Shown here in pieces: positions 1 to 64,000 of a DNA stretch of 64,000 bases. The stretch spans positions 1,184,001-1,248,000 of the forward strand of contig CP147779.1 of assembly GCA_037308085.1 (NCBI GenBank). Direction: 5' to 3'. The number at the start of each line of letters is the position of its first letter. Position 1 is the stretch's first letter. Both the position numbers and the translations under genes were made by a program. The notes beneath the pieces are model-generated. The model had not been told where the DNA came from. It searched no databases and worked only from the letters and a program-made list of their open reading frames with translations. Source of the stretch: Promethearchaeati archaeon SRVP18_Atabeyarchaeia-1. GTDB lineage: Archaea > Asgardarchaeota > Atabeyarchaeia > Atabeyarchaeales > Atabeyarchaeaceae.

Positions 1-1
1 A

Positions 2-112
2 AACAAGCGCCCTCGATTAATCAGAGTGCCCAACTTCAACGCTAAACCAAAAGAGACAATCCAAAGAATAGACCAGGAGATACTTGGTGAGGCGGTAACC
101 CTTAAAGGGTAG
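2..112 (+). CDS. 3' end of a CDS entering from the left edge (NKRPRLIRVP...EAVTLKG*), function unknown
   Basis: Open frame from window start to TAG at 110-112; too short to identify. Confidence 0.4.
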   Translation, partial: NKRPRLIRVPNFNAKPKETIQRIDQEILGEAVTLKG

Positions 113-230
113 AAAATGGCAAGAATACTCAACCGAAGAAGCTTCCCGCCCTAGTACCCTCGGCCTTGGTCTGAATCTGATCCAACTTGATTGAAGAAGA
201 AATCATCGGAACTCATTGGGGACGAACCGG

Positions 231-425
231 ATGGCGAAGATAAGGAAATTCATCAGGTGCCCAGTGTGCAAAGAACTTCTCGCGCTTGAGATAGACAACA
301 ATATTAAGACCGACAGATGGCCTTTCAAGTTGGAAGGAAAGCATGGCAATCATGGCTATGTCGTACTATTGGACTCGCAACTCGCTGTTACAGACGTAAA
401 GAAGAGGCCAGAGAAGACGAGTTAA
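231..425 (+). CDS. Small CxxC...H zinc-ribbon-like protein
   Basis: CPVC, WPF, H..H, LLDSQL pattern; ATG at 231 within the ORF 216-425. Confidence 0.75.
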   Translation: MAKIRKFIRCPVCKELLALEIDNNIKTDRWPFKLEGKHGNHGYVVLLDSQLAVTDVKKRPEKTS

Positions 426-478
426 GTAAAGATAGTGTCGCAAGAAAAACCGTGCTAATCCAATAGATCGTGCAACTC

Positions 479-494
479 CGAAAGGTTTTTTAAG
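479..494 (+). promoter_or_regulatory. Archaeal BRE/TATA-like element
   Basis: CGAAAGG followed by TTTTTTAAG, about 27 nt upstream of the structured segment starting at 521. Confidence 0.5.
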
Positions 495-520
495 GCGTCA
501 AAGCAACAATAATAACCAGA

Positions 521-751
521 GGGAAGTGGGAGTCGTGAGTTACAGCTGAGCTTACTGGAGGCGGCGATTGACCTCGTGTTTTTTCTCCCCTAATGGGTTT
601 TTCAGCAGATAGATACTACCTCCCCCATTTCCGCGCGAGGTCCGCTACAGCCTCCAGTTCCGTGATTTCTTTTCTCACCTTCTGCTCGGACAGACGACCG
701 AAAGACACGGTCACATCTTTTCGGAGACTCGGTCTCACGCGTCCGTTTCCC
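521..751 (+). ncRNA. Candidate ~230-nt structured ncRNA of unknown class
   Basis: Terminal helix 521-539/734-751; nested helices 554-562/650-658, 570-578/634-642, 592-597/624-629; hairpin 696-700/708-712; G-U pairs form on the + strand. Confidence 0.5.
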
Positions 752-865
752 GCAGCTCCTCCAGACTACCTTGGTTTAAATAGTAGGAGGGTGAGAAACC
801 ATTTTATCTCCTCAATGAGTAGAATGATGTCTGTTCAAGAACAACTCATTTGGGTGGATGACCAT

Positions 866-1309
866 ATGGCCTTCAAGAATATTCTGGTCGCAATAGACGG
901 GTCAAAGGAATCTGATCGTGCAGTTGAAGTTGCAGTCGAGCTGGCAGAAAAACTGGGATCAAAAATCACGTTCCTTCACGTCGTAAGTCTGCCAGAGTTC
1001 GCCGAGACGAGAATCGTGGATGACAAAATCGAGAAAAAGATCCAGGATGCACTGGTCGACGCCGGAAAAAAGATCTTGGGTAGGGCGACAAGAATCTCTC
1101 AGGCAAAGAGAGTCTCAGCCAGCGAGAAGCTTGTTGTCGGATACCCTTCAACAACCATAGAAACTGAGGCCGGCAAACTGGGAGCTGACCTGATAGTAAT
1201 GGGCTCAAAGGGAACAGCTGGCGTCAGAAGAATGCTCATAGGCAGCACCGCGGAGAAGGTGATTCGTTTCTCTAGCATACCTGTTCTTGTGATCAAAATG
1301 GGAGAATGA
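866..1309 (+). CDS. Universal stress protein (UspA family)
   Basis: ILVAIDGS, DLIVMGSKG, IGSTAEKVIR, PVLVI motifs; true start at 866, the 593-865 extension is unlikely to be coding. Confidence 0.95.
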   Translation: MAFKNILVAIDGSKESDRAVEVAVELAEKLGSKITFLHVVSLPEFAETRIVDDKIEKKIQDALVDAGKKILGRATRISQAKRVSASEKLVVGYPSTTIETEAGKLGADLIVMGSKGTAGVRRMLIGSTAEKVIRFSSIPVLVIKMGE

Positions 1310-1414
1310 TTGAGAGATCAGCAAGCGCTATTGGAAGCGAGGGTTGGTAATAAAGGGCAGAAGGAATAAACATCTCGATCCGAAGCACGTCGAATAGCTA
1401 CTTGAAGAAGTTGG

Positions 1415-2137
1415 TTGGACATGAAAACAGCAGATGCAAAAAACGACTCCCATCTTCAGAAGGTCGCCAAAGCAGTTGCCGACCTTAACCTTGAACACAT
1501 TAAGGACATCGTCAAAGAGGCCCTTGATGCCGGCGTTCCAGCGTACGAGATTGTGGCAAGGGGTCTAGGCAAGGGCATGGAGATTGTTGGACAGAAGTAC
1601 GAGGCTCACGAATACTTCTTACCTGAACTTGTCGTCGCAGGTGAAGTGATGTACGCCGGGTTAGAGGATCTCAAACCACTACTAAAGGGCAAGGCAGCTG
1701 AGAGCAAGGGCATTATCGTTGCAGGAACCGTCGAAGGTGATATTCACGACATAGGTAAGAACCTTTTTGTAATGCTTGCAACAGCTGCGGGCTTCGAAGT
1801 GCACGACCTGGGAAACGATGTCTCGGCACAGAAATTTGTTCAGGCAGTGAAGGAAGTCAAGGCAGAGTATGTTGGCATGTCAGCGCTAATAACAACAACA
1901 ATGGAGAAAATGAAGTCAATCATAGATGAATTGAAGAAGGCGGGGCTCAGAGACAAAGTCAAGGTCATTGTTGGAGGAGCCCCCTTAACAGAGGCCTTCG
2001 CGAAGAAAATAGGGGCAGATGCCTTCGCAGCAGACGCCTTGGATGGCGTGCGACTATGCCAGCAATGGGGAGGAGCAAAGACCAAACAGAAGGTACAGCC
2101 CCCTGAGAAGAAGCAGGTATCTGCGAGGAAGAAATGA
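1415..2137 (+). CDS. Methyltransferase-associated corrinoid (B12-binding) protein, MtaC/MttC-like
   Basis: GTVEGDIHDIGKN (DxHxxG), MSAL, VGGAP, N-terminal cap domain. Confidence 0.93.
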   Translation: MDMKTADAKNDSHLQKVAKAVADLNLEHIKDIVKEALDAGVPAYEIVARGLGKGMEIVGQKYEAHEYFLPELVVAGEVMYAGLEDLKPLLKGKAAESKGIIVAGTVEGDIHDIGKNLFVMLATAAGFEVHDLGNDVSAQKFVQAVKEVKAEYVGMSALITTTMEKMKSIIDELKKAGLRDKVKVIVGGAPLTEAFAKKIGADAFAADALDGVRLCQQWGGAKTKQKVQPPEKKQVSARKK

Positions 2138-2161
2138 AGTACAACTTCATCTCATTTTCAG

Positions 2162-2944
2162 ATGGTGAGGATGAAAAACACTCGTCCAATAAGAATCACG
2201 AGAATCAAAGATGGGAACTCGCTTTCTGTCGAAGACGAAGTAATAGTCGACACCTTTCTCGGTGTCTCACTCAACGGGAAGCATATTGCCTCATTCATCT
2301 GTTCTCCAGGGGACGAGGAAGAGGCTGCCATAGGTTACCTATTCTCATCGGGAATTCTAGGTTCAATTAGTCAAATCAAGGAAACCTCTTTCAAAGAGTA
2401 TAACGTTGACGTTATCACGACGGAGCCTATCCCCACGCCCGCTTTGAGCGCCAGCGTCATAATAAGCGCATGTGGCGTCCCTGAGGAGTGGCTCAAACTC
2501 AGAAGAGGCTTCAAGCTTCCGAAAATCGAATCAGATCTCAAGGTGGGCTCAAACGTAGTAACTTCGGCAGCACGAAAGCTTAACGAGCTGAGCGAGGTGT
2601 TCAGGAGGACCGGGGGGACACACGCTGCCGCGCTGTTCAAGACTGACGGAGAACTGGTTTTCAGCATCGAAGACATTAGCAGGCATGTTGCTCTGGACAA
2701 GGTAATAGGAAAGGCCCTACTGACGGGAGCAAACTTGAAAGCACTCTTCCTTGTGAGTACGGGAAGGCTGGCAAGCGACATGGTTGTGAAGGCCGTATAC
2801 GCAGGCATTCCAATAGTGTCCTCAATAGCGGCACCCTTCAGCTCAGGCATACAACTGGCCGAGGCGACAGGCATAACACTCGTGGGATTCGTCAGAGGAG
2901 AGAGAATGAACATATACACCTATCCAGAGAGGATAATTCCTTGA
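2162..2944 (+). CDS. fdhD: Formate dehydrogenase accessory sulfurtransferase FdhD
   Basis: TGGTHAAAL, EDISRHVALDKVIG, TGR, LVGFVR...NIYT motifs. Confidence 0.92.
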   Translation: MVRMKNTRPIRITRIKDGNSLSVEDEVIVDTFLGVSLNGKHIASFICSPGDEEEAAIGYLFSSGILGSISQIKETSFKEYNVDVITTEPIPTPALSASVIISACGVPEEWLKLRRGFKLPKIESDLKVGSNVVTSAARKLNELSEVFRRTGGTHAAALFKTDGELVFSIEDISRHVALDKVIGKALLTGANLKALFLVSTGRLASDMVVKAVYAGIPIVSSIAAPFSSGIQLAEATGITLVGFVRGERMNIYTYPERIIP

Positions 2945-2971
2945 AGAGTAAGAGATAACCGGCTGTGTCGG

Positions 2972-3937
2972 GTGAGAGCTTTGAGGGAGCAAATACTGAA
3001 CGAGACGTTTGATCGAACATTTCCATTCCAACCGCATTTTCGCACAATCAATGGTTTCAGAATGCACTACGTAGATGAGGGCGAAGGCGAACCCATCGTT
3101 TGCCTCCATGGGGAACCTACGTGGGGATACATATACCGCAGATTCATTCCACCACTGTCCAAGGCTAACCGGGTCATCGTACCTGATCATATGGGATTCG
3201 GCAAGAGTGACGTTCCATTAGACAAGCCCTACACCTTGGCGCAGCACGTTGACAACCTGACAAAGCTTATCCTTGGGTTGGACCTCTCAGACATAACTCT
3301 CGTCGGGCAGGATTGGGGGGGACCCATCATGTTCGGCTTCGCCGTAAACTACCCAGACAGAGTCAAACGTCTGGTAATAATGAACACAGGAATAGGAGTC
3401 TACCCAGAAGGCACAAAGACGTGGGTAAGCGACATGATAGAGAAGGGAACCTACGAGAGAGTTATGGGTAACCTGAAGAAGAATATGCCCAGTCTGCTCG
3501 CTGGAGGAGTCGCCAAAGGGACAAAGATTACTGAGACCATGATCCGAGCCTACACAGCACCCTTCCCTGACAAAATGTCCTGTCGAGGCGCCATGTCGTT
3601 TCCACTAGACATCCCTGTCGGAAAGAATCATCCAAGTGCCCCCCTAATGCACAGTATTGTGGAAAGACGGAACCTCTTGCGAGACAAAGCCAAGATCATA
3701 GTCTGGGGGCTGCAAGACCCAGTCTTTCAAAGAATGATTCTCGACTGGTGGATTAACGCATACCCCGGAATCGAAGTCCACGAACTACCAGAGGCAAGTC
3801 ATTTTCTCGAAGAAGACGCACCAGAGAGAATAGTCAGAATCATCCAGGAATTTCTCACACGAACAGGCTCCCCAGAAAAAAGCACGACACAGAAGATCGC
3901 CGGGAAAACGGCAAAGCGAATTCGTAGGAAAAAGTAA
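2972..3937 (+). CDS. Haloalkane dehalogenase-like alpha/beta hydrolase
   Basis: MHYVDEG, HGEP, PDHMGFGKSD, QDWGG nucleophile, ASHF. Confidence 0.88.
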   Translation: MRALREQILNETFDRTFPFQPHFRTINGFRMHYVDEGEGEPIVCLHGEPTWGYIYRRFIPPLSKANRVIVPDHMGFGKSDVPLDKPYTLAQHVDNLTKLILGLDLSDITLVGQDWGGPIMFGFAVNYPDRVKRLVIMNTGIGVYPEGTKTWVSDMIEKGTYERVMGNLKKNMPSLLAGGVAKGTKITETMIRAYTAPFPDKMSCRGAMSFPLDIPVGKNHPSAPLMHSIVERRNLLRDKAKIIVWGLQDPVFQRMILDWWINAYPGIEVHELPEASHFLEEDAPERIVRIIQEFLTRTGSPEKSTTQKIAGKTAKRIRRKK

Positions 3938-3994
3938 CCTGTCGAGACGGCGATAGTATTACGGAAGGGCGGAAAAAGAAGGTGGCATAGAGAA

Positions 3995-4798
3995 ATGAGT
4001 TACAAGAATATTGTCGTAGAAGAGAAGGATCAGGTGACTAAGATCACTCTCAACAGACCTGAGAAACTGAACGCAATCAGCCCAGAGGTAATAGCGGAAG
4101 TCAAAGATGCGCTGGAGAATGCCAAGAAAGGCTCATCGCGGGTAATCATAATAACGGGTGCCGAAATGCAAGGCAAGAGAAAGATGTTCTCAACCGGAGC
4201 CGACTTGACAAAAAGTGGGATAGACCCATTCTCTCCAAAACCCGACACTATACGCTCGTCATCACTGCGAGGGCAGGAAATGTGCAGCGTGATAGCCGAG
4301 TACGAGAAGCCAATCATCGCCATGGTCAACGGCCTTGCACTCGGCGGAGGATGTGAGATAGTTCTCGCCTGCGACATCGTAGTAGCAGCGGAGGACGCGG
4401 AGATAGGTCTACCAGAAATTGGTCTAGGCATCATGCCAGGATGGGGAGGAACCCAAAGGCTTCCGAGGAAAGTCAGTTATTCCAAGGCGAAACAGATGAT
4501 CCTTACAGGCGAAAGGATCCCAGCAAGGGAAGCTCAGAGGATCGGTCTAGTAGACATTGTCGCACCCCCAGACAAGCTCGAGGAAGTAACAATGGAGCTC
4601 GCAAAGAAGCTCACAAACAAGAGTCCAGTAATGTTGAAGCTAGCGAAGAGGGCTATAAACCAAGGGCTTGAGACCACACTGAAAAACGGGCTGAAGATCG
4701 AGAACGATGCCTTCGTTGAATGCTTTTCGACAGAAGACGTAAGAGAAGGCATGCAAGCATTCTTCGAGAAACGACAGCCCAAATTCAGAGGAAAATAA
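3995..4798 (+). CDS. Enoyl-CoA hydratase/isomerase (crotonase family)
   Basis: LNRPEKLNA, GGGCE, LPEIGLG, AFFEKRQPKF. Confidence 0.93.
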   Translation: MSYKNIVVEEKDQVTKITLNRPEKLNAISPEVIAEVKDALENAKKGSSRVIIITGAEMQGKRKMFSTGADLTKSGIDPFSPKPDTIRSSSLRGQEMCSVIAEYEKPIIAMVNGLALGGGCEIVLACDIVVAAEDAEIGLPEIGLGIMPGWGGTQRLPRKVSYSKAKQMILTGERIPAREAQRIGLVDIVAPPDKLEEVTMELAKKLTNKSPVMLKLAKRAINQGLETTLKNGLKIENDAFVECFSTEDVREGMQAFFEKRQPKFRGK

Positions 4799-4961
4799 AG
4801 GGTTATCACTAGTCTTGGAAAGACATTTATTCTCTCAGATGATTCGGTGACTTGATAACAAGGCGCATAACCTTCTGGGCCGGAGGGCGAGGGGCTTCCT
4901 AGGGAAGAAAGACTCACTTCTGTGCAGACTCACCGGGAAAGAACTCCTAGAACTTGCTGAA

Positions 4962-7835
4962 ATGGTTTCACAAACCACTATCAGCGGCAAGGCTCGCAGA
5001 CGATCTCTAATTGAGATAATTAAAGGCTCACTGAGTGTCGACGAGATCGAGATCAAAATCCCTCAAGTGAGGGAGAGAGTCCGTGAGAAAGAAGAGAAGG
5101 ACAAGATTCTAGGTAAGACAGACGCAGCCCAGCTTGCCGAGTTAGCTCAACAATCCCCAAGCAGCTATCGGTTGTTGGAACTCCCAAGGGTACCATCGCG
5201 GAGCCCAATCAACATTAGAACGAGTAGAAACGATCTGCTTGAAATGATTAAGGGCTCCATGAGCGTTGAGGAAATCAAGAACAAGGTGGCGGAAATCAGA
5301 TCTAGAGAGAGGAGGATCAAACGGGCAAAACAACTCGCCACCCTTAGAAAAAACAAGGTCTTCGCAGTCTTCCTCCTATCGATTATCATGTACAGTAGCT
5401 TCGCCGTGGGCTCATTACTTGCCTACGATAACTGGAACCGAAGCTCGCAAGCTTCTCCGCTCACAGAGGATTGGAGTAGAACAGTAGGACTGAACCGATT
5501 TTACAGCTTCTATTCAGTCCAGCAGACACGTGATGGCGGCTACATCATGGCAGGAACCACAAGCCTTCTCAATCAATTTGTAGGCGATCTTTGCTTGGTA
5601 AAGACAGATTCAGCAGGCGACGTCCAGTGGAACAAGACATATGCGGGATGCCAATTCAGTCCACGTAACATTCGAGAAACCTCTGATGGCGGATACATAA
5701 TACTAGCATCATTAGATCAGATTTGTCTAGTCAAGACAGATTCAATTGGAGTAGTACAATGGAATAACACGTACACCCTTCAGGAAATTGGCGATCCTTA
5801 CGAAATCCTGCAGACATCTGATTTCGGGTATGTAGTCGGAGGATACGCACCCCAGTCTTATTCAGCAGTCTGCCTTGTCAAGATGGATTCAGGGGGGATT
5901 ATCGAGTGGAAGGAGACGTACGGTTCGATTAACTGTAATTACGGCATCTCTTCTATCTTGCAGGCAGCCGATAATGGATACGTGATAGGCGGATGGGTAT
6001 ATTCGTGGAGTTCCAGCCAATCCGATTTCTGGCTTGCCACGATAGACCAAAACGGCGGGATGAAGTGGAATAGGACGTACGGTGGTGCGGGAGATGACTG
6101 GGGGGAAACCGTCCTTATAGCGGATGACGGTTGTTTTGTTATGTCGGGGGAAACATCCCCATTCGATCCAATCGTTCAAGAAGCCTTGCTCATCAGGACG
6201 GATCCTCTTGGCAACATGGAGTGGAACGAGACATACTCAGTGAATTTTGGCGACCCAAAACTCCACTTCTCCGTCAGTAGCGCTTCTGTTTTACAGACAC
6301 TTGACCACGGGTACATCATGGCTGGTGCCTACAATGGGGGCTTTTGGCTTGTAAGAACGGATGCAAATGGAACTGAACAGTGGCTCATGACGATTGCTGA
6401 GTTAGTTGATAGCTACTTGTACTCTATCTTCCTCGCATCCGGTGGAGGGTATGTCATCGCCGGCGAGACAGGCGTAAGCGTGCCATCCGGGGAATATTTG
6501 TGTACCTCCATGATAGTAGAGACGGATTCAAGCGGAATCGCACAGTGGAGCAGGACGTTCGGATGCCATCAGCCAGGCTTTCCTGTGCCAAGATATGGTC
6601 ATCAGTTATCCGACGTCTCACGGGCCTTCTCCTTGTATAGCCAAGTCTATTTGGCAAGCTCCCTCCTTCAAACGCCCGATGGCGGATATGTCGTGGCTGG
6701 GACTGGGTGTCGGCTTGGTACTAAGGGAACCGAGATGACTTTGACTAAGCTAGATTCAAGTGGAGCAGTCCGGTGGAATAAGGTGTATGATGAAAAATAC
6801 TTTGATCTAGTAGTCTCTGTCCTGCAGACATCTGATGGAGGATACGTCATAGCCGGATCAACGTGCTCATGGGGATATTTCGGTTATTGGCTTGTCAAAA
6901 CAGATTCAGAAGGCGTTATGCAGTGGGATAGGGTGTATAGCGACGTGATGGATGCGTATCTATCCTCAGTGGCGCCGACGTCTGACGGTGGGTGCATTTT
7001 GATTGGATCAGAGGAGGGGGCTGGTTCTCGCACATGGGTCGTCAAGACAGATTCAAGTGGAACCATGCAGTGGAGCAGGAACTATGACAACACCATGGGT
7101 GGATCTCTGTCAAGCATCGTAGAGACATCTGATGGTGGATATGCTATGACAGGATACACCTATTTGAATGACGTGCCCTATGTTCAACTCTTAAAGACAG
7201 ATTCTAATGGGAGCATACAGCTAAACAAAGTAGTCGAAGGAACTCAAAATAGTGAGGGCTCATGCATCCTAGGGACATCAAACGGCGGATACATTGTCGC
7301 AGGAAAGACCTATACTACTTTTCAATTTATCCTGCTCATCAAGGTAGATTCAGGTGGCATTCCACAGTGGAACAAGACATATGAAGAAGGATACATCGAG
7401 TCTGTGACCGATCTCCATCAGACCCTCGATGGCGGATACATCATAGGCGCAACAATGTCCCCGCAGGCTGTCTTATCACCGAATACAATAGCAGGACCAA
7501 AAGACTTGCTCGCAGGTGGGGACCATGCTTACCTTCTTGTCAAGGCTAATTCAGACGGTGAAATGCAGTGGAACATGGCATTGGGGCGTGCTGGATGCGA
7601 CTTCGGGTTTTCAGCCCTCCAGACTTCTGGCGGTGGGTACATAGTGGCTTGGTACGCGGGGGGATCTGCTTCCGACACTGGTGGTCTAAGGATAGCGAAG
7701 CTGTCAGGACTACCTCTTCAGACTCGAGTGGCCATATTCCTCGCGGGATTCGGCGGTGCAACCATTCTATTCGTCTGCTTCCTCACCCTGTTATGTAGGA
7801 GGGAGGAAACGAAGAACTCCATAAGGGCAGCCTAG
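4962..7835 (+). CDS. Membrane-anchored beta-propeller-repeat protein with N-terminal helical repeats (true start probably upstream)
   Basis: Many QTxDGGY...LVKTDSxG..QW repeats between two hydrophobic segments; duplicated N-terminal L.E.IKGS.SV.EI motif. Confidence 0.85.
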   Translation: MVSQTTISGKARRRSLIEIIKGSLSVDEIEIKIPQVRERVREKEEKDKILGKTDAAQLAELAQQSPSSYRLLELPRVPSRSPINIRTSRNDLLEMIKGSMSVEEIKNKVAEIRSRERRIKRAKQLATLRKNKVFAVFLLSIIMYSSFAVGSLLAYDNWNRSSQASPLTEDWSRTVGLNRFYSFYSVQQTRDGGYIMAGTTSLLNQFVGDLCLVKTDSAGDVQWNKTYAGCQFSPRNIRETSDGGYIILASLDQICLVKTDSIGVVQWNNTYTLQEIGDPYEILQTSDFGYVVGGYAPQSYSAVCLVKMDSGGIIEWKETYGSINCNYGISSILQAADNGYVIGGWVYSWSSSQSDFWLATIDQNGGMKWNRTYGGAGDDWGETVLIADDGCFVMSGETSPFDPIVQEALLIRTDPLGNMEWNETYSVNFGDPKLHFSVSSASVLQTLDHGYIMAGAYNGGFWLVRTDANGTEQWLMTIAELVDSYLYSIFLASGGGYVIAGETGVSVPSGEYLCTSMIVETDSSGIAQWSRTFGCHQPGFPVPRYGHQLSDVSRAFSLYSQVYLASSLLQTPDGGYVVAGTGCRLGTKGTEMTLTKLDSSGAVRWNKVYDEKYFDLVVSVLQTSDGGYVIAGSTCSWGYFGYWLVKTDSEGVMQWDRVYSDVMDAYLSSVAPTSDGGCILIGSEEGAGSRTWVVKTDSSGTMQWSRNYDNTMGGSLSSIVETSDGGYAMTGYTYLNDVPYVQLLKTDSNGSIQLNKVVEGTQNSEGSCILGTSNGGYIVAGKTYTTFQFILLIKVDSGGIPQWNKTYEEGYIESVTDLHQTLDGGYIIGATMSPQAVLSPNTIAGPKDLLAGGDHAYLLVKANSDGEMQWNMALGRAGCDFGFSALQTSGGGYIVAWYAGGSASDTGGLRIAKLSGLPLQTRVAIFLAGFGGATILFVCFLTLLCRREETKNSIRAA

Positions 7836-7912
7836 ATGGAGAAAGTCTTCTGACGGAATTCAATGCGTTTTCCTATCAAGGTCTTCGACCGAAGACTTGA
7901 TTCGGGAACTCA

Positions 7913-8677
7913 TCAGGATCCAACAAACTTCAAGATCACGTCGTTCACGTACTCTGGCTTCTCCAGCATATTCACGTGCCCAGCGCCGGGGATGACTTCG
8001 AGTTTTGATCCTTCAATGTTCTCGTGTAGGAATTGCGCCATCGGTTTAGTAATTAGCAGGTCATCCGCCCCCATGATTATTAGTGTAGGTGCCTTGATCT
8101 TTCCGATCTTGCCGCTGAAATCAACTTCGCCTGTAGCCTCATAATCGTCAGTTGCAGCCTCGCGGTTAGTCTGCAGGTCCATTTGCACGTGTTGTTGGAC
8201 CAGAGCCGGGTTGGTCTTCATCGTTTTCTTTGAGAAGGACAACTCTGAGAGTAGCTTCTGAGTAGATTCGAAGTGAGTGCGGTAGAGGTCTAATGCCTCC
8301 GGTGAAACGGGTACCTTTGCTGCTGTGTCATGCAGTATGAGTCTCTCAACTAGCTGAGGGTACTTAAAGCATAATTGCTGAACGACCAGCCCACCCATAG
8401 AGGTTCCGCCTATTACCGCCTTTGCTAGCCGAATCCTCTTCATGAAGCTGGCGCAGTGGTCAGCATAGCGCTCTATTGTTCCTCTTCCGCTCAGAGCCTC
8501 CGTCTCTCCATGCCCAGGCAGGTCAATTGCGAGGACTCTCACCTTCTTTGAAAGCCCTTCGAGCTGGTTAACCCATATGCGAGTGCTGCTACATGCCCCG
8601 TGTACAAGGAGCAAGGGTTTTCCCTTTCCTACATCCTCGTAGAAAGTTTTCAGGCCATCAACTTTCACGAAAGGCAT
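7913..8677 (-). CDS. Alpha/beta hydrolase
   Basis: HG, DLPGHG, GTSMGG, GAGH. Confidence 0.9.
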   Translation of the reverse strand: MPFVKVDGLKTFYEDVGKGKPLLLVHGACSSTRIWVNQLEGLSKKVRVLAIDLPGHGETEALSGRGTIERYADHCASFMKRIRLAKAVIGGTSMGGLVVQQLCFKYPQLVERLILHDTAAKVPVSPEALDLYRTHFESTQKLLSELSFSKKTMKTNPALVQQHVQMDLQTNREAATDDYEATGEVDFSGKIGKIKAPTLIIMGADDLLITKPMAQFLHENIEGSKLEVIPGAGHVNMLEKPEYVNDVILKFVGS

Positions 8678-8752
8678 GATGAACTCACCACTCCCAGAAC
8701 CTATTAATGGTATTTAGCCGCTGATACTGCATTCAGTTTCAGCCATTGAGTA

Positions 8753-9520
8753 CTAGCCTCTGAGGAACTTCAAAATCGCTTCGTTGAACTTTTCTGGCTG
8801 CTCCAGCATGGGCATATGCCCTGAATCAGAAATAACTTCGAGCTTTGATCCTTTGATACTTTGTTGCAGGAATTGCGCCATTGAGAGAGGCAACAAGTCA
8901 TCTGCCCCATGAATTATCAAGGTTGGGGCGGCGATCTCGCTGAGCCTTTTTCCAAGGTCTACACCCGCGACAGCCTGGAAGTCGTCAGCCAGGATGTTGA
9001 TGTCGAAACTCGGACTCTGCATAAGGTGCTTCATGACGAAAGCCATTTTCTTCTGGTCCGATACGGTCTTCTCAGAAAGAAGCATGTTCAAGATCTGTAT
9101 GCCGAATTCAGCTCCTTGACTGCGAACTCGGTCAGCGAATCCACCTTGACCGGGGAATCTGGCGCCACTGTCAACTATGATAAGCTTCTCGACAAGTTCA
9201 GGGCGTTCTATAGCGAGCTCTTGAGCTACTGCACCTCCCATTGAGTGACCAAGCACGAAAGCCCGGTCAAGTCTGACCTGTTTCATGAAGACTGCGACAT
9301 GTTCTGCGTACTGCTGTATGCTTGCCCTCTCCTTTAGATGGTCTGACTTACCATGACCCGGCAGATCAATCGCGATGACCATGAAGTTCCTTGATAGCTT
9401 CGAAAGCTGGACACCCCAGTATCCGCTACTCCCGCCAGCCCCGTGAATAAGGAGCAATGGTTTTCCTCTTCCTTTCGATTCGTAGAATGTCTTCAAGCCT
9501 TTTACGTCAATGAACGGCAT
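8753..9520 (-). CDS. Alpha/beta hydrolase (tandem paralog of 7913-8677)
   Basis: HG, DLPGHG, GHSMGG, SGH; near-identical N-terminus to its neighbour. Confidence 0.9.
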   Translation of the reverse strand: MPFIDVKGLKTFYESKGRGKPLLLIHGAGGSSGYWGVQLSKLSRNFMVIAIDLPGHGKSDHLKERASIQQYAEHVAVFMKQVRLDRAFVLGHSMGGAVAQELAIERPELVEKLIIVDSGARFPGQGGFADRVRSQGAEFGIQILNMLLSEKTVSDQKKMAFVMKHLMQSPSFDINILADDFQAVAGVDLGKRLSEIAAPTLIIHGADDLLPLSMAQFLQQSIKGSKLEVISDSGHMPMLEQPEKFNEAILKFLRG

Positions 9521-9700
9521 TGCGAAATCACATCACTAACTTCCGTCAGTGGCAACCATACATAGAGGAGGCGAGGCTCTTAGTCTTAACCATCCAACAT
9601 ATTCCGATTCGCGATGAACGGGTCGCTCTGCGCTCCCAGTCTCGTGGACTGAGAGACCAAGGGGCAATAACGATCAGACACGAGTCGGGCACCGCGCAGA

Positions 9701-10876
9701 TCACGCAAGCAATCTCTTCATTTTCACCATGAAAGTTGTCGGGCAGTTCTGCTCCCGATACAGGATATCTAGAAGCTGCTGCTCTTTCCCCGCCTCTTTG
9801 GCACGTCTCCATGCTTCCGAGACGAGATTTCCTCCCTCGTAGTAGGTGAATAGATATGCCCGCCAAAAAGGGTCCAGCAGCCAGCGCATCCCAAGCTCAG
9901 ATTCATTTCTATCGTATGCCCCCTCGTCTAACATGTACTTCCTGGCATCTTCCACGCCGAGATGCTTGTCATGAACCATCAATGCAGCGTTGGCTCTAAT
10001 CGAACGTCTGAAAGTCATTTCAAGCGCCTGTATCTTATCTTCCGCCATAGATGGTTCGCCGAGGATGAACTTTGTGGAAGTGTCCGCCAGCCCCTCACTG
10101 ATCGTGGACTCCGGAGTATTCGACAACATAATACATGATTCCCGCTGATTCTTGCCTCTGTAAAGTTCAAGCTCCTTGAGAACGTGTTCCGTATGGTGAC
10201 CCGGATAAGTCTGGTGCGTCACGTGAATCGGTAACGAGGCAGAAATAAGCGGATAGTCGACGTTCAGCCTGAATAGCGATTTGTAGTTACCAAGATACTT
10301 ATTATCTGAGCTGTAAGGTCTATTCACGAGTCTGTCGAACTCAACTTCTTCTCCAGGCGGCAGCTGAAAAACCCTCCGCGTGTGTTCTCTGGCCTCTGCC
10401 ACTAGATTGTAGAAGATCGCCTTCAGCCTCTCTCCGGAAATAAGCCTCTTCTTCTCAAATTCCAGAAGCATCTCAGCCAGACTGCCTTGATACCCCTTCC
10501 TCCTGAGAAGGCTTTCAAGTTCTCCTCTCAGTTCGGAGATCTCTTGCTGCTTCACGTCCTTTGGCTCAATGTCCAACGTGCTACTCACGAACTCCCGGTA
10601 GGACATTCTCAGGCCCATCTGAACCCTAGCGTGGGCATGGATTGCCCTTATCTGCTTCAACAGGAAGGTCTTTCTCATCTCATCAATTGGCTCCGACGCA
10701 ACCTGTTTCCTGAGCTCCTCGAGTTCGAAGAGTATCTCGCCCATTGGTTTCAAGTGTTCCTTGTCCACCAATTCAGCTAGTTCCTGCGGTCCAAAGTAAG
10801 AATCTACAAGGCCGTCAACATGTCTTCCAAGCCTTAAGGAAACGACCACGAACTTGCTAGAAAAATCTGCTTCCAT
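9701..10876 (-). CDS. DUF885-like zincin-fold protein with HQ in place of HE
   Basis: VDSYFGP, HQTYPGHH, ISEGLA, AYLFTYYEG. Confidence 0.7.
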   Translation of the reverse strand: MEADFSSKFVVVSLRLGRHVDGLVDSYFGPQELAELVDKEHLKPMGEILFELEELRKQVASEPIDEMRKTFLLKQIRAIHAHARVQMGLRMSYREFVSSTLDIEPKDVKQQEISELRGELESLLRRKGYQGSLAEMLLEFEKKRLISGERLKAIFYNLVAEAREHTRRVFQLPPGEEVEFDRLVNRPYSSDNKYLGNYKSLFRLNVDYPLISASLPIHVTHQTYPGHHTEHVLKELELYRGKNQRESCIMLSNTPESTISEGLADTSTKFILGEPSMAEDKIQALEMTFRRSIRANAALMVHDKHLGVEDARKYMLDEGAYDRNESELGMRWLLDPFWRAYLFTYYEGGNLVSEAWRRAKEAGKEQQLLDILYREQNCPTTFMVKMKRLLA

Positions 10877-11093
10877 CTATCCCGGAGCACCTCTGGGCAA
10901 ATAACAAGAAAGGCTGTTGCTCAGATATAACATTTGGCAATTTTGGATTGAGCCCTCTGCATTATGGCGAACTGATAGCCTTAATAGATGGTGGAAATAC
11001 TCTTGCAACTAAGTTGCTACAAGCTTTCGCCCGAATTCAGGTGCGATCAGACTGTAGCACCGTCAATACGTAAGCGCAGAGGTAAGGTGGCAC

Positions 11094-13565
11094 ATGGCCA
11101 AGCGAGGGCGTGATGGAAGCAGACTTGATCTCACCGTTGCGGATGACGGGACTATTGAAATATCCAATCAATTCGAAGCCTTCAAGTTTGAGCTGGGCGC
11201 CGGCAAGTTCAGCATAATTCCAAAGGGGAATTCTGGTGCTTCAATTCGGGGCGCTTTCTCACGCGTGGTTTTGAGTGATGGAGCGAAATTCAATACGAGC
11301 GATAAATGGGCTACAAGAACGTGGGAAAAGACTAGGACCGGCAAGGGTGGTAAACAGGGGATTTGTCTAGAGGTTTCCTATGGCGGCTCTCCGGACAAGA
11401 AGCTCGGCAGTGGCTCGCTGATTCTCTCAGCAGAGGTATTTGCCAAGAATCCCGCGATTCTTCTTGGGCTACAACTCAAAAACAGTAGTGGCAAGCCAGT
11501 AAGGGTCAAGGAGTTCCAGCCCCTTGTTGTCGAGGTTGCCGATGGTGGCTCCTTTGAACTTGGCTCAGGCATTAAGACTTGGCGATTCCTCAAGAATGGA
11601 TACCAGACTTCAACTCCATGCAACTCTTTATCTCTCACCGAGTTAGACAAGACTTGTTCTGTTGATCTCTTTAGGAATAACTACAACCCGCGCTCCAGAC
11701 TTAATCCAGTCAAGGGGGAGTTCGAGAGCGATTGGGTGACAGCATTCAAAGACAACGCGAGTGGCAACTCTGCCGTTGTAGGCTTTGTAACCATGACGGA
11801 CAACATGTGTCAAGTAGATTTCAAGGTGGACGACGCGCAGAGCAGAATAGATGGTCTCTGGGCTAGATCAGTCTGCGACGACATCATATGTGACCACGGC
11901 GGTTCCCTCAAATCTGAAAAAGCACTAGTCGATCTAGCAGGTCAAGTCAATGAAGCCCTCGAACGTTATGCGGGTTGCGTGTCAGCTGCGATGAATGCTG
12001 TCCCGTGGAAGAAAGTCTTAACTGGTTGGTGTTCTTGGTACGAGTTCTTCGAAAGAATATCTGAAGAACTCATACTGAATGTGGTAGAATACTACCGAAA
12101 GAACCGCGAGAAGTACGCGATAGACTTCATCCAAGTTGACGATGGCTACTTCGTTCACAGGGGGGATTGGACAACTCCCAGCGAACTGTTTCCCCACGGG
12201 ATGAAATTCATCGCTGACAAAATCAAGGCTGCAGGTTTCAAGCCTGGCATATGGCTATCACCATTCCAGATTAGTGGTGGATCCAAGCTTTTCAAGGAGC
12301 ACCCAGACTGGACCATCAAGGACAAGAAGGGTAGCCCCCTGGCAGAGGGCTTCGACGCCTCGATGAAGTACAGCTACTACTGTCTGGACTGCACAAATCC
12401 AGAAGTCATCAAGTGGATAAAGTCTCTATTCAAGGTGATAACGGCGGGGTGGGGCTACGAGTACCTGAAGATCGACTTCCTCTACGCTGCCGCAGCCGAT
12501 GGTACAAGACATGACAATAATGCAACCAGAGGTCAAGCTTTGAGGGCTGGACTTAAAGCGATTAGGGAAACAGTGGGCGACAAGACCCCAATACTTGGCT
12601 GCCTTGCGCCAATTGGACAAGCCGTCGGGATGGTGAATTCATACAGAGTCTCGCCGGACACCGCCACAAGATGGAAATCACCTTGGCCTTTCGACTGCGG
12701 TCCGGCTCTCAGAGACGCTATGAGAAACACGATCCTCAGATACTTCATGCACAACCAGTTCTGGGCTAATGACCCTGACTGCGTGATCGCAAGAAGAGGA
12801 AAGGAACGATCAGAGTACCCGAAGTCAGCCGAGATTGAATACTTGGCGCAGGGTGGAACGATAAGTGAAGAAGAAGTGAGATTCGAGTTCACGGTGCTCG
12901 GCATTCTTGGAGGTCCATTGATTTACTCGGATGACCCAATTCACCTCCCACCGGAGCGAGAGAAGTACCTCCCATTGCTCTTGCCACCATACGAGGGAAA
13001 AGCCAGGGTGGTAGATCTACTGGAGGAAGCCTTGCCTCGTATCTTGGACTTGAGGATTAGCAGAGACTACGACAAATGGGATCTTGTAGGGCTTCTCAAC
13101 TGGGGAGAGTCGCCCTCAGATGCACAACTTGAATTCACCAAAATCGGATTGAAGAAGGAAGTTGATTACCACGTGTTCAGCTTCTGGGACGAGAGATACC
13201 TTGGCAGAGTTAAAGATGGGGTCGTCGTTAAGAACATACCAGCACATTCAGCAAGCCTCCTCTCTATAAGAGAGGCTCGCATTCGACCGCAGCTCGTTTC
13301 TTCAAACATTCACATCACGCAGGGCGCAGCAGAAGTGAGTGGATGCACATGGAACGAGAAGACGAAGGCGCTAGAAGTCACGCTTAATCACCCTGGCAGG
13401 AGAAGCGGGAGAATCTTTGTTCACGTCCCTCCTCCCTTTAAATTCAGATCGATTACGCCAGAAGACACCAAACTGACTTTGCAGAAAGCGGGGGGAGACG
13501 AGACATTACTAACAGCCGAGCTAGACTTTAAGCAGACTGTGCGGTTGTCGATCACATTCGACTAG
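11094..13565 (+). CDS. Alpha-galactosidase, GH36 family
   Basis: GWCSWY, QVDDG, FPHGMK, PGIW, YLKIDF, RVSPD, NDPD motifs. Confidence 0.88.
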   Translation: MAKRGRDGSRLDLTVADDGTIEISNQFEAFKFELGAGKFSIIPKGNSGASIRGAFSRVVLSDGAKFNTSDKWATRTWEKTRTGKGGKQGICLEVSYGGSPDKKLGSGSLILSAEVFAKNPAILLGLQLKNSSGKPVRVKEFQPLVVEVADGGSFELGSGIKTWRFLKNGYQTSTPCNSLSLTELDKTCSVDLFRNNYNPRSRLNPVKGEFESDWVTAFKDNASGNSAVVGFVTMTDNMCQVDFKVDDAQSRIDGLWARSVCDDIICDHGGSLKSEKALVDLAGQVNEALERYAGCVSAAMNAVPWKKVLTGWCSWYEFFERISEELILNVVEYYRKNREKYAIDFIQVDDGYFVHRGDWTTPSELFPHGMKFIADKIKAAGFKPGIWLSPFQISGGSKLFKEHPDWTIKDKKGSPLAEGFDASMKYSYYCLDCTNPEVIKWIKSLFKVITAGWGYEYLKIDFLYAAAADGTRHDNNATRGQALRAGLKAIRETVGDKTPILGCLAPIGQAVGMVNSYRVSPDTATRWKSPWPFDCGPALRDAMRNTILRYFMHNQFWANDPDCVIARRGKERSEYPKSAEIEYLAQGGTISEEEVRFEFTVLGILGGPLIYSDDPIHLPPEREKYLPLLLPPYEGKARVVDLLEEALPRILDLRISRDYDKWDLVGLLNWGESPSDAQLEFTKIGLKKEVDYHVFSFWDERYLGRVKDGVVVKNIPAHSASLLSIREARIRPQLVSSNIHITQGAAEVSGCTWNEKTKALEVTLNHPGRRSGRIFVHVPPPFKFRSITPEDTKLTLQKAGGDETLLTAELDFKQTVRLSITFD

Positions 13566-13623
13566 GTATAAGCATTCTTCCAAGATTCGGAGCGAAACCA
13601 TTGCCCTGTCCTGTCACCCAGGA

Positions 13624-14964
13624 GTGGTGAATAGAGTGGCGACTATTCATAATGATCCCGAAAGGTTGTTTGCCGCTTCAGCGCCCGGAAGAGCTGATTT
13701 TCTGAATACGCATCAAGACTACAAGGGATTGCCCGTTGTCCCCGTAGCGCTGGATCTGCGGACATACATGGTCGCTGCCAAGACAAGCTCATCTGGAACC
13801 ATAGAAGCTGTCTCGCTGGATCTTGAAGAAAAAGGTGAAGACCATGAGGAGACCTTCATCATTGGAGAAGACCTGGTGTACGGCGAGAAAGGTTCCTTCG
13901 GCAATTACCTCAGGGCAGTGGCTAAGGTGGCTTTGGCCACAGGAAGAAAAACATCGGCGAGACACGAGACCAAAAGTTTTGGTCTGAGTGTCTTGATCAA
14001 GAGCCAAGTTCCTGTGTCCGCAGGATTAGGCAGTAGCGCTGCCCTTGAAATATGCTTTGCCACACTGCTGAACAAAGCTTATGGCTTGAGGCTTGGCCCA
14101 AAGGGTCTGGCAGAAGTCGGTTTCCAGGCTGAGAATGTTGAACTTGGGATACCTTGTGGACGCCTAGACCAGTATGGCTCGTCCTTCGGAGGAGTCATAA
14201 TCGTTGAGTGCAGGCCTCCCTACAGCGTTAGGCGAATCCCATTCAAGAATCTATGGTTTGTCGTAGTTGATACAGGTATAAGACACTCCACTGCGAAGAT
14301 TCACCCTGTCCGTCAGGGTGAGTTAAATCGAGGGCTCAAGGCTCTCCTTGAGAACAAGTCGATAGGTGGCGAATTGAGGAATAAGCTTTCCCCGCGCTTC
14401 GACGAGGCAAAGTGGAGCGAGTTGTCTGAAGAAGAGCTTTCGCCATATCTCTCGACCCTAGACGAAGTATCCGAGAAACGCATATTGTTCACCCTTAGAA
14501 TGCAGAGGTCAACAGAACTGGCTCTCGCCATCATGGAGAAGGGTGCAAAAGCGAAAGAGTTCGTTTCCAAGGCGCAGAAGATCGCTGGACTGAAGGAGCT
14601 TCTTCCCTCTAGAGAATTCGAGTTTTCCCGCTCTCAGAATAGAATACTACAACTACTTGGTTCGATAATGAACTACCAACATCTTTTGCTCAGAGATCTG
14701 TACGATGTTAGCTTGCCTGAGATCGAGAACATAAGGGAAGCGATGCTCGGAGTCGAGGCTTATGGAGTCAAAATCTCTGGTGCAGGACTGGGTGGGTCGG
14801 TGATAGCCCTAGTCGGCGGCAAGAGCAACGGGAAAGCATCGCTTGAGACAGCGCTCAAGGCAGGCGCGAAACAAGGCTGGGTATCCAGCGTCGGCGCTGG
14901 AGCTAGAATTGAGAATGAAAAAGACATCAACATCCAACGTATCCTGAAGCAGCATCCAATCTAG
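13624..14964 (+). CDS. galK: Galactokinase (GHMP kinase)
   Basis: APGRADFLNTHQDY, PVSAGLGSSAA, CGRLDQY, GVKISGAGLGG; follows the GH36 gene. Confidence 0.85.
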   Translation: MVNRVATIHNDPERLFAASAPGRADFLNTHQDYKGLPVVPVALDLRTYMVAAKTSSSGTIEAVSLDLEEKGEDHEETFIIGEDLVYGEKGSFGNYLRAVAKVALATGRKTSARHETKSFGLSVLIKSQVPVSAGLGSSAALEICFATLLNKAYGLRLGPKGLAEVGFQAENVELGIPCGRLDQYGSSFGGVIIVECRPPYSVRRIPFKNLWFVVVDTGIRHSTAKIHPVRQGELNRGLKALLENKSIGGELRNKLSPRFDEAKWSELSEEELSPYLSTLDEVSEKRILFTLRMQRSTELALAIMEKGAKAKEFVSKAQKIAGLKELLPSREFEFSRSQNRILQLLGSIMNYQHLLLRDLYDVSLPEIENIREAMLGVEAYGVKISGAGLGGSVIALVGGKSNGKASLETALKAGAKQGWVSSVGAGARIENEKDINIQRILKQHPI

Positions 14965-15836
14965 GATGCAGGACGCTTGGTCCCACCAGTAGAGCTGTCT
15001 TCGCTGCCATAAGCGGCAATGGACCCTGACAGCATGAGCTGCAATGTGTATTTGTCAGGGGTCGCTGGTTTCCTGTCAAGTGAGTTGTCGATGTAGAGAA
15101 GTGCTGCTCGTAGCCTATCGATCTCTGGGAGAGTATTCAACTTTGAAACTACCTCAACGATTAGCCTAACCCACTCGGAGAAATCTTGATGAAGGAATCT
15201 CCTGAAGAGGACGTTGATAGTTATCTTCCTATCAGGTGAGGAGACCTCCACGGGATATCCTAGATCCTTGTTTTCGTCAAAGCCCTTCATTTGATTACTC
15301 CCCACGGTTATGTTGACACCCTTGATGTATTTCAGATCGTTGACAACGGTTTGCGGAATACGTAGAGGCCCTGTTAGTTTGGATGGCTTCCCTTGCTGAC
15401 CTGATACTCGTTCTACCTCAGACATGATCAATGGATCGATAACTAGCTCAAAGTTCTTGAAGTCGATGGATGGGGGGTTCTTCTTGTCGGCTGTGACTCG
15501 AGCACCGTACATTGCTCTGAAGACTTCGCCGAGTCTTCTGAGGATTCGATTCATAGTAACCTCGTTGTCTCCCTTATCAAAAGCGAGGATAAACATCAGG
15601 TTACCGAACCCTCTAATTGAGAGCTTCATGTCCTCGGTAGAAAGTGAGTATGATGCGCCCAGGCTCATCGCCTTGTCGAGCTTCTCTTTGTCCGTGCTCA
15701 GCTCTCCGAGAAAAGTTGTAAGAGCGCTCATGTAACCGGAAAAAAGCTCCTCTCCCATACCCTGTTCCCTATAGTACTTACTGAAAATGGGAATCCCAGA
15801 GTCCTTGTCAATTACCCATAGGCCACGCGCGGGCAT
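14961..15836 (-). CDS. Longin-like domain protein with C-terminal extension
   Basis: LWVID..GIPIFSKYY...LFSGYMSAL..F...L..VF...Y...F..F pattern typical of Asgard longin-like domains; ATG at 15836. Confidence 0.7.
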   Translation of the reverse strand: MPARGLWVIDKDSGIPIFSKYYREQGMGEELFSGYMSALTTFLGELSTDKEKLDKAMSLGASYSLSTEDMKLSIRGFGNLMFILAFDKGDNEVTMNRILRRLGEVFRAMYGARVTADKKNPPSIDFKNFELVIDPLIMSEVERVSGQQGKPSKLTGPLRIPQTVVNDLKYIKGVNITVGSNQMKGFDENKDLGYPVEVSSPDRKITINVLFRRFLHQDFSEWVRLIVEVVSKLNTLPEIDRLRAALLYIDNSLDRKPATPDKYTLQLMLSGSIAAYGSEDSSTGGTKRPAS

Positions 15837-15986
15837 CGAAGAGGCACCCCAACAACCAATCGCTATCCAGATCGCTTCATACATAAGAACCTTGGTCTAT
15901 GATGTCACGGCGCAACTTAATCAAGCTGCTGTCTGCTAATAGAGTCGGCATCTTGGGTGGAGGAGACGGACGCTATCTCTGAAATC

Positions 15987-18386
15987 TTAGTCTCGCGCCA
16001 ATATTTTTCTCTTAACGTAGTCTTTTGGAAATATCATCACTGCAGCCAGGAGAGAGACTGCCAGCACCGCCTCTAGTGGAATTGGAACCAAGGCTCCTCT
16101 GATGCCAACCAGACAAAGTGCCGTCGCAAAGACAGTATCCAAGACAAGGGCGGCTGACAGGGCTCTGCCTGGTCTTGAAGTCCAGAATGATCTTCTCTCT
16201 CGCACTACGAGCATGTTGGCAACGCCTGACACAAGGAGCATATAAAAGACAAAGGTGTAGAGTGCGCCAACGTCCAGCTCAAAGAACCTGAGAGCTAAGG
16301 ACAGTCCAATGAACATCTCAAGCAATACTACTGTGCTTATTGCCAGTGCGACCTTCGTCATCTTGCCAACTTCCCATCTATCGGGATACGCTGACGGCTT
16401 GACATTGTCTGTGGCAATCGAGATAGTTATGAAATCAATGAGAAAGAGTAGCAGAACTAGGTGAATAGTGGTTGTGACAAGCATTCTCAGCATGAAGAAT
16501 GTGATAGACAAGAAAATTGAGATTTGAAACGTCTTGACAATTCTGTTCAAGATCCATGTGTACATCCTTTGGAAAGCTTCCCTTCCAGTCTTGACGAGTT
16601 CAACAATTCCCGAGAGGCCTTCACTTGTGAGCACGACGCTCGCAGCTGCCTTCGCCGCATCGGCAGCGTTCTGCAACGCGACGCCCACTTCAGCCTGCTT
16701 GAGCGCTGGTACATCATTTACTCCGTCACCAGTCATTCCGACTATTCGGTGTGCAGACTGGAAACTCCTTACTATTTTGAGCTTGTCTTCAGGGAAGACC
16801 TCCGCAAAAACGTCGCATTCACCAGCAGCACGATTCATTCTTTCGCCAGAAGTATATAGCTTGCATGCGCTCCCGGCGATTCCAACTTCCCTAGCAACAG
16901 TCACGGCAACTCGGGCGCCATCCCCGGTCACCATTTTCACATCTATGCCGAGGTCCCTTAGTTCTGCAATGAGCTTTCGAGAGTCCTTCCTAGGTCTATC
17001 CTGCAGTGGCATGAAACCTACGAGGCTCCAGCGACCATTGTCCTCGACGGCTACAGCTATTACCCTGTAGCCGCTTGTCGAGAGCCTCTCCACTACCTGT
17101 CCATGGATCTTCTTTGTAGCATCGTCCGAGTCGGCAATTTCGATGATCATCTGGGGGGCGCCCTTGACGATTCTAATCAGGTGCCCGTCAGGTTTTTCCA
17201 CCAGCGCCTCTGTTCTTTTCGTTGCAGGGTCAAAAGGTGTGAAGCTACGAACCCTGTATTTCTCCACTCTGACCCCAAGTGATTTGGCGTACTCTAAGGC
17301 TGCGATGTCAATTGGGTCTTGTGAAGCCTCTTCAGACGCCAGCATGGCAAAGAGAGCAACGTCTTCTTGATGGAAATCTCCCAAGGATACGGGTTCAGTG
17401 ACCGACAGCATGTTTTCGGTGATCGTTCCAGTTTTGTCCGCGCAGATAGTCGTCATCGTTGCGGCGTCCTCTACTGCAGTTATCCTCGTCACGAGAACGC
17501 CTTTCTTGTAGAGCCTGAGTGCACCCACTGACATCGTGACAGTAAACATAACTGGCAAAGCTATCGGTACAGAGGACACGAGCAGCATTAGAACAAAGTT
17601 CAACATCGCACCGAACTCCAAGCCCACGAGGAAAGAGAATCCGACAACGCAAACTGCAACGATCGCGACGATTAGTAACACGTACCTCACGACGTCTCCG
17701 ATCAACTCTTCGACGTGAGACCTTGCCTTCGCCCCCTTGACAAGGGTAATCGTGTTACCGTAGAACGTCTTTGAACCTGTTGATACGACAACCGATTTTG
17801 CCTCTCCTTTTCTGACTATTGATCCTGCGTAAGCAAAACCGCAAGCTTCCTTTTCAACAGGCAAAGACTCACCCGTGAGAGAAGATTCGTCCACAAGAAT
17901 TCTTCCCTCAACTAGCTTTACATCAGCAGGGATTATGTCGCCAATCCTCACAAGTATGATGTCTCCAGGGACTATCTCTCGCGATGGCTTCAGAGCCCAT
18001 TCGCCGTCCCTGAGGATCCTACTGTTGACATAGAGCTTCTTCCTAAGGAGTTCGACAGCCTTCCCTGACCTGGATTCCTCTGAGGATCCTATTGCAGCGT
18101 TTAGGACTAACAACCCCACAACAAGGTATAATGTGAAAACTTGGTTCAACAGAAAACTGACGACTGCCACGGTTTCCAGCATCCACGCGGTTGGACCCCA
18201 GAACCTTCGAAGGAATAGCGATAGCGGATTTGTCTTCTTCTCCTTAACCTCATTGAGACCGAATTTCAACAACCTTTCCTTGGCTTCTCTGCCACTCAGG
18301 CCGTCCAGTGAAGTTTCTACCGACTTCAATGTTACATCTATTGTCGCGGATTCTAGTGATCTTCCACGATTCACTGTGGAACCCAT
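15987..18386 (-). CDS. P-type ATPase, type IIIA (H+-exporting)
   Basis: TGES, VPIALP, DKTGT, KGAP, TGD, GDGVND. Confidence 0.92.
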   Translation of the reverse strand: MGSTVNRGRSLESATIDVTLKSVETSLDGLSGREAKERLLKFGLNEVKEKKTNPLSLFLRRFWGPTAWMLETVAVVSFLLNQVFTLYLVVGLLVLNAAIGSSEESRSGKAVELLRKKLYVNSRILRDGEWALKPSREIVPGDIILVRIGDIIPADVKLVEGRILVDESSLTGESLPVEKEACGFAYAGSIVRKGEAKSVVVSTGSKTFYGNTITLVKGAKARSHVEELIGDVVRYVLLIVAIVAVCVVGFSFLVGLEFGAMLNFVLMLLVSSVPIALPVMFTVTMSVGALRLYKKGVLVTRITAVEDAATMTTICADKTGTITENMLSVTEPVSLGDFHQEDVALFAMLASEEASQDPIDIAALEYAKSLGVRVEKYRVRSFTPFDPATKRTEALVEKPDGHLIRIVKGAPQMIIEIADSDDATKKIHGQVVERLSTSGYRVIAVAVEDNGRWSLVGFMPLQDRPRKDSRKLIAELRDLGIDVKMVTGDGARVAVTVAREVGIAGSACKLYTSGERMNRAAGECDVFAEVFPEDKLKIVRSFQSAHRIVGMTGDGVNDVPALKQAEVGVALQNAADAAKAAASVVLTSEGLSGIVELVKTGREAFQRMYTWILNRIVKTFQISIFLSITFFMLRMLVTTTIHLVLLLFLIDFITISIATDNVKPSAYPDRWEVGKMTKVALAISTVVLLEMFIGLSLALRFFELDVGALYTFVFYMLLVSGVANMLVVRERRSFWTSRPGRALSAALVLDTVFATALCLVGIRGALVPIPLEAVLAVSLLAAVMIFPKDYVKRKILARD

Positions 18387-18609
18387 TGGACAGCACCTGG
18401 GTCAAAGACAGAAGTGGTAATGAGACGGGATTCACTTCAGGTTTCTGGAAAGCCCCCAAGCATGTTCAGAAGCTTTGGGCAAGCTAAATATATGACCGAA
18501 ATATAAGAGTATTCCTTGAGTATCTAATAGTGAGGGAGAGCTTGTGTGACACATTGTGTTTCGATTAAGATGAATGTATTATGATCGAAGTATTCGTGGT
18601 GTGGGAAAA

Positions 18610-20022
18610 ATGTATGAAGATTTAGCAAATTTCGCACTAGACTTTGCTCAGAAGAAGGCCGGGGTCACTTATGCTGAGGTGAAGGTTGAGAGATCAGTAG
18701 GCAACGCCGTTGTCATCAAGAATGCCATGATAGATGCACTAGTCTATGCCGAAGATGAGGGACTATGCACTAGAGTAGTCACCAAGGAAGGAATTGGGTT
18801 CGCATCCACCAATATCCTCGGCAACAGTGAAGCAAAGGCTGTAGTCGACCAGGCATACAAGACTGCGCGTTCATCACGTAGGAAAACACCCATAACCTTC
18901 GCAGAGGAGAAGGGTGTCGAGGAGAAATGGACCATTGTAGAAAAAGAAAAGTTAGCGGATGTCACGCCTGAGCAACTTGTAAGCGCCGCGATGGAAACAG
19001 ACAAGTACCTAGATTCACTCGACTTGAAGTTGCCTGCAAGGATCATTCAGCTCTCGGACGACATCGCCGAGAAGTACTTCTGCAACACTGAGGGATCGAG
19101 AATATCATCAATTATACCTAGGATTGACGCTATTGCCCATATAAATGTCGAAGAAGATGGGCAAGTCGAAATGGCTTACAGAACCTATGGTTATACAGGT
19201 GGATGGGAAGGGTTAAAGAAGATCCAAATAGGCGAAACAATGGGCAACGACGCAAAGGTGCTCGCAAAGCTGATCACTGAGGGAAAGAAGCTTCCCGAAG
19301 GAGACATGGATCTGATATGTGGACCGGAAGTCACCGCTATAGCGTCGCATGAATCCTGCGGTCACCCGATGGAGGCTGACAGAATAAACGGAAGGGAAAT
19401 GAGCCAAGCAGGAAAATCCTTCGTGTCAAAAGAATTGTTGGGGCAAAGGATTGGCTCAGATGCGGTAACTATTATTGACGACCCAACAATACCTAACAGT
19501 GCAGGGTTCTACGTCTATGACGAGGAAGGCGTCAAAGCCAGACCGAGGTACCTCTACAAAAAAGGACTGATAAACGAGTTTCTGCACAACCGAGAGAGCG
19601 CTGCAATAATGGGCGGCAAGAGTAATGCTTCTTCCAGGTCAGTTAGCTACGATCGGGAAGCCATAGTGAGAATGGCCAACACTTACCTTGCCCCAGGAGA
19701 CTACACGGACGAGGAGCTTCTCGAGGATGTCAAGAAAGGCGTATGGATGGAGTCCTTCAACGAGTGGAACATTGACGATAGGAGATTTAATCAGAAGTAC
19801 ACTGGACGTGAAGCCTACCTCATCGAGAATGGGGAACGAAAACACCCTGTCAAGAACTGCGTCATTGAAACTACGACCCGCAAGTTCTGGAGCGCAGTCG
19901 ACGCCGTGTCAAAACGGCTTCAATTTGTCGCAGCGACGTGTGGGAAAGGTGACCCTGAACAAGGCATTCCAGTTCTAACAGGTGGAGCCACAGCCAGACT
20001 ACGGGAGGTGTACCTGAAGTGA
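18610..20022 (+). CDS. tldD: TldD family metalloprotease
   Basis: HESCGH, YDEEG, RMANT, CGKG. Confidence 0.93.
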   Translation: MYEDLANFALDFAQKKAGVTYAEVKVERSVGNAVVIKNAMIDALVYAEDEGLCTRVVTKEGIGFASTNILGNSEAKAVVDQAYKTARSSRRKTPITFAEEKGVEEKWTIVEKEKLADVTPEQLVSAAMETDKYLDSLDLKLPARIIQLSDDIAEKYFCNTEGSRISSIIPRIDAIAHINVEEDGQVEMAYRTYGYTGGWEGLKKIQIGETMGNDAKVLAKLITEGKKLPEGDMDLICGPEVTAIASHESCGHPMEADRINGREMSQAGKSFVSKELLGQRIGSDAVTIIDDPTIPNSAGFYVYDEEGVKARPRYLYKKGLINEFLHNRESAAIMGGKSNASSRSVSYDREAIVRMANTYLAPGDYTDEELLEDVKKGVWMESFNEWNIDDRRFNQKYTGREAYLIENGERKHPVKNCVIETTTRKFWSAVDAVSKRLQFVAATCGKGDPEQGIPVLTGGATARLREVYLK

Positions 20023-21359
20023 CGAAGCTAATGACTGAAGAGATAATGGAGAAGACTGAGCAGGTAGTTAGGAAGGCTAGGGGCCTTGGCGCAGCCGAAG
20101 TCGTAGCTGAAGGTGTGGTCTCACAGGATAGGCAAGTGAGATTCAGCAACAACCAGATAGACATATCCCAGAACTGGCGGGAATCCGCTATCGATGTGGT
20201 TCTCACGGTTGGCAAGAAAGTTGTTGCTACCAAGATCAACAAGCTAGATAAACTGGACTTCATGGTTGAGAAGCTGGTGTCCATAGCCAAGGCGTCAAAG
20301 GATAACCCTCTCTGGGGCGGGGTCGCGAAGGGCAAATTCAAGTACGAGAGCTCAAAGATGGACAATTCGATTAGGAAGCTAGATGAGCCCTCGAAGTATG
20401 TTTGGAAGGCGATCGACGCTGCTTTCTCAGAGGGAGCCAAGAACACTGGAGGTCTCCTATTTGTGGGTGACGAGGACTCGTACTTGGTTTCATCTGAAGG
20501 TCCGAGTGGCCTTGACAGCCAGACTTACATCGACCTCAGCATCAGAGCTTTCTCGGATGAAGAGAATTCTGGGCATGGTGTCGAATGCTCGAATAGTCTT
20601 GCAGACTTCCATCCTGAGAAAGCGGGCAAAAAGGCTGGGGAGATCGCAAGCGAATCGAAGAAGTATCCCAGAGAGAACGTTGAAGAAGGTAGCTATGACG
20701 TTGTTCTTGAACCGCTTTTCTTCGGCGCGGTAATGTCCACGATGGGAGCTATGGCATCAGCGTTCTATGCTCTTGCGGGTCAGTCACCTTTCGTGGGCAA
20801 GGTAGGGCAAAAAGTCGCTTCGGGAATTGTGACAATGCGTGACTACGCTTCTGCCACCTCAATGTTCCATAGAACCTTTGATGCAGAAGGTGTACCTATC
20901 AAGGATACTAAAATCATAGACCACGGGGTATTCAAAACCTTTCTGCACAACACTTCAACTGCAAAGCTCTTCAAGACAGAGACAACAGGAAACGCCGGCA
21001 TTGTCATCCCACAAGCGTTTACAACCCAGATGGATCCAGGCGACTACGAGCTACAGGAGATCTTCTCACAGGTCAAGAGTGGATTGTACTTGACAAACAC
21101 ATGGTACACGCGCTTCCAGAACTACACGACTGGAGACTTCTCGACAGTTCCGCGTGACGGAGCCTTCGTAGTGAAGGACGGCGAGATCAAGGCATCGACC
21201 GCCAACCTCAGAGTATCAGAAAACCTTTTGAGACTCCTCCAGAACATCGAAGGGATAAGTAGGGAGAGACACCAGGTGCGCTGGTGGGGAGAAGTCAGCG
21301 AACCAGCATTCGCGCCGCATGTACTAGCTCGGAACGTCAAGATAACTAAGGCGAAGTAG
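20019..21359 (+). CDS. pmbA: TldE/PmbA family protein
   Basis: FDAEG, TTGNAG, GDFS; no HExxH; overlaps the tldD stop. Confidence 0.9.
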   Translation: MTKLMTEEIMEKTEQVVRKARGLGAAEVVAEGVVSQDRQVRFSNNQIDISQNWRESAIDVVLTVGKKVVATKINKLDKLDFMVEKLVSIAKASKDNPLWGGVAKGKFKYESSKMDNSIRKLDEPSKYVWKAIDAAFSEGAKNTGGLLFVGDEDSYLVSSEGPSGLDSQTYIDLSIRAFSDEENSGHGVECSNSLADFHPEKAGKKAGEIASESKKYPRENVEEGSYDVVLEPLFFGAVMSTMGAMASAFYALAGQSPFVGKVGQKVASGIVTMRDYASATSMFHRTFDAEGVPIKDTKIIDHGVFKTFLHNTSTAKLFKTETTGNAGIVIPQAFTTQMDPGDYELQEIFSQVKSGLYLTNTWYTRFQNYTTGDFSTVPRDGAFVVKDGEIKASTANLRVSENLLRLLQNIEGISRERHQVRWWGEVSEPAFAPHVLARNVKITKAK

Positions 21360-21392
21360 GAAGCAAGCAGTTGACGTCCTGCGCTCGTTTCT

Positions 21393-22040
21393 CTACTTCC
21401 CAGATATTTTTTCGGGAGACAATAGATCTGGAATGTTTGTTACGATGGCGTCTACTCCGAGTCTGATCAGTCTCTCAGCAACGCGGCGATTGTTCACTGT
21501 CCAAGCGAAGATGGCGAGATTGTGCTCGTGGAGTTCTTTGACCATCTCCTTGGTGACTAACTCATACTGAGGTACCATGCAACTGGCTTTCAGTTCCAAC
21601 GCTTTCACGGCAATGTCACGGATTTTCTAGGAGAATATCTGACCTGTCGGTATCTGCTGGTTCAGTTCCTTTACCTTCCTGATCGCGTCAGCCATGAATG
21701 AAGTCACAACCACATTCTTCACAGCGTCTTCTGACTCCAGCAGGTCAACCAGCAACTTCTCTGTTCCCACGCCTTTCACCCCAATAACGACTCCTACCTT
21801 GTTCTCAGATAACTTGAGGGCTTCTTGAAGCGTGGGTATCTTCTCACCTTTTCCCGCATCGAGTCTCCTGATCTCTTCAAGGGTCATTTCCCTGACTGCT
21901 CCTTCTCCATTTGTGGTGCGGTTAACCGTATCGTCGTGTATCACCACTAGCTGTGCGTCTCTCGTGGAGTGAACGTCCACTTCAACCATGTCAGCGCCAA
22001 GCTCAATTGCCGTTTCTAAAACCTTGAGCAATTTTATTGG
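21393..22040 (-). pseudogene. Glycerophosphodiester phosphodiesterase pseudogene
   Basis: AIELGADMVEVDVH, VVIHD, IPTL, AWTVN, GVDAIVTN motifs; in-frame TAG at 21627-21629; N-terminal HRG motif missing; expected IEVK appears as IGVK. Confidence 0.85.
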
Positions 22041-22327
22041 TTTTATTCGGAGCGTCGGCCTCCTCCGTCCCACCTGCTCCGGCGGCACCAGGCCTACCGC
22101 CGGCGTGCAGGTACTCATGCTTCATCGAAGGCCAAGAGGCGTCCGCACTCACGGTAAACGGGTAGCCGCAGAGGCGCGGCCCACGAGAGAAGATGGCCAA
22201 CGAGGCCAGCCTGTTCCTATCGTAAGCAGCGCCGCAGGCGACCGGGCTCATGAAGAATGACGGAACGCGCTACTTCCAAACAAGAATTGGCCCAAGCATG
22301 CTTCTCTCTCGGTTTCCCCGTGGTTGC

Positions 22328-23734
22328 CTATGTCTGAATAGTCACATCTTGGATCCTGATCGGCGGCGATACTACGCACGATGGATAGAGCATTGGCGTA
22401 CACTTCTCTGGCTTGTCTCCAATGGCATCTATCTTCTTCGCATAGTCAAAGATGTTCCCAGCTATCCTGACATCACTTGCCGGCGTGGTCAATTCGCCAT
22501 TCTCGATTCTGAGCCCATTCAACACAGTGACCGAGAAGGAACCGTCTGGTCTTGCAGTGAAGGCAGGGTCAGACCTCTCGATATATATGCCGTCCCTGAC
22601 TTCGCTGATCATGCTATTCAGGGACATGGCTCCCGGCTTGAAAACAAGGTTGGTCGGATAGATTCTCGGGAGTCGTCTGAAACTTCTATAGTAGAAATAG
22701 TCTACACTCGGCATCTCCCATCTGACACAGTTGCCAGTGCTCTGAACAGATGCTATTCTTGCGCTTTGGCTATTGTGGAGGTAGCCTTTCAGAATGCCGT
22801 TCTCGACGAGGACCGTTCTCTTGGAGGGCATACCTTCGTCGTCCATCTTGAATGATGCAAGGCCTCCTTCGTAGGTTCCGTCGTCAACTAGGGTGAGGAT
22901 ATCAGATCCGATCTGCTTGCCTATTTTTCCCTCCAATGGAGAAGCCTTGTCCCTAACGTTATCGGCCAGAAAGGCGTTCGCAAACGCGTACGTGAAAAGC
23001 TCAGCCACGGCGTGTGGGCTTAGGACCACCGGCATCTTCTTGGGCTCAATCGTCCGGGCTCCACGATATTTCAGTATCTTACCAGAATAGTTAGATGCAA
23101 AGTTGCTAACATTGTCAGTACCTTTGACTGTCCTCTCGACATTATAGACCTCGATCTTGCTTTCTCTGTCTTCATACTTCGCAGATATTCCCAAAGCCAT
23201 TCTTACAAAGCTGCCATAGTCATCAACCATCAGCCCTTCGGTATTGACGACTGCGAATCCATGCCTAGATCGCCCGAAAAGAGAGTCGTAGACTGTTATT
23301 CTCTGAGGATCGACTTCCTTTGCAGCTTTCCTGAGAGTTACTAACTGGGACATTGCTTCTTCTGGTCCCATCTCAGCAGCATGCTTGTCGTAGATGCCAG
23401 AAACGCGCGGGTAACCGCTCGGTTTTGCTGGGAAGCTCTCAAGTCCAGGTTGAGGCTCAGCTACCTTCAACGCGCTACGAACTGATGACTTTATTGATTC
23501 ATCTTCGAGGTTGCTGAGATACGCGAATCCGAGGGAACCACCCTTTATCACGCGGATACCTGCCCCAGCGAGGGTTTGATCCCTTGTCGTAAGATTCTCC
23601 TTACCGCTGACTCTGGATATCCTCATAACAAGATTCTCTCTTGACTCAAGGAAGACTTCTACTCGCTCTGCGCCTTCCCCTTGAGCCATCTTGACGATTC
23701 TTTCGGCTGTGTGAGGCAAATCCATTGAGGACAA
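22328..23734 (-). CDS. pmbA: TldE/PmbA family protein
   Basis: GIRV..GG.LGF, DDEG, LVENGIL, STGN, IENGE. Confidence 0.9.
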   Translation of the reverse strand: MSSMDLPHTAERIVKMAQGEGAERVEVFLESRENLVMRISRVSGKENLTTRDQTLAGAGIRVIKGGSLGFAYLSNLEDESIKSSVRSALKVAEPQPGLESFPAKPSGYPRVSGIYDKHAAEMGPEEAMSQLVTLRKAAKEVDPQRITVYDSLFGRSRHGFAVVNTEGLMVDDYGSFVRMALGISAKYEDRESKIEVYNVERTVKGTDNVSNFASNYSGKILKYRGARTIEPKKMPVVLSPHAVAELFTYAFANAFLADNVRDKASPLEGKIGKQIGSDILTLVDDGTYEGGLASFKMDDEGMPSKRTVLVENGILKGYLHNSQSARIASVQSTGNCVRWEMPSVDYFYYRSFRRLPRIYPTNLVFKPGAMSLNSMISEVRDGIYIERSDPAFTARPDGSFSVTVLNGLRIENGELTTPASDVRIAGNIFDYAKKIDAIGDKPEKCTPMLYPSCVVSPPIRIQDVTIQT

Positions 23735-23781
23735 GGTCTAGGTTCCACTCCTTGCTATCAACTCATTGACAATTCAGCATT

Positions 23782-25203
23782 CTATCCTATTCTCAGCTCA
23801 CTGAATCTCAGGTGCGGGCCAGCCCCTGAGGTAACCATCGACTCCTCTTCTTCCGTCAACCTTATCTGAAGAACTTCAAAGTCACTCCCAACGCCATCAA
23901 TGTTCTTCAATTCATTGACAATGTCAAGGGTGAAGCTCGGCGACAAGACAGCTCTTCCAAGCTTTCCGTTCTTTATCAAATAACCCCTCTCCGCATTGCC
24001 ACTCATAATGCGCGTTGTGCTGGCGCCCGTGAGCCCCGTCAGATAGATACCATCCTTTATTCCTTCAACCATCTCCTCAAACTTCAGGTCGCCAGACTTC
24101 ACTATCGTGTTAGACACGTATGGGCGGGGCGCGAAGAGGGCATTCTGGCATCTTGCATGTCCTTCAACGACAGTATTGAACAGGTATGCAGTGGTCTTGC
24201 TGTGCAAATATGATTTCAACACGCCATTCTCAATCAGCGTCGTGGGTCTTGCTAAGACACCTTCCTCATCATACTTATAGAAAACTGGAAGCCCAGGAGA
24301 AGTTGGATCATCATAAAGAACGAACGACTCGGGCGCTAGTTGCTCACCTAGTCTGCCCGCAAACCCGCCAAGCTCACCTTCAGGTATCAGGGCATTATGA
24401 GCACAACCCATCAACCCCGTGCTTGACGCCAAGAGTCCAGTCAACCTAGGATCGAGGATAGCTGGAAGCTTCCCTGAGGGAGGCTCCTCTGCTGACAGAA
24501 GCTCAACGGCATCCTTGGCGACCTGTTGGGCCGAACTCAGCGGATCAGCCATGGCCATTAGTTCCTGCCCGGCGCTGGCACCGATTCTTCCTATGCACCT
24601 CGAGATTCTGGCGCCCTCGCGGGCGGTGACTATCGTGCGCAGTTCGGTGTACGGGTGCGATTCCTGTATCTTCGAGCCGTCTGAGTTGACGAAGAACCTC
24701 TCATAGACTTCGTCGATGTATCTAAAATTAGTTCCGACGATCCTTTCGTCGGTTGAGCGTGCCGCAGCATCACAGGATAGAATTATCTCCTTCTTCTCGT
24801 CGATGGGAACTTCCCTTGGGTCAGTCACATCCCCCAACTTCACGTCATCTTCGACTTGAGGCGCAGAGGCTAGTCCAACTTTCTCCTTGAAGTTCACGCT
24901 TGCTGCTTCAGCTATCTTCGTTGCCCTCTCGGCGGCTTGACCTATCGCCTCTTTGTCCTGTCGTGTAAAAATCGACAAGCCAATGGTTCCCTTGAGCACT
25001 CTTACGCTGCCAGCAAGTTCAATTGATGGAATTATCCGCTCAACTTTCCCATTAGTCACGACTATCATGTTGCTATAAATCCTCTGGAGTCTAATGTCTG
25101 CGTGCTCCACCTTATGCTTCGATACGAGTTTGCTAAGTGCAGCCTCGAGAATATCTATCACCGGACAATACCCCCCCGTTTCAGGCACGTCGCGTATGAC
25201 CAA
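23782..25203 (-). CDS. TldD-like protein lacking the HExxGH metal site
   Basis: ADIR, DDPT, YDEEG, GHAR, SNT motifs present; LLASSTG where HExxGH is expected; no C-terminal CGK. Confidence 0.85.
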   Translation of the reverse strand: MVIRDVPETGGYCPVIDILEAALSKLVSKHKVEHADIRLQRIYSNMIVVTNGKVERIIPSIELAGSVRVLKGTIGLSIFTRQDKEAIGQAAERATKIAEAASVNFKEKVGLASAPQVEDDVKLGDVTDPREVPIDEKKEIILSCDAAARSTDERIVGTNFRYIDEVYERFFVNSDGSKIQESHPYTELRTIVTAREGARISRCIGRIGASAGQELMAMADPLSSAQQVAKDAVELLSAEEPPSGKLPAILDPRLTGLLASSTGLMGCAHNALIPEGELGGFAGRLGEQLAPESFVLYDDPTSPGLPVFYKYDEEGVLARPTTLIENGVLKSYLHSKTTAYLFNTVVEGHARCQNALFAPRPYVSNTIVKSGDLKFEEMVEGIKDGIYLTGLTGASTTRIMSGNAERGYLIKNGKLGRAVLSPSFTLDIVNELKNIDGVGSDFEVLQIRLTEEEESMVTSGAGPHLRFSELRIG

Positions 25204-25215
25204 TTGCTCGACTCA

Positions 25216-25623
25216 TCAGGTGATCGGCGAGGAAACTATTTGGGCAACCCGCTTTGCTCTTATCATGAGCAGGGCGAGATTCGCTCTCTTGTCTGAGAAA
25301 ATGAACAACGTCTTCTTGGACGCTGCTTGTATAAGGATAGTGCTGTTTTCCGACCTTAGAATCATGTTATCCAGCTGCCCTCCACCAATCCGCTCAACAA
25401 AGTGCAACGTCTGATCAGATAGTTCCTTGACGTCCACACCTGTCACCTCTATCCTTGATCGATCTAGCAGTGTCCGGTACCATTGGTGGACAACTTCTCC
25501 ATTCTCGTCTACAATCAGAAGCGCTGAGACGCCAAGTAGCGAAGTGACCTCGGTAATTACGCTTTCTATACTCATAGGTTTTGTTCGATCTGCGTCTGCT
25601 CTAGGCATCGGAGTCCCATACAA
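25216..25623 (-). CDS. Roadblock/LC7 (MglB-like) protein
   Basis: GV..LLIVDENG, G.LD.MIL..E, ANLAL; length fits the fold. Confidence 0.85.
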   Translation of the reverse strand: MYGTPMPRADADRTKPMSIESVITEVTSLLGVSALLIVDENGEVVHQWYRTLLDRSRIEVTGVDVKELSDQTLHFVERIGGGQLDNMILRSENSTILIQAASKKTLFIFSDKRANLALLMIRAKRVAQIVSSPIT

Positions 25624-25919
25624 GCCAACTCATCCTCCTAATTGTGCCAATTATCGGGAAATCGAGAATAACCTCTCTTGAGTGAATCGACCCCAAACTA
25701 GCGGCAAAACTACCGCCAGCTACTGGCGGATGGTATATTTTCAATCATCATCCTTTTATTTTAATGTTTTGATGCAAGATGCCCATCCTTCGAGATGCGA
25801 TCATGAAACTCGCAGAATACTGGCGAAACTCGACTTGGCATCATTTGCAAGACCTATAAATATCCGCAATGCCCCTGTGTGGCAAAAAGAGAAGAGAATG
25901 CATTTATAGGACAAGCTAG

Positions 25920-26306
25920 GTGAAAATCATGAAATCAAAGTTCACATACGTTGGAATCAGAGTGACCAATCTTCAGAGGTCTACAGACTTTTACACAAGG
26001 TTGCTCGGAATGAAGATCGTTAATCGTGGTAAAGTGGGGCAAACAAAAGGTGAGACAGTGACCCTTGAAAGCGAGAAAGGCGGCTTCATCCTCGAACTCA
26101 ACTACTATGAACAAGGCAGCCCCTACAACACCAAATACAGCGCGGGAGAAGGACTAGACCATTTAGCGTTCAAGACCGACAACCTCGATAAGGCCTTGCA
26201 GGAGGCCAACAAAGCAGGGTACCGCACCGTACTGGATATGAACGCAGGCGGCGGCCATTGGGCATATATTGAGGATCCCGACGGGATATGGATCGAACTC
26301 TTCTGA
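25920..26306 (+). CDS. VOC/glyoxalase family protein (lactoylglutathione lyase-like)
   Basis: FYTRLLGM, LELNY, HLAF, DPDGIWIEL. Confidence 0.9.
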   Translation: MKIMKSKFTYVGIRVTNLQRSTDFYTRLLGMKIVNRGKVGQTKGETVTLESEKGGFILELNYYEQGSPYNTKYSAGEGLDHLAFKTDNLDKALQEANKAGYRTVLDMNAGGGHWAYIEDPDGIWIELF

Positions 26307-26430
26307 ACGACGATCTGCCTTGCCAAGAGTAGAGCCAGCAAAATAGAACTCCCTAATGCTCGCGTCAAAGCGAATCGAACCCTATGTATTTATTACTGAA
26401 TTGCCGACATTATTCCGCTTAACCAAAAAC

Positions 26431-26492
26431 GCGCGGGTAAGTGGGTCCTCCCACCCGTTCCGCAATCGATAAACCCCGGGAAGTGGAGGGGA
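26431..26492 (+). promoter_or_regulatory. Candidate SD-sequestering pseudoknot leader (riboswitch-like) upstream of queT
   Basis: Stem GCGGGT/ACCCGT whose loop TCCTCC is complementary to the SD GGAGGG, with an intervening hairpin. Confidence 0.35.
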
Positions 26493-26502
26493 ACTCTGGC
26501 AA

Positions 26503-27108
26503 TTGCTCGCCATAGAAGATAACTCGTGTGTTCAGAATAGGAGAAAGACGAAGTCAGGCGCCAGCGACCTTCCTGATGAGTTCTATAGGCATAGGACCGT
26601 TCAGGTTGCCATTTCTGGGATAGTAGCAGCCCTGTATGCCACCACGCTGATCCTGTTCTCGTTTTTTTCATTCGGCCCAATTCAGTTTCGTGTAGCAGAT
26701 TCCCTGATGCCTCTCGCACTCGTATTTGGCTATAGTGGCGCATCAGGCTTGTCCATCGGCTGCCTAGTTGGGAACTATTTCGGTTTCATGACAGGAATCA
26801 CGTCACCAATAGATGTTCTGGGCGGGGCTATCGCGAATCTCTTGGCAGGCGTCATCGGATACAAGTTATACCAGATATTCGCGACTAGAGGGAAAAAGGG
26901 GTTTACCTGGGTCCAACTTACGATTCTGGTACAGAATATCTTAGTGACTCTAGTCGTAGGTTCATACATGGCTGTTCTGGTTCCACTACCGCCAGATCTT
27001 GCAACATCTCTAGTTCTATGGTACGCTGGTCTATTCTTGGGATCTATCATATCTATGAACATTCTAGGGTACCTTGTCTACAAGATGACGCGCGTGGGAT
27101 TGCTCTGA
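26503..27108 (+). CDS. queT: QueT family (queuosine/preQ precursor) transporter
   Basis: AALY, FGPIQFRVAD, GL.IGCLVGN, DVLGG; hydrophobic throughout. Confidence 0.82.
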   Translation: MLAIEDNSCVQNRRKTKSGASDLPDEFYRHRTVQVAISGIVAALYATTLILFSFFSFGPIQFRVADSLMPLALVFGYSGASGLSIGCLVGNYFGFMTGITSPIDVLGGAIANLLAGVIGYKLYQIFATRGKKGFTWVQLTILVQNILVTLVVGSYMAVLVPLPPDLATSLVLWYAGLFLGSIISMNILGYLVYKMTRVGLL

Positions 27109-27285
27109 ATCCTTGGAGGCAAACTGCTCCTGGCTAGAAGATCTAGCTGAACGCGCGGGCAATTGAATCAGAGAACGAGTTCGAAGGGAGTGACCGTGGG
27201 GATTCTAGCAAAACCTCAAAAGGCCATCTACCTTCTTCGATTCTAAGAGAGTTCTGAAAACATAGGTCTGCGGAGGCCACTTTTA

Positions 27286-28434
27286 TTGAAGAGCGAAGTG
27301 GCGGTTCTAAAGTGCCAAGATTACGAATACGGCAAGATAAAAGAAGTGGTATACTCATCGATCAACATGATCGGCGGTACTAAGGGTCTACACATCACAG
27401 GCGGGGACAGGGTTCTGCTGAAGGTAAATCTTCTTAGTGCTAGGAAGCCCGAAGACGCTGTTACGACTCATCCATACGTTGCAAAGGCGCTCACCGAGTA
27501 TTTCCAGGACGCCGGCGCAGATGTCGTCTTGGGAGACTCTTCAGCTGCCGGACCTATTGAAACAAGAAAGGCACTGAAGGTTGCGGGCATAGAGAAAGTT
27601 GCTGAGGAGACGAAGGCCAAGGCTGTCAATTTCGAGGCAGAGGGTTTCACTAAGATCCCTGCGCCGAAGGATTCGCTGCGCTTGAGTGAAGTCTATGTAG
27701 CGAAACCGGTTCTCGACTCCCAATTTGTCGTCACAGTGCCAAAATTGAAGAATCACAACCTCACGAGATTCACCGGGGCGCTGAAGAACCTCTTTGGCAC
27801 TGTTCCTACAGCCACGAGGATGAAGCTCCATGCGCTGGGCAGAGCCAGACTGTTCAGCCAAGGCATAGTGGACATCTATTCAGCAATCAGGCCCGGGCTT
27901 GCTGTCATGGATGGAGTTGTAGGGATGGATGGCAATGGTCCTAGCTTTGGAACACTTAGAAAAGCAGGAATTATCGCCGCAAGCAGAGACAGCGTCGCAT
28001 TGGACGCGGTCTGCTCGAGTGCGATAGGTTACAGGGAGAACGAGATCCTTACCACTGTCGAAGCCTCCAATAGAGGATTAGGAAACGGCAAGCTTAAAGA
28101 TATTCACCTTAAGGGAATGGATGCGGGACAACTCCATCTGTCTTGGAACAAGGTAAAGACAATGCCACTAGACATGGTGCCAAGCCGCTTGTTCAAACTC
28201 ATGATCGGGCTTGTCTACACGAGACCCAGCCTGATAAAGGCGAATTGCAGTAGGTGTGCTACATGCGCATCTCATTGCCCAGCTCACGCCATTAGGCTCA
28301 CCCCCTATCCCGTGCTAGATTACAAGCGATGCTTAAGATGCTTCACATGCAACGAAATATGTCCAAATGGGGCCTATGAACTCAGAAAAAGCTTCCTGGC
28401 CAGGATCCTGGGTCGGATGGGAATTCAGCTCTAA
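27286..28434 (+). CDS. DUF362 protein with C-terminal 2x[4Fe-4S]
   Basis: VLLKVN, TTHP, PKLKNH, TGALKNLFG, GNGP, two CxxCxxCxxxCP motifs. Confidence 0.9.
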   Translation: MKSEVAVLKCQDYEYGKIKEVVYSSINMIGGTKGLHITGGDRVLLKVNLLSARKPEDAVTTHPYVAKALTEYFQDAGADVVLGDSSAAGPIETRKALKVAGIEKVAEETKAKAVNFEAEGFTKIPAPKDSLRLSEVYVAKPVLDSQFVVTVPKLKNHNLTRFTGALKNLFGTVPTATRMKLHALGRARLFSQGIVDIYSAIRPGLAVMDGVVGMDGNGPSFGTLRKAGIIAASRDSVALDAVCSSAIGYRENEILTTVEASNRGLGNGKLKDIHLKGMDAGQLHLSWNKVKTMPLDMVPSRLFKLMIGLVYTRPSLIKANCSRCATCASHCPAHAIRLTPYPVLDYKRCLRCFTCNEICPNGAYELRKSFLARILGRMGIQL

Positions 28435-28500
28435 CTCTTCAGCATAATGTCCAAAGGTGGAGCAAGATGCAATGAAGGTTTTCGCCGAGTGGCGGGCATA

Positions 28501-29064
28501 ATGAGCGACAAGACTCCAGACTCTCTTGACCAAATTGACGCCGAAGTCAGAGAATGCATAAATTGTGTACTCCACATAGGAAGGAAGAACGCAGTCCCAG
28601 GCGAAGGCAATACCAAGGCAAGAATGGTGTTCGTTGGGGAAGCCCCAGGAAGAGAAGAGGATCTCGCGGGACGACCATTTGTGGGGATGGCGGGTAAGCT
28701 TCTGACCCAACTTCTATCATCGGCGGGTCTTAGAAGAGAAGATGTTTTCATAACAAATATCGTCAAATGTAGACCTCCGGAGAATAGACTGCCACTAGCT
28801 CCGGAGATCAAAGCCTGCTCCAACTACTTGAAGAGGCAGATCAAAATCCTTAATCCCAAATTGATATGCCCGATGGGCAATGTCGCTCTAAGAGCCTTCC
28901 TAGGGAAAAACACTTCGATCTCTAAGGCTCATGGACGACTTTTCCCAGTGTCTGGTAGCCCAGCGATTCTTCCCCTCTATCACCCCGCTGCAGCCCTCTA
29001 TATGGCACGGCTCAAAAGAGTTCTAGAAGACGACTTCAGAAGAATGTCGAAAGAAACCAGCTAG
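28501..29064 (+). CDS. udg: Uracil-DNA glycosylase, family 4
   Basis: CxxC, GEAPG, PFVG, KCRPPENR, HPAA. Confidence 0.93.
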   Translation: MSDKTPDSLDQIDAEVRECINCVLHIGRKNAVPGEGNTKARMVFVGEAPGREEDLAGRPFVGMAGKLLTQLLSSAGLRREDVFITNIVKCRPPENRLPLAPEIKACSNYLKRQIKILNPKLICPMGNVALRAFLGKNTSISKAHGRLFPVSGSPAILPLYHPAAALYMARLKRVLEDDFRRMSKETS

Positions 29065-29342
29065 CTACCCAGGAAACGCGGCCCAGTTGCCGATCCAAGT
29101 CAGTCTTATTTTTGAGTTTTTGATAGTGCGATTTTCCTCTCGTTTATCTTTGGTAATTAGACATCGCAGAATACTTCATTCATCGGTTCCTCAGAGAAGT
29201 CTACATATCCAGGGCGTTAGTGACTAGCTTGCAGTACGAGAAAGTATTCCGATGAGAATAAGAGTTTTAAGCTAATCACAAAAACCGTTATGCTTGTATG
29301 CTTCCGCGTCACTTCAAACGCTTTTGCATCGAGGGCTGAGGC

Positions 29343-30773
29343 TTGGAGACAAACAACAAGAAAGAGATCAAAGAGACTCTTGAAAAGATACTCGATACTG
29401 AGAAGCTGAGATACTGCTTTGACTGTGGGATCTGCACAGCTAGCTGTTCAGTTTCGGGGATGATGGGAAGAGACTACAACCCGCGAGAGCTGTTGGAAAG
29501 AGTCGCTTTGAACCCTGAGCGGGCTCTGACCTCTGATCAGCTTTGGCTATGTGCATGGTGCTATCGTTGCCATGAACGTTGCCCCCAGGCACTCATGCTT
29601 CCCGAGATCTTTTTGCTCATGCGCACAATAGCAGCTTCCCAAGGGCGGACGCAGCCCTTCGAGAGCGCACTTCACAAGATTGTAGAAACCATTCCTCTCC
29701 CCCTTGTGGCGTTGTCTGTATGTTTTCATCCTGAACGAGCAGGGTTGGACAGAGAGGAAGTGCTCGAAAAGGCCGAAAGGATTCGTAGAGAAAACTTCAA
29801 ACCAGGAAAACTCAGAGCCGATTCCGGAAAAAGCAAAATCGGCGTCTTGGGTTCTGGTCCAGCCGGACTGACGGTTGCATATGAACTTGTTTCGAAAAAC
29901 TACGATGTCACAGTCTTCGAATCTCTGCGTGAACCGGGCGGTATGTTAAGGAAATGCATACCAGAGTCTCGGCTGCCAAAACAAGTCTTGGCCAAGGAAA
30001 TACAGTTTCTCAAAGATCTAGGTGTCAACTTCAAAACTGGAACGACAGTGGGAAAAGATACGAGTTTCGAAGACTTGAAGAAGAAGGGTTTCAAAGCAGT
30101 CTTCGTAGGAGTTGGAGCCCACAAGAGCACAGGAATCAAAATCCAAGGAGCCGATGCCACCGGAGTAATTCACGCGCTTGACTTCCTGCGGAGCGCAAAC
30201 TTCGGAGAAAGAATGGAAATGGGGAAGAGCGTCGCAGTAATAGGCGGAGGAAATGTTGCGATGGACGCGGCGAGAACTGCTCTAAGGAAGGGAGCCAACG
30301 AGGTCACCGTTCTCTACCGACGTTCCAGAGACGAAATGCCTGCAATCCCCTGGGAGGTCAAGGAGGCGGAAGAGGAGGGCGTCAAAATCGAGTTCCTTGT
30401 GTCTCCAAAACGAATTACTGAAGAAAATGGGAAAGTCTCTGCCATTGAATGCATACGTATGGTATTAGGCGAGCCAGACGAGACCGGAAGAAGGACGCCG
30501 ACTCCATTGGAAGGCTCAGATTTCTCAAGGAAGACCGACATGGTTATCCTCGCTACTGGAGAGACTCCAGATCTTGGTTTTCTCCCGAAAGAAGTGGACA
30601 TCAATGCCGACGGTACCCTGTGGGTCAACCCCATTACGATGGAAACCAGTGTTAAAGGGGTTTTCGCGGGCGGAGACGCTGTTACGGGGCCAGCCACTGT
30701 AATAGAAGCGATCCGGGCAGGTAAGGATGCGGCCACATCAATCGAGAGTTACATTGCGTCCTTGGAGGGTTAG
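29343..30773 (+). CDS. HdrC-like 2x[4Fe-4S] domain fused to a GltD/NfnB-like FAD/NAD(P)H oxidoreductase
   Basis: CFDCGICTASC and WLCAWCYRCHERCP, then GSGPAG, GGGNVAMD, YRR, FAGGD. Confidence 0.88.
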   Translation: METNNKKEIKETLEKILDTEKLRYCFDCGICTASCSVSGMMGRDYNPRELLERVALNPERALTSDQLWLCAWCYRCHERCPQALMLPEIFLLMRTIAASQGRTQPFESALHKIVETIPLPLVALSVCFHPERAGLDREEVLEKAERIRRENFKPGKLRADSGKSKIGVLGSGPAGLTVAYELVSKNYDVTVFESLREPGGMLRKCIPESRLPKQVLAKEIQFLKDLGVNFKTGTTVGKDTSFEDLKKKGFKAVFVGVGAHKSTGIKIQGADATGVIHALDFLRSANFGERMEMGKSVAVIGGGNVAMDAARTALRKGANEVTVLYRRSRDEMPAIPWEVKEAEEEGVKIEFLVSPKRITEENGKVSAIECIRMVLGEPDETGRRTPTPLEGSDFSRKTDMVILATGETPDLGFLPKEVDINADGTLWVNPITMETSVKGVFAGGDAVTGPATVIEAIRAGKDAATSIESYIASLEG

Positions 30774-30778
30774 AAGTC

Positions 30779-33208
30779 ATGGCACAAGAAAAGCGACCAG
30801 AAGTTATGCAAGATCACGACCCAGTTAGAATTGGAGTATATGTTTGTCACTGTGGATTGAATATTGCTGGCTCTGTCGATTGCGCAGAAGTCGCAAAGTT
30901 TGCTGCAAGCCTTCCCAATGTTGTTCTTGCAAAAGATAACCGATATACGTGCTCAGACCAAGGGCAAGAGATAATCAAGAAGGATATCAAGGAACAGAAT
31001 CTCAATCGCGTCGTGGTAGCGTCTTGCTCGCCTCGCCTCCATGAACCGACATTCAGAAAGACATGTGAAGACGCCGGACTGAACAAGTACCTTTTCGAAA
31101 TGGCCAACATACGTGAACAATGTAGCTGGGTTCACCTCTATGACAAGAAAGGAGGAACCGAAAAGGCGAAGGATCTCGTGAGAATGGCTGTAGCCAAAGT
31201 CGCCTTGCTTCAACCGGCGCAAGAAGTCGAAGTCCCGATTACTCGTAAAGCGCTCATAATAGGAGCTGGCGTGGCCGGCATTCAGGCCGCCTTGGATCTC
31301 GCTGAAACAGGATACAAAGTCTACGTCGTGGAAAAGGAGCCAAGTATAGGGGGCATGATGGCCAGAATTGACAAGACTTTTCCGACGATGGACTGCTCGA
31401 TCTGCATACTTGCCCCGAAAATGTCCGATGCTGGACATCATCCAAACATAGAACTGATGACTAACAGCGAAGTTGCCGACGTTAAGGGATACATCGGCAA
31501 CTTCCAAGTGAAAGTGACGAAAAAACCCCGTTTCGTCAAGAAGGACTGCTCAGCATGTGGCGAATGCGCGAAGGTCTGCCCGATAGTTATGCCCAATGAA
31601 TTTGATGTGGGCCTAGCCACAAGGCATGGGATCTACACGCCATTTGCGCAAGCAGTGCCATCAACCTACATAGTAGATATGAGCCACTGTCTAAACAAAG
31701 ATGGTGTAATAGTCTGCGACAAGTGCGTCAAAGCCTGCGAAAGGCAGGCCATAGACTTTGACATGAAGACCGAGAATGTTGACCTCAACATAGGAACGAT
31801 AATTGTAGCGACTGGTGCTGATGTATTCGACCCATCGATACTGCCAAACTATGGGTACGGCAAATATCCAAATGTAATCACATCCTTGGAGTTTGAAAGA
31901 CTTATCAATGCAGGAGGGCCATCTGGTGGGCGGTTGCTGAGACCCAGTGATCTAGAGATTCCTAAGTGCGTGGCGTTCGTCCAGTGTGTCGGCTCGCGAT
32001 CCAACAAGACCGGAAAGCAGTACTGCAGTAATGTCTGTTGCATGAACACGATAAAGGACGCTCTGTTGATTAAGGAGCATTGGCCAGAAACTGAGATCAG
32101 CGTTTTCTACATTGACATTAGAGCTTACGGAAAGGGTTTCGAGGACCTCTACACACGAGCCAAGAAAGAAGGTGTCAAATTCATACGTGGACTTCCGGCA
32201 GAAATCTTAGAGGACAAAACAAGCCACAACATCCAGCTCGTTGGCGAGAACACTCTACTGAAGGAATTATACAGAATGGACGCTGACATGGCGATTCTGT
32301 CAATAGGTCTGGAATCGCGAAAAGACAGTGAAACAATTCAACGGCTACTGACAATTTCCAGAGATCAAGACGGGTTCTTCCTTGAAGCACACCCAAAACT
32401 CAGGCCAGTAGACGCTGCCACCGGAGGAATATTCTTTGCGGGCTGTGCTGAGGCTCCCAAGGACATCAAGGACAGCGTGACCCAAGCCAGTGCAGCCGCA
32501 GCTCGGGCAGGGATCTTGATGGCAAAGGGAAAAGTGACTGTCGAAGCCATTACGCCAATCTACGATGCCGAAAAATGTAAGGCATGTGGACTCTGCGTGA
32601 AAGTATGCCCATATAATGCAATCACATTAGACAAAGAAAGAAAAGTCATCAACATCGTGGAGGCTGCCTGTGGCGGATGCGGAACCTGTGCGGCTGAATG
32701 CGCATTTGGCGCTCTTACACAGAGCCACTTCACAGACGAACAGATCTCGGCACAGATTGATGCCGCAACAGAGGAAGCGCCAGAAAAGAAAGCAGTCGCA
32801 TTTTGCTGCAACTGGTGTTCATACGCAGGTGCAGACTTTGCCGGTGTGAGCAGAATGCAGTATCCACCAGACGTACGAATAATCCGGACCATGTGTTCGG
32901 GGCGCGTGGCTCAGAAATTCGTTGAAAGAGCTTTCGCTAGAGGCGCCGCAACTGTGCTAGTAGCTGGCTGCCATCTTGGAGATTGCCACTACATTAATGC
33001 CAATTACCAGACACAGAAACGCGTAGAACGTTTATGGAAAAAGATGGAGCAGAGCGGGCTAGACAGGGAAAGGCTTCAGCTGCTGTGGGCTTCTGCTGCA
33101 GAAGGCGAGAGATTCGCCAACAAGATTCGTGAATTGCACTCGATAATCGAGAAGGTGAAGCCTGAGGACATTGAGAAGTCTAGAAAGACTTTCGCAAAAA
33201 GTCTGTAG
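30779..33208 (+). CDS. hdrA: Heterodisulfide reductase subunit A fused to MvhD
   Basis: IGVYVCHCG, CSPRLHE, KTFPTMDC, QCVGSR, YCSNVCC; C-terminal FCCNWCSY...RTMCSGR...GCHLGDCHY. Confidence 0.95.
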   Translation: MAQEKRPEVMQDHDPVRIGVYVCHCGLNIAGSVDCAEVAKFAASLPNVVLAKDNRYTCSDQGQEIIKKDIKEQNLNRVVVASCSPRLHEPTFRKTCEDAGLNKYLFEMANIREQCSWVHLYDKKGGTEKAKDLVRMAVAKVALLQPAQEVEVPITRKALIIGAGVAGIQAALDLAETGYKVYVVEKEPSIGGMMARIDKTFPTMDCSICILAPKMSDAGHHPNIELMTNSEVADVKGYIGNFQVKVTKKPRFVKKDCSACGECAKVCPIVMPNEFDVGLATRHGIYTPFAQAVPSTYIVDMSHCLNKDGVIVCDKCVKACERQAIDFDMKTENVDLNIGTIIVATGADVFDPSILPNYGYGKYPNVITSLEFERLINAGGPSGGRLLRPSDLEIPKCVAFVQCVGSRSNKTGKQYCSNVCCMNTIKDALLIKEHWPETEISVFYIDIRAYGKGFEDLYTRAKKEGVKFIRGLPAEILEDKTSHNIQLVGENTLLKELYRMDADMAILSIGLESRKDSETIQRLLTISRDQDGFFLEAHPKLRPVDAATGGIFFAGCAEAPKDIKDSVTQASAAAARAGILMAKGKVTVEAITPIYDAEKCKACGLCVKVCPYNAITLDKERKVINIVEAACGGCGTCAAECAFGALTQSHFTDEQISAQIDAATEEAPEKKAVAFCCNWCSYAGADFAGVSRMQYPPDVRIIRTMCSGRVAQKFVERAFARGAATVLVAGCHLGDCHYINANYQTQKRVERLWKKMEQSGLDRERLQLLWASAAEGERFANKIRELHSIIEKVKPEDIEKSRKTFAKSL

Positions 33209-33221
33209 GTGAAAATAAGCG

Positions 33222-33500
33222 ATGCCTGAAAGAATTAGACATGCCCCCCTAGACGCCAAGAGCGTAAAATCACCGAAAGGCGAGATACACCTAATCAAGG
33301 ACCAATGTAAGGGTTGTAGCTATTGCATTGAATTCTGTCCAAAAAAGGTACTAGAAGAATCACAGGAAATAAACGCCCGTGGTGTTCATCCGCCTAGAGT
33401 AGCTGACGAAAGCAAGTGCGTCGTCTGCAATTTCTGCACATCTGTCTGTCCGGACTTTGCGATTTACGTTCTCGAGAAACCATGCAAGGAAGGTTGCTAA
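33222..33500 (+). CDS. korD: 2-oxoacid:ferredoxin oxidoreductase delta (ferredoxin) subunit
   Basis: CKGCSYCIEFCP and CVVCNFCTSVCPDFAI; operon position. Confidence 0.88.
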   Translation: MPERIRHAPLDAKSVKSPKGEIHLIKDQCKGCSYCIEFCPKKVLEESQEINARGVHPPRVADESKCVVCNFCTSVCPDFAIYVLEKPCKEGC

Positions 33501-33502
33501 GT

Positions 33503-34654
33503 ATGAGCAGGAAAGAGGTTTTTCCAACTGGTTCTCAATTCATGAATGGCGACATTGCGTGCGCGGAGGGCGCGATTGCAGCTGGTTGTAGATTTTTCGC
33601 CGGCTATCCAATTACCCCAGCAACTGAAATTGCCGAGCACCTCTCCCAGAGGATGCCAGAGTGCCGCGGAGTCTACATCCAAATGGAAGACGAAATCGCG
33701 TCGATGGCGGCTGTAATTGGAGCTTCTTATACTGGTTTGAAGGCTATGACCGCTACATCTGGACCAGGCTTCAGCCTCATGCAGGAAAACATAGGTCTAG
33801 CCGTAATGACAGAAGCACCATGCGTAGTCGTAGACATCATGCGTGGTGGGCCGAGCACCGGACAGCCGACCCTGCCGGGCCAACAGGATGTGATGCAGGC
33901 CAAGTGGGGTTCCCACGGAGATTATGGAATAATCGCGCTCTCACCTTCTTCCGTTCAAGAGATGTTTGACTTGACAGTTGAAGCTTTCAACCTCTCCGAG
34001 ACGTACAGGGTTCCGACATTACTTATGGGGGATGAGATTGTTGGACATATGTGGGAGAAGGTTGTAATTCCTGCGCCTAGCCAGATAAAGATAATGAACC
34101 GTAAGAAACCTAATGTTTCACCGGACAAGTACGAGCCTTTTATGCCTGACGACAACTTAGTCCCACCAATGGCATGTTTCGGCGAGGGGTATCATTTTCA
34201 CGCTACGGGCCTAACTCATGATGAACGCGGGTTTCCACGAACATCGAGTTCCGAAACTCAGTCTAAACTCGTCAGACGATTGTGTGACAAGATCAGTAGG
34301 AATGCCGACAGGATCATAAGGCTTCAAAAAATGTCGCTTGAAGACGCCGATGTCGGTGTATTTGCGTATGGGATAGTTGCTCGAGCTGCCCTAAGCGCTG
34401 TAAAGAGAGCGCGGGAAAAGGGAATAAAGGCTGGCCTTCTTCGTCCTATCACATTGTGGCCTTTCCCAGAGAAGGAAGTTGAAAGAATGGCGCAGAAGGT
34501 TAAGGCAATAGTTGTACCAGAGATGAACTGCGGGCAGCTGGTACGGGAAGTTGAGAGAAGTGCGAAAGAGACTCCCGTAAACTTTCTCGGGAAGCTGGGA
34601 GAGGATCCTCATACGCCGGCGGAGATTTTCGATGCGATCAGGAAGTGTTGCTGA
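33503..34654 (+). CDS. korA: 2-oxoacid:ferredoxin oxidoreductase alpha subunit
   Basis: GYPITP, EDEI, TSGPG, RGGPSTG. Confidence 0.93.
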   Translation: MSRKEVFPTGSQFMNGDIACAEGAIAAGCRFFAGYPITPATEIAEHLSQRMPECRGVYIQMEDEIASMAAVIGASYTGLKAMTATSGPGFSLMQENIGLAVMTEAPCVVVDIMRGGPSTGQPTLPGQQDVMQAKWGSHGDYGIIALSPSSVQEMFDLTVEAFNLSETYRVPTLLMGDEIVGHMWEKVVIPAPSQIKIMNRKKPNVSPDKYEPFMPDDNLVPPMACFGEGYHFHATGLTHDERGFPRTSSSETQSKLVRRLCDKISRNADRIIRLQKMSLEDADVGVFAYGIVARAALSAVKRAREKGIKAGLLRPITLWPFPEKEVERMAQKVKAIVVPEMNCGQLVREVERSAKETPVNFLGKLGEDPHTPAEIFDAIRKCC

Positions 34655-35517
34655 TGGTCGAGCAGAGAGTCGAGCAAACGAGTGAGCAGGGAATTGAGCA
34701 TCCTTTCCTGAAATACTTGAGAAAAGCAATGATGCCTCATATATGGTGCCCAGGATGCGGTAACGGGACGGTCTTGAACTCCTTCGTCCACGCCATCGAT
34801 GAACTGAAGATGGACGTAAACAAGATCGTAGTCATATCAGGCATAGGATGCATTGGTCGAACCGCGGGATACGTAAATACGGATTCGTTTCACACTACGC
34901 ACGGGCGCGCGCTAGCATTTGCGACAGGAGTAAAATTGGCGAATCCGGAATTGCAGGTTGTCGTCATAAGTGGAGACGGTGACCTGTTCGCCATCGGGGG
35001 AAACCATTTCATTCACACTGCACGCAGGAACTTGGGGATCAAAGTAATCTGTGTAAACAACTTCAATTATGGGATGACGGGTGGGCAAGCGGGTCCGACA
35101 ACACCCCTCGAATCAATAACGACGACAACCTCTCGCGGAAACATTGAGCGCCCTTTCAACCTCATGCACCTAGCGGCAGCATCAGGAGCAGTCTACGCGG
35201 CAAGATGGACAACTCTAGACGCGCGGAGGTTGACTCAGTCAATCAGGAAGATGTTGCAGAAAGAGGGTTTTGCATTCATCGAGGTGATATCTCCTTGCCC
35301 AGAGATTTTCGGGCGATATAATAAGAGGAAGTCTGGGCTAGAGAACATGGCGTGGTTCAAGAAATCGGCAGTGGTGGAGAGCTTCTCGGATCCAGCCAAG
35401 GCGGAGATAACCACGGACAAAATACCTATCGGGGAGTTCGTGGATATAGAGAAGCCGAGTTATGAAAAGCTGCTAGATCAGAAAATGTCTCGGATTAACG
35501 AGAAGACTTTGCGGTAG
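34654..35517 (+). CDS. korB: 2-oxoacid:ferredoxin oxidoreductase beta subunit
   Basis: WCPGCG, SGIGC, HGRA, GDGD, YGMTGGQ. Confidence 0.93.
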   Translation: MVEQRVEQTSEQGIEHPFLKYLRKAMMPHIWCPGCGNGTVLNSFVHAIDELKMDVNKIVVISGIGCIGRTAGYVNTDSFHTTHGRALAFATGVKLANPELQVVVISGDGDLFAIGGNHFIHTARRNLGIKVICVNNFNYGMTGGQAGPTTPLESITTTTSRGNIERPFNLMHLAAASGAVYAARWTTLDARRLTQSIRKMLQKEGFAFIEVISPCPEIFGRYNKRKSGLENMAWFKKSAVVESFSDPAKAEITTDKIPIGEFVDIEKPSYEKLLDQKMSRINEKTLR

Positions 35518-35527
35518 ATGAGCAAAG

Positions 35528-36073
35528 ATGCGCGTCGAAGTTAGGTTCGCAGGTTTTGGCGGTCAAGGCATCATCAAGTCTGGGATTATTACGGCTGCAA
35601 GCGCATGTATTCACGGCAGTAAGAATGCAGTTCAGACGCAGTCGTACGGCCCGGAGTCAAGAGGTGGAGCATGTAAGTCTGAGGTCGTTATCTCAGAAGA
35701 TGACATAGATTTTCCGAAAGTCACTGAACCGGACGTGCTGGTTGTGATGTCTCAACACGCCTACAACGACTACTCAGAGGATCTGAAAACGGGGGGCACA
35801 ATGATCTTGGACCCTGATATGATTCCTAATGAGAAGGATCTTAGAAACGTCAGGGTGTTTCATGTGCCAGCCACAAAGATCGCGGAAGAACTACGAAACA
35901 AGATAGTAGCGAATATTGTAATGTTAGGTGCCTTCACAGCTATCACGGGAATAGTTGATGAAAATGCCATCAAAGCATCAATAAAAGAAAACATTCCCCG
36001 GGGAACTGAGGAACTCAACCTCAAGGCTTTTGAGAAAGGCTATGAATATGGGAAGAGGCTTCTAAGAAGCTAG
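35528..36073 (+). CDS. korC: 2-oxoacid:ferredoxin oxidoreductase gamma subunit
   Basis: GFGGQG, SYGPESRGG, ANIVMLGA. Confidence 0.93.
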   Translation: MRVEVRFAGFGGQGIIKSGIITAASACIHGSKNAVQTQSYGPESRGGACKSEVVISEDDIDFPKVTEPDVLVVMSQHAYNDYSEDLKTGGTMILDPDMIPNEKDLRNVRVFHVPATKIAEELRNKIVANIVMLGAFTAITGIVDENAIKASIKENIPRGTEELNLKAFEKGYEYGKRLLRS

Positions 36074-36141
36074 ACCAAGCTCGGACCAAACTCAGGTCGG
36101 CTAGCGAATTCCCCGCATCGTTTGAATCCGTTGGCTCGTTG

Positions 36142-36996
36142 TCATGCTGAGCTGGTGAGAAGTTCCTCCAGCGTTGTTTTTCCTTTCATCTTCTCTTGGA
36201 GAGCCTTAATCTTCTCGTTCAGCGTCGCAACCTTGACATCGTATAGGACTCCAAAGTACAGGGGATCCTCTTTGAGCGCCATATCTAGGGCTTTTATCTT
36301 GCTTGTCACATCATGCGATTGATCTAGATTCTTGGCCCGACCTTTTATGGAAGCGTAAGTGTTGTTGAAGGCTACACAGGGGCTGACCGCCTCAACAAAA
36401 GCAAAACCCTTGTGCTCAAATGCCTTAACGATAAGTTCGGTCAACTGCGTAGGGTTGCCTGCGAATCCCCTAGCCACAAAACTAGCACCAGTGACTATGG
36501 CAACTGCCGAGGGGTTCAAAGGCGCCTCAAGGGCTCCATAGGGTGTACTGCGTGTGACCGTGCCCTCAAGGGTAGTTGGGGATACCTGTCCTTTCGTCTG
36601 TCCGTATATGGAATTATTCATCATTATGTAAGGTAGTTCGATGTTCCGCCTGCATGCGTGTATGAAATGCCCGCCGCCTATGGATATCCCATCTCCGTCG
36701 CCTCCAACCACTATGACGTGGAGATCTGGTCGTGCAAGTTTCAGTCCCGAAGCTACTGCTAAGGCTCTCCCATGGACGGTGTGAAATCCATATACTTTGA
36801 GGAAACTTGGGGTTCTGCTTGAGCAGCCGATTCCTGAAATTAAGGCTATTTCCCAAGGATTGTAGTTCTTCAGGCTCATCGCGTTCGTAAGCGAGGTGTA
36901 CACCCCGTAGTCGCCACAGCCTGGGCACCAGACAGGTTTCACATCACTCTTGTAGTCCGAGGGGGTGAACTTCTTTTGCGCTACTGTCATTTTCAT
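36142..36996 (-). CDS. 2-oxoacid:ferredoxin oxidoreductase beta subunit (two-subunit type)
   Basis: WCPGCGD, GIGCS, HGR, GDGD, YGQTKGQ. Confidence 0.93.
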   Translation of the reverse strand: MKMTVAQKKFTPSDYKSDVKPVWCPGCGDYGVYTSLTNAMSLKNYNPWEIALISGIGCSSRTPSFLKVYGFHTVHGRALAVASGLKLARPDLHVIVVGGDGDGISIGGGHFIHACRRNIELPYIMMNNSIYGQTKGQVSPTTLEGTVTRSTPYGALEAPLNPSAVAIVTGASFVARGFAGNPTQLTELIVKAFEHKGFAFVEAVSPCVAFNNTYASIKGRAKNLDQSHDVTSKIKALDMALKEDPLYFGVLYDVKVATLNEKIKALQEKMKGKTTLEELLTSSA

Positions 36997-37032
36997 TCCT
37001 CCAACTCACTGTCGCTCTCAGAAATTCCACAT

Positions 37033-38763
37033 TCACGGGGCAATCTCCTTGATCTTCTCATAGACCTCATTGGTTGTAAATGGTAGTCCCGTCGTCTTCC
37101 GGAGCGGGACTGATTCCCTGAGCAATGTCTTCTTCAGTAGACTCGAAAGATGACCTGTCGCATTCAACTCCGCAACAATAATTCTGTCCACGCTATCCAA
37201 GTAAGGCTTGATCTGTCTGACTGGCAAGGGCGAAAGCATCAAAATATGTAGTGATGACACCTTCTTTCCTTCCTTGCTTGCCTTGGCTACTGCTTCCCTC
37301 ACTGCACCCTCTGATGGCCCCCAGCTTACTACGCCAACGTCAGCCTTCCTGTTGCCAGCTGGAAACACTCTCGTCATGTTTGGCTCGTCTTCAGCCCTCC
37401 TGAGTTTCAGAAGTCGCTTATCCATCATCATTTGATGAATCTCAGGCTCGTAACTGAATGTTGCATTCTCAAGTCTCTCGAGGCTTTCCGAAATATAGAT
37501 ACCGCGTTTGTCGCCCGGAATCGCCATCGGCGAAACACCGTCTTTCGTCACCTCGTACCTCTTGTAGTGACCCGACTGCTCAACCTCCTTGTAATTTGGT
37601 CTCAACCTGTTCTCGACTTGAATCTTCGAGAGATCCGGTTTCTCGATCATCTCACCGCGATCCGATAACGATTGCTCAGAAAGGAGTATTGCAGGCATCT
37701 GCAGTCGTTCAGCCAAGTTGAATGCTTTGATAGTCAGATAGAAGCAGTCTTCAACATTCGCTGGGGCAAGTACGATCCGAGGCGCATCACCATGTCCTTG
37801 GTACAAGGCTGCATTAAGGTCTCCTTGTTCGGTCTTAGTAGGCATACCAGTACTTGGTCCAGCTCTTTGGACATCTACTATTACAACAGGTATTTCGGAC
37901 ATAGAGGCTAGGCCAAGGGTCTCAGCCATGAGTGAGAAGCCTGGACCAGAGGTTGCTGTCATGGACTTTACGCCGCCGAATGAAGCTCCAATCGCAGCTG
38001 ATAGTGCGGCAAGCTCATCCTCGGTCTGAAACAGTGTTCCGCCAAACTTTGGGAACTCACGAGCTAGGAATTCCATAATAGTTGTTGAAGGTGTGATCGG
38101 ATAGCCTGAGAAAAATCTGCACCCAGCTGCTATCGCTCCCAGAGCGATAGCGATGTTCCCGCTCTGAAATATCTTGGTAGGAGAAACCTTCGGTTTCGGC
38201 AATTCGTAAGTCATCGGCGAGTTCTTCTCTGAGTGCTCGAAACCCAACTTCAGCGCATCGATGTTCTTCTCAACACCCTTGAATCGCTTCTGAACGAGGT
38301 CAGAAATGATTCCGATTGGTATTGACAGAATATACGCTGCGGCACCAAGGGCAACCATGTTCTTGGTCCTAGCGACTCCCACCTTTTCCTTGGATATGCT
38401 AGTCATAGGCAAGCCATACAAACTCAATGAAGGTCTCATTTTGGGTGGCGACGTAAGAAGATCTGGATCGTATACAGCCAGTCCCTTGTCATGGACGCTG
38501 TTGATGTGTGCGTCTAATGAGGTTTCATCAAAAGCGATTAAGACGTCCATGGAATCCCATGGCGACAGAGTATTCTCAATTCCAAGTCTCACTTGGTAAA
38601 GGCTCTGGCCTCCAGTGACTTCGGCAGGATATGTTCTGAAATTGCACAAGCTCATGCCGAGTTTAGCGGCGGCAAGCGTCAGGATTTCACCAGCAGTTAT
38701 TATCCCCTCGCCTGATTCGCCTGCTATCCTAAGGATTATGTCAGAAACCTTGACAGATCCCAT
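37033..38763 (-). CDS. 2-oxoacid:ferredoxin oxidoreductase alpha subunit (gamma-alpha fusion)
   Basis: GESGEG, YPAE, GYPITP, TSGPG, RAGPSTG; ATG at 38763. Confidence 0.93.
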   Translation of the reverse strand: MGSVKVSDIILRIAGESGEGIITAGEILTLAAAKLGMSLCNFRTYPAEVTGGQSLYQVRLGIENTLSPWDSMDVLIAFDETSLDAHINSVHDKGLAVYDPDLLTSPPKMRPSLSLYGLPMTSISKEKVGVARTKNMVALGAAAYILSIPIGIISDLVQKRFKGVEKNIDALKLGFEHSEKNSPMTYELPKPKVSPTKIFQSGNIAIALGAIAAGCRFFSGYPITPSTTIMEFLAREFPKFGGTLFQTEDELAALSAAIGASFGGVKSMTATSGPGFSLMAETLGLASMSEIPVVIVDVQRAGPSTGMPTKTEQGDLNAALYQGHGDAPRIVLAPANVEDCFYLTIKAFNLAERLQMPAILLSEQSLSDRGEMIEKPDLSKIQVENRLRPNYKEVEQSGHYKRYEVTKDGVSPMAIPGDKRGIYISESLERLENATFSYEPEIHQMMMDKRLLKLRRAEDEPNMTRVFPAGNRKADVGVVSWGPSEGAVREAVAKASKEGKKVSSLHILMLSPLPVRQIKPYLDSVDRIIVAELNATGHLSSLLKKTLLRESVPLRKTTGLPFTTNEVYEKIKEIAP

Positions 38764-39045
38764 ATCTCTTCCAACCCTAGAATTCATGAATAGTGCAAGA
38801 GCAATAGCCCTGCCACTCGGAACAGATCGTTCCATTCACCAGTGAATTTGCTGAGATATAATCCAGTAATGGAATACTCAGCCCAATTCTTAAGTCTTAG
38901 CTTGGTTTCTCAATTGTTTAATTGATGCTATATTCACATTAACAAAGGACCCACATGCTTAATTAACGGTCATCAGCTTTGAAACTATCTGATTGCTGCG
39001 TATTCATTAATATTCAGCAAAGTGTACGATGGAGGCCCACACGTT

Positions 39046-40233
39046 TTGGAGAATAGATTCGACCCTAACCAGTTCGTACGCACCGAGATACAGGAGATCA
39101 GGGACGTCGTAAAGGAAGGGAAAGTCCTCCTATGTTGCAGTGGAGGGGTCTGCAGCAACGTCATGGCTACGCTCTTTCGGAAAACCGCCGAACAACCTAA
39201 TGTCACCTCGGTCCTCATCGACACGGGCTTCTTGAGAGAAAAGGAAGTTGAGACTGTTTCGGAGATGCTGTCGAGGGCTCCAATGAAGCTGAACCTACAA
39301 GTCGTTGATGCAAGAAGGAAATTCATGAAAGCTGTCGAACAGAGTGAAACTGGAATAGAGAAACGAAAGGCGTTTTGCGAGGTCTTCTACGCAACTCTCA
39401 GCGAACTTGCAGAAAGAGAGCAAGCAGAATTTGTAGCACTTGGAACAAGTGCAACCCCCAAGGCTTCTACAAGCCAGATTCCCCAACTCTCTTCAATAAA
39501 CAAGCCGCGGAGTGACTCGGTCAAGAGGTTTGAGCCACTAGCCTCGCTAGACAGATGCCAGGTAAAGCAAGTCGCGGAGGCATTGGACCTTCCGCCAAGA
39601 CTCTCAGACTTGGTTCCATTCCCATCTATGGGACTGTTGATACGCGCAATCGGAAGAATAAGTGATGAGAAGATAAGGACAGCAAGAGAAGCAACAAGTG
39701 TAGTGGAGGATGAGCTTCAGCACATCAGACCCAGCCAGTACTTTGCCGCCGTACTTGACAACAAAGATGACAACTACGAGAAGATCGACAAAGTGAGAGA
39801 GAAGGTCTCCGACCTGTTCGACGTTGCCCCCAGTCAAGTTGACATCGTAATCCCTCAAAGCAGAGTATCTGCCCTAGTTGACAAGACAAGAGTATACCTA
39901 CGGGCATCAGCGGCGAGGGTAACACTTCTCGGATCTAAGGAGACGCTTGAGCCAGACTACGACGATCTCAGCAATTTCCCAATAGAATTCAACGAGAAAT
40001 ACAAGGACTTCGCAAGATGCCTTTACAGCGTCACAAGGAAACCGAAGAACGGGAAGTACATAGTCGTCGTCAGAGCAGTGTCGACAGAGGACTTCAGCAA
40101 GGCAATTATAGCCAAACTCGAGTGGAGCAAACTCTATTCAATCGCAGAGAGGATCATGGATGAATGTAGTAAGGTCGCATCAGTATACTACGACGTGACA
40201 CCGAAGCCTCCGGCAACAATAGAGCTGGAATAA
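39046..40233 (+). CDS. GMP synthase ATP-pyrophosphatase subunit-like protein with degenerate active site
   Basis: SGGVCS, DTGFLR, EKRK, EPL, PFPSMGL, YDVTPKPPATIELE. Confidence 0.8.
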   Translation: MENRFDPNQFVRTEIQEIRDVVKEGKVLLCCSGGVCSNVMATLFRKTAEQPNVTSVLIDTGFLREKEVETVSEMLSRAPMKLNLQVVDARRKFMKAVEQSETGIEKRKAFCEVFYATLSELAEREQAEFVALGTSATPKASTSQIPQLSSINKPRSDSVKRFEPLASLDRCQVKQVAEALDLPPRLSDLVPFPSMGLLIRAIGRISDEKIRTAREATSVVEDELQHIRPSQYFAAVLDNKDDNYEKIDKVREKVSDLFDVAPSQVDIVIPQSRVSALVDKTRVYLRASAARVTLLGSKETLEPDYDDLSNFPIEFNEKYKDFARCLYSVTRKPKNGKYIVVVRAVSTEDFSKAIIAKLEWSKLYSIAERIMDECSKVASVYYDVTPKPPATIELE

Positions 40234-40278
40234 GGAACGATAAATAGAAGCACCCAGACCCAGAGGTCATCGGCACAT

Positions 40279-41292
40279 TCATCTCTCGAGGACTTCCCCG
40301 AATGCCTCACCGACAATTTTCCATGCTAAATCAGGTTTCGTACAGCTAATTGTCGTCCCCTTTGTAGCTCTGTACGACCAGCAGAATATACTGTCCACCT
40401 TTTTTCCGCCAAAATCAATCCCGTCAATCAACTTGATTGTCTGCTTGACCTCCTCCGTCTTGAATGCTGGAACAGCAAACAGCTGGACCCATATCTGCGA
40501 CATCTTGCCGTATTCCTTACAGAGTTTCAGAGCTTTCGTAGTTACTTCTGTCACATAAGGACGCATCGCTGGTTTGCCGAAGACGTAAGGATATGGGTCG
40601 GTGCTTAGTACGTCGATCTCCTTGGCTGAGGCGATCTTTGACCAGTCTCCTATCCCAGATGCTTCCCCCCCGCCAGGGAGCAGGCACGTGATTACTTTTT
40701 TGCCCGGGTCCATCGACTTCACTAGGCGCGCAGCTTCAAGCAGGAGCGCCACCAACGAGTCTTCTCGGAATCTGCGAACATCATCGGTCAGGTCTTTTGG
40801 CATTTCGTAGCCGAACTTCTCCTTGAACAGCTGCTGGCAAGTCGGACAACGGCACGTCCATTCCTTCGACGACGGCACTGCGTAGTGGGGTTCGTCTTGG
40901 AAAAGGTATTCCCAGGTAAGGTCCCTCACAAATGCCTTAACCCACGTCAGATAATAATCTCTAAATCCCGTATTGATGCATGCTGCTGCACATGCTCTCC
41001 CGCTTTCTGCCATGACTTGGCGGCAATCTTCATGGTCCTGAAGAAAGGCTGAGATAGGCTCACCTCCGAAGACTTTGCCGAAACCCCACAGGCTAATGTG
41101 AACACTCAGATCAAATTCCTTCTTGGCTATTCGTGAGATTTCCTTGATCGCCGGCCACCAGTGCTCGCAGTCGAATTCACTCACGGATAGCAACACAGAG
41201 TTGCAGTTGTGGGCAGCCATCTCTCTGAAGTCCTCGCGTGCATGATCAACTTGAGTACAACCATAGTATGCTACGCCTGTTTCGCGCACCAA
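40279..41292 (-). CDS. Glycoside-hydrolase-like TIM-barrel protein with CxCxxC motif
   Basis: AC.N, DEPH, CRCPTC..LF..KFG, TDPY; resembles GH42-like domains. Confidence 0.65.
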   Translation of the reverse strand: MVRETGVAYYGCTQVDHAREDFREMAAHNCNSVLLSVSEFDCEHWWPAIKEISRIAKKEFDLSVHISLWGFGKVFGGEPISAFLQDHEDCRQVMAESGRACAAACINTGFRDYYLTWVKAFVRDLTWEYLFQDEPHYAVPSSKEWTCRCPTCQQLFKEKFGYEMPKDLTDDVRRFREDSLVALLLEAARLVKSMDPGKKVITCLLPGGGEASGIGDWSKIASAKEIDVLSTDPYPYVFGKPAMRPYVTEVTTKALKLCKEYGKMSQIWVQLFAVPAFKTEEVKQTIKLIDGIDFGGKKVDSIFCWSYRATKGTTISCTKPDLAWKIVGEAFGEVLER

Positions 41293-41504
41293 AGGGACCA
41301 GTCCTCCTTCTGATTCAGATGCTACTCTGATCTGCGAATAGTTGATAGTGTGCTATGTGGCTATTGTAGTTTTCCTTACTGAGTGTCCCCCCGCCCATAC
41401 CTCCAGACGGCAGGGCTTACAGCCAAGGACTGCTCCGAAGCACCTATTGTCCCAGTTGAGAGTGGGATAAATAGCAGTGCTATCCTATTCTCTCTTGATC
41501 TAGA

Positions 41505-42332
41505 TTGTGGGTTGTGAGGCAGTTGTCATTCGAGGAGTTCATGAGACAAGGATTCATATTGCTCGACAAGGAAGACTTTGGTGGGGCAATAGAATCATTC
41601 AGAAACGCCGTCAGAATAGAACCGATGAATCCTGACGGATGGTTCTATTTGGGGGAAGCTTACAAAGGAAAAGGGAAGCTCGGTGACGCAATAAGATCCT
41701 TGAAGAAAGTTCTCGGCATGAAACCAAACGACGTGTCTGCCTGGCTCGAACTTGGTGATGCCTATAGGTCGAAAGGGAAGCGAGACAATGAGATAGAGTC
41801 CTACGTGAAGGCAACTCGGCTTGATCCAAGCAGTGAAACCGCATGGTTTGCGCTGGGAGGCGCATACGGCGAAATTGGTCAGCATGACGAGGCGGGAAAA
41901 TGCTTTGAGAAGGCCGTATCCATTGACAAGACCTTCTTCGAAGCTTGGTACAACCTGGGTGTCACACACGGGATCAGAGGAGCCCACGACAAGGAAATTG
42001 ACTGCTACAAGAAGGCGCTGGAGGTAAATCCAAAGTACTCCCTATCTTGGATGAATCTAGGGGTAGAATATGGGAGAATAAGCGAGCACGGCAAAGAAAT
42101 AGTGTGCTACGAGGCATTACTCTCAATCGACGCCCAAGATTCCTGTGGGTGGTATAATCTGGGGATGGCTTACCTCAGCATCGAGAAAGAGGGAAGAGCA
42201 CTCTATTGCTTTGATAGGGCAGGCAAGCTTGGCCTACAAGAAGCGCTGAAAGAAACCGCTAGACTCTTGGGGCGCGGAGTGAAGAGCGAGGAGTTCGAGC
42301 CAAGGGTCGGCAGTCTTCACGACCTATCATGA
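41505..42332 (+). CDS. TPR repeat protein
   Basis: Repeated W..LG..Y...G....AI..Y.KA...P units. Confidence 0.92.
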   Translation: MWVVRQLSFEEFMRQGFILLDKEDFGGAIESFRNAVRIEPMNPDGWFYLGEAYKGKGKLGDAIRSLKKVLGMKPNDVSAWLELGDAYRSKGKRDNEIESYVKATRLDPSSETAWFALGGAYGEIGQHDEAGKCFEKAVSIDKTFFEAWYNLGVTHGIRGAHDKEIDCYKKALEVNPKYSLSWMNLGVEYGRISEHGKEIVCYEALLSIDAQDSCGWYNLGMAYLSIEKEGRALYCFDRAGKLGLQEALKETARLLGRGVKSEEFEPRVGSLHDLS

Positions 42333-42651
42333 TCTGTTGCGACTCTCTCAACTTCCTAACCTCAGCTAGTGTGATATCATGCCACCGGAAGCGAATGTGC
42401 CTTATAACATGCCATCATTTTCATTTTGGTCGAGCAAAATGACAAGTTTTCGCATGTGTCACTGCATAATGAATATATGCATTGGCACCCCCAACCTAGT
42501 TAGTTGGCGTCACTCAGCGTGTGAGTCACCCCCTCCTGAGGATGCCAATGAAATGCACTTAGCGAATACTGCTCCGTGAGATACTGAAGGATCATATGGA
42601 AACCATCGCGGCGGGGAAAGTAGCGCACAACGCCAAAAATGTATCAAAGAG

Positions 42652-43080
42652 ATGCATAAGGGAATGACCTCCAACTCAGACGGGAAAGGCACGTTCGCTC
42701 AGCAGACAGCAGAAGCTTCCAGAGTGGAGAAGGAAATGGGAGAATCAACGACAGGCGCGCAAACCACTGAAGAGATCTTCGCAAAGGTTATGAACGTGCT
42801 AAACGAGATGGGTTTTCGCAACCTGAGCGTGGAGAGAAGCGAAGACTTCACCGGAAGGATCGACGCGATTTTCACAAGGCAGACTGGCTTAGGAGAGAAG
42901 GGCAGTTCCGGTTACCTAAGGATTCTGTCGGTTTGCCGCGTTGGCGGAGAGATACATGTCGAATTGTGCAACTTCCTAAGGGAATTCTCTTCAGACGACT
43001 TGGAGATGAGCGAAATAAGAAACTCTCTCGAGAAGCTCTTTGGATCGAATAAGCACTTAAAGATGGACATACATGAATAG
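42652..43080 (+). CDS. Hypothetical protein (start may be 42736)
   Basis: Intact ORF with protein-like composition; no family recognised. Confidence 0.55.
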   Translation: MHKGMTSNSDGKGTFAQQTAEASRVEKEMGESTTGAQTTEEIFAKVMNVLNEMGFRNLSVERSEDFTGRIDAIFTRQTGLGEKGSSGYLRILSVCRVGGEIHVELCNFLREFSSDDLEMSEIRNSLEKLFGSNKHLKMDIHE

Positions 43081-43144
43081 TGACCAGAGCCAGGATGCCA
43101 ATTCGCGTGTAGCAGAGCACAGACGCGAGTCTGTGGTGCCGAAT

Positions 43145-46006
43145 CTATCTTACATCTCGCTTTCCCTTGGGAGGAAAAGAATTCTTCACTATTTCGCCTA
43201 CTAGGAGCGGAATGCAGCTCACCAGCAATATGATCAGCCAGTCCATGGCGGCTGGTGCGGTCGTTTCGATAATTGCATCTATTGCCGGCGTGTATAAAAC
43301 TAGTAGCTGAAGTAGTATTGAGGATAGTACCGCGACGTTCAGGTACTTGTTCTTAAAGAAGCCGATCTTGGACACCGGATACTTTTCAGACCTGCAGGTA
43401 TATACGTTGAACATCTCGAACATGACCATGACCGTGAATGCCATCGTCATGGCACTTATGTATTGAGGCGTGGGCGACTCAGGTGTGCCAGTGAGACTTG
43501 GGTTGTACATGTAGAAGACAGGCAGGATTGCCAGAGGCATCAACATGGCCACGCCGAAGATCATCTTCTTTATTCTGCCTGAAAAGATGCTCTCTCTTGG
43601 ATCTCTTGGTGGTCTATTCATTATGTCCATTTCAGGCGGATCTATCGCGAGTGCCAATGCTGGCAATCCATCAGTTACAAGATTCACCCATAGAAGTTGC
43701 AGTGCTATGAGCGGAAGAGGAAAGCCTAGAACGCTTGCTATGAAGAGAGTAAGGACCTCTCCAACGTTGCTTGAAAGCAGATACATGAGGTACTTCTTAA
43801 TGTTGTCGTAAATGCCTCTTCCTTCCTCTACAGCCGCGACGATCGTTGCAAAGTTGTCATCTGACAAAACCATGTCTGCGGCTTCCTTTGTTACATCTGT
43901 TCCCGTGATTCCCATCGCGACTCCGATATCAGAGTTCTTCAGTGCTGGCGCGTCATTTACGCCATCTCCTGTCATTGCCACGACGTGCCCGTTGGCTTTC
44001 AGAGCTTTGACAATTCGAAGTTTGTGTTCTGGTGACACCCTTGCGTATACCGTTACATCGTTTGCAATTCTTGTTAATTCCTTTTCACTTATCTTATCAA
44101 GTTCGGCGCCAGTTAGAATTCTGGGCCTGGCGCTATCCTCTGGCGGATCTTTTCTTGGGTTCTTTAGATCACCAATCGTACGCGATTGGTCAAATAGCCC
44201 AAGCTCCCTAGCAACCGCTTCAGCGGTTAGCTTATGATCTCCGGTGATCATGACGACTTTGATTCCCGCGGTTTTACACTTCTGCACCGCTTCCTTGGCC
44301 TCAAGTCGCGGTGGATCAATCATTCCTACAAGACCTATGAACACCAGTTCTTTTTCAGTCTCCGCGGCGGTGAGCTTGCCTTGTGGTGCACTCGCCGTTC
44401 GTCGATAGGCTACCCCCAGAACACGTAGTGCTTTCGAAGTCATGGTCTCATTTGCATTCATTATCGACTTTCTGACTTCCTGGCTCAGCTCTTCCTCCTC
44501 ACCTGCTTTCAGGTATCGGGTTGAGAGATCAAGAATGATTTCTGGAGCTCCCTTTACGCATATGATGAATCCTTTCCCCTCTGGATGGATGGTTGACATC
44601 CTCTTCCTTTCGGACTCAAACGGAAGTTCTCCTACGCGTTGGCGCGTCGTATCTAGCTCCTCCTTGTTCACGCCTGCTTTTGTCGCTGCTACAAGTATCG
44701 CAGCCTCCGTAGTGTCTCCCGTGACACGCCAAGACTTGCTTTCGTAGATGAGTTGCGAGTCGTTGCAAAGTGATCCAACAGTTAGAAGTTTCATCAGGTT
44801 CCTGTCAGTGCTAGGATTGATTTTCCTGCTATCGCGCAGAAACTCGCCAGCAGGCGTCACACCAACCCCGGTCACATCTATGAACCCGTCTGCAGTGAAG
44901 ATTCTTTGGACAGTCATCTCATTTCTGGTCAAGGTTCCCGTTTTGTCCGAACAGATCACAGTGGCGCATCCAAGGGTCTCAACAGCTGGTAGCTTTCTGA
45001 TGATGGCATTATGCCTCGCCATGCGGCGCATCCCTATGGCAAGCGATCCTGTGACGACAGCGGGCAGAGCTTCCGGAATGGCTGCGACCGCGAGACTTAT
45101 GGCCCATATGAACATGCCTAAGGGATCAAGCTCACCTCTAAGAAAGCCGAATGTGGCCACAGATCCCACAACAAACAAGAACGCTATTCCTAGCCACCTG
45201 CCCACTGACCGAAGCCTCTCCTCAAGTGGAGTTTCCCTCTTCTCGGATTCTTCCAGCATCGTTGCTATCTTACCGAATTCGGTATTCATGGCTGTGGCGA
45301 CCACGACGGCCTTGGCCCTTCCATAGGTCACAATTGTCGAGGAGAATAGCATGTTTTTCCTATCTTGAATCTGAACGTCTCTCTCAAGTGTCTTGGCGGC
45401 CTTCTCTACCGGCGTCGACTCGCCCGTCAGGACAGCTTCATCAACCCTTAGATTCGCTTCTTGAAGTATCCTCGCGTCGGCAGGGATCTTGGTTCCCGCA
45501 TCCAGGACTAGAACATCACCGGGCACAATCTCCCTGGATTCGACAACCGACTCGACGCCGTTCCGCAAAACCTTCGCCTTCGGGGCTGCCATTCTCTTTA
45601 GAGCTTCCATCGACTGCTCTGCACGGTACTCCTGACTGAATCCAAGAGCAGCGCTAGCCACGACAATGATGAGTATGACAACCGAATCCAGGGGAAACTC
45701 ATTCTTAGCCAAATCAACGGCGCCGGATATTATGATCCCTATGATCAGAATTGCCATCAGGAGACTGGTGAACTGCTTCAGGAACAGCTTCAGTGAAGAT
45801 CGCTTTCTTGCAGATATGATCTCATTGAACCCATACTCCCCAAGCCGAGTCCCAGCCTCCTCTGTCCCCAATCCCTTCTCAGTGCTGCCAAGAGCTCTGA
45901 GAACATCGCTAGAACCCATCAGATGCCACTTCGCCTTTTCCTCCAAGGCAGCGCCTTGTCGTGCGGCAATCTCAGGTTCCTTAGCAGGCATTCTAGTTTC
46001 ACACAC
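43145..46006 (-). CDS. P-type ATPase, type IIA (Ca2+-transporting, SERCA/PMR1-like)
   Basis: TGES, AIPEALP, DKTGT, KGAPE, DPPR, GDGVND, WVNLVTDG. Confidence 0.95.
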   Translation of the reverse strand: MCETRMPAKEPEIAARQGAALEEKAKWHLMGSSDVLRALGSTEKGLGTEEAGTRLGEYGFNEIISARKRSSLKLFLKQFTSLLMAILIIGIIISGAVDLAKNEFPLDSVVILIIVVASAALGFSQEYRAEQSMEALKRMAAPKAKVLRNGVESVVESREIVPGDVLVLDAGTKIPADARILQEANLRVDEAVLTGESTPVEKAAKTLERDVQIQDRKNMLFSSTIVTYGRAKAVVVATAMNTEFGKIATMLEESEKRETPLEERLRSVGRWLGIAFLFVVGSVATFGFLRGELDPLGMFIWAISLAVAAIPEALPAVVTGSLAIGMRRMARHNAIIRKLPAVETLGCATVICSDKTGTLTRNEMTVQRIFTADGFIDVTGVGVTPAGEFLRDSRKINPSTDRNLMKLLTVGSLCNDSQLIYESKSWRVTGDTTEAAILVAATKAGVNKEELDTTRQRVGELPFESERKRMSTIHPEGKGFIICVKGAPEIILDLSTRYLKAGEEEELSQEVRKSIMNANETMTSKALRVLGVAYRRTASAPQGKLTAAETEKELVFIGLVGMIDPPRLEAKEAVQKCKTAGIKVVMITGDHKLTAEAVARELGLFDQSRTIGDLKNPRKDPPEDSARPRILTGAELDKISEKELTRIANDVTVYARVSPEHKLRIVKALKANGHVVAMTGDGVNDAPALKNSDIGVAMGITGTDVTKEAADMVLSDDNFATIVAAVEEGRGIYDNIKKYLMYLLSSNVGEVLTLFIASVLGFPLPLIALQLLWVNLVTDGLPALALAIDPPEMDIMNRPPRDPRESIFSGRIKKMIFGVAMLMPLAILPVFYMYNPSLTGTPESPTPQYISAMTMAFTVMVMFEMFNVYTCRSEKYPVSKIGFFKNKYLNVAVLSSILLQLLVLYTPAIDAIIETTAPAAMDWLIILLVSCIPLLVGEIVKNSFPPKGKRDVR

Positions 46007-46619
46007 CTAGCGGCCAGCAATGAGAGTGGAACTAATGTATCCTTCTATGCTAGTCCACCATGGATAAATGTGTCGACCAACGTCAAGAGAAACATGTGCG
46101 TCAGGCTTTTTAAAATCTTGTTTTGAAGAGCTCGTCTTCTGTGGTTATCAGTCTTAGGAAAGCAGCTGTCTTAGCGGCTGCTGACAAACTAGCACAGGGC
46201 CTAACAGAAAAAGCGAAGCAGTGTGCGCGCTAATTAGATTCTATGACGAATCTTGTTCGCTAAGCCAGTCCCACTCCCCCCGAGAATGTTTTGATATTAG
46301 TATATTAGTGACAAACCACACAATTATCACAGTCACCTCAAGGATCCCGGGAGAGCAGTACATAGTAAGGTTTGCCCGTCACACTTGCATTGGGCTGATG
46401 CCAGCTACGGCGGCAGAGAATTCGGACCGAAAGTCCATGACACGGTAGTCACGTCCCTAAGAGAGATAATGAGTTCACCGTAAAAGAGAGATTGGAACAG
46501 TCAGTCCACGGACAGTCTTCTCCTATGAGGAACACGTGGACTCTGAGATTGCCCGCCCCTAGCAGAGTTCCATTAGACGAACAGAACAGAGTTGCCTGCT
46601 GCTTTGAAGGGGAAATCGT

Positions 46620-46829
46620 CTAGGCTTTCTGGTACCTAATCGTGATTGCCCCCGTCGGACAAGAGAATTCGCAAGCAGTTTCCCTGCATTGGCTGCAAAG
46701 TCGCTGATCAGTCAGTACAGCCCTGCCCCCAACTAGTTTCAGCGCGTTCTTTGAGCAGTTTCTTATGCATTCTCCGCTACCAACGCAAGTGTCAGGGTCT
46801 ATCACAGGTATTTTCATGAGTTTAGCCAT
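46620..46829 (-). CDS. Ferredoxin (dicluster type, variant ligands)
   Basis: CVGSGECIRNC and CSQCRETACEFSCPTGAI. Confidence 0.85.
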   Translation of the reverse strand: MAKLMKIPVIDPDTCVGSGECIRNCSKNALKLVGGRAVLTDQRLCSQCRETACEFSCPTGAITIRYQKA

Positions 46830-47012
46830 TCTGTTTCCCCTACCATCACAGACGGTAGCTTTGAATTCCTTAGGGACGCCTTATGAATATATCCTTTTGC
46901 TAGTTCTTGGCGCGAACAGACGATTGGTCTCTCATCTCTCTTTAACGCTTAACGTTGTGTAGGTAACACGTACATCACTCATCGCCAGCAGAAAAGCAAA
47001 CTCGAGAAAGGA

Positions 47013-47129
47013 GGGCCACGGCGGCTTGACTCTGACACCGCCATGCATTACAGGCTTTCGATCGCTTTGCACGCAACCTTGCGGGGATAGCCTTAAACCC
47101 CGCGCCATCATCGGAGGATTTCCGATCCC
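47013..47129 (-). ncRNA. Candidate ~117-nt multi-hairpin RNA
   Basis: Four consecutive hairpins, G-U pairs on the - strand, AATATATT box at 47154-47147 upstream. Confidence 0.45.
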
Positions 47130-47298
47130 ACGCGAGCAACAACGCCAATATATTTGTCAGGCTAACGTCTGGAATGCGCCAGTCCTTCAAAACAGGAAAC
47201 AATACCAGAAAACCAAGCGGCACATGGAGCAGACGTACGCTCACACAGTAATGAAGAAAGACAGTTGCATAGAAATAAGAAAAGCCGGTACCTATTCT

Positions 47299-47556
47299 CT
47301 ATTTCTTACTCGGCTTCACCGCAGTCTTCTTCGCAGGCTCCTTGTTGGCTTTCTCCTTCTTTTCTGCCCCCTTCTTTGCGGATTTGCGGCAAGCTCCCGT
47401 TGGACACACGTCGACACAGGCCCAGATATCCGTGCATTTCTCGGGATGTGCCAGAACTGATTTCTCTTCACTATCCATTTCGAGAGCGTTGTTGGGGCAG
47501 GCCTGCACACAAGCTTGGCAGCCAATGCAGGTCTCCCTGTCAATTTCTGGTGGGAT
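47299..47556 (-). CDS. Ferredoxin with Lys-rich tail; ATC at the start position
   Basis: PPEIDRETCIGCQACVQACP...CTDIWACVDVCPTG; GGTGA SD 6 nt before ATC; in-frame TGA just upstream. Confidence 0.85.
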   Translation of the reverse strand: MPPEIDRETCIGCQACVQACPNNALEMDSEEKSVLAHPEKCTDIWACVDVCPTGACRKSAKKGAEKKEKANKEPAKKTAVKPSKK

Positions 47557-47693
47557 ACGACATCACCTTCCAATCCATCTGTGTGATGATACCTCCATCA
47601 TCGATCATCTAATAAGACTTTCCTTGTTACGGGAATGAGAGTGGAAGAGTCTGCACTCCTCTCTTGCACACATCTGATGCGAGTCGCAGGAGG

Positions 47694-49085
47694 TCACCGA
47701 TTAACTCGCTGATCCCTCTTCTTCACATGATCCCTGATGAGTCTCTCAAATTCGTCTTTCGGCACAACTAAGCATCTACGGATTCCCTGGCGTACCATGG
47801 TGGCCTTGAGTTTTCCGCGCTGGCACCAACTGTTCAATGTTCTGCGTGAGATGTGCGCCATCCTCGAAACATCTATGAGCTTCACGCCTTCGCTCTCAAT
47901 TCTCCTAGTCTCTTCTCTCTGTTGCTCTGCCTTCCGCAATACTCTCTCAAGTCTTGCAATTTCGCTTTGCTGAACCACAAGATACTTTAGACTTCCTTCA
48001 CGCACAAAAGCGGTCTCAAGTTTTCCTTGCTGATGCCATCGCAACAGTGACGGATATGAAATGCCTAACATTCCAGCTAGATTCATGAGTCTTACTCCAT
48101 GTCTTCTGATCCTCTTTGTCTTATCTTCCTCTATGAGAGCTTCCTGTTCGACTCTTTTGGCTTCATCCACCGGGATATAGTACCAAGATAGCGACGATTT
48201 GCCCAGGGCCAGTTTCTTCCTGAGATGTCTTATCCTTCCAGATTTGATCCATCTCTCCACGGTGAGATAACTAACGTTTAGCATGCGGGCAACTTGGCCG
48301 GTCGTCAAATAGCCTCTTCTCTCGCTTCTACACTCATCTACTCTCTTCAACCAATCAACAGCCTTGTACGAGAACTCAGCGATTCCTGCATCAAGCAACG
48401 CTATTATTCCAAGTTTCCGAATATAAAGAACAGTAGGTCCATTGCTGCGGACACGTACACGTGTGCTCGCTGGAGCAAGGCACTCAACAAAGCCCTTTGC
48501 ATAACCAATGAGAAACAGATATCTGCTTTGGGTGATGCTCCATTTCCATTGACCGATTGCGCCAAAGCACGGTTTTTTCTCGCCTTTCTCGACACACACT
48601 TGGCAATTTCCGTCTCCATCAATAAGCCCTGCAATAAAAGGGATACCACACTCGACACTCGCCAACTTGTTCTCTTCAAGAAATCTATTCACTGCATCTG
48701 GGCTGTCTCTGAGAGCACTCTTCCTTGGAAGAAACTGAAATAGTGCTTTTGAGTAGGTTAACACAATCCACATGTCTTTCCGCTTGTCCTTGTGAATTTG
48801 CGGGTTTGAAGCGATTCGTCTCAGCAGTCCGGCTATCCTTCGAGCCAGCTCTAACTCATCTATGTTCAAACAGAAGCCAACGCGATACGAGTGGGACTTC
48901 CTCCTCATCGTTTTCTTGCCCAGATGGGAGTATCCGTCTGCAATGTATAACCCAAGCAAATAGGCCAACTCTTTCTTGGAAAGGGCAGTAATGTTTAGGC
49001 AGCGCGTTGGACACATATGTATTCTCACTCGTTTGCCCCGGTAGTAACCTGTGCCATAGAAAAATACGCTGATCATATGATACAA
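47694..49085 (-). CDS. Double-motif LAGLIDADG endonuclease fused to three MerR/excisionase-type HTH domains (start may be 49016)
   Basis: LAYLLGLYIADG and FIAGLIDGDG; YLTTGQVARMLNVS..TV.RW...G plus two similar units. Confidence 0.88.
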   Translation of the reverse strand: MYHMISVFFYGTGYYRGKRVRIHMCPTRCLNITALSKKELAYLLGLYIADGYSHLGKKTMRRKSHSYRVGFCLNIDELELARRIAGLLRRIASNPQIHKDKRKDMWIVLTYSKALFQFLPRKSALRDSPDAVNRFLEENKLASVECGIPFIAGLIDGDGNCQVCVEKGEKKPCFGAIGQWKWSITQSRYLFLIGYAKGFVECLAPASTRVRVRSNGPTVLYIRKLGIIALLDAGIAEFSYKAVDWLKRVDECRSERRGYLTTGQVARMLNVSYLTVERWIKSGRIRHLRKKLALGKSSLSWYYIPVDEAKRVEQEALIEEDKTKRIRRHGVRLMNLAGMLGISYPSLLRWHQQGKLETAFVREGSLKYLVVQQSEIARLERVLRKAEQQREETRRIESEGVKLIDVSRMAHISRRTLNSWCQRGKLKATMVRQGIRRCLVVPKDEFERLIRDHVKKRDQRVNR

Positions 49086-49151
49086 AGACCATGAGAACTA
49101 TGGCAACACATGAAAGAGCATAGTGCCGATAGCCCGATGGGTGAATCCAGG

Positions 49152-49286
49152 GTGAGTAGTCAATCTAAGACGACGATAGAGTTATCGATGGAAACTAGGA
49201 ATCGACTGAAGGCACTAGGCAGAAAGGGTGAAACATACGATCAAATTATAAAGAAGCTTCTGAGGCTGACCAAACAAGCCACATGA
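49152..49286 (+). CDS. Small RHH/antitoxin-like DNA-binding protein, 44 aa (not in the ORF track)
   Basis: MSSQSKTTIELSMETRNRLKALGRKGETYDQIIKKLL matches the archaeal TTI...T..RL...G..GETYD.II..L pattern. Confidence 0.8.
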   Translation: MSSQSKTTIELSMETRNRLKALGRKGETYDQIIKKLLRLTKQAT

Positions 49287-49482
49287 AGATGGCCCTACAA
49301 AACAGGGTCTTCTTGACAGTGCACAAAATGCTGAAGACCTAATTCGTCAAAATAAATAATCGAGACCTCAGAGCATAAAGGAGACGGATAGACGCAAGCA
49401 ACCAGAAGACTAATCGAAACCTCAAAAAGAAAGGCTCTTTGACATGTAGCTAAACCAGGATAGTGTTAACTTCTCTTTCAGC

Positions 49483-49515
49483 TATGCATGTTTCCCCGTC
49501 GATTTCTGGCGGCAT
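49483..49515 (-). pseudogene. Displaced ferredoxin 5' fragment (MPPEIDGETCI)
   Basis: ATG with GGTGA SD (49526-49522) and TTATAA box (49567-49562); 9 of 10 residues after the start match 47553-47524. Confidence 0.85.
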
Positions 49516-49681
49516 GTAGAATCACCTTTTGCTTCCAAATCTCTGATATCAGTCGCTCTTATTATAAGATTTTCTTCTTTTTTTTGGATGCCTCCAATTC
49601 AGCCTCAAGACAAGCGGGATGGTTTGCACAGGTTTAAAAAGAGACGCCGGGAAGGTGAAGTGATGAACGAGGTCCGTAATT

Positions 49682-50665
49682 ATGTCTGATATCTTCATCT
49701 TGCTTTCGCTCTTATCTGCAATTCTAGTCGGGTTCTCAGTTGCCATGGAGAGAAAGGGCCTCTCACAGCTGCCTGAAATAACACCTGGAAAAATCGCGAG
49801 GAATCCAATAAGAGTGGTTTTAAGCTTGATTCTCTGCAAGCTTTGGATCGTCGGTTGGATCATCGCACAAGTAGGCTGGGCTCTTTGGGTTCAAGCGATT
49901 AATATAGGCGACTTCAACGTGGCGAAAACACTGAGCAGTCTCAGCATAGTTGTTGCCACCCTGCTATGTGTTCGTCTATTGGGCGAGAGACTTAACCACA
50001 TAGAAAAAGCAGGCATCATTCTGGTTACTTTGGGAACGCTATCCGTATCGTTGGAGTCTCAAGTAACGAAACCAGGATTCGTAGACTACAATGCGTTCAT
50101 AGCTTTCAATGGAATCGCTTTGGGGTTCGCCTTTTCCCTCATGATAGCAAGCGGCATTAGGAAGAAGGAGCAGGGAAGACCAATCTGGGAAGTCTCGTCT
50201 GCTACCGCAGCGGGGATTTTCTACTCAGTATCCGCGCTCTTTCAGAACCTTGCCAGTTACACGACTCCGAGTGGTCAGGCAGGGTTTAACCTGTTCTCAA
50301 TTCAGAGTTGGCTGGCGTTTCTACTGAATGCTCCATTTATCGTTGGCTATCTGATCATATTGTTGGGATTCTTTTCAATTCAATCAGCCATGAGTCGCGG
50401 AAGAGCTTCTATCGCATACCCCATCTCAACATCACTTGGCATAGCTATACCAGTCTTGGGCTCAGCGCTAATATTCGGCGAGATGCTAGTTGTGCCCATC
50501 GATGGAACCGTCCAGTTCCCGTTATCATATCTGCGTCTTATCGGCACCATTCTGGCAATAGTAGGTGGCGCTCTGATCCAAACTCACTCTTGGAGGATGT
50601 TCGGTAGAAGAAAAGGCGTAGGAACTGCGGTCACCAAGAAAAGCGGGGAGAAACAACCTTCATAA
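49682..50665 (+). CDS. DMT/EamA-like membrane transporter
   Basis: About 10 hydrophobic segments in two repeats; LLGERL, FGE. Confidence 0.75.
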   Translation: MSDIFILLSLLSAILVGFSVAMERKGLSQLPEITPGKIARNPIRVVLSLILCKLWIVGWIIAQVGWALWVQAINIGDFNVAKTLSSLSIVVATLLCVRLLGERLNHIEKAGIILVTLGTLSVSLESQVTKPGFVDYNAFIAFNGIALGFAFSLMIASGIRKKEQGRPIWEVSSATAAGIFYSVSALFQNLASYTTPSGQAGFNLFSIQSWLAFLLNAPFIVGYLIILLGFFSIQSAMSRGRASIAYPISTSLGIAIPVLGSALIFGEMLVVPIDGTVQFPLSYLRLIGTILAIVGGALIQTHSWRMFGRRKGVGTAVTKKSGEKQPS

Positions 50666-51039
50666 TGAAAAGAAAAACTGGCAGCCGTTGTTTAGGGGTT
50701 TTGTTCCCCTTCTTCAACCCAGTCAAGCCTCTCCTCGCGCGGCAAGTTGGAAACGTTTCCTGCTCATCAACGTTTCTAGATATCGTATCGCAGATAGGCG
50801 GTCTGATGCCTTCATCGATCGCTCTCCTGCGCAGCTTCCTGATCATCACTGGTGTATCTGTTTTCCCCAGACACTTGTCAATTCAGCCTCCAATAAGTGT
50901 GATATTGGTTTCTCCACTGTTATGTTGATTGTCTGCGCAGAAATGTGAGAGAATGCTTATATCCCAACGAAAGTCAATTACGCGAAAAGAGTAACTGTCC
51001 TCATTCCATTCTGCTTGAATGATAGGGTGGGATCACAAG

Positions 51040-52347
51040 ATGAGCGAGAAATATGACATCGCAGTAGTGGGAGCGGGAATCTTCGGCGTGGCGTCGGCAT
51101 ATTACTTGCAGAAGAATAACCCAGGCAAGAGAATACTCCTCATCGACAGGTTGGCCGATGCAGGGCAAGCAAACACGGCTATGAGCGCCGCGGCCGTCAG
51201 GAATATGTTCTCCTCAAGAACAAACCAGATCCTGACTGATACAACGATCAGTTACTACATCAATATTCAGGAGAAGTTGAAGTTCGATCTCGACCTTCAG
51301 CTGGTGGGATATCTATGGCTTCTGACGCAGAAGCAGCTCGACAACCCTCTTAACAGGAAATGGATGGAGAAAATGGATGCAAACAACATCAAGTACGCTC
51401 TTTATGAAGGAAACGAGTTAAAGAAGAGGCTCCCAGAGTTGAGTATGAAGGTCTCAGATGACGAAGAAGCGAAAATAATGGGTTTAGAGGATGTCGCCGC
51501 AGGGCTCTATGGGCCAAAGTGTGGCACTTGTGATCCGAGCAAACTTGTCGCCTTTTACAAAAATGAATTTGTGAAGATGTCAAAAGTAAAACCAATGTTC
51601 AGCACCGAGGTAAAAGGGCTGATTCTGGAACCGACAAACAAGCTTGGCGTTCCCGGTGAGCCGTTCATATGGCAGGACTCAACCGTAGTCGGAGTGAAAA
51701 CAGCGAAAGGCGAGATCAGGGCTGATACTGTCGTCATGACCGCTGGAACGTGGGTCAATCAGCTGACCGATCCGATTGGTGTCGACGGCCGCGTAAAAGT
51801 AAAGAAGCGGCAGCTCTTCAGAGTTTCAACGGAAGCAAGTAAGGCACTGAAGTCAATTCTGAATGCAAAGGGATTCAATAAGTTCAACCTACTCCCGTTC
51901 ACAATCCTGCCGAGAGGAGTCTATCTGCGCCCCGTAAGGCAGGAAGAATCATTCTGGGTTGGGTGCGCAGACAAGCTAAACCGGGCTTTCAAGTATGTGC
52001 AGACAGAAGATGACTGGAAGAGCGAGAACACGTACTTTGAGCAGAGTATGTACCCCGTACTGTCAAAGTACCTGCCCGCTTTCAGGGATATCAGACCAGC
52101 TAGTGGATGGGCAGGCGCCTACGCATACAGTTATGATGCTGTTCCTTATGTCTACAAGGAAGCGGGAATGATCTTTGCCACTGGCGATAGTGGGTCTGGA
52201 ATCATGAAGGGAGACGCCCTTGGAAGAATGGTTGACGCCCTTTACAGAGGAGAGAAGGTGACTACTCTCTATGACGGAGTTAAGGTCGACACCGATACAC
52301 TCAGTGTAGGCAACCGCAAAGTTGAGAAAGAAGATGTGCTGATCTGA
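51040..52347 (+). CDS. FAD-dependent oxidoreductase (DAO/sarcosine-proline dehydrogenase-like)
   Basis: DIAVVGAGIFG, SAA, WAG.Y, GDSGSGIMK. Confidence 0.88.
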   Translation: MSEKYDIAVVGAGIFGVASAYYLQKNNPGKRILLIDRLADAGQANTAMSAAAVRNMFSSRTNQILTDTTISYYINIQEKLKFDLDLQLVGYLWLLTQKQLDNPLNRKWMEKMDANNIKYALYEGNELKKRLPELSMKVSDDEEAKIMGLEDVAAGLYGPKCGTCDPSKLVAFYKNEFVKMSKVKPMFSTEVKGLILEPTNKLGVPGEPFIWQDSTVVGVKTAKGEIRADTVVMTAGTWVNQLTDPIGVDGRVKVKKRQLFRVSTEASKALKSILNAKGFNKFNLLPFTILPRGVYLRPVRQEESFWVGCADKLNRAFKYVQTEDDWKSENTYFEQSMYPVLSKYLPAFRDIRPASGWAGAYAYSYDAVPYVYKEAGMIFATGDSGSGIMKGDALGRMVDALYRGEKVTTLYDGVKVDTDTLSVGNRKVEKEDVLI

Positions 52348-52448
52348 CACCTTCAAATCACTTAAAAGGAGAAAGAGGAAGAAGAAAGCAACAATGCCCA
52401 GGCATCACATCCTCAAAATGCCGGCAAGTCATCCAGGATCTAGGTGGG

Positions 52449-53891
52449 CTAGCTAGATTTCTTTGCCCACTCGCCTACCCCAGTGACGTTCGGGTCATCT
52501 ATTTTGACGTAGCCGTCTTGTTGAAGTTCCTGTGAGTACCTTCTTGCTATAGCTATTGGCTGACCTATTGCACGTGCTATTTCGGTGAAAGACAGAGTGC
52601 CCAGATCTTTGAGGATGGTGAGTATCTTGTATTTAGGCTCCTTTGACATGACTTTCACTATTCTGGCAACCTCGGCCTTCTTTTCGCTGAACTTGTCTTC
52701 AGTCTCTTCAACTATGCTCTTCAAATCTTGAACTTCTTGCTTTGCTCTCTGGTACGCTGTCTCCAGTTCTATTGCTCTGCTCTTGGCCTTCATCACATCC
52801 ACATTTTCAGTTCTGATTCTATCAACTTCCGATCTAAATGATTTGTTCTGAGTTTCAAGATCGCCAGCTCGAACCTCGGTTTCTGCGAGTTTTCCTTCAA
52901 GCTCGATGATTCTACCGTTTAGCTCCTCCGCCTTCTTCCTCTTTTCTTCGATGTTGTCCTCATACGCCTTCAGTCTAGCCTTGATCTCGCTCGTCTCGAT
53001 GATCTGCGATCTTAGGCGTTCGATCGTCTGCTGCTGATTTTCAAGCCTCGCCTTCAGTTCCTTAACTTCGATGCCTGTTTTCGCACCACTGGCAGCCTCA
53101 TTGAGTTCTTCTTCAAGCCGGACAACATTGCCCTGAAGTTCGCTCATCGTCGCCCGCTGCTCACTCATAATTGTGTCACGCTTCGCAACTTGCTCCTTGA
53201 GCTCTCTCACTTGCTTCTCGTTAATGGTCAACTCGTCTTCCAGGCTTCTTCCATGGGCGCCATATATCTCAGCTTGCTCTTTGAGAGAAGCTAGCAACCT
53301 GTACTTTGAGTTTGTCAGCTCCTCTCTGAAGCCCTTGAATTTCCCCACGAGGTCCCTGGAGAAGGATTCGAGTAGTGTCTCTTCGAGCTTCTTGACCTCG
53401 GCGACAACTACCTCGGAAATAGCATTCTCGACAAGGGGTGCAAAGGCCTTCATTCTCAGCCTCTCAGTCAGCTTCCTGGCGATCTCGGTTCTCAAGTCGA
53501 CGAGCTTGCTGCGGAACTCTAGTAGCTCGGAGGACAGGCTTGCTGCGATGTTTCTCTCAAGCGATTGGACGGTGCTCGCCATCTCATCCAGTTTCTTAAA
53601 CATGTGCTCAATGCTCGGTGTCGAAGCTGCAGGTTCTTGCTCTTCCGTAATCTCTTCAGAAGTGGCTACGGTTGTTCGTGAGGCAGACCCCCTCTGAGGA
53701 ATCGGGACCGACATTTCGGCAGCCTTGGGTTTTATCCCTTCAGCAATCGGGCCGCCAGTCGGAGCTAGAATAGTATCTACTTCCTTGGGTGTGAGCCCCA
53801 TTTCGCCGAGCAGGTTCTTAACAACCTTTTCCTGCTCTTCTCTCAGATCATCAGCCACCTTCTTTGATTTCTCATCTTCCTTGTCGGACAA
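52449..53891 (-). CDS. Long coiled-coil protein with C-terminal winged HTH
   Basis: Heptad-rich E/K/L region; KYKILTIL...LSFTEIARAIG...L...GYV. Confidence 0.75.
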   Translation of the reverse strand: MSDKEDEKSKKVADDLREEQEKVVKNLLGEMGLTPKEVDTILAPTGGPIAEGIKPKAAEMSVPIPQRGSASRTTVATSEEITEEQEPAASTPSIEHMFKKLDEMASTVQSLERNIAASLSSELLEFRSKLVDLRTEIARKLTERLRMKAFAPLVENAISEVVVAEVKKLEETLLESFSRDLVGKFKGFREELTNSKYRLLASLKEQAEIYGAHGRSLEDELTINEKQVRELKEQVAKRDTIMSEQRATMSELQGNVVRLEEELNEAASGAKTGIEVKELKARLENQQQTIERLRSQIIETSEIKARLKAYEDNIEEKRKKAEELNGRIIELEGKLAETEVRAGDLETQNKSFRSEVDRIRTENVDVMKAKSRAIELETAYQRAKQEVQDLKSIVEETEDKFSEKKAEVARIVKVMSKEPKYKILTILKDLGTLSFTEIARAIGQPIAIARRYSQELQQDGYVKIDDPNVTGVGEWAKKSS

Positions 53892-54072
53892 CTCTCAAGT
53901 CACCCTAAACCACCAAATTCAAAATACGCTCTGACTCCCGGAGAACTGGTCGTGCAGTCCGGGAGCGCCCCGTATAATATTCTGCGTGGATTTCCTTATC
54001 AACCTTTTCTAACTATGCGTAGCTGAAGACAATCTATGATGCGAATCGGTCCGCGGATCCTAAAGGATATCG

Positions 54073-54828
54073 CTAGAGCGATATCTCCAACCCATCTCTT
54101 GCAAGGATCACATTTCCCGTGTAGACTCTCTTAGCTTGGGCAACTAGGAGCTGTTCCTTTCCCTCGTTTACACTGCTCCAGTGGAAAAGAACGAGTGTTT
54201 TTACGCCAGCTTCCTTCGCCACGGTTGCTGCTCCCACAGAGGTCGAGTGGTTGCTGCTCTTTGCCTTCTCGACCATTTCCTCAGGAAACGCAGAATCATG
54301 TATGAGTAGTTTGCAGCCTTTCGCCAGTTTCGAGACGTCTTTCGACGGTGCCGTATCGCCAGTGTAGCAGAATGAAGCTCCATCTCTCTCAAAACGATAC
54401 GCCAATGTGGTCGGATTATGGATCGATTTGGTCGTTGAAACCATATTATCGTACTTGGCGCCTGGAGCCAGCTCCCTGAACTTAAGTGGGAACGTCAATG
54501 AGTCAAGCGGCGTGTTGAGGATCCTAAGAAGAGACATGACGGTTTCCTCAGTTTTCTCAGGGCCAATTATGGAAAGGGGCTCCTTCCTTGACTCCCTTAG
54601 CCACATTGCCCATATTAGACCAAGAAGACCAGAAACATGGTCGCTGTGAAGGTGAGTAAGAAAAACTATCTTCAGCGAGTCAAGTGACCCCAGTTTCCTA
54701 AGAAGAGACTGAGTAGCTCCCTCACCACAATCGAAAAGTACATCACGATCGACCAGAATTGCGGGAAGAGAACGATCAGGAGAGATCGAGCTTCCACCTG
54801 AGCCAAGTATAGTTATCTTCAAAACCAA
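54073..54828 (-). CDS. RNase Z-like metallo-beta-lactamase
   Basis: LGSGG, FDCGEG, THLHSDH, YTGDT, HST, ARDG. Confidence 0.88.
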   Translation of the reverse strand: MVLKITILGSGGSSISPDRSLPAILVDRDVLFDCGEGATQSLLRKLGSLDSLKIVFLTHLHSDHVSGLLGLIWAMWLRESRKEPLSIIGPEKTEETVMSLLRILNTPLDSLTFPLKFRELAPGAKYDNMVSTTKSIHNPTTLAYRFERDGASFCYTGDTAPSKDVSKLAKGCKLLIHDSAFPEEMVEKAKSSNHSTSVGAATVAKEAGVKTLVLFHWSSVNEGKEQLLVAQAKRVYTGNVILARDGLEISL

Positions 54829-55027
54829 TCATCCTCTCGCAAACACGTACACGTTGACTAGCATGGCCGGTTTCTAATCAACCTTTCGCTAGATTAGTCA
54901 AATGTTGAAATGCAGCAGTGATAACGTTTATCACTTTACCTGACCATTCTAATTCATCAGACCATTGAATCGATTCTGCTTTACGGGCAACTTGGTTCAT
55001 CATGCCATGGGAGAAGGGACACACGGG

Positions 55028-56299
55028 ATGGCTAAAGAGAATGAAACCAGCGGAAAAGAGACCGTGATTGTGGTCGGCTTCAACGCTAGGCCCATAGTGT
55101 CATCCGCGAAGCGGGCGGGCTTCAAGGTTCTCGCAGTGGACTATTGGGGAGACACCGATCTCGTTGCCACAGCAGACGACACCGAAACTGTACTCAAGCA
55201 GGTTCCTGGAAAGCGACCAAGAGAAGAGTTGAGGAGGCCTGCGTCTGATCTCCTGTTTGATTGCGTCGAGAGGATTGCCTCCAGACACCGTGGAGAGGCT
55301 GACTTTATCTTGGTGGGAAGTGGACTCGACGACCGCCCTGATCTCTGGCTAGAGCTTGAAAGCACTGCCCCGATACTCGGGAATCCCCCTGCCACTTTAG
55401 CCAGAGTCAGAGATCGTTTCCAACTCTATGAAACAGCATCGAGGCTCGGCATAGCAACTCCCACTACTTTCAAAGCTTCAAGCCTCAAAGAGACGCTTGA
55501 CTTCGCCAACAAGATCAGGTATCCCGTGGTTGTGAAACCTCCGGGAGGAGGCGGGGGTCTGGGCATACGATTCGCAAAAACAGAGTCGGAACTTAGAAAA
55601 CTCTACTTGACTGAAATGAAGCCACACTTTGGCGATACCGTCTTCCTGCAGGAGTACATAGAAGGAGACCATACAAGTGCATCTATAATGGGTAACGGCA
55701 GTAGCTGCGTCGTACTGACCGCAAATGAACAACTGATTGGATTGGGCGAGCTTGGAGCCAGTGCGCCTTTCGTTTGGTGTGGCAATGTTGTCCCATTAGA
55801 TCGATCTCCAAACAATAGGAAGGTTAGGGCCATAACTGCAGCCGCAAAATCGCTCGGGGAGAACTTGAAGCTCTATGGTTCTAATGGCTTCGATTTCGTC
55901 TTGAGACGAAGAGATGAGACTCCAGTAATAATAGAATGTAACCCTCGTTTCCAGGGCACGCTCGAATGCGTTGAGATGGCCACAGGGATCACTCTTGTGA
56001 ATGAGCATGTCAAAGCATGCAGAGGCGAACTCCCAAGAAAGCTACCAGCACCAGAACGGTATGTCGCCAAGATGATACCTTTCGCCAAAGAAAGATGTAT
56101 GGTCGGAGACCTCAAAAGTATCCAAGGGGTGGGCGATGTGTCACCCGAGGGCGTGATATGTGAGCGCGGTGATCCGATCTGCACTGTTCACGGAACAGGG
56201 GAAACAAGAGATGAGTCCATGAAGAATGCGAGAAAGTCAGTAGCAGAAATCTACAGAAGAACAACAGTGCAGGGAATCTTGGAGAATTCCGAGGAATAG
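55028..56299 (+). CDS. ATP-grasp family ligase (archaeal)
   Basis: VVKP.GGGGG, QEYIEG, GFDF, IECNPRFQG. Confidence 0.88.
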   Translation: MAKENETSGKETVIVVGFNARPIVSSAKRAGFKVLAVDYWGDTDLVATADDTETVLKQVPGKRPREELRRPASDLLFDCVERIASRHRGEADFILVGSGLDDRPDLWLELESTAPILGNPPATLARVRDRFQLYETASRLGIATPTTFKASSLKETLDFANKIRYPVVVKPPGGGGGLGIRFAKTESELRKLYLTEMKPHFGDTVFLQEYIEGDHTSASIMGNGSSCVVLTANEQLIGLGELGASAPFVWCGNVVPLDRSPNNRKVRAITAAAKSLGENLKLYGSNGFDFVLRRRDETPVIIECNPRFQGTLECVEMATGITLVNEHVKACRGELPRKLPAPERYVAKMIPFAKERCMVGDLKSIQGVGDVSPEGVICERGDPICTVHGTGETRDESMKNARKSVAEIYRRTTVQGILENSEE

Positions 56300-56334
56300 A
56301 TGAAAAAGAGGCACAAGCGCAGTCCCCGTCGTGC

Positions 56335-57768
56335 TCACGCAGATATTTTGACGTTTGAGAACCTGATGGATGGCGTGATTGTGACTCTGTGCCTGAGCTC
56401 ATCTTCGTAGGTTCTGACGTCGTTACCTACTTCATTTACGTTCCTCAGAAGCTGCACTATGTCTGACCCTATCATGGCTTCCTTCACGGGGTATTTTATC
56501 TCTCCGCCCTCGATTTTGAACGCTGTTTGGACTCCAATTGAAAAGGCCCCTGACACTTGATTGGAAGTGTGAGCACCTATTACGGTGTATGCGAGTACTC
56601 CGTCTTCAACTTCTGATATTAGCTTCTCAAGGTCCTTAGTTCCGGGTCTAACTACGATGTTGCTTGTCTCTATTATTGGTTCAGAACTATAGGTTCTGAG
56701 TCCCGTGACATCCTTTCTTGTTGAGTTACCTGTGCTTTTGGTGTTAGCTTGATTGGCCCAAAGTGAATCATAGAGGAAAGAATTGATGACTCCCTTCTCG
56801 ATTAGGCGTGTGTTCTTTCTTGGGTTGCCTTCATCGTCGAATGACTGCGAAGCGAATCCCTTCTCAATTACGCCGTTATCCTCAATCGAGATGAGATCAG
56901 ATAGAATCTTCTTCCCCAACTTACCCGCAAAGGGGGTTTTGTTCCGTTGAAGGTTGTCTCCCATAAACGCTGGATGTATAGTGTGTGCGAAGAGATCACC
57001 CACGGCATATGAGTGCAGCACTAGATCCATGCTTCTGGTCTCGATAGGTTTCCTCGCGAGCTGGTCCACACACAGCTTTGAGACCGTCTTACCCAGCTGC
57101 TCCACATCGACGTCACTTGAGTTCCTTGCAAGTTGCAGGTAGTCTACACCTGAGACATCCCCATCGCCCTTAGCCATAGATGAAACTCGAGCGTCGACGA
57201 GCGTCTCAGTCTCCTCAAGGTCTACACCAGCGCTATTTGCTATTGCCCTATTGTATGTAATGTACGTGATTGTGCCACTGCCCGATTCTACGCGTTTATC
57301 GTAGTTTCTCATTGCTTCGGCAAGGGTTCTTCCCTTGTCGATCAGCTCCTCTATTTGGGCGTTCCTAACCTGTTTGTCAGAGATTCCCCTGACCTTCTGG
57401 TACGTGCCCTTTGCTGGAAATGCCTTGAACCTTGGATCCTCTTCCCTTGCCCGAGCGGTTCTCAGAGCTTTCTCTATGGTTTCATTCATCGGTTTTTCAG
57501 ATAGGTTTGAAGTGCAGGAGAACCCTAGTTTCTTGCCCATTGCTACGCGAATACCCAAGCCTGACTGGACTTTGCGCTGGGCGAATGTGACTTGAAGTCT
57601 CTCAATGAAACATGCGGATATGACCCTTCGGAGTGCAAAGGCCTCAGCTTGCGTAGCTCCAGTCTTCTCAGCTCGAGCCACTGCCTTGGACGCGGTTGGA
57701 GCCAAGCCGAGGTAACTGTTAAGCTTGCTCTGCTCTCCGGGACCAGTTCTAGCTTTGATGTTCGCCAT
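56335..57768 (-). CDS. pmbA: TldE/PmbA family protein
   Basis: GLGIRV, FDDEG, STGN, GAHT.N..SG.FS, IEGGE. Confidence 0.92.
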   Translation of the reverse strand: MANIKARTGPGEQSKLNSYLGLAPTASKAVARAEKTGATQAEAFALRRVISACFIERLQVTFAQRKVQSGLGIRVAMGKKLGFSCTSNLSEKPMNETIEKALRTARAREEDPRFKAFPAKGTYQKVRGISDKQVRNAQIEELIDKGRTLAEAMRNYDKRVESGSGTITYITYNRAIANSAGVDLEETETLVDARVSSMAKGDGDVSGVDYLQLARNSSDVDVEQLGKTVSKLCVDQLARKPIETRSMDLVLHSYAVGDLFAHTIHPAFMGDNLQRNKTPFAGKLGKKILSDLISIEDNGVIEKGFASQSFDDEGNPRKNTRLIEKGVINSFLYDSLWANQANTKSTGNSTRKDVTGLRTYSSEPIIETSNIVVRPGTKDLEKLISEVEDGVLAYTVIGAHTSNQVSGAFSIGVQTAFKIEGGEIKYPVKEAMIGSDIVQLLRNVNEVGNDVRTYEDELRHRVTITPSIRFSNVKISA

Positions 57769-57774
57769 TCTGGT

Positions 57775-57849
57775 TCAACCTCCACCAACCACCACATTCT
57801 TCACTCTAACACTGGTGCTCCCATTTCCCAGGGGCAGACTACCCTATTC
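57775..57849 (-). pseudogene. Displaced tldD 3' fragment (E*GSLPLGNGSTSVRVKNVVVGGG*)
   Basis: 14 of 24 codons give the same residue as the last 24 codons of tldD (59466-59395); stop lies 6 nt before the pmbA ATG. Confidence 0.85.
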
Positions 57850-59466
57850 ACGACTCGTCATTCATTTCTCATCAATGTTTAGCCAAGACTAGACTATATG
57901 TTTATCGCGATAGTTTCAGAGTGCGTGGAAAGTTGACTTAAATGGTTCTGAGCCTGAAGTCACTGGTTTTCTGCAGTATGTGAGACTGCACATGCATCAC
58001 GAGACCCTCATGGATTCCGTCTGATCTTGGTCTACTTACGGCACCCCAATGGCAAGCGGGAAGCTTAGCGAGGAATACGGCATAGACAAGAGAACTCTTC
58101 GCCGCGGGCTAGTAAAACTGATTGGCGAGAGAGAATACAAAGGGATCATGGATCGAAATGTGAAACAGAGGAAGAAACAGGTTCCGCTAGAGTGGGCACT
58201 CAGAAGACTAAGGAACGCGGAGTTGTTAACTAAACTCAGTAACGAATATGGAGTAAGCAGGAAGACTCTGCGATCCGCCTTCCGGTTGCTGATCGGTGAA
58301 GGAGAATACAGCGCGATAATAGACAGAAAGGCTAGGAAGCAGGTTCCAATCAAAAAGGTGTTAAGGCGATTCAAGAGCGGAGAGACATTGAAGAGTCTTT
58401 GTATGGAATATCATGTCACGTGGGAAACCCTGAGGAACATTCTCACGAAGGCAATTGGTGAAGAAGAGTACCGGAAATTAGTTCCAATGCACAGGGGAGG
58501 AAGAGCGCGGAGACAACTTCCAGTTCAGGAAGTTTTGACGAGAGTCAAAGCCGGTCAGTCACTAGGAAGACTTGCCAAAGCTTACAATGTAAGCTGGCTG
58601 ACTTTGAAGCGTAGGCTGGTAGAACTAGTTGGCAAAGACGGATATAAGTCGGCTAGAAAACGAACAACGCGAATCCGAGTGAAACCTCGAAGGGCCACAG
58701 TGGGATACGGCTCTCCTCTTGCAAAGGAAAATGGGGCTGACAGCCTTATTGAACTCAAGGTCAGAATGCTCCTACAGAATAACAGGGTTTCCTTCGGATA
58801 TCGGGAAAGCCTAGTTGTCAGGGGACACTGCTATGAACCAGACTTCATGTTCGGTGATAGGACCATCGTTGAGGTCATGGGAGTCACGAATACTGAGTAT
58901 TGGACGCGGTGCCACAAGAAACTGTAAGATTACGTCGGAAGTGCCTATAGAGTCATTGCAGTGATACCAGACTACTTAATCGACATAAGAAGCAAGTATA
59001 TTCCAAAAGGAGTCAGCATGATCAGGTACAACGACTTCACGAATAACATCGAAAGATACATAAAACAATTAGTGAACAAAACTAATATCGACAACTCAGC
59101 CATTCACTGATGAACTGCCACTCACGCGTGGTGATTTCAAGCATCATCGACAGTATTGCTGCAGGGGCTGGAAAAGATCCCATATTCTTCTTCCGTTAGA
59201 TCTCGACCCAGCTTGTCAAACCCTTTCCGACGTCGGATTTTGATTGGGGGAATCATACTGATGGGAGATTAGTCGGAGTTCCAGATGGGGCCCATAATAT
59301 ACCCCCTTGCCGAAGTAGAGCCTTGGTACTACCCTGCCTGTTTCAAGGAAATCGGTTGGAGGTTTCTCGCATGTTTCCAGTCTGGCGACCACTACTGCCC
59401 GCCGACAACAACATTTCGGATTCTTGTGCTACTCCCTCCATTACCCACGGGCAAATTGCTCTGTTC
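57850..59466. mobile_element. Endonuclease cassette at the tldD 3' end, carrying a replacement C-terminus (boundaries approximate)
   Basis: Splits the tldD-pmbA operon; tldD 3' end present on both sides. Confidence 0.7.
58049..59110 (+). pseudogene. Tandem-HTH-repeat + PD-(D/E)xK (Vsr/DUF559-like) endonuclease with an in-frame TAA
   Basis: Four ~54-aa repeats (L..EYGVS..TL...L..LIGE.EY), then S.IE...YEPDF...IVEV.G...YW; TAA at 58925-58927, frame stays open 60 more codons to TGA at 59110. Confidence 0.78.
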
Positions 59467-60822
59467 ATTCTTACCACAGAATCCTATGCCAGCCACCGAG
59501 AAGTCTTTTCCGACTGCATCGATATTCTGAAGTGTCTCCAGAGTTAGTCCGCTCAATGAGACGTCGAGGAGCGGTTTCGTGACTTGACCCTTTTCGATCA
59601 AGAAGGCTTCCTGGGCTGAGAACTGGAACGATCCTATCGCGATGTTAACTTGGCCTCCTCTGGTTCCTTTCACATAAATGCCGTTTCTGATATCCTCAAT
59701 TAGTTCATCAAATGAGTAGTCTCCAGGGGCGATGTACGTGTTGGACATGCGAGGGATCGGACGGAAGTGGTATCCTTGGGCTCTGGCTCCCCCGTTTGGT
59801 GCGAGATTTAGCTTAGCCGCGGCTTCCCTGTTCAAGATGTATTCTCGAAGTACGCCTTTCTCGATTATCGTTCTTTTCTTCGCTAGTGTTCCCTCAGAAT
59901 CATATTTGAAAGACCCGAAGCCATCAGGGACGCTTGGATCATCGTAGACTGTCGCCACTTCTGAACCGACCTTCTGTCCAAGCTTCCCAGTCAGTACACT
60001 CTCCCCAGAGATTACAAAGTCAGCTTCAGCGGCATGTCCAAGCGCTTCATGGACGAAGACGCCTATGTGCTCGGGATCTGCAACCACGGTAAATCGGCCA
60101 CCTGTTGCTTGCTCAGCTTTCAACAAAGCCGAAGCTTTGTTGGCAGTCTCCTTAGCGGTCGAGTCAAGGTCCTTCTCAAGAAACTTCTCAAATCCTCCCA
60201 TAGCACCGATCCTCTTCCGGTACTGACGGATCTTGTCCCCCTCCTTAGCGACTGGAACGAAGACGAGTGATCCCCTTGAAGGCTCACCTGTGATCTTCGA
60301 GCCTTCGCTATTGAGAAAAATGGTTTTCCCATAAGAATCGCCGTAGGTGACGGAGGCGCTAGCTATACTTGGGTTCTCTCGGATCACACGTGAGAGCTTC
60401 AGCGCTAGACCAAGCTTCTCATCGATCGGGACATTGGCGAAAGGCGTCTTCGCCTTGGCAATAAGTGAGTCCTCAATCTTCCTCAATCGGGCTATCTTGA
60501 CCTTCTCCTTGAGGTGCTCACTCGTCGCCTTAGCCATCTTGAAAGCGGCTTCGACGCCCCCCATGATCTCTTCGCGCGATATATCAGATGATGCAGCAAA
60601 ACCCCAGGCGCCATTAGCGAGCACTCGAATTCCGATTCCCTCACTGTAACTTGAAGTTGCCTGGTCAATCGTTTTGTCCCCCACGACTATCGATGTCGCG
60701 CTCATCATCTCGATCCTCATATCTGTGTACTCGGATCCAAGCTTGTCGGAATAATCAAGAGCCTTCTCAGAGATATCAAGAACATCCAATACCTGTAGAA
60801 CCTCCGAAAACAAGTCACTCAA
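59392..60822 (-). CDS. tldD: TldD family metalloprotease
   Basis: GIGIRVL, HEALGH, YDSEG, PRMSNT, GGQV, CGK. Confidence 0.95.
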   Translation of the reverse strand: MSDLFSEVLQVLDVLDISEKALDYSDKLGSEYTDMRIEMMSATSIVVGDKTIDQATSSYSEGIGIRVLANGAWGFAASSDISREEIMGGVEAAFKMAKATSEHLKEKVKIARLRKIEDSLIAKAKTPFANVPIDEKLGLALKLSRVIRENPSIASASVTYGDSYGKTIFLNSEGSKITGEPSRGSLVFVPVAKEGDKIRQYRKRIGAMGGFEKFLEKDLDSTAKETANKASALLKAEQATGGRFTVVADPEHIGVFVHEALGHAAEADFVISGESVLTGKLGQKVGSEVATVYDDPSVPDGFGSFKYDSEGTLAKKRTIIEKGVLREYILNREAAAKLNLAPNGGARAQGYHFRPIPRMSNTYIAPGDYSFDELIEDIRNGIYVKGTRGGQVNIAIGSFQFSAQEAFLIEKGQVTKPLLDVSLSGLTLETLQNIDAVGKDFSVAGIGFCGKNEQSNLPVGNGGSSTRIRNVVVGGQ

Positions 60823-61073
60823 CGTAGGCTGATTTAGACCAGAATACTATAAAACACTTTTCCGAAAAACCAGTGAGAGCGTCTAGCCCCCTGCGAACTT
60901 TGCTGGGCATCTCAGAGTACGTTCATCGACTTTGAAAGCAAGGCCAGAGTCCCAAGAATCATGTCACCCTGGTCTCCTTATTCCCGTCCTCTCTCGGTAG
61001 ACGTCACGGGGACGGTTAGCTAAGAAGTTATATAATCTCACCCGGGTTGTTCTACCTCTGGTGAGTGCGCCCC

Positions 61074-61622
61074 ATGAAGATTGTAGCAGTAGGAACAAAG
61101 AATCCCGTGAAAACCTCTGCCGTAGCACACATACTTGGTAGGCTGTTCAAAGAAGAATTTAAAGTCGTTCGAGTCGACGTCGCTTCCGGCATACCAAAGC
61201 AGCCAATAGGGCTGAGCCAGACCGTTAAAGGCGCCCTGAACAGAGCTAGACAAGCAATATCGGCTACACGTGACGCGGAGTTCGGAATCGGAATAGAGGC
61301 AGGTCTAGTCAAGATGCCAAACACGATGACAGGTTACTTCGACATACAATTCGCCGCCATAATCGATTCGAGAGGCAAGGTAACAATCGGGTGTGGATCT
61401 GGATTCGAATATCCGCCGGTAGTCGTGAGAGAGGTTCTCGGGAAGGGTAAGGAGGTAGGCGATGTCATGGAGGCGCTGACGGGTATAGACAACATAGGGG
61501 AAAGGACTGGGGCAATAGGCTACCTTTCGCATGGCGAACTTGACAGATGCTCCTTGACTGAGCAGGCGGTACTGATGGCTTTCATCCCAAGGATCAACGA
61601 GAAACTGTATGGCGCGGGGTAA
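61074..61622 (+). CDS. yjjX: Inosine/xanthosine triphosphatase (YjjX/DUF84)
   Basis: VGTKNPVK, SG...QP, GALNRA, GIEAG, GAIG.LS. Confidence 0.92.
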   Translation: MKIVAVGTKNPVKTSAVAHILGRLFKEEFKVVRVDVASGIPKQPIGLSQTVKGALNRARQAISATRDAEFGIGIEAGLVKMPNTMTGYFDIQFAAIIDSRGKVTIGCGSGFEYPPVVVREVLGKGKEVGDVMEALTGIDNIGERTGAIGYLSHGELDRCSLTEQAVLMAFIPRINEKLYGAG

Positions 61623-61821
61623 CATGATCTGCTTGGTTCAAGCTACGGCTAGAACGGCAAACTCTGCAATGTCATCCCTTTTTAGCCCTCGCTCCATGCG
61701 GAAGCTATATACATAATTCTACATTCTTCTGCACACATCTACTTATCCGCAGACCGTTACCATGGCGGTCATTCCTTGCAGTAGAAGAGCAACTCGATCT
61801 CACGATGAGGAGATTCTATAA

Positions 61822-63795
61822 TTGAAGTTCCCAATTAGGGCGCCACTCTATTGGTGCCACAACTGCAATGTCCCGATAGTCGATGCTGGGATCTGCTCGG
61901 CATGTGACGAACGAGGAGAGGAACTGCGTCTGTACCCGCCAGCAGACGTCAGACCAGCGTTCAGGAATGACCTGGAATTCATTCGGAGTGTAGTCAGATC
62001 ACAATATGGGAAAGCAGCTGAGAAGGTTATTCCTCTCAACAAGATAGTTCTTCTGAATAAAACGCCAGCCATAGATCATCTTGACGACATTATTGTGGAT
62101 GGTCACTCCATCGGCTCCATCGGATTTGACCCGTTCAGAATGAAGTGGCTCTTTAGACCCAGAGCCGAGGGCGCAAAGAGAATAGGTGACAGCGCAGACA
62201 AGAGATTCGTGAAGGTGAATTCAGGCGCTAGGCGATATGTGCGCAGAGAGCGAGACATTTTTTCATCAAACATTGCGGAAGTCGGACCAGAAGTCTCGAA
62301 GGGAGACTACGTGCTGATCTACTCAAACACAGGTGACATCATCGGTGTAGGCAAAGTCATGAAGGATATGAGAGAAGGAGAGTCAGCAGTAGCAGTCAGA
62401 GTATCATCTCACGTTGCAGGCTCCTCAGGTGTTGAAGCAGGTCACGAGCAAGTCTCCTCTTCACCGCACGAGGGCGGGCAGGATTGGCAGCAAGTGATAA
62501 GCTGCAACGAGGAAACCCTAAATAGAAGAGAGCAGAAAGCTAAGCGATTCATTGTACGTGCTGCAGCGAGGAAGAGCGATCTGCCTAAAGCGATATCTTT
62601 CTCAGGTGGAAAGGACTCGCTGTCAATGCTTCTATTGTCAGGTGACATAGTCAATGGTCCAGTCGTCTTCATAGACACTGGATTGGAGCTTCCTGAGACA
62701 ATAGAGCACACTCATGAAATAGTACCAAAACTTGGTTTTGAGCTGGTTGAGGAAAAGGCTGGCGACATCTTCTGGGAAAGTCTTGATGTCTTCGGTCCCC
62801 CTTCAAGAGACTACAGATGGTGCTGCAAAACCTCCAAGCTCTCCCCAATAGTCAAGCTTACGAAGGAAAGGTTCCCGAGAGGTTGCCTGATGTTTGTCGG
62901 CCAAAGGCGATACGAGAGCCTAACGAGGGCTAGGAGACCAGATATCTGGATCAATCCGTGGATACCTGTGAACGTTGAGGCTTCGCCCATAAACGATTGG
63001 ACAGCGCTTCATGTCTGGCTCTACTTGATGAGAAAGAAGGTCACCCCAAACCCGCTTTACTTTGAAGGAATGGATAGAATTGGCTGCTGGCTGTGCCCAG
63101 CCTGCGAGATGGCTGAATTCAAGATTGTTGAGAACAAACACCCTGACCTCTGGGGCAGATGGAACTCCTTCCTCCGCAACTGGTCAAAAAAGATCGGATA
63201 CGACGAAAGGTGGGTGACCCACGGTCTGTGGAGATGGAGGAAGTATCCAGGAAACATGAGAGACTTCATCACAACTCAGAACATAGACGTCACTCCAAAG
63301 AGAGCTGCCAACAAGGAGGAACCGCTGACGCTGACACTCGTGGGTGGCATGAGACCATGCGGCAGAGGAGGAATAAGCGTCGAAGGAGCATTCAACCGCC
63401 CGCCCCAGATCGAGAGTGTAGCTAACATACTTAACAGCGTAGGGATTGTCAAGGAGACCAAGGGAGCCATCAGAGTATGGAGCAAGGAAACCGAGATCTA
63501 TCTCTTCAACGACGGACGGGCAGTAATAAACTCCTCCAACGAGCTGGTCGCAAGAAATCACGCGATGAAGCTTGCCATGGCAATAACGCGTGTAGAACGA
63601 TGTATCAAGTGCGGCTCATGTGCTTCAATCTGCCCGACAGGCTCGATGGTGATCGATGCTGAGGGACCCTCCATAGACGAAGAGAAGTGTTCCCACTGTG
63701 GACTCTGCAATAAGGTATGCCCAGTTGCATACTTCGGAACGAAAGGGGGTGCGCGTTCAGGCATCTTCGGTGCGAAACTGCCTGCTGCAGTATAG
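61822..63795 (+). CDS. PAPS-reductase-family protein with zinc ribbon, PUA and 4Fe-4S domains
   Basis: WC..CNVP, SFSGGKDS, RWCC, GQR..ES..R, RIGCWLCP, two CxxCxxCxxxCP motifs. Confidence 0.9.
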   Translation: MKFPIRAPLYWCHNCNVPIVDAGICSACDERGEELRLYPPADVRPAFRNDLEFIRSVVRSQYGKAAEKVIPLNKIVLLNKTPAIDHLDDIIVDGHSIGSIGFDPFRMKWLFRPRAEGAKRIGDSADKRFVKVNSGARRYVRRERDIFSSNIAEVGPEVSKGDYVLIYSNTGDIIGVGKVMKDMREGESAVAVRVSSHVAGSSGVEAGHEQVSSSPHEGGQDWQQVISCNEETLNRREQKAKRFIVRAAARKSDLPKAISFSGGKDSLSMLLLSGDIVNGPVVFIDTGLELPETIEHTHEIVPKLGFELVEEKAGDIFWESLDVFGPPSRDYRWCCKTSKLSPIVKLTKERFPRGCLMFVGQRRYESLTRARRPDIWINPWIPVNVEASPINDWTALHVWLYLMRKKVTPNPLYFEGMDRIGCWLCPACEMAEFKIVENKHPDLWGRWNSFLRNWSKKIGYDERWVTHGLWRWRKYPGNMRDFITTQNIDVTPKRAANKEEPLTLTLVGGMRPCGRGGISVEGAFNRPPQIESVANILNSVGIVKETKGAIRVWSKETEIYLFNDGRAVINSSNELVARNHAMKLAMAITRVERCIKCGSCASICPTGSMVIDAEGPSIDEEKCSHCGLCNKVCPVAYFGTKGGARSGIFGAKLPAAV

Positions 63796-63836
63796 GTAAT
63801 CGGGAGTAGTGAGAAGAATTTCTGCAAACCCATACC

Positions 63837-63998
63837 TTAAGGTCTCCAGCCTTCGAGTAGCGCCACCATGATCGAGGAGCATGTTAAATCAGCGGTCGTC
63901 CCGGGGTTAAGCTTCCCATCTTCCTTTGATAGATCATCGTCTAGACTCTGTATCATTTTCTTTCCCCTATTAGATGTGAGACCCCCTGCCTCAATTAT
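63837..63998 (-). CDS. citG: 3' end of a triphosphoribosyl-dephospho-CoA synthase (CitG family) gene, partial
   Basis: Translation ...SLDDDLSKEDGKLNPGTTADLTCSS...WRP* contains the NPGTTADL motif. Confidence 0.8.
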   Translation of the reverse strand: MIEAGGLTSNRGKKMIQSLDDDLSKEDGKLNPGTTADLTCSSIMVALLEGWRP

Positions 63999-64000
63999 CT

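Follow-up and report, generated by a model that had tools for sequence, protein, structure and literature searches.

The 64,000-nt window analysed here (G000:1184001-1248000) is the whole stretch of DNA under study and belongs to a genome assembled as a single contig of 2.81 Mb (G000), whose DNA is also present in wetland metagenomes. It contains an intact tldD gene and an intact pmbA (tldE) gene, with 1539 nt between the tldD stop codon and a second, orphan copy of the tldD 3′ end that lies next to pmbA (Table 1). The encoded TldD retains its three PmbA_TldD domains, the HExxxH motif and the C-terminal cysteine of a CGK motif, and both motifs are encoded upstream of the swapped tail. The genome carries sixteen tldD/pmbA-family genes, mostly paired, including two further pairs within the window's range.

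Table 1. Features of the tldD-pmbA interval (window positions) and gene tails duplicated elsewhere in the genome (G000 positions).
Feature	Position	Strand	Remarks
pmbA (tldE), intact	56335..57768	-	starts 6 nt past the orphan stop
Orphan, the displaced native tldD end	57775..57852	-	decayed; internal TAG; SD-like GGAGGT at 57783-57778
Element right-end motif, immediately before the orphan	57853..57888	-	23/36 nt identical with G001, at equal offset
Nuclease pseudogene, convergent with tldD	58049..59110	+	four HTH repeats and a Vsr-like/restriction-fold domain (about 58700-59107)
Element left-end motif, directly past the tldD stop	59342..59391	-	25-40/50 nt shared by window, L110, L111, L112, L124
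Distal part of present tldD tail, element-type replacement end	59392..59433	-	log-odds +8.4; lacks the native GGAGG
Proximal part of present tldD tail, host-like	59434..59466	-	profile log-odds -10.2; changepoint +18 to +48, noisy
tldD, intact metalloprotease gene	59392..60780	-	Pfam PmbA_TldD 1-3; E. coli TldD 5NJ5, E 1e-62
EF-2 (L033)	G000:100472-103465		orphan tail; HTH nuclease of the tldD-insert family and a secreted protein
Acyl-CoA dehydrogenase (L127)	within G000:824831-828681		only a LAGLIDADG-like ORF between copies, Pfam E 4e-4
Dph6 (L128)	G000:1757920-1759444		only a LAGLIDADG-like ORF between copies, Pfam E 0.02
M28 peptidase (L130)	G000:1621930-1623272		only a LAGLIDADG-like ORF (frameshifted) between copies, Pfam E 6e-8
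3-hydroxyacyl-CoA dehydrogenase (L129)	G000:1174360-1174831		tail duplication, no ORF between
atpB (L126)	G000:596267-606734		three orphan tails, with a gene for a secreted protein behind each

A first-pass annotation of the window had pointed to two 75-nt segments, one ending tldD (59466-59392) and one directly ahead of pmbA (57849-57775), and its description of them is accurate: they align without gaps, 44 of 75 nt and 14 of 24 amino acids are identical, and 9 of the 14 identical residues in the 24-codon repeat use different codons. The local score of the repeat is 77, compared to a maximum of 44 across 2000 shuffles of the interval, and the orphan's homology begins one codon earlier than had been noted, at a Gly codon (57852). 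The GGAGGT inside the orphan is matched by a complementary CACCTCC at the 3′ end of the genome's 16S rRNA, and the 6 nt from the orphan stop to the pmbA ATG recur both in uninterrupted relatives and in a same-genus relative (G001), as the annotation's view of an ancestral operon junction had implied. Its phrase that an old tldD C-terminus is fused to the pmbA start applies to the DNA, where the orphan adjoins pmbA, but not to any protein, because a TAG interrupts the orphan, which also ends in a TGA of its own. Similarly, the proposed nuclease insert does place a nuclease ORF, the one long ORF of the interval, between the repeats on the opposite strand, but that ORF is a pseudogene interrupted by a TAA (58925-58927), past which the frame continues to 59110. 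Judged from its reading frame, the window's nuclease is dead, and its N-terminus is probably truncated.

The arrangement is not an assembly artefact, because contigs from other wetland runs span both insert junctions, and in X2 record 6, one of these contigs, the internal TAA is covered with no difference listed. Neither an empty-site joint nor an excised circle was seen in the contigs of three runs, where assembly into contigs drops rare variants. No terminal direct or inverted repeats of the insert rose above chance, and a sigma-70 promoter and terminator scan was uninformative for an archaeon.

The locus was compared to that of relatives whose tldD orthologues are 72-85% identical and fall into two classes, including a second complete genome of 2.76 Mb (G002). 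In five of them (L104, L106 from G002, L109, L113 and L114), a single tldD is followed by 6 nt and then pmbA, and the orphan is accordingly a displaced native end rather than a tandem-gene remnant. The opposite account, in which two tandem tldD genes were reduced by deletion and an unrelated nuclease lies between them, would have refuted the first-pass reading. It could draw on the many tldD/pmbA paralogues in G000, but it is contradicted by these empty alleles, by the intact G001 orphan, which lies before pmbA, begins at the very base where the window's does and matches the native end of L113 at 67/72 positions, and by tail types that follow the insert and not the host; we attach almost no credence to it.

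Insert DNA follows tldD in five other relatives (L110, L111, L112, L124 and L125). The same convergent nuclease, with an unbroken catalytic domain, is present in L124 and L125, and a C-terminal remnant in L111, while no nuclease remnant was found in the inserts of L110 (2.3 kb) and L112 (0.45 kb). The cargo is variable in L110, L124 and G001, and the long versions of the element in relatives are incomplete, none having been seen whole. The G001 assembly lacks the tldD body; upstream of the gene, G001 and L124 share 89% identity. Filled and empty sites occur in sister pairs: the tldD-body tree joins the window with L104 (100/99) and L124 with L113 (93/96), and the L125 tldD body is 90% identical to that of L114. 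A single clade of insert-bearing hosts is rejected (p-AU 7e-42), with at least four changes needed. Farther away, no orphan tail was seen at the roughly 75 distant tldD loci whose flanks were long enough, the one high score being a full paralogue, and a metagenome locus scan returned distant tldD genes only.

Other mobile or repeated DNA is found around these loci. A dispersed repeat of ~100-290 nt occurs in the tldD inserts of L110 (about 1850-2140) and G001 (C69 contig end), in further G001 contigs (C107, C138, C145 and C117), where it coincides with contig breaks, and at G000:2662418-2662521. IS605/TnpB insertions lie upstream of tldD in L124 (L124:4059-5186) and G001 (L115:2418-3579), and near the tldD-pmbA operon in L114 (L114:14315-15583).

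A leave-one-out profile of the last 72 nt of tldD separates native from element-type ends, the five native ends all scoring below -15 and the remaining five insert ends above +11; applied to the sequence before the junction, it does not separate the native from the insert-bearing hosts. The downstream copy is the one that groups with the native ends of relatives, with log-odds of -21.7 in the window, where it pairs with the end of the closest relative, L104 (89/80), and -34.8 in G001. The upstream copy is foreign by this profile in L110, L111, L112, L124 and L125. The window's own tldD end is intermediate overall (log-odds -1.8), its last 39 nt being element-like and its first 33 nt native-like. 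The first-pass reading is thus largely supported, with one qualification to its inference that the present tldD 3′ end arrived with the insert: on profile evidence, only the last ~40 nt of the window's tail are clearly foreign. GGAGG is found in 5/5 native ends and 0/6 insert-bearing ends, as would be expected if the SD is kept solely by the end that adjoins pmbA.

The switch from host to element sequence lies at about -40 in L124 and about +35 in L125, and in the window within the range listed in Table 1; these positions rest on few, mostly synonymous sites, and the kin are not independent. Such variable switch points, if real, would fit conversion tracts better than one recombination core. 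A DGR-type repeat is ruled out, as the differences between the tail copies are not adenine-specific.

The ends of the insert are conserved. L125 shows no ungapped match to the left-end motif. The identity of the right-end motif between the window and G001 was reached by 0 of 20000 random pairs, and a search of the genome contigs for its pattern found the G001 contig as the only match. Overall, the element is made up of a tldD tail that has diverged, left and right ends that are both conserved, a convergent nuclease gene of the HTH-repeat/Vsr-like kind and, optionally, cargo. It occupies one fixed site in unrelated host lineages, where the displaced native tail keeps the spacer and SD before pmbA. 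The tldD tail travels with the insert, because the insert hosts are not a clade, yet their tails form one sequence type. Tail and nuclease have spread horizontally, and in the window the nuclease gene and the orphan have decayed.

The tldD-linked nucleases, which adjoin tldD in the window, L124 and L125 and leave a remnant in L111, make up a single clade (99/97) of a small family present in 9 of 251 Asgard genomes searched. The family is undescribed and modular, with 4 to 7 or more HTH repeats, and S, E, D, E, G, Y and K are its invariant residues, as judged from 21 sequences. A structural model of the C-terminal domain (pLDDT 85.8) is closest in fold to I-Bth0305I (3R3P; Z 9.4, rmsd 3.1, 95 aligned), but Bax1, a DUF559-like protein and PspGI lie within 1 Z unit of this match, in effect a tie, and Vsr (1CW0, Z 7.7) comes next; the domain is 11-22% identical to all of them. 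The model meets the expectation of a Vsr/restriction-type fold. The EDxHD catalytic His and the Asp that follows it have no conserved counterpart there in the 21 sequences, and because this His is absent, the nuclease is not a member of the EDxHD family. With respect to PD-(D/E)xK enzymes, the PD and E are invariant or nearly so, no Lys lies two residues past the E, and an invariant Lys is found on the next helix.

Distant relatives of the nuclease lie inside the 16S rRNA genes of three Asgard genomes (G000, G023 and G040), encoded in G000 by an insert of ~950 nt that divides the gene (449619-450383, 451330-452025), and likewise in the other two. The interior of 16S rRNA genes is a typical niche of homing endonucleases. 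The G000 16S gene apparently has a second insert near its 3′ end with a LAGLIDADG-like ORF. Family members at 992 kb in G000 (992639-993784), on contig C218 of G001 and at 2657 kb in G002 have no detectable orphan tail; two other copies or remnants in G000 (33151-33426 and about 99400-99480) are likewise without one, and these, like the member at 992 kb, are truncated or have stops. P0124, the protein closest to the EF-2-linked nuclease, is not encoded beside EF-2 on its own contig.

The presence of nuclease relatives in rRNA introns, together with short group-I-like words visible by eye, raises the question of whether the insert is itself an intron, of group I or bulge-helix-bulge type, that splices tldD to the orphan end. 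The insert has no Rfam match, the ORF is antisense, the unspliced tldD is already complete, and in L124 the stops of tldD and the nuclease gene are only 56 nt apart; an intron is thus extremely hard to sustain. Group I candidates were rejected on the Rfam result, and a search for bulge-helix-bulge splice sites gave 13 weak candidates, of which the sole in-frame join deletes the catalytic Cys of CGK.

A genome-wide search of G000 for orphan tails finds the same layout of gene, convergent nuclease and orphan tail at five further genes, four of them with LAGLIDADG-like ORFs (Table 1), and the nuclease faces the host gene at all six loci, tldD included. Because the whole-genome scan missed the degenerate EF-2 orphan, the counts of tail swaps are lower bounds; moreover, three of the four LAGLIDADG calls are below the Pfam cut-off. 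The acyl-CoA dehydrogenase, Dph6 and M28 sites are empty in G002. For Dph6 and EF-2, the orphan is closer to the end found in relatives than the present end is, or closer to it than to the present end; for acyl-CoA dehydrogenase, M28 and atpB, the relatives have diverged too far for the native copy to be identified. The first atpB interval has a toxin-antitoxin-like pair, a marginal LAGLIDADG-like ORF (E 0.044) and, as read from the sequence, DpnII/Dam-like genes, and the atpB locus looks like a tandem cassette array.

Several side observations concern these loci. EF-2 in G002 also has an orphan tail (126475-129145, L120), with a different insert that encodes a 722-aa protein without a Pfam hit. 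At the acyl-CoA dehydrogenase locus, two tail swaps stand back to back between convergent genes that are direct neighbours in G002, the second being a serpin insert behind an Fe-S oxidoreductase gene with an orphan of about 410 nt. A LAGLIDADG-like ORF similar to the acyl-CoA dehydrogenase one lies immediately ahead of a tRNA and the 16S gene (G000:447001-447582). Further, a motif of ~70 nt with three hairpins is found just upstream of secreted-protein cargo genes (L124:339-410; G000:595812-595876, 598229-598295 and 1901696-1901764; G002:2653733-2653801); its 18 predicted pairs include 3 with compensatory changes and 0 broken, it has no Rfam match, and it is possibly a new leader RNA.

Tail duplications also occur without a nuclease, at the Fe-S oxidoreductase/serpin pair, in the inner EF-2 interval of G002, in the later atpB units and at 3-hydroxyacyl-CoA dehydrogenase. 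The serpin and EF-2 cases, and the three atpB orphan tails that each precede a secreted-protein gene, are what would be expected of a nuclease-independent hot spot, in which a gene tail and cargo enter by homologous or microhomology recombination and nucleases are one kind of cargo. We think this quite unlikely: nucleases of a single clade are linked to the tldD site in four hosts from different lineages, the same convergent position is taken repeatedly by two unrelated nuclease folds, and a hot spot offers no driving force for repeated invasion.

The reading that we consider probable is that the 1.6-kb insert is the decayed form of a free-standing homing-endonuclease element directed at the tldD 3′ end, its cleavage and mobility being inferred. 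Under this mechanism, the nuclease would cut the native tldD tail of an empty allele, the break would be repaired from an element-bearing chromosome, and the recoded, uncut tail supplied by the element would keep tldD whole and, by inference, immune. Repair tracts would end at variable points on the left, and after fixation the nuclease and orphan would decay, the state found in the window. The swap begins past the Cys-containing CGK motif and therefore the host keeps the metal ligands, going by E. coli TldD, and the element supplies the final strands.

Several points count against homing. Neither cleavage nor mobility has been shown; there are tail duplications without a nuclease, nuclease-family members without an orphan, and two tldD inserts (L110 and L112) without a nuclease remnant; repair across diverged DNA would be required between species that are only 75-90% identical; and the changepoints rest on few sites, the fold match is tied, and the LAGLIDADG calls are mostly below cut-off. 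In addition, the right junction is base-identical in the window and G001 and has a conserved flank, as an att arm would.

This last point leads to the main rival explanation, the remnant of an integrase-driven island of the e14/icd type, whose attP carried a replacement tldD tail, whose integrase was later deleted, and whose nuclease was a passenger near attL. The base-fixed right junction with its 36-nt conserved flank, the varying cargo, the absence of any long version seen whole, and the established occurrence of replacement sequences in attP (PMC10111431) are all compatible with such an island. However, no integrase ORF is present in the complete 1539-nt insert, the 4 tyrosine integrases of G000 (PF00589) all lie away from the tail-swap loci (serine recombinases were outside the search), the compact inserts at Dph6, M28 and acyl-CoA dehydrogenase contain a nuclease gene only, and the left switch points differ among hosts, albeit on few sites. 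An island remnant is an unlikely explanation of the locus that nevertheless cannot be set aside.

If the homing interpretation extends to the other loci, this Asgard lineage might host natural home-and-rescue gene drives, in which at least two unrelated nuclease families (a new HTH-repeat/Vsr-like one and LAGLIDADG) enter many housekeeping genes at the 3′ end by means of recoded tails, pass between species, deliver cargo (restriction-modification, toxin-antitoxin and secreted proteins), and build tandem arrays, as at atpB, without an integrase or intron. This is a tentative proposal that we would not yet call probable. If true, with six or more genes affected on one Asgard chromosome and the tldD element spreading between species, it would be an integrase-free route of gene gain, of interest because Asgard archaea are the closest relatives of eukaryotes; the 3′ ends of EF-2, atpB and like marker genes could have foreign ancestry in these genomes. 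Direct tests of the claim are possible, because the nuclease family comes with a predicted target, the native tail, and with a site predicted to be immune, the element tail.

To our knowledge, the replacement of gene tails by endonuclease genes without an intron is known from fungal mitochondria; no report of it in archaea was found in the literature, most subscription papers being outside the coverage. The Atabeyarchaeia elements Yucahu and Opia (PMC11529989), probably from the same genomes as those studied here by inference, belong to a set of elements that are integrase-based or viral, and TldD, elongation factor, LAGLIDADG, introns and duplication all go unmentioned in the main text of that paper.

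Replacement-attP elements (e14/phage in icd and tRNA islands; PMC10111431) provide a prokaryotic precedent in which an element-borne 3′ end restores the host gene and the displaced native end lies at the far junction. In contrast, the tldD insert has no integrase, compact inserts of its type are nuclease-only, and its left switch point is not fixed. Vsr-like (EDxHD) homing endonucleases such as I-Bth0305I (PMC2677866; PDB 3R3P) have the best-matching C-terminal fold and share with the tldD nuclease family the helical DNA-binding repeats in front and the occurrence of both free-standing and intronic forms, but the tldD nuclease lacks the Vsr catalytic His/Asp motif. The synthetic home-and-rescue gene drive HomeR (PMC7968924) has a 3′ coding target, a recoded tail of 22-27 aa, and a nuclease and cargo behind it; as it is an engineered Cas9 system in Drosophila, the likeness is an analogy of layout only.

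The closest parallel is with the fungal mitochondrial mORF gene hybrids, described for Allomyces macrogynus atp6 and for Glomus atp6, atp9, cox2 and nad3 (PMC3630166). These hybrids and the tldD element have in common an in-frame C-terminal segment that is foreign (in the window, clearly so only in its distal part), an endonuclease ORF behind it, no intron, and a native C-terminus displaced downstream that groups with the ends of relatives. They differ in that the tldD element is in an archaeal chromosome, that its nuclease is HTH-repeat/Vsr-like rather than LAGLIDADG or GIY-YIG and lies on the opposite strand instead of in phase, that extra cargo occurs, and that mobility was demonstrated biochemically for the fungal elements and is inferred here. 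The mORF-type features found at tldD are a duplicated C-terminal coding segment with its upstream copy in frame, an endonuclease gene (a pseudogene in the window) between the tail copies without an intron, and empty alleles in relatives with a patchy spread; as far as sequence comparison allows, the tldD element has every testable feature of an mORF hybrid except the full foreignness of the window's own tail.
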